Assembly: GCF_032062105.1 (NCBI RefSeq)
Contig: NW_026920569.1
Span: forward strand, 62,001 to 126,000
Origin: Saccostrea cucullata
Taxonomy: Eukaryota
DNA: 64,000 nt
Direction: 5' to 3'
A program made the position numbers and the translations under genes. Shown here one piece after another: positions 1 to 64,000 of this stretch. Under the pieces are notes generated by a model, which saw only the letters and a program-made list of their open reading frames with translations, did not search any database and was not told the origin of the DNA. Positions within the stretch are counted from its first letter, which is position 1; each line of letters starts with the position of its first letter.

Positions 1-109
1 GCCCAAATACTCATAGAGAACTCATGCTAAGCTTCGGGTCGAAGCTTCCCTGAGCGGGGGAAGTGTAGCGGACAGTTAGTATATAGGGAACGTATACTGC
101 CTCGCCAGT

Positions 110-205
110 GAGCTAGCCTTTCTGGTGATGCGGTAGAGTCTCCCTCTATTTCAGGCAAGTTAAGCAACGGCGAGCCTGTTTAACCCTTGGATGGGAGACT
201 GCTTT
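110..205 (+). mobile_element. 5S rRNA-derived fragment (SINE3-like or 5S pseudogene piece)
   Basis: AAGTTAAGCAACGGCGAGCCTGTTTAACCCTTGGATGGGAGACTGC (157-202) resembles the 5S internal control region (box A to box C). The 5S 5' and 3' ends are missing. Confidence 0.55.
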
Positions 206-1017
206 TCGTTACAACTGGATTCATATTTATTCAAATTGGGGGGGGGGGGGGTAGGGGGCTATCAAATTTTGCCAAAATTATTTTCAAAACATTATTAATA
301 AAATTGTATAAGGCTATGTATATTAATATTTGATTCTTTTTCTGAATAACCATAATGGTATCATTAATACATGTACCATTGCAGACAGAGATAAATTTTT
401 TTTTTAAATGTTATATGTATCCACTGAAAACAGTTGGGGGAGGGGGCGTGTCAGTCGATCAAGGTCAGGATATTCAATATACGAGTGTATCTAGTTCCCA
501 ATCGTTTAACCCCATCCACCTCTCCACAATTTACATAATAATATTGAAATGGATAAAATAATGAAAAATGATAAGGGCTCTAGAGGGGTGTTGCTAAAAC
601 GAGGAACGGAAAATGTATTATATTTTTTTTTATTTTAGATTAAATCACCTTTAACAAACAAATTTGTAAACAATATATATTTTAGAAATTCAATCCCCCA
701 TTATTTAAATAAAGTTGATTTATTCATGTTCATAAAATCTCTTATTCACAAAAATTGCAGTCATAGCAGTGACGTAGAAACGATTTTGAAAGGGTCGGGG
801 GGGGGGGGGGGGGGGGTTAAAATTAAACTTACCTGAAAAGAATTTGCCAAGCGAAAAAAGAAGACAATTGTTTGATTCGGGAATCGGGAGGTGGGATAAG
901 AGTAAACTCCAGCATCTTTCATTTTCTTAAACTCCTTTATGGAGCTTTTTGTATAATATCCCCTGTCAGTATTTTTATAAGATTGTACCATTTTAAAATT
1001 GGCAGAAAGCAAACAAC

Positions 1018-1753
1018 TAGCTGCAGAACTGCAGCTCTCCGAAAAAACATATATTGATAGACCGGAGAGCTACAGTGTCACCCATTGAAAAAAACTGAGT
1101 GTATATTTATTGCGCACAAAAAAAAAATGCGCTGTTTCTCGATTTATTTCTCCATGTTCTTAAAACTGTCATCTCAAATTTCACAGGTGCTTGTGGACAG
1201 GACCCCCCCCCCCCCCCCTTCGATATAGACCCCTAGGCTTTTTCAATTTTTTTTTTCATAAAATATCTTTCATATTTGTGATAAGTTCTACATGTATACC
1301 AGCAAATCGAAAAATTACCTAAAACAAACGTTTTATTAAATCTACCCAACATTCTCTATATAAAAATCATATAGAGAGAGTAGATATTTTTATAGATATT
1401 TTTATAAAATGTAAGTTTAAGCAAATTTTCTGAATTGATAGGATAGATTATATCACAAATGTGTCATCCATATATAATTTATGTGAAAAAAGTCTAACAG
1501 GCCCGGGGGTCTATATTGGGGGGGGGGGGGGGGGGGTACTGTCCTCAAGCACCTGTGATGTAAACCATGTCGTTAATTGATAAAGGAGTAAGGACTTTAT
1601 TTAAATCTAGCCGTTTTTGCAATTGAGGTAAGAATTTGGAAGAATTAATCCAGAACCAAGCGCATTTTTTATGCGCAATAAATATACAGGTGGAACTGTA
1701 GCCCTCCGGTCTATCAATATATATTTTTTCGGAGAGCTACAGTTTTGCAGCTA
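1018..1753. mobile_element. MITE with ~160-bp imperfect TIRs and a 9-bp target-site duplication
   Basis: TAGCTGCAGAACTGCAGCTCTCCGAAAAAA... pairs with ...TTTTTCGGAGAGCTACAGTTTTGCAGCTA. GCAAACAAC flanks both sides (1009-1017, 1754-1762). A 7-bp TSD with CTAG termini is an equivalent reading. Confidence 0.8.
1181..1558. mobile_element. Inner MITE nested in the 1018-1753 element
   Basis: TIRs TCACAGGTGCTTGTGGACAG-polyC-ATATAGACCCC and GGGGTCTATAT-polyG-CTGTCCTCAAGCACCTGTGA. No clear TSD. Confidence 0.7.
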
Positions 1754-2805
1754 GCAAACAACTTACTGAAGGCTCAAATATTATATGTTCAAGTCTCAAA
1801 ATTTATATGAATGATACTGAGTCCGTTTGAATTTAAATACTTGTAATTTCCCTTTTATTAATTATAAAGAAACTAACTTAAAAATGTAAGGAACATATAT
1901 ATTCATATGATTGTTGAAAAATTGCAAGTAAGCCAATACAATTTATTATGTTTTTTTTCATTTCTAAACAATTGGCAAAATGCTAATCCTCATATTAGGG
2001 GTATCTTCTGACAATTTAGTTTTATTTAATTTTTAATTTTAATATTTTTCACTCTTAATTATTATTTCAAAGAAAATTTTTACATGTTTCAATATCTAAC
2101 AAACAATTGTTTATAATTTAAAGTACCATATTTGACTTTGTAACACATTTGAGTTTGAGCAATTTTTTCGAAAATTGGCAATTTGTAAATCCCCATATCT
2201 CAATTATTTATTATTTCCCAAGCTCAATATTTGGCAAAGATAATGTTTAGAGTTATATTTGTACAATAAAATCAAAAAAATTAATTTCAAAGATTGGTCT
2301 TGGAAGATTTTGGGCATTAAATTTGTAATACTTTTGGCAATTCTTGAAAATTGGAATCATGCCAATTTTCAAGAGTTGTCTGCCCTTTGATATATTGCAT
2401 ATTTGATTATGATAAATGTCAATTTTGAAAGAACATAGTATTATGTTATTCAAAATACCTTAATGGAAATGCAAGTTTAATTTTGAGTAAAATAAATCAA
2501 ATGTGAATTTTACCATTTTTCTTGAATTTTTTAAGTGCATTTGCACTTAAATGTGCAAAAAGGAGGTGGCGCTGCCTACGGCTGCCATGTTGAATGATGG
2601 GAATTTTTTTGGTCGTTTTTTAATAACATATTATAAAGTCTAACTGCCCACCAAATTTCATTAAGATATGACAACCTTCGATTTGGACAGTTCTGCATGG
2701 TTTTCTCGTGGACTGGCTCTTAAAAAACAAGAAGTCTCGGTATGAATCTTATTTACTATGACTTATTGCTGGACAATGTGTGACTGATGATGTTTTTATT
2801 TTCAG

Positions 2806-4243
2806 TGCATCCATACGCCGTAGCAGTATGAGGGGAGAGAAAAGCCCGCTCTTCATGAAAGAAGCCCGGGAGGAGGCCCTTCATTTCGGCTGGGGACAGA
2901 GCAACGAAGACTTAATGGTCAGGGCCAATCAAATGTCTTCTCTTTGTTTAAACATCCAAATATATGTCTTAATCATGCAGACCTGTTAAAATACTGAAAA
3001 ATATATTATATTGGTAGTTTAATGTGACGTGTATTTCATAAATGTAGTGTATTCCTCATAAATTGAAGTCAAGTTGTCAGTGAAATGTTACCAGATGAAC
3101 TCATTATTCAAATATCTAAAATAAGATATTCAGAGTCCAACAGAACCACCAATAAGTGTAAACATTATCATATACATCATTATAATTCTTGCTTACACTT
3201 TTAGTTATTTCATACTGTACTTAATATACGTAATGGCTTTGATTGAATTGTTTCACTTTCTTCCTACATTTTGATGTCGTATTACTATTTTCCACATATT
3301 AAATTCTCCAAAGAAACCTAATGCTAAAAATTGAAAGTTTGGAGGAACTGTATTTTATGCAGGTTATAATTAGAGTGATTTACTTTGGCAGGAGGAGGAT
3401 AAAGAGAACAGTCCAGCAACAAACATAGAAGATGTTCAGATCATCATAGAGGAGGAAAAACCGGAACCAACTAAAAAGGTGTCACCCCCCTCCCCCGAAC
3501 AACCAAAGACTGTAGATACTACAGCATCCCCCAGACTGTCCCCGGGAAGCACACAGACAGACAGACCACCAGGAGAACGACAATCCTCAAGGTCAAATAG
3601 GCCAGAGTCTGCCCCTCAAGGTCAGCCCAGTCAAAGGCCAAGACCTCAGAACCCTTCCCCCAACAGCCGACAAGAGAGGCCCACATCCACCCCCAGTAGC
3701 CGTCAGGAACGGCCGACGTCTACCCCCAACAGCCGACAGGAACGGCCGACATCTCACCGAGAAACTACCCCTGACAAACCTAGAACAAACAACATTCCAA
3801 AGTCTGTGTCGGAACAGGAGCGACAGAGGCAGCAGGAGAGGCGAAGTGATTCCTCGAGTCCGCGCGTCAAATCAAACTCGTATCAGTTAAACAGCACTGA
3901 GACGGGGACCAGCTCAAACGTTCGCTACCCTTCTGGTCCCTCGTCCATAACTCTGGCCGATTTAAAACGACAGCGTGCAGAGTCAAGAAGCAGAGAGAAT
4001 AGCCTAACGGACATAAGTTCTCAAGTTCAGAACATGTTTATTAACAGTCTGTCCTCTAACAATAGCAAAAAATACAGTTCATCATCGCTGCCTGGCAAAG
4101 AGCCCCATAAAGATAAAAATGGACATAATACCAACAACAACACGCAAGGTTACCACCCAGAGGCGGTGCACAAATTCAAAGCACCACACAGTTCTCCCGT
4201 CATCGGAGAGGACGATAAACAGGGCTGTTGTGTGGTCATGTGA
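2806..4243 (+). CDS. Last two exons (2806-2917, 3392-4243) of an unidentified protein with an S/P/R-rich disordered tail and a C-terminal CCaaX prenylation motif; 5' part lies outside the window or was not found
   Basis: Junctions ttcag|T..., ATG|gtcagg and tggcag|GAGGAG keep frame into the 254-aa ORF. The protein ends QGCCVVM*. GC-rich relative to the flanks. Confidence 0.8.
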
Positions 4244-7200
4244 CATTAACGGTAAAATATATTGCAAGTGATAAACTGCAAGAAAGCGCACGGTCGCCAG
4301 CTTACAACATGATTCAGAAGCAGCATTTGTGTTTTCATATGATCAAAAGTGGGTAGGACTTGGTAAAAAGTCAAGTGACATCAGTTGATGTGAAGTAACG
4401 AGTGTGGGGTTGTGTCTTAGTTATCTGTGCTGATATGTGATATAATTTTATAGATGAAGGTGTGTTGATATGAAGAATTTTACGGTGATATATTTCCAAA
4501 CATTATGTATATTTAGAGAGGTTGCTTTATACTTGCAAATTTGTATTTATTTTGTTATACATATTTACCCTTTCTAATGGGTAGGGTTTTGTTCATATAA
4601 TAGCAATGGATGCTTTTGCTAGAATTTGTGCTCAAATTCTTCTTTCATTGCTCAAGAAGTGAAATGGCAAAGCAAAAAAATAAATTTATGGCCATGTTAC
4701 AAAGACTTTTAAAAATGGATATTCCAAAAAATAATGTCAGCATAAATTTTACTTGTTGTCTTCTACAAATATTACACTCATAACAAGAATCATGTAACTT
4801 CATAAACATTGGGTTAGAATCTGTCACTGTTTCATTGTCCACTGTAGATGTGACATTCCAAACTTGTATACTGTATAATGGGTCATTTTCAGTGGTCAAT
4901 TTCAGCTCAAAGAAAAAAAAAACTTGGTAAGGGAAGTAATTTAGGCCATATCTGGGATTGAAAGTATTGCGAAAGTGTTTTACATGTTAAAATACGCGTA
5001 GTTTATATGGATGAGGAATGTCATGGTTTGAAGTGACAGAAATGACCCATTATACTGTAGTCCTCCTGCATTCCCTTGTGTTCCCTAGGATTACCTTTAA
5101 TAATCACACTTTCATAGGTCATACACTTTATACTTGAAGAATTCAGAGATATTAACTGTTTTGCTAGCCAATCAGATTGTATTAAAAGTAGCTCATTTCT
5201 TATCATGGCCAAGGTATCATGTACTTTTTTAATGCAAGATGGAATATCAAAGTTTTTTATGTGGAGAAGGATTTAAAAGTCATAGATTAAATAAAGTATC
5301 TGTAATATAGGCAGCCAAGATTGATTTAAAAAAGGGAGGTAAATCTCCAATGATGTAAAGCCATAGTATGTATCGATATGATGCACATTTATTGCACAGC
5401 AAGCTGTAACAGGGTTTCATCATTATGATATATGCAATATTTTCTGTACATTTTATATTTTAGAAGTGCTGATTCGTAGAAGCTTTGTGCACATCTGTAT
5501 TCCAGCTATTTTATTTATGCAGTCCTTTTTTATGTTGAGCACTTGATGTTTGTTTCCTTTTTATGTTGGTGATTGCAATAGAATGTGACTAACAGGAAGA
5601 ATGATTAATTGTTTGTTATATAGTACGGTTTTTTTAAAAAAATTGAAAATAGTCCTGAAATTGATGAAATATATTTATTAGTTGTACTCTAATTTGTAAC
5701 ATTTTCCCCTTGTTTACAAAGATTCATTCCAAATACATTGTAGATTTCAGGGTTTTTTTCATGTATCTCAAAAATAAATTCAGTAATCCAGGTTTCAATG
5801 TGAATTGTCTTCTAAAATTGTCAATGTGTTGAAGAATTATAAAACTACTTAAAATAAATTAAACACTCTCACATCACATTAAATTTTTAAAGAAAATAAT
5901 TAAGCATTTCCTTTGCATGCAATGTGGGTGAGAAAAACAAAGACATAAATAGTGAATATTTTTTGTGCATTTCATGATAATGGTATCAATGTCAGTTTGA
6001 TCTTGCAGAAGTCAGAAATATAAAAGATATATAGCTGCTTTAAAAAATATATAAATGTATGGGTTGTGTCAGCATATTAATGCACATCAGGAAATGTATA
6101 GTTTATTTGTTCTATATAAACACCTGGCCAGTTTCACTGTAAATGATTTAGCAGCAATAGGTACAAAAACAGAGTGCTTTATTTAGTTGTTTTTTCCTCC
6201 ATTTGATTTATCCTAGTAGTATTGAATAAGATATTAAAAACTTTAGTCCAAAGGACTTAAAAATTTATCATTTTCAAAAAAAAAAAATCCCTAATATATA
6301 TTAAGCAAGAAGAAATCAGTATCATATGGCTGACTGCCTGGTAGGTTAATTATTGATCTGGTTACAGATTATGTATCGATAGAAAAGATATAGGAATTGC
6401 TTGCAGGAACCTTTTATACGGCACTGTGTAAAATGTATGTTGTTTTGGATACCAGCACACCTAAGATGAAACTTTGTAAAACTAGTACAAGGTAAATTTT
6501 CCAAGTTTAATGAATTGTGTACACCTGTCTTCACATTGAACTTATTGTTAAAATACATCCATTCCATTCCTTTTTTAAAGAATGCATAAAGATGAAATTA
6601 TTTTTCAATGGAACAAATAAACAGACAATACAATGTTTTGTTTTGTTTTTATTTTAATGTAGCAGTTTTTCCCTAATTTTCTACAACTGTTATCTGTCAG
6701 GTTAGATGACCTTTGATCTTCTGGCATCAAAATCAATAACAGTCAGCTAATCTGAAAACAATGTACCAAGTTTGAGAGTGATCTCAAAATATTCAGAAGA
6801 AAATTATCAAAGTCAACATTAGTTTTACCCTGACATTTGACCCCAAAATCTACTAAGTCAACTATTTCTTAAGGGATACCTGGTTTTCAAGATATTGAGT
6901 GATTAAGGTCTTCCTATGTCCTGTTTGAATTTTAGATTATCTGTCAGTCTGATAGTTCTTAGATATTTTAAAACGGATCATTATTAAATCACTTAAGTCA
7001 GATTGACTTCTGATCTTGTGACCTTAAAATCAAAAGCAGTTACCAAGTATTTATTTCAATGGGAAACCAATAAAATTATATGATCTTATGTTTGTTAAGC
7101 AAATGATCATCACACAAAAAGTTGTGCTTTTCATTCCCAAACTAAAGTGTCATGATATATCCTGAACAAAGACAGGACTGTCCCTTAAATCTGGGGGCAG

Positions 7201-9115
7201 GGAAATTATTTCCCCTCCTTTAATGATCAATGTAATCCCCTGATTCCTCCCCATTTGGAGAGGAACCCCAGATCCTCTACTTTTTGAGCTTGCCCTTCTA
7301 CTTCAATTCTACCTGTGACATTACTTGTCTCTGTTATTTATTGAGAGGAGGAGGAGGAAAATATATAAACCTTAAGACTCCAACAATGCAATTCACTTTT
7401 AAATTAACATTTTATTTATCAAATGCAAGTAAATGTAACACAATAATGTGTTAAAACTAATATTAAAATAAGCTATAACAAAATATATAAACCTACTACA
7501 AAGAATTGTATAACATTCCAGTACACACATACAAAATAATACATCAATTAACTTGTAGGAGAGAGAAAATCAAAAAGTTCATACATCGCTTATTTGTTTT
7601 ATCTGCTTCCAGCTTATTTACACACTGTTGCCAGGTTCATTTGGTTTTATGTATTTCTGCACATAAATCCCCCACTTACAACACTTCTAACAAACAATTC
7701 TGAATCATTTCATTTCACTTAATTTTTCAAGTTAAAAAAAATTTCTTTGAAAAAAAAAATTTAGAAAAAAATCTGATACAACCAACCTGACAAATGAAGG
7801 AAATATCCTGTAACAAAAAGTTTTACTAATGCTAGAATTTTTCACAAATTTATATATAAAATTCTTAATCAGCACATAAAAAATTTGGACAATGTGTGAA
7901 TTTGGTAATTGTAATGAAAAAGGTGATGTTTTTTTGGTATCTTGCTATATATTTACAGTAAACTTTACTGGATGTTAATATGTGTATCTTCACCACATAC
8001 AAACATATTAAGGTTCATTAATACTCTGATAAGATAGATAACTCTTAATAAAATATTTGTATTCTTTCATAACTTTGACAAGATGTCATTTTTGACAAAT
8101 TTTGCCTTGCAAGATGTTCTAAAACTCTTGGCATTTACCTAAAGCAGAATGCATTCCTTGTGGAAAATCATAATGTGCATTAAAGAAATTTTTTTTATAT
8201 GAGTGAACAGAGAAATATGAACATATGAGACATATACTAGTGTATACATAAAATACCTCATATAATGACAGTATTGCAGCAACTGTAAATAAGATAGGAA
8301 CTAAGTTTAATACATACATTACATAAGTAAATTGCACCTTAATAATCCCCTTGCTAACAAAATAACACCTGTATAAATATATCTTGTACATACATGTTTT
8401 AACAATTGTCATGTAATACTAAACATTACACATATTATACATGTACATAAATTTACTATACAAAACCTTCAAAAAGGGTTTTACTGCCACATGATAAAAG
8501 GAGTCCCCTAAAAATGAGCAAAGATAACTGAAAACGGTTCTTGAAAGAGATTTACCCCACTTAACATCAGACAGAAAATTAAATATCACAATATTATATA
8601 TACCACAGGAGACACATTTATTGGGAACAAAAAAAATGTGTTGAACAAGCGTCTATTTTTACATCAACTGATGAACACTCACTTTGAATAAAATGACAGT
8701 GGTAAAATATCCAAGTTAAAAAAACTTTCTGAGAGATCTCAATAAGCTGTGTTGGTACATGTAATTATTACTGGACTAGCTAGGACCAGTTTTACCCTGT
8801 CCACAAACAGATCTAGTGAAAGCTTAGGCAACATTGCCCATTGGTCAATCAAATTATAGGTTTGTAAAAAAAAAAATTAAAAAAAAAATCTGAAGAACTG
8901 AGATTGTAAGAGCAAAGTGATTTCATAAAACAGTACATTAAAATAATGTTTCAGGTGTTATAAAGTCCCCAAACCCATGGATATTTTTTCAGAAATGACA
9001 CTTTAAAAGTACATGTATATCATGATAACAGGTACAAGAAAGACTGTTAGGCAGCTGCAATCTCCAGAATTGTCTTTTCTTGAAATTCATATTTTCAATT
9101 TTCTGGATTGTTTAA

Positions 9116-12100
9116 TTAACTTTGTTTCTTTCCTTTTAGAACAGCATCAATCTTTTCCTTGTCTGCTGGAGATTTGTGCAGGTGCTGTAATGTAAAATGA
9201 GATAATTATCAATTTTTATTATGACCGAATATTTAGTACAAAATGTACTTGTATATAAATATGTGATTATACTCTTGTTTGAGGTAGAGATACAGTAAAG
9301 CTCATAGTGTTTAGCTGTGTAGAGGAATGTGCTTTAATTATTGCCCATGTGTATACAGTCTGTACTTCTAATGCATGTATACAGTAAAACTCGTTTAGTA
9401 CGAACACGGTTATTGCGAATTCACAGTTACAGCGAAGTTATGATACCCAGCTATATAAATTTAATGAATTTGTAAATACGGTTATAACGAATGGATATAG
9501 CGAAGTAATATGCGTTATAAATGTATATATAGGATTAGGTGTGGAAAAATGAGGGAACCTGGAAGTAGTCGACCAATATAAATCCAGGGTAACACCACAA
9601 AATGTCAACCCTAGACCTGCATTGGGATAGCTCACACTGATTAAGTATTCAGAGATACAGGTATTTTAAGAATACACTTTGATAACACCTGTATCTGTGT
9701 TACCATTGATACACCTTCATGTCTTACTATTCATATACTTAGTCAATCTTACCTTAGATACATCTATTTGGTAGTGCTGTGTAATGTAAATAATTCCATT
9801 TTTAATTCTCACATTTCTCTAAGATTCTTTTACTTAGCATTGTACAAATCAATGGATTTCAAGTATAAGTATATGAGGAGAATTTTTGATTCAAACAAAA
9901 TTTCCCTCTTCATTGTAACAGTATTTAACAAACTTCTGAAAAAAGTATTGTGAGTAAGTTTGCAAAATAATTTTTTCCCCACTTTATTTTTGAAGTGCCA
10001 ATTCAGTTTGTAAAATAATATGACCTTATTTTTTAAGTGCCCATCCAAAGTTTGTGGCCTATCCATGTACACTGAGCGTGTTTCCATGAAATATTCACAT
10101 AAAGATGTCACCTAGTTCTGGACTCCACGAGCTATTACCACCTTGCTCCATATTGACACTGACTATCACTGTAAATATACTAGTCCAATAGTTTCATTCA
10201 CCTTTTCTTGGAGAGCTAGCTTGGACTGATACGCTGTTTTGGCAAGTTCAATCTCCACCCAATGAGGCTGGTCTGGTATTAAGATGGCTACGGCTACCTT
10301 GATGGCTAGAATAATGTGCTACAACACAAAACAAGGAATCATTAATAGCTAGAATAATGTGCTGTAACACAAAACAATGAATCCTTAATACACATCTTTA
10401 AAACAAACTATGTAGTGTCATTAAACCTACCATATGAATCATGGTGTAGTTTATCATATTAGCCATAATCATGAAAGTACAGTTAGGATGCAGATGGTCT
10501 TTCCACAAGTTTTACTTACATTCTTACAATATATCTTCACTGGTATAAAAATTAAGGCACTGTTGATTGAAGAATTTCTGATTTAATTAGATTAATAACA
10601 AACCTCCACTGCTACGAATATAAGGACAATGTTGACTGGTGTGATGTCCGTGGGTAGGAGCTTTTTGACCTCCGGGTTCATCCCAATCAATGCACAGTTT
10701 GTCATCACGGCCATAATGCTGATCAACTCAAAAGCCACCTGAATTTACAAGGAAAAATCACAAAATGGGATTTCATACTCAAGCAGAAAATGAAAATCAT
10801 CGGAAATTTGAACTGGTGGAAATAAATAAGTCTATAGTAAATCGAAAGCACCTTAAACTTACATCATCACTAGATTTATTCAAAATTACACTTCATTGTT
10901 TCATTCATTTCCATCATAGATTAAAAAAATATAGTTATAAAAAAAAACTTACATAAATTCTGACAGCAATAAGTTGATATTATATCATTAGTCTACAAAC
11001 CTGCCAGGCTCCAATACTAGAAGCAGACTCTGCGAAGGGTCTCTGGAAGACTCGGACCATCTTGAAGGCATCTGAGCGAATTTCTGTGATGTTGTTTAGG
11101 AAAGCCCACAATGCAGCCAGAGGGAAAGCAGAGGAGAAGAGGAACACGTAACCAAACTGTAGAAACATCTCTAAATAGTCGTCCATCGTACCCTGAAAGA
11201 CAGAGAAGGGGTAGTATTACTGATCTTTAATGACATTTCCTAGTAATAATTCACTGTCAGAGACAGCTTATTTTTTTCCATTGTAACCTACCATGTATTC
11301 CTCTATCTTGCTCTCACAATTGATCCCCGTTTATTTCTGAACATCTACACATACTGTATACCCCTTCTTCTCCCTAATGACTACTCCCCAAACACCCCGT
11401 TTCTGAATCTCAAGACATACCAGGTATTCCTCCATCTCTCTCTCTCCCTGTCTATTTATATCCCCTATACATACCAGGTATTCCTCCATCTATTTATATC
11501 ACCTTTACATACCAGGTATTCCTCCATCTATTTATATCCCCTATACATACCAGGTATTCCTCCATCTCGCTCTCCACCCCTGCCTGTTTCTGAACCTCCT
11601 CGTCTATCTCTCCATTGAAATACTCCACTTTCTGTAGGGCGTCCTGTTTCTTCATCAAGTTGTCCACTTGTTTTTTCCGTCGCTTCAGGAAGACAAACGG
11701 TACCATGGCCTCCTGAATCTGACCAATCACTTGCTGGGTGATGAGTAGGCCCGCCAAGTGCTGAAATCCACGAGATTCAATGTAAACAAGAGAGGGGACT
11801 TAATAAAATCAAATTTAACTAAGAAATACTGACCTGAATGACTTAATCACTTGAGATGTTCTTTGTTTTATTTTATTGGCGTTTCTGTTATTAACAAGGA
11901 CATTTCCAGTAGGCCAAACATAAAAGCCTTAAAATGTACAAATACAATGCATGACATGACCATGCCTCCTAGTGAAAAGGCCAGAGAGTTAAAATTACAA
12001 CTTTTACAATGCGAGAAATGAGTTTGCGAGAAGAATAACCATGCCGTCCTCTATGTGCCTATCAACAACAAAAGGCCTGAGAGACCAATGTATTTATATA

Positions 12101-23559: not shown

Positions 23560-26519
23560 TAAAGGGACACTAGATCTGTAGATAGAATGTTCTATCAATT
23601 CGTAAAAATGCTATCATATTGTCCTACTGATTCAGTGAGGACTCGTACCGAGACAGATTATTTCAACTATACATCACTGACAACTGAAGGTCCTGACTAC
23701 TACAATAGTCAACAACTACCTGCTCTCATTTCTGGTCCATAATTATACTTAAATATTTTTTAACTTAAATTTAAGTGCAAGAGTGTTGAGATATTTCAGG
23801 GATTATTGTTGAAATATCATTGTCTTCACATTTATTCCTTACATCTCATTCAATATGAAAAATATTTTTAAATCTTTCTAGACCTTTATGAACTTGCAAT
23901 TAGCCTACTAATACAGCTCTTCTGTTCAAACTATACTTTGTTTCTCCTGATGCAGTTGCACTGAGAGGGAACAAGCATGCAATTCTGGGTCCCTGATTTT
24001 CTTTTTAGAATTCCTTTTACATGTACCTACCTCCTTTTGAAGTCTTTTCCCTGTAGTTTGATCAAACAACACAAAATTTATCTTAGTTTTGTTCCCGGAT
24101 CAGAATCACCATCATCCATCTATCGTGTATCGCGAGCCCGACCCTTTTTACAAAAAAGAAATTCCTGCTCACTTCTCTATCATGGCATGAAGGGGAAGGA
24201 AGTAAATGTTGCTTTGTGAAAATACACTGGTCGATTTATGGAGGCGGGCTCGAACGACCTCCTCTCCTTGGTCATTTTATCATAGATACACCCCCCACTT
24301 TGAAAAATTTATAGATCCGCGCCTGCATAACGTAATTTATGTCTCCGCGTAATACATTTTATTGTAACAAATCGAACACGTGCGTCCTCATTTGGAAACT
24401 TTTTTACCGAGGGAATTGTAGAATTGAGATAGCGTGTTTTGCATCGCATTTTTAAAACAAAAAATGTAGAACAGTTTTATCTATATTCCTTCCATAAATC
24501 AAATATGTACAGTAGATTAAAAGAGGGGTGTAAGAGATATCTTAGATTCGAATGTATACATCGAAGAAAAAGGTTTTATCGTTTTTTAGGCAGGGACATG
24601 TGCAAACAATAATTCTCTACGGAAGATCGTGTTATGTCAAAAAGTTCATTAAAAAATTACTCGGTGGTTTTAACCAGGATTAATCTGAAATCTTGTTCGA
24701 TACGTGGACCAGTACATGTATAAGACACGCAATTAATAAGAATATTTTCTAAAAGCATTTAAATCCTCTTTGTGATTTTACCCCTCGGGTAATTGGAATT
24801 CAGTGTTTTTACAAAAGATAATCATTGTATGTTCTTCTAAAAGAATTGGATGTGCTTGATTTTTTAAAACGAATACCATTAATTGTAACGTCTTAATTTT
24901 CTGTTTTTGAATGAATTTTTTAATTTTAAAACGTAAAACACCAAACAATAAAACAATTTTATATTTATGGGATTTTAGCATATTGTAAAGATCTTATTGT
25001 TTTACATTTATATTAACAAATACATGCAATCAATCAATTTTTTTTATATTTATGGCGCATCCAACATTTTTTTAGTCTCATTGACAATATCGATGATTAT
25101 AATTACTATCTGTGACCCATAATTAGCACATCCGTTTTTGTATTAGATTAAAAAAAAATCTACACGTGGTCTTTACATTAAGATCTGTTGATTACATTTA
25201 ATTAATTATCAATATTTGTTTTCAACTGCTTTCGTTGAAGAGATACACCCCTTTTAAGTAGACACCACAAAGTCTGACACGTCTATTTCTTTTTGCTTAT
25301 TATTAATATTTCAAACATTTAATGCATAGGGCATTTACGTCTCCAAGTTTACTCAATACACAGTGGCGGATCCAGAAGTTCATGTGGGGGGGTTTTGAGG
25401 CCCTAAGGGCCGAAGGGGGAGGGCATGGGAGGGGGTGTCCCCTCCCATAGGTGGGGGTTCGGGGGGCCTCCGAGAAAATTTTGTTTTATGGTTCTAAATG
25501 GTGCACAGCAAGCTTTTTTAAAGCGATCATCACAAATTTTTAAGAAAATGTTTTCAATTCAATTTAACTTTAACACAAGACTTTTAGACTTTGCTTTAAA
25601 AAAAATGTTAAATCGCTTTTGATCAAAGTTGTCTTAGTGTACTTTAAATGCACCTACAATTAATTTAGTTCCACTGGAATTTTTAAACACTAAAAAAATA
25701 AAAATTGAATTCTTTTCAGAATCCCTAACTTGTGCTTTTCAACTTACTTGAGTATATACTGTCAATATGATTTGGAATATAAACACACGTGTACAATTAA
25801 TAAAAATTCAAACTGTCTTAACTGAAGAAAAAATTTACATAAACTGGAGAATCTGTCAAAACTAGAGGGGTTTGCTAAGCCAACCTGGTTTTGTAAAAAA
25901 AATATATTAATTTAATTTTAAAACGGTAAGTTATTCATAGTTTTGAAAAACATGCATTTTATCAGCAAAAAAATATTACTGAGCAGCACCATAACTATGC
26001 ACACTAAAGAGTACTCTTGTGACTTTTATATGGTTGATTACCTGTGTTTGTGTGCAAGCGGAAAGAGAGTTAGTAGTGGATGTACATTTCACAGTTGTAC
26101 AAACAAAGGGTTTATGTTTATCAGATTATCAAAAAAAATGTTATTTACAGTTAATTACATGATTTATACAAGGATGTCAGATAAGGACGCTCTAAACACT
26201 GTAAATATTTTTAACATTATATAAGACCAATGTAAGATTAAAGAAAATTTACATTAATTTTTTTTATTTTCAACATTATATAAGACCAAGAAAAAGAAAA
26301 TTAATTTTTTTTCATTAATTTTCGCAATGTAAGTACACAACAGTGATTTCACCTCACAAACAGTCCATTGTCTTTGAAAATAGTTCATGCGCAAATAAGG
26401 CATGCACGTACCCTATGTTCTAAATAAACGGATAGTCTAAATATGCATATCTTTATACAATATATTTTTCTCTGAGTCCAAAAAACAGTTTCTGTTAGTG
26501 TTTAGAGCTTCCTTAAAAG

Positions 26520-26920
26520 TAGTACTGGGTTAGACATATCACTTATACATGGCATACAGGTAGAACAGTCATATGCAAATTATATTAGTAAATACGCAAT
26601 ATACAATAAAACTAGGTCATAGATATCAGTAATACAACGAATACAGGTAAGACTAGTTAAGAATATCCACCAAACATAGTATACAGGTAAAACTAGATCA
26701 TAGATATCAGTCATTTACAGCATACAGATAAAACTAGGTCATAAATGTAATCTATAGCCTACTTTTACCTACATGCTATGTATATATATAACTAATATCT
26801 AGGAGCAAGTTTTCATGCCTTCTGTTTATAATTCATATCAATTACAAAAGGTATGAAAAAATTGCTCCTAGATATCAGTTATATATAGCATGCAAGTAAA
26901 ACTAGGTTATAGATATCAAA
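26520..26920. repeat. Degenerate ~38-40-bp minisatellite
   Basis: Recurring AAAACTAGGTCATAGATATCAGT and ATACAGGTAA words. Confidence 0.6.
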
Positions 26921-29509
26921 TATGATGCTCTGTGAATGGTCCACCTCCCTTTCCTAGTGAGTGAGATTTGTTTATCTCAAGAGTGAGTTTACCTCAAAAT
27001 GAAGTTCTAAAATGATTATTTGGGTTTTCCATCTTGAACAACTATAGATATTCTTAGTTACATTTTTTCTCCAAGATACCCAAAAAAAGGCTAGTCCTGT
27101 CAAACACAGGCACTTGATTCAGTATTTTTCTTAAACCATTAGTATAATAATATTATATATGGGTTAAATTCTTATAGAATTAAGTCTTTGCATTTAAATC
27201 ATATGGGAGACAGAGGGAATCATTTTGTAAGCTCAGCAATCATGGTACCTCTACTTCCTTCTAATGTTGTTTCGTCATTTGATCGTTAGTTCATTTGATT
27301 GATACTTTATAGTTGACTATTCATTGACATACCTACTAAAACACAACCTTGTTGTATAGATATCTTTATTAACAAGCTGGAAAGTGTAAACATGGATATC
27401 CAACAATATATGGTGTGCATAATTCAGAGTTAACTAACAACAAAAATATATAAATAGTACAAAATATTCATTTATCTAAATAAATCTAGTAAGTTGATGT
27501 TCTTTACGGCAAAACGCAAGATAAAGGTGCAGTCATATTCGTTTTTGAGCTCACAATCAATTTGAAATGAAGAAATAAATAAACACTGGTTTGTGGTTTA
27601 TGAATAAAATTTTTTTTTGAAAATGAAAAAAAAAAATATACATGAACACAAGTGCAAAATATACAAATCCATACCTTAAAAAAGTGAAGTAGAGAAACAA
27701 TCAGCCGTGCTCAGATGTGTTAGGTACAAAACCAAGAGTTAATGCTGATGACATAGCACTAAGTGTCATTAAGACCAGGTGAGCTATAAGGCCTATTAAC
27801 CATTACAACTCTGCAGTCAACATACAAAAATATAACCTCTTCACAGGCACTGAATGCAAAATGCTTAAAAAGAGTTTTCTTAGAAAAAAAAGAACAAAAC
27901 AGAAAAAATATTCATTTTCTGAAGCTTGCACATGTATTTTTTCAACACAAGTCGAATTTCTGAAGGTATCGGTCTTAACTTCAAAGATAAATTCTTTAAC
28001 AAACAATGTGATAAAATTAAGTCGTTAATGGGATAGTAAGAAAAGTTTGCATCAGGAGGAAAGCCCATCCAAGTTACCCTGTATGTTTTTATTGATAAAT
28101 ATTTTGTCTGAAAAAGTCCACAAAAAATGGCTTGTAAAACATCCTCTTTTTCTTAATTACTGTTTACTTATATCAATGAATCACCCCTCATTTGCTATTA
28201 GTCTATATAGTTTATAGTCTATTGCAGAAAATTTAATATACATAAAATTGACAATTTGCCTTTACTTTCTTTGCTTCCAAGCATGAATAAGAAAAAAAAA
28301 TCAACCAAAACATTCTTTTTTCCAAATATAAATACATGCACCTTTACTATACCATTAACGAGCTCTATATCCAACCAGAAAGTAGAAAAAAGTTTTAAAA
28401 TGAAACAAAAAGTAACTATGAACTAATTTTGCAGTGTATACAATTCTTTTTACCAAATGTGTTTTTCATTGGTGCGGCAGCATCTAAATATTGCAAGGAG
28501 ATATAAAAACAAAACACCATTTAGACTTGCACAGCAATGAAAATATTGATACAGTTTCATCTAAATTATATCAGAAAAGGGACAAAAACATGATTAACTT
28601 TAAGGAAAAAACATATCAAATTCAACTAACGGTACATAATTGTATAACTATTCAATATCCTGCAACTAAGTGTTTCAAGTGTAAACTGAACAGTTTTCTA
28701 ACGCTGACAGTTTCTACTAAAGAATAGATAACAGAAAATACAAATAACAACTCAATGAAAACAAAGAAACCATTTGAAATAAAATAAAACTGAGATTCAT
28801 TGGTTACAGACCTGACCTTGATTCCTGTTAGATCAAGGTTAAAATACAAACACTAAGGTCATTCCCTTGGCAACCCTGGCCTTTTGTTCTACAGATCTGT
28901 GATTTTTCACAGTTGTGTGGTTTTATTGTCTCAAGACAACACAATTTTGGTGCAAATCTAATCTTATGTAAGTTTCTATGATTAACTTGCTTATGGGCAC
29001 CCGATAAAGTCATTCCAATAGTTCTGAATGAAAATGAAAAGCCAAAATGTTCCAAATAGAAATTTAAGAAATACATGTACATTTATTTAACTGTAGAATC
29101 ATTTGCTAGAGCATCAACACAATAATACCTGGTGCAAAATTAAAAAAAAATCCATGACTATGTAAATTATAAATTACAAAACTGAGGGTATGAAAAATCT
29201 CATAAGAATAGTTTCAAGCAGAATATAACAATAATATTTTTTCCATCTGCTTAACATATTTAAGATGTCCTGTGAAATAAAATAAAACCCTCAAATATTT
29301 ACACAATTATGAAATCCTACTAAGTGAAACCTGAAGATTAAATGGAGGCCGAGGTTTGCAGTTTGTGTCACAATGAATTGTTAGGTGCCATAAAAATAAA
29401 ACAATGAGAGTGTACTTCTTAAACTGGTGTACACAAATGAAGGATAATGTAAACTATACACAGTGTCTTGGTTTATCTTGGTGTTTGGGGGATTATGTTG
29501 TAATTTTAC

Positions 29510-30082
29510 TCAACAAAAGATAATTTATTACATTTTTACTCGTGAAATACTGTAATTTATTCATTGAATAAAAATGATATCCTGTCACAGTGTGAAAGGA
29601 TATCAAAATGATATCCTGTCACAGTGTGACGAATAGGTTTCTCTTCCCATAACGAAGATTGTTGTAAAAAAAATCTTCCTTGACCTAATATAAGATAGAT
29701 GGAAATAAATAAACAATTCTAACAGCGAATAAAACTGTAAAAATTACAAAAAATATGTTGCTAAATTCATGTTTGCACCTCACTTAGATATGACGTCTCA
29801 ACCGCTCAACTATGACATCAAGTAGCCTATGCCTGTATACCAAAAACATAGAGGTAAAAAAAATCAAAGAATTTTTTTTAAAAATGTAGTAAACAGAAAA
29901 TTCAATGTTTTGTTGTTGAATATGAATTGTTATTTACTTGTTAACAATTTTTGTATTTTCACTTGTGCTTCGCACTCGTGAAAATATAAACTATAGATAG
30001 TGTCTTGGTTTACATATCTTTTGGTGTTTGGGGGATTAGGTTGTAATTTTACAACAACAAAACATTGAATATCCTCTATATA
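29510..30082. mobile_element. Non-autonomous Crypton-like element with a terminal GCTTCGC hairpin
   Basis: TTCAATGTTTTGTTGTTG...TATTTTCACTTGTGC-TTC-GCACTCGTGAAAATA...CAACAACAAAACATTGAA. Same architecture as the 3' end of the Crypton at 55269-58036. Left boundary approximate. Confidence 0.55.
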
Positions 30083-31492
30083 TTACACAGTGATATGCAT
30101 TGGCATGATTTACTCATTCAGGCAAATAAAGATGATTTTACACTTAGGTAGGAAGTGATATTTTCATGCTACCTAAATAGTTGATTTAACAAACGTGTTG
30201 CCAAAGGAACCTTTCTTACAGCAATAGTAGCCTGTATATCAGATCATATGATATATTCACTCCTCTAAATCATTCTTAATATGAAAAACATAAAAGTGTA
30301 CAATGTGATGCCCATCCCCCCTTTCTGAAGAGATATATAAAATGCATATGAAGATACAAGGGCATTATGTTACAAAGTGGAAATGTAAATAGTGATATGA
30401 CATCATAGGATTTCAGGTTCTGAGTAAATGGTAAAATTCACTGACCTTTCATTGCGACATAAATGTTTATATCACAGATACAAATTACAACCCTCTAAAA
30501 AAATAAAATGTACAGAAGGAATAGATATTTGATAAATACTGAGGGTTAACCTACATCTAATACATCTACGTTTTATACATTTTATGACTTTATACAAGTA
30601 TACATGTACATATATGTGTACTCGAGTAACAACTATACAGGTATACATCTATGCTTAATTCTGAAAAACAACAGAATGTAAACAAATCTCCCTCTATTGC
30701 TTCATCATCATACGTACATTTATAAATAATTTGTCACAAACTGGACAACAGAGAACTGGATTTATAGTACAATCATTTACATAAATCAAAATTGGAATGA
30801 AAAATTTACCGAAGTCCTTTACACTTGCTACAAAATCTGTATACAGTGAAATTGGATCAAAAGAAACTTTGAAAACAGAAAAAATGCTTTGGTACATTAA
30901 ATAGGATTTCTATTGCTTTGTATAACTTCAAAGTAAGTAGGATTTTGTAGTAAATGAGTTCACTGTAGGAAAGTTAGTCTGTATAACTACAATACAAAGG
31001 ATATACAAAACAGCTTTGTTTGAGTCTACATCAGTAATATATAGCAAAATACTAATACATGATTTAATCTTATGTTCACTTTACAACATCTGATTATAGT
31101 TCTCCTTCTCTATACAATGTATACACATAAATGTATATGACTAAAATTTTGTGAATTCCTATGATTAAACTCTACATGTATTGTAATCTCTAGTCTGTTT
31201 ATACACCTACAGTACATTATCTTATTGTTGTTAGAAATAAAAAAAAAGATATACAAAAAAAAAGGTACATTAAGGCTTTCAGTTATACTGATAATTAAAT
31301 ATCAGATAATATAAAATAAAATATATGATACTGAACATATAATACTTTAGAATGGATACACTGATAAACTCAGTTTTTGATTATATTTTACAAGTTATGC
31401 TCTCAACACTGAATTCTTATTAATTCAAAATTACATTCTCTGGATGTACAAAGGTTTGAGGAAAAAAAAACAAGTGTAGAACAAAGTAATTA

Positions 31493-31695
31493 CTGTAAAT
31501 GTGTTATATTTAGCGTGTACGATATTTGGCGGAAATTGTTTTGAACAAGTTAGCGTAGATTTAATTTAGCTCATTTCTTATCATTCTTATTTACATGCAA
31601 GTACAAAACATTTAGCGTTGTACTTTAATTAGCGGAAGTGTCTTTCTGCCAAAAGCGCTAAAAAGAATACACAGCCAAATGTAATACGTTTACAG
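31493..31695. mobile_element. Tc1/mariner-type MITE
   Basis: TA|CTGTAAATGTGTTATATTTAGC ... GCCAAATGTAATACGTTTACAG|TA. Confidence 0.8.
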
Positions 31696-31952
31696 TATCT
31701 TATCAGATTAACAGAAATATCATAATAACACATATCACATTAAGTGCAATTCACTGCACTTAACTCAAGGATTTTTATAGAGAAAAATAAATTGTCTACA
31801 ACGTGTCTTACAAAACATTATGCATATTCAGTTGGCAACTTTTTCTGCGATTCAATGTAACAACTCTGAGGTTCCATCTAATGCAGAAAAGGTCACTTTG
31901 ATCTCGTTTCCAAATATTTGCTTGGTTTTCCTGCCAACTTAGTAAGCATGAA

Positions 31953-34900
31953 TTAGTAGAGGACTTGATCGCGGCCGAAATTCTTGATACAAGTGTCCAC
32001 GATGCTCAGAACTGACGAAGCAGCATCGTTAATGATGGTCGTCAACTCGTTTGGTGTCAGGTTTTGGATCTTGATGTCTCGATTGGTGAAACCATGGCTC
32101 AAAATCCTTTGCATTGCCTGGAAAAAAAATCATATAAATGAAAAGAAACCAGAATGAGATACAACTTAACTTACTTCTGATATTGTGGACTACAAAGGAT
32201 CACGACTACATAATGTCATTCAACAGAGTAGCACTTCAAGAAAAAACTTCCTACTATTTCTGATAATAACTATGCATTGCATGGGAAATGTTCCCTTTTT
32301 AACATTTACCTAATGAATGAAAAATATTTTTTTCTTAACTTTGCATTGAAACATGAAACATTTTGCTTCTTGAAAGTTTTTATCATTCAAACATGTCAAA
32401 AGGTAATGTAGTTTTAAATTTTCAGGGTAAGGAAAAATTTGGTATAAGTTATTTCTAAGGCTACTGCATATAATACTCAATGGTTGATTCTACATCTCTA
32501 TTCTACATCTCTAACATTTGTCTTATCTCTGGTAATGTTTTTTAATGATGGATTGGGGGAAACCTTTAAATTTATCTGTGAATCACTAATAACCTATGAT
32601 ACACATAAGGAAAGTAAATGTAAAATAGTAAGTAAATCTGGTGAATTATGAATTTATTCCCGGCTCAGTTTTTTTTTTTTAATTGAGAAATCCTTTTGAA
32701 ACTTTCTCTGATAATGTACATGTACATTAGCGCCAGCAAGCTTAAAAAGTGATGTTCCTTTGGGGCTGTCTGAAGGAAACTTACCTCCTGCCCCAGGGAG
32801 CAGATCTGTGAGCCTTTGGAGGAGCATTTGAAGCAACTGAGGGCTTTATACACAACGTTAGGAAACTGACAATTGTTAAAATATCCCAGAAGTTTAACAT
32901 TCAGGTCCTGGAATGCCCCGTCAGCCCCAAAGTGGATCAGGTGCCCTACAGAAAACAGAATGACAGATTATAAATTACTGTACAGGAGTGATGTTATTGA
33001 ACAAAGACAAATACTCAATAAAAAAACTTTTAATTTTAAATCTGAGTGTACTAATACTTTCCTAGGAAAAAGTTTGGTAATTTTTTTAACATCTTGAAGT
33101 CCTGCCCCATTGCATTTTGTCAGAACAAAGATTTTAATAGTTAGAATAAATATTACACCCAACAGATTATTAGTATCTCATATCACTAACAATGCTTTAG
33201 GTTTAATAGAAATCTCAGCCAATGCTTTCAGAAATGTTTAAAATCAGCATGCATACCAGCTACATAATTACCATTCCAATCATCATTCAAACCCTAATCA
33301 CCTAAGTATATACATTATCAAGGGTTACAGATACATCATTCATTCACTTATAAATGAATCAACGACCAGTTTTGTCTTTATTTCACAAATTGGTAATGTG
33401 TGGTTTAAAAGATGGGTGAATAGTCAAGTCTGACTTTGTATTATTATTATTTATTTACTATTTTTTAATCTACAAGTATTATCATGTTGTCATCCTGCGA
33501 GATGATATAGGATTAATCTATGTTATTTTATTTTGATGGAGTTTAGCTAGGGCCCCATCACTGGCAGCTGCCATATAGATTTGTGTAGAAAATTCCAATG
33601 TTGTAGCATTGGTATGGGAAATAAAATCTTTTAAAAAGTTAGACAATGTATCAGTACAGGTAAATGGGGAAAACTTCATACTAAAATAAGAAAAACTAGT
33701 TGTGTGTTTACTGTAGTGTTTGTATAAATAGGTGTATGTTTACACCAGAGCTGATCCAGTACTGACCTTTGTATCAATAGATGGATGTATTTATTATGAT
33801 GTTGACTGACCTTTGTATCAATAGATGGATGTATTTATTATGTTGTTGACTGACCTTTGTATCAATAGATGGATGTATTTATTATGATGTTGACTGACCT
33901 TTGTATCAATAGATGGATGTATTTATTATGATGTTGACTGACCTTTGTATCAATAGATGGATGTATTTATTATGATGTTAACTGACCTTTGTATCAATAG
34001 TTGGATGTATTTATTATGATGTTGATCCAGTACTGACCTTTGTATCAATAGATGGATGTATTTATTATGATGTTAACTGACCTTTGTATCAATAGATGGA
34101 TGTATTTATTATGATGTTGACTGACCTTTGTATCAATAGATGGATGTATTTATTATGATGTTGACTGACCTTTGTATCAATAGACGGATGTATTTATTAT
34201 GATGTTGACTGACCTTTGTATCAATAGATGGATGTATTTATTATGATGTTGACTGACCTTTGTATCAATAGACGGATGTATTTATTATGATGTTGACTGA
34301 CCTTTGTATCAATAGATGGATGTATTTATTATGATGTTAACTGACCTTTGTATCAATAGACGGATGTATTTATTATGATGTTGACTGACCTTTGTATCAA
34401 TAGATGGATGTATTTATTATGATGTTAACTGACCTTTGTATCAATAGATGGATGTATTTATTATGATGTTGACTGACCTTTGTATCAATAGACGGATGTA
34501 TTTATTATGATGTTGACTGACCTTTGTATCAATAGATGGATGTATTTATTATGATGTTGACTGACCTTTGTATCAATAGACGGATGTATTTATTATGATG
34601 TTGACTGACCTTTGTATCAATAGATGGATGTATTTATTATGATGTTAACTGACCTTTGTATCAATAGACGGATGTATTTATTATGATGTTGACTGACCTT
34701 TGTATCAATAGATGGATGTATTTATTATGATGTTAACTGACCTTTGTATCAATAGATGGATGTATTTATTATGATGTTGACTGACCTTTGTATCAATAGA
34801 CGGATGTATTTATTATGATGTTGACTGACCTTTGTATCAATAGATGGATGTATTTATTATGATGTTGACTGACCTTTGTATCAATAGACGGATGTATTTA

Positions 34901-37900
34901 TTATGATGTTGACTGACCTTTGTATCAATAGATGGATGTATTTATTATGATGTTAACTGACCTTTGTATCAATAGACGGATGTATTTATTATGATGTTGA
35001 CTGACCTTTGTATCAATAGATGGATGTATTTATTATAATGTTAACTGACCTTTGTATCAATAGATGGATGTATTTATTATGATGTTAACTGACCTTTGTA
35101 TCAACAGATGGATGTATTTATTATGATGTTGACTGACCTTTGTAACCATAATGGACATCCTCATCAAAACGAACTTTTGCGACAAACCAAAGGAACACAT
35201 ATTCTAACTGCATTTTCTCGAGGCGACTGAATGATTCGACTTCCGTAGTCATGCTGCTCAGTTTCTGTATCTGTACCTGACCTTCGCGTATAACTCGTGG
35301 GACAGAGGTCGTCAGTACACCTATATATAGGGAACGAAGGTCATGCATTAGTGAAGTCATGCACAAGGCCCAGTGTTAGACATATCACCCTTGTGCACTG
35401 AATTTCCCATGCTATTAGAAAATGCCCTTGTCATGATACAGCTGCCCATTCTGTGTAAAGCTCCATCATACTCTGAAAACTAGAGTCAATTTGAAATGCA
35501 GAAAAGTTTGAAGTCTGGAAACCAAAACTTCCCCATGCTCTGAAAGATTACACAACCATTAATTAATTGTTCAATCCCCACAATGATTGAAAAATTACAG
35601 TGTTTAAATCTTTTTTTTTAACAGTACATGTATATAAGAAGTTAAATGTCAAGATATTTAAAACTTTTCTAAAAATTAAAACACTGTGAAATTTCAAATT
35701 ATGCAGAAATAAGCCATGCATATATAGGTATATATAAAGTGAGTTTTCAACATGCACACGATACTTTGAGTCATCTAATCCCAGAAGTTAAAAGTACATT
35801 TCAGGTTCCTTAAGTTTTTCTAAGACTCCTGTTTTTGATACTTTTTAGTTCAAATGTAAATAACATTCTACATGTAAATGTCAGCTAGCTACAGATATGA
35901 ATGTCACAGTTTGAAAGATGTGATTGACAGGCATGTTAAAATCAGAATATGGGGGCAATTTGATATCAAAAATCCCCATGCACAACTGACAGGCCATTAG
36001 TATAACCCTTGTGTTGAACATAAGCTGTTGATTGGGACATTAGCATAACCTTTTCAAACCACTACCAGTTGTTTGGCCTACGCCTTGTTGGCAATTAGCT
36101 GTTTTGGGGACATTAGCCTTACCTTTGTGACTGAGTAATAGTTATTGGGGCCATTAGCCTCACCTTTGTGACCGAGTAACAGTTACTGGGGCCATTAGCC
36201 TCACCTTTGTGACTGAGTAACAGTTATTGGGGACATTAGCCTCACCTTTGTGACTGAGTAACAGTTATTGGGGCCATTAGCCTCACCTTTGTGACTGAGT
36301 AACAGTTATTGGGGCCATTAGCCTCACCTTTGCGACTGAGTAACAGTTATTGGTGCCTTTGTGACTGAGTAACAGTTATTGGGGCCATTAGCCTCACCTT
36401 TGTGACTGATTAGCTGTTGTTTGGGGCCATTAGCCTCACCTTTGTGACTGATTAACTTGCGGGGGTCAGACTTGCTCAATGTCCTCAGAAACAGCTGCTC
36501 TAGCTGTACTTTTTCTGATTTGTTAAACGCTGTCACTGAGCTGACAACATTTGTTTTGTTAACTATGGTGAGATTTTCTGGTTTTATGTCAGGAGGGACA
36601 GGAATAGAGAGTACACCTGTCAACAAATAAAATAAATAATTATGTCACCTGTCAACAAATAAAATAAATAATTATGTCACCTGTCAACAAATAAAATAAA
36701 AAATTATGTCACTTTGGTAACTGGCTCTAAAACCTCTGAAACAAAGAGTGTTCGGATAATTCCTGAAGAAAGTCCATCAATGTCAAATAATATCAGGTGG
36801 AAAGATAATTCAATCTCCAAGCGATTCACGTCTTGTCTTCAGTTCACCTTTAAGAGATCTTTTTGAGAGAGAAAAATCATCAACAACAACAATATGAATC
36901 AATACCAGCAAATAAAATTGACTGCCAAAATACTTATCAATACAGACAAAACAGCAAATATGTGTAGCTAGCAGTACTGACATAGATATTTAGTGAGCTT
37001 TTTATGACAGTCAGAGTAAAAACCTAGATATATCATGGGTAATATAAGGAAAACAAGTTGATTAACCCCTTCAGGCTTTATTCTGTATTGAAGGAGTTGA
37101 TCTGATTGGATAAGTATTTCCTGACCTTTAATGTCATCCTTGTTGCCCAGAAATGGTCCTAGAGTCTCCGCCCAGACCTTGTCTCCCTCAACATCAGCAA
37201 CGTCCCCCACAGTCAGGGACCACACGACAGTAGGAGGGGTCTGATATATCTAAAAATAGAATCAAAAACTGTCAGGAACCACATAACAGTAGGGGGAGTC
37301 TGATATATCTAAAAAAAGAATCAAACACTGTCAGGAACCACACAACTGTAGGAGGGTCTGGTATATCTAACAAGAGGCCCACGGGCCTTATAGGTCACCT
37401 GAGTATTATGTAACAACTTTCAAACAATTAAATTTGATTCGTGTTTTAAACCAGAGGCCATGAAATTCACAATTTACAATTTTTAAAGAGGCACCATTGC
37501 TTATCATAATTATTAACTTAGCATGTTTACTCCATTTACTTAATACCCAGAGGTATATCAGAGTAACAAAGAGAAAATGCACTTCCACTTTATACCCAGT
37601 TGTGCACCTCACCCTAAAGGAACCACTGACCCATGGGCCACATATTCAAAATTTTGCAAATTTATCATAAAATGGTTGATTAATACTAAAGAGCAGATTT
37701 CAAAGCATTAATTTATTTTCAGACTATGTACCCCCCCCCCCCCCCCTCTGACCCTGGGGGCATAAAAAAACACTTTGCTAGATGCACCTTTCTTCATCAT
37801 AAATATATTGGCATAAAACCCAGAAGCAAAGGAAAATATTTTCAAAGAAATTATTTTTACTACTGAGTATATAATCAATAGAGCCACGCCCTAACACCAG

Positions 37901-59417: not shown

Positions 59418-59628
59418 AAGGGACAATTCCGACCAGAAAAGCCTGTTTCAGCCTTCAGCTCAGGTGATCCTAAATGGAACGGATATTTCAAGTTTAAACA
59501 CAAACGCCCATACCCTGATCTGGTGAATCTATATTCTAGTAATGGATATTCTACGTATACATGGCATCGTTGTTTAGATTTTTAGAAGATTCAAGCTTCT
59601 CTGAGGCCGGTGATAGACATCTGAATGA

Positions 59629-59634
<6 letters not shown>

Positions 59635-59666
<32 letters not shown>
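59635..59666. repeat. (GA)n microsatellite
   Basis: About 16 GA units. Confidence 0.9.
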
Positions 59667-59670
<4 letters not shown>

Positions 59671-61112
59671 CACTGTGTTCAGTTGTGAAATCATAATCTG
59701 GAGAAGTATAAAATTCTATCATTGTAAATTTTTATTGGGGTTATTAAAATCAATCCTCTTTGTTTAACCAGAAAATAGGACATAAACTCAGGTTACTCAT
59801 TTCTGTACATAATAAAGTCGATGGAATGAAAATTCTGACAGATGCTGCACATAAATTATTATACATGTATATGAGCACTTAGATATAGCGTGATGATTGA
59901 TTTTTTTTGTTAAAAGGTAAAATTTAACGATTACTAGTACTTTCTTTCCTTATCTACTTTTGTTAATTTCGTTTGTATTGCCCGATTTCACTACATACCT
60001 GTATATTGTACAAAACGGGGCAGCCTTGCATTGAACACATCCATTAGTGAAAAGTAATATATTCAAAAATCGGGGGTGGTGGGGGTGGGGTGGGGTGGGG
60101 TGTGGTGGGGTGTGCTCCCATCGTTACCTTTTAATCATATATCATAGTAATTTGTTTCCTAGTCTAAATTTTCTTCTCCATTTGACCCTTGTTGTGGGTA
60201 TGTGTGTCTAAATGGGTGGACATTTATTCGGTAGTAAATTTTATCGTAGCATTTCACTCTATTGTTTTTTTTTGTATCATTAAAACATATTAAACGACCA
60301 AAGCTCCATTAAACTTAATTTATCCAAAGCATTGTCTTCAGTATTTTATATCTATTATAAAGTTTCGTATAAATCAAAATTAAATTCTCACCTTAATTTG
60401 CAGTACCTGCTCCATCTATATATGACCGTCTATCGGGTGTAGGTTATATCAAATAGATAACGGGCCAACTAACTATAAGGTGTATCATATAAATGTAACA
60501 ATGCCCTGATAACGGGAGAGAAAGGATGAACAAACGCACAGACCATACGTGTGATCAAAATCGGTAAAAAAAATTAATACGCTAAACAAGTGAGTCAGGA
60601 TCAAGTGAAAGTTATCTCCACTTGACACAGATTATGTCCAAACAGAAATGTTGTAAAGGTATAGATTATCATTAGGAATATCACATTTCGTGGTAAACAT
60701 AAAATTCATGGATCTCATGATAGCTGGAAAACAATGAAAATTAAACCCCACGAAAATTGGTGATTTTCCGGTACCCTGATAAGCGATATAGATTAATGGT
60801 TAGGGGTTCAAAGCCCGTGAATCATTAATTTTCTTTTCCCCAATTTCTTGTGTGTGATTGATCAAGAAGAAATGCGTTTGTTTTACAATCAAGAATACCA
60901 TTCTTACTATTATAATTATATATCAAAAAAAAAAAAAAATAATAATAATAAAATTAAAAATGGAAACAAATACTATAGGAATTTTTTTGTTTTTACTGAC
61001 AAAGTTGAGACTGCATTATTTGTTCACTGGAGCTGATCAAAGAATTATTTGTCAAGAACCATAAAATACACAAAATAGAGGATTTTTTTTTATTTCTAAA
61101 CGAAATAAAATG

Positions 61113-63987
61113 TTACATATGTAGAATGAGGTAATTGAGATATGTGGCGTAAACCCCGAATCCTAGACCGGAAGTGTGAGCCAGACAGTCATCTAAAAAA
61201 GAAAAACAAGCTTTTCATATGAATCGTTCTCATGCCAAATTAAAATCTAAGGTGGTTTTTCTCGTAATCTTCTACATTTTTACAAAAGCATTATATTATG
61301 TATAAAATAAAATCAGTTAAACCAGGGACAAGCGATCGATGATTTGTTTTTATCACGATCAAAAGAAGGAACAGAGCGGAGAAGTAAACAGACAGACAGA
61401 CACACACAGATAGACAGACAGATAAAGAAAAGTTGACATCAAATTAATTTTAAACTTAAATTTCAAATTATTTAAGCTCTTGTACTTTGCAATCCATATA
61501 AGTGAACATTAAAGATTTACAAAAAAACCCTATATCTATTAATATAACTGTGATAGAACTGGTTATACCTTTCATTCCCTTCTCTCTCATTAGTTTCCTC
61601 ATCGTGGGACCGGACGCCAACCTGTTTCAATATTCAGTTTAATTAAAGGAAGTTCACTTTGTCCAATATTATTATACGAAAGAACCTTTTAATGTTAAGG
61701 ATGTCTTCTCTTAAATTAGGAAAGATAACTCTGTACTTTATTAATTATTTGTTTGAGTGAATGTATTTTTAATTAAACAATAAAATGCTTTCTTTGTTTG
61801 TAGTTACTGGAATGAACGGAAGCAGCTGTTGCAGAAAAAATACATAACCCGCGTATATTTATATCTGTTTTTAAGTAGGATTAAATATATTAATTATTGT
61901 GTTAATGATAACGTCTTTGTAATTTATTAACTGATCAAGAAATTTGTTTGATATGCCTAATGTAGTTTTTTACGCAATGGGTTTCATAAGAAATAAAGAA
62001 AAATATTCAGTGGATGTAAATATATGTATTATAAATTTTAATGCTCTGCGAGTCTTTGTGTTTGGTGGCAAGAAAGTTCCATATGAAAAAAGAGAGATGA
62101 ATTTTATACAACATTATAAGAAGTTCGTCATGAATTCAAATAATAGACGAATTCTTATGACATGTAGAACTTATACACCCGATATATATAGAGTGTACAA
62201 GTCTTACCCCTCCTCCTTAAGTTCCTTCGCCTCCTCTTTTTCGAATGACTCTTTGGATTCCTCTTCCGCCTGTAATTTGGCTTTCTCGTAAGTCGCGTGG
62301 GAAACATTGAGATTCTTGTAGACATCATTCACCATTTGGTCGGTCAATTGCTCAAGATCGTCCAAGGTCATCCTGAAGCAGCCGACACGGGCATCTAACC
62401 AGCGCAGAACTATTTTCATCCAATCCTCTCGCATAAAACTTTCATATCCCAAAGGTCCACACAAAACAGCTGTTCAAGAACGAACCACAACTAAATTACA
62501 ACATCAATCTATTGAAACCTAAAAGTATTTTATGTACAGAAACTTTATAAAAGCACCCACTTTGCTCCAGGAAGAGGTCTTGGTTGATTGATTTCACGTT
62601 TCCGTTCTTAACCAAAGTCTGAGCCTCTTTGTAGATTTTTTTGCACATGCGCGTCTGCACATCTCTGATTTTGTGTCCGTGTAAATCCTTTTCTACCTGC
62701 TTTAGACATCCTACCTACGGGTAAAAATGGTTTCAAATTAGTCGGTTGTTTTGACTATTAGAAGGCTTTGACGTGATTGTATCACTGTAGTGTAACAAAA
62801 CTGCGAGCCGACGAAACTTGTACATTTCTCATCAATTTATTGTGTACATTTCTCAGCAATTTATAAAAAAATTTGTGTGTGTGTGTTAGCACACCTTGGC
62901 TGGCCAAAGGCGAGACTCATTGGGATTTCCCGCACTTTTTAGTTTAATAGGCTGACCAGAGAATATTCGACCTTGACTAGCGATAATGACCTTGCCAATA
63001 AAAAATACTATATAAATTGCACTGCACAAACAAATGAGTTTGAATAAATCTTAATCATTGTGGTGTTTTGCTAGTGAACGATATAAATGACAAATATATA
63101 TAACTGTCAGCTGATTCAATACGCAAAAGCACTAATAAAAAATGAGAGAGACTATTGACAAACAAGTGGATAATACAGTTTCGTTTCAAGTTGACATTCT
63201 GCAAATGGTCGATCGATGGTCTTTCGCAAATGTTATAATGTTAAGAGTACAATACATATAATGCAAAGATGACTGACGTCTTTCATACAATTAAGCAAGG
63301 CTCAATTGACTTTGGATTTCTACGTTTATATACTCGATGATGAAACAATATTGGGGCGAGAGTTACCAATTAGGGGATGCTTACTTCTCCAAGGCACCTA
63401 ATCACACCTTTCATGTTTTCATATGCTCTTGATTGTTCTTCTCTCAATTTATATTATTAAATTGAACAATTATTGATGAATACCGTTCGTTTTCTTTTTA
63501 TTACATGCGTAGTTAAATCCTTCAATTACACACTCTTCCATGAACAACTGATAATTCATTCGATCAGTAATTAAAAGGTCTTTTAATCAACTGTTGCTTC
63601 TAAAGGCGATGTTGCTAATTTCATAATAAATATTTAACAATTTAAAACTTATTGAGATCGATCGTGTTAATTCTTAATGTGTGTTTTTTTTTTTAACTTT
63701 GGTTTATGATGTGAATATCCAGTCATTATATGGGAACTGATTCCATGGGGTTGATGTGATGTGATGTAGATATTATCACAAATCCGTCATACTTCAATAA
63801 ATGTACTTTCTAAGTGAAAAGTTATTTTACAAACCATGCTCTCTGCCTGTATAACTTTTGCCGGTATCGACTTACGTGCTCAATGACGATGAAATAGAGT
63901 AACTGGTGCGTGATGGCGTACTTCGATGTGTTTTCTGAGGTCATGAACTTCCAGCATTCAGGGGTCATAGTACAACGAGGGAGATTT
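61113..63987 (-). CDS. C16orf89/UPF0764-like protein, 3' five exons (63876-63987, 62561-62714, 62208-62469, 61569-61621, 61113-61192); 5' part outside the window
   Basis: ECWKFMT...YAITHQLLYF, GC...MCKKI, DLFLEQTVLCGPLGYESF...W...VLRW...GCF and REK...DDCLAHTSGLG follow the C16orf89 family pattern. Phases are consistent. Confidence 0.85.
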
Positions 63988-64000
63988 CTACAAATGATTA

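What the first reader, a model, noticed from the sequence alone, without database searches (positions are those of the whole stretch)
35138..36616. Homologous, probably mutually exclusive exon pair in the FAM20-like domain
Exon 10a (177 nt: GVLSIPVP...VTAFNKSEKVQLEQLFLRTLSK...SHK|G) and exon 10b (183 nt: GVLTTSVP...VESFSRLEKMQLEYVFLWFVAK...GYK|G) are diverged duplicates. Both are phase 1-1, open and flanked by valid splice sites. They cover the segment just before the metal-binding loop, so swapping them would remodel the pseudo-active site. Staying open despite deep divergence implies selection on both.
Basis: partly seen in the sequence, partly recalled or inferred. Interest (0 to 1): 0.7.

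Follow-up and report, generated by a model that had tools for sequence, protein, structure and literature searches.

The report
Either-or exon in oyster secretory pseudokinase
An oyster gene for a likely Golgi or secreted protein with two probably inactive kinase-like domains carries two diverged copies of one exon, and the transcripts seen use one or the other; the oyster-specific copy drops family-wide residues at the predicted pocket and adds three conserved sites that would likely carry sugar chains, a new example of a known kind of splicing switch.

Summary
Confirmed. Exons 10a (36616-36440, 177 nt) and 10b (35320-35138, 183 nt) are homologous, phase 1-1 and AG/GT-flanked. A 12-exon model with either one rebuilds RefSeq LOC134251269 X2 and X1 letter for letter. 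One RNA run shows joints 9>10a, 9>10b, 10a>11 and 10b>11, and no 10a>10b. Of 24 oyster proteins covering the region, 9 carry 10a only, 14 carry 10b only, and 1 defective model carries both. The pair occurs in Saccostrea, Magallana and Crassostrea; 35 non-oyster proteins carry a single 10b-like segment. The domain has the FAM20 fold (Z about 20) but lacks the ATP Lys and metal Asp. The exons likely span the hinge through the catalytic-loop equivalent. Exon 10a loses the invariant Trp and His-x-Gly-Tyr and gains three N-glycosylation sequons kept in 5 of 5 oyster sequences. Frameshift decay, short-intron steric block and RNA pairing do not explain the exclusivity. It is a new member of a known class; the glycan and pocket role is untested.

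The parts
36440..36616 (-). Alternative exon 10a (177 nt, phase 1-1; residues 710-767 of isoform X2/P0001); oyster-specific derived copy
35138..35320 (-). Alternative exon 10b (183 nt, phase 1-1; residues 710-769 of isoform X1/P0015); ancestral-type copy
36567..36575 (-). N-glycosylation sequon 1 of 10a (N723, NLT/NFT), kept in 5 of 5 oyster 10a sequences
36552..36560 (-). N-glycosylation sequon 2 of 10a (N728, NKT/NQT), kept in 5 of 5
36516..36524 (-). N-glycosylation sequon 3 of 10a (N740, NKS), just before the predicted helix 741-756, kept in 5 of 5
35187..35189 (-). W753 in 10b, invariant in 24 of 24 10b-type mollusc rows; R/K/A in 10a
35139..35159 (-). D763-x-H765-x-G-Y-K in 10b, inferred catalytic-loop equivalent; His, Gly and Tyr lost in 10a
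35321..36439 (-). Intron between 10a and 10b, 1119 nt, GT-AG; candidate branch points 31 and 59 nt before 10b
37126..37249 (-). Constitutive exon 9, spliced to either 10a or 10b
32785..32945 (-). Constitutive exon 11; carries G776 at the position of the metal-binding Asp of FAM20 kinases (inferred)
45701..46447 (-). Coding exon 1: basic N-terminus, predicted signal-anchor helix, N-lobe of the FAM69/PKDCC-like domain
44203..44404 (-). Exon 2 (kinase-like domain 1)
43709..43915 (-). Exon 3 (kinase-like domain 1)
42230..42265 (-). Exon 4 (linker)
41830..41981 (-). Exon 5 (linker)
40246..40432 (-). Exon 6 (PAN-like domain, weak Pfam hit)
39899..40144 (-). Exon 7 (end of PAN-like domain, start of FAM20-fold domain)
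39469..39692 (-). Exon 8 (FAM20-fold N-lobe; L644 where Hydra Fam20 has Lys, H656 where it has Glu)
31953..32117 (-). Exon 12, ends at the stop codon
36104..36456 (.). 41/42-nt minisatellite made of the 10a exon end plus donor; 8 donor-like sites
33761..35155 (.). 44-nt minisatellite made of the 10b exon end plus donor; 32 donor-like sites
36614..36712 (.). 32-nt repeat with three copies of the 10a acceptor

Best explanation
Exons 10a and 10b are a tandem exon duplication, likely from the common ancestor of true oysters, used one at a time in the transcripts seen, so the gene makes two forms of a predicted luminal tandem pseudokinase whose second (FAM20-fold) domain likely differs at its non-catalytic pocket and glycan coat. 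Shown: either-or splicing, one reading frame, the FAM20 fold in the predicted model, loss of W753 and His-x-Gly-Tyr in 10a, and three conserved sequons in 10a only. Inferred: type II Golgi/ER orientation; both domains catalytically dead; the exon spanning hinge to catalytic loop; the sequons being glycosylated; 10b keeping the ancestral binding surface while 10a masks or retunes it (partner choice, stability or trafficking). Exclusivity is most likely enforced by trans-acting splicing regulators, by elimination. My odds: exclusivity about 0.93; glycan/pocket retuning as the function of 10a about 0.45; trans-factor control about 0.6.
For: Gene model with 10a or 10b equals P0001 or P0015 letter for letter. 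RNA run X1 has joints 37126>36616 and 37126>35320 and loose ends matching exon 11 at both donors; no 10a>10b joint. 23 of 24 oyster proteins carry one exon only. All five 10a rows form one side of a branch, 99/98 support, with a 1.64 stem. 35 non-oyster proteins match the 10b motif and 0 match the 10a motif. The 10b model matches FAM20A/FAM20C at Z 20.1-20.4, rmsd 4.5-4.8, 283-287 aligned residues over 562-877. The Hydra Fam20 Lys and Glu align to L644 and H656; K at 644 in 1 of 22 and D at 776 in 3 of 22 family rows; domain 1 has D at the catalytic position in 1 of 22. All six sequon residues are invariant among five 10a rows, where 25 of 58 columns are (post hoc p 0.004), and 5 of the 10 invariant residues specific to 10a are sequon residues. 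Of the 8 differences that run X1 lists in the exons, 6 are synonymous against about 22% expected, p 0.002.
Against: RNA evidence is one run, as contigs, which drop rare forms; junction sides are 20-24 letters for three of four joints. One database protein, P0007, has both exons, and a both-in product stays in frame (936 aa). 10a diverges faster than 10b between genera (53-69% vs 67-77%) and both faster than flanks (74-91%). The AF2 model of 10a is low-confidence across residues 701-800 (block pLDDT 36-69 vs 66-94) and no FAM20 entry is among its top 50 VIA rows. The five 10a rows are related (two pairs at 86% identity), so the sequon statistic is inflated; N740 may be kept as a helix cap. The metal-Asp alignment rests on a non-significant stretch (-4.0 bits). 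No glycosylation, localisation, binding or tissue data. The tree neither shows nor rejects 10a+10b as one clade (p-AU 0.25), so an older duplication with loss elsewhere is possible.
Confidence: 0.6

Rival explanations
1. 10a is an off-switch: it destabilises or unfolds the FAM20-fold domain, giving a degraded, ER-retained or dominant-negative form, and the sequons are secondary.
For: Loss of residues that are invariant in 24 of 24 10b-type rows (W753, Y768; Y749 in 4 of 5 10a rows). The pLDDT drop spreads over the C-lobe in the 10a model.
Against: 10a keeps P716, F739, K744, Q746, E748, K757 and K769 and the same predicted helix 741-756. 4 of 5 listed changes in 10a are synonymous. Only 5 of 30 alignment rows carried 10a, and one model run per isoform cannot show instability.
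Confidence: 0.22
2. 10b makes an active atypical kinase (D763-x-H765 as catalytic loop, with a POMK-like rearranged site) and 10a makes the inactive partner, like a FAM20C/FAM20A pair from one gene.
For: D-x-H is present in 5 of 5 oyster 10b rows and absent from 10a. Hydra Fam20 uses Asp299 and His301 (PMC5865150 passage). That paper also notes POMK was once thought inactive.
Against: The ATP Lys, ion-pair acid and metal Asp lie in shared exons and are missing (L644, H656, G776). D763 is in only 6 of 22 family rows.
Confidence: 0.1
3. The exons are independent cassette exons, with double inclusion or double skipping common in some tissue.
For: Both-in (936 aa) and neither (816 aa) keep the frame; P0007 has both.
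Against: No 10a>10b joint in run X1; 23 of 24 proteins have exactly one exon; P0007 also lacks the N-terminal anchor and other segments, as a faulty model would. Two copies of a core helix are hard to fit in one kinase fold (inference). The 9>11 skip lay outside both stretches laid, so it was not tested as a joint.
Confidence: 0.07

Closest known systems
Homologous mutually exclusive exons from tandem duplication (Lam et al. 2021, PMC7954323; read: abstract, sections 9 and 14)
   Same: Duplicated exon, one used at a time, fold likely kept, variable residues near a functional site. That paper lists catalytic-site switches (fly CG42249) and a glycosylation-site switch (KLRC2).
   Different: Here the site belongs to a predicted pseudokinase, and three sequons are gained together and kept across three oyster genera, against one site lost through a 2-residue change in KLRC2.
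coq-2 exons 6a/6e (Tan et al. 2020, PMC7434440; read: matching passages)
   Same: A lineage-restricted alternative exon that remodels an enzyme's active-site core, also present in molluscs.
   Different: coq-2 is an active enzyme with a shown substrate switch; here no function is shown and the pair was found only in true oysters.
FAM20A / FAM20C / Hydra Fam20 (PDB 5wrs, 5yh0, 5xom; PMC5865150, read: passages)
   Same: Same predicted fold over residues 562-877 (Z about 20, 15-17% identity). FAM20A is a pseudokinase that acts by binding a partner.
   Different: No Pfam Fam20C or FAM198 hit; key catalytic residues missing; fused behind a FAM69/PKDCC-like domain and a PAN-like domain.
PKDCC/VLK, POMK and FAM69 secretory kinases (PMC3696010, read: passages)
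   Same: Domain 1 passes Pfam PIP49_C (44 bits, cut-off 25.2); POMK is the top PDB sequence hit (E 4.6e-5); N-terminal anchor.
   Different: The catalytic Asp of the FAM69 [LM][CL]D motif is Gly273 here; the alternative exons are not in this domain.

Membership tests
Homologous mutually exclusive exons | Adjacent exons of common origin, similar length, same phase | tested here: met
   177/183 nt, phase 1-1, E 2e-8, shuffle tests
Homologous mutually exclusive exons | Each exon is spliced to both flanking constitutive exons | tested here: met
   All four junctions in run X1; RefSeq X1/X2
Homologous mutually exclusive exons | Double inclusion absent or rare | tested here: met
   No 10a>10b joint in one contig-level run; 1 of 24 proteins has both. 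Rare forms are not excluded.
Homologous mutually exclusive exons | Double skipping (9>11) absent or rare | tested here: inconclusive
   0 of 24 proteins matching the flanking motifs lacked both, but the pattern needed a 40-140 aa segment, and exon 11 lay outside the stretches laid
Homologous mutually exclusive exons | Regulated (tissue or stage) choice | not testable with these tools
   Only one coded run was served
Exclusion by frameshift/NMD | Double inclusion shifts the frame | tested here: not met
   Both-in is open, 936 aa
Exclusion by steric block | Downstream branch point within about 50 nt of the upstream donor (threshold recalled) | tested here: not met
   Intron 1119 nt; candidate branch points 31 and 59 nt before 10b; distal branch points were not mapped
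Docking-selector RNA pairing (Dscam-type) | Conserved competing intronic duplexes | tested here: inconclusive
   Best duplexes not beyond shuffles: 17/25, 10/25, and 0/25 then 4/57; no orthologous introns were available for conservation
FAM20 kinase-fold family | FAM20 fold | tested here: met
   VIA Z 20.4, rmsd 4.5, 287 aligned to 5wrs for the 10b model; Atlas features 0.93 to FAM20B and FJX1 clusters
FAM20 kinase-fold family | Pfam Fam20C or FAM198 above cut-off | tested here: not met
   No hit in 6 of 6 proteins; sub-threshold FAM198 hits in 3 of 15 distant relatives
Active FAM20 kinase | ATP-binding Lys, ion-pair acidic residue, metal-binding Asp | tested here: not met
   L644, H656, G776 by alignment to Hydra Fam20 (the last stretch non-significant); family counts
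Active FAM20 kinase | Catalytic Asp-x-His | tested here: inconclusive
   D763-x-H765 in oyster 10b only; register inferred; D in 6 of 22, H in 18 of 22
Active FAM69/PKDCC kinase (domain 1) | Catalytic Asp | tested here: not met
   G273; D in 1 of 22 rows; D291 and E190 are largely kept
Secretory-pathway type II membrane protein | Luminal orientation of the kinase-like domains | not testable with these tools
   Basic N-terminus and hydrophobic helix (mean KD 1.6 at 9-27; AF2 helix 10-35) are consistent with it

The most novel reading that the evidence does not exclude
Oysters evolved a splicing-controlled glycan shield over a pseudokinase pocket: one gene yields an ancestral ligand- or partner-binding form (10b) and a triply glycosylated, pocket-blocked form (10a) that acts as its built-in regulator, in an unstudied tandem secretory pseudokinase family (FAM69/PKDCC-like + PAN-like + FAM20 fold) running from sponge to lancelet and tunicate, possibly tuning extracellular phosphorylation for shell or mucus matrix.
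Probability: 0.2. Interest if true: 0.7.

Novelty: new member of a known kind. Interest (0 to 1): 0.42.

Why it matters
It is a clean natural swap of the hinge-to-catalytic-loop segment in a predicted secretory pseudokinase. Comparing the two isoforms would show which surface of this uncharacterised domain matters and whether gained glycans can act as a splicing-controlled mask. The host family, with two different kinase-like folds in one predicted luminal protein from sponge to tunicate, did not turn up in my paper searches. The splicing class itself is well known, and the isoforms are already in RefSeq as X1/X2.

Tried and rejected
Frameshift/NMD as the exclusion mechanism: both-in and neither stay in frame. 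RNA pairing: 101 inverted repeats listed, 25 shown. Best 30-nt duplexes were not beyond shuffles for intron 9-A x A-B (17 of 25) or 9-A x B-11 (10 of 25). Intron A-B x B-11 gave 0 of 25 at first and 4 of 57 on repeat, one of three comparisons, so I rejected it. A third hidden copy or a paralog: none found. An exon-10a word search of longer proteins found only the two Saccostrea proteins among 15 candidates; it missed the known Magallana 10a, so it is weak evidence of absence. A contig lying inside the 10a donor repeat (36379-36438) is entirely intronic and probably a collapsed repeat; I did not count it as read-through. Contig depths and Logan contig counts were not used to rank isoforms. The 10a model returned no FAM20 row in the top 50; domain 1 fills those lists. 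Two scripts had off-by-one coordinates or residue numbers, corrected; the exon 10 codon effects were in frame, the exon 9 ones were not and are unused. Paper searches found no description of this gene or exon pair: (LOC105338496, 0 hits). These cover open full text only; supplements were not searched and may list the locus. No complex prediction was run, as there is no candidate partner.

Full report
Observation. On the minus strand, 36616-36440 (177 nt) and 35320-35138 (183 nt) are AG/GT-bounded, phase 1-1 and open, and give the quoted peptides. They are homologous: 16/48 identical, E 2e-8; protein score 68 against a maximum of 41 in 2000 shuffles; DNA score reached by 0 of 500 shuffles. No third copy scored between exons 8 and 12, and each exon has one match in G000.

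The gene. Coding exon 1 is 100% identical to P0001, named by NCBI as LOC134251269 isoform X2, Saccostrea cucullata. A model of 13 exons from 46447 to 31953, with 10a or 10b left out in turn, translates to P0001 (875 aa, 10a) and P0015 (isoform X1, 877 aa, 10b) letter for letter. Including both (936 aa) or neither (816 aa) also keeps the frame.

Either-or use. The one RNA run served (X1, Logan contigs, small share) was laid on 35156-37260 and 35095-36660. It shows joints exon 9>10a and 9>10b (CT..AC), and loose ends at both donors that match the start of exon 11 with one mismatch. No 10a>10b joint appears. Contigs drop rare variants, three of the four junction sides are 20-24 letters, and 9>11 could not show as a joint. 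Among 24 stored oyster proteins spanning the region, 9 have 10a only, 14 have 10b only and 1 has both. These include X1/X2 pairs for S. cucullata, S. echinata, Magallana gigas and Crassostrea virginica, and unnamed Logan proteins on contigs of about 3 kb. Only 15 of the 83 members of the Magallana cluster were listed. The both-in protein P0007 also lacks the N-terminal anchor and other segments, so it is probably a faulty model.

Origin. 35 non-oyster proteins match the 10b motif and none the 10a motif; isoform pairs checked in scallops, limpets, abalones and lancelet differ elsewhere. These are annotations, not genome scans. In a 60-column tree of 22 rows, the five 10a rows form one side of a branch (99/98) with a long stem; the five 10b rows group at 88/91. 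Holding 10a and 10b together is not rejected (p-AU 0.25), and is not shown. Over the first 48 residues, three 10b rows share about 20 identities with 19 non-oyster rows, and three 10a rows 16-17. So 10b is the ancestral type and 10a the fast-diverged copy, present before Saccostrea, Magallana and Crassostrea split. Between genera 10a is 53-69% identical and 10b 67-77%; flanking regions are 74-91%. Of the 8 differences that run X1 lists in the exons, 4 of 5 in 10a and 2 of 3 in 10b are synonymous, against about 22% of sites (p 0.012, 0.12, pooled 0.002). Differences near contig ends are not listed, so this is a partial count.

The protein. It has a basic N-terminus and a hydrophobic helix, a FAM69/PKDCC-like domain (PIP49_C, 44 bits), a PAN-like domain (weak hit) and a C-terminal domain with no Pfam hit. 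The AF2 model of the 10b isoform (mean pLDDT 74.7) aligns over 562-877 to FAM20A (Z 20.4, rmsd 4.5, 287 residues), FAM20C and Hydra Fam20. A profile of C-terminal fragments finds Hydra Fam20 at E 6.9e-5. In that alignment the Hydra Lys and Glu fall on L644 and H656, and a non-significant stretch puts the Asp of the metal-binding loop on G776. Across 22 family rows, K is at 644 in 1 and D at 776 in 3; domain 1 has D at its catalytic position (G273) in 1. Both domains are therefore likely pseudokinases. Full-length relatives occur in a sponge, lancelets, a tunicate and many molluscs.

What the swap changes. By topology and spacing from G776, exon 10 runs from the last N-lobe strand through helix 741-756 to the catalytic-loop equivalent. 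This is inferred; Hydra uses Asp299 and His301 (PMC5865150 passages). 10a keeps P716, F739, K744, Q746, E748, K757 and K769. It loses W753 (24 of 24 10b-type rows), Y768 (24 of 24), G767 (23), H765 (20) and, in 4 of 5 rows, Y749. It gains N-x-S/T at N723, N728 and N740 in 5 of 5 oyster rows; oyster 10b has none in 5 of 5, and 6 of 19 non-oyster rows have one. All six sequon residues are invariant where 25 of 58 columns are (post hoc p 0.004), and they make up 5 of the 10 invariant residues specific to 10a. Shuffles of each exon give that many sequons at p 0.013-0.037. The rows are related, so these values overstate the case. The 10a model is less confident over 701-800 (36-69 vs 66-94). That may mean instability, or only that 5 of 30 rows carried 10a.

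How exclusivity is kept. NMD by frameshift is excluded, and a short-intron block is unlikely (1119 nt). Intron duplexes did not beat shuffles on repeat. Trans-acting regulation remains by elimination. Both donors and the 10a acceptor sit in splice-site minisatellites (8, 32 and 3 copies), but the junctions seen use the true sites. Earlier scan notes report the same repeat type as common and tolerated (unreviewed AI notes).

Comparison and verdict. Homologous mutually exclusive exons that alter residues near functional sites, including catalytic and glycosylation sites, are a described class (PMC7954323, abstract and sections 9 and 14); coq-2 is a mollusc-relevant case (PMC7434440 passages). 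I also saw passages of PMC7948968 and PMC3696010; other papers only as search listings. Searches found no account of this gene or pair; supplements were not examined. The finding is real and already implicit in RefSeq. What is new is the asymmetry (pocket residues lost, three sequons gained) in an unstudied tandem pseudokinase family. Function is untested. Interest 0.42.

Noticed in passing
window 33761-35155, 36104-36456, 36614-36712, 37212-37370: Four minisatellites are built from this gene's own splice junctions (32 and 8 donor-like, 3 and 2 acceptor-like sites). The first decoy donor after 10a lies 42 nt on, in frame (+14 aa). RNA contigs use the true sites.
   Followed up: partly
window 39138-39222: Partial copy of the exon 9 acceptor repeat inside intron 8, about 1.9 kb upstream of the real acceptor.
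   Followed up: no
P0043/P0219, P0051/P0193, P0039/P0222 (two Haliotis species, Gigantopelta): Gastropod orthologs have two diverged alternative C-terminal ~50 aa segments, likely a duplicated last exon: a second, independent exon duplication in the same FAM20-fold domain.
   Followed up: partly
P0057, P0059, P0201 (lancelet, sponge Oscarella, tunicate): The anchor + FAM69/PKDCC-like + PAN-like + FAM20-fold architecture extends far beyond molluscs. The sponge protein keeps Lys and Asp at the two FAM20 catalytic positions. Lancelet isoform X2 drops 56 aa of the N-lobe.
   Followed up: partly
window about 10983-16954 (-): Anoctamin gene (PF04547 at 12737-13336); a 38-nt repeat at 11451-11567 appears to span one of its donors.
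   Followed up: partly
window 18996-20876 (+): Long single ORF (627 codons stop to stop) for an LRR protein with a C-terminal transmembrane segment.
   Followed up: partly
window 55481-57566 (+): Open 406-aa frame with DUF3504 and a weak phage-integrase hit, Crypton-like tyrosine-recombinase type (label recalled), with an acidic upstream ORF.
   Followed up: partly
window 3374-4240 (+): 289-aa Ser/Pro/Arg-rich last exon ending in a CAAX-like motif; no Pfam hit.
   Followed up: no
window 54118-54705 (-) and 62207-62473 (-): A hydrophobic 196-aa frame with no Pfam hit, and a DUF4735 exon.
   Followed up: no
window 37868-38788 and 42514-43394: Intronic 168-nt and 156-nt satellite arrays (about 5.5 copies each) within the gene.
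   Followed up: no
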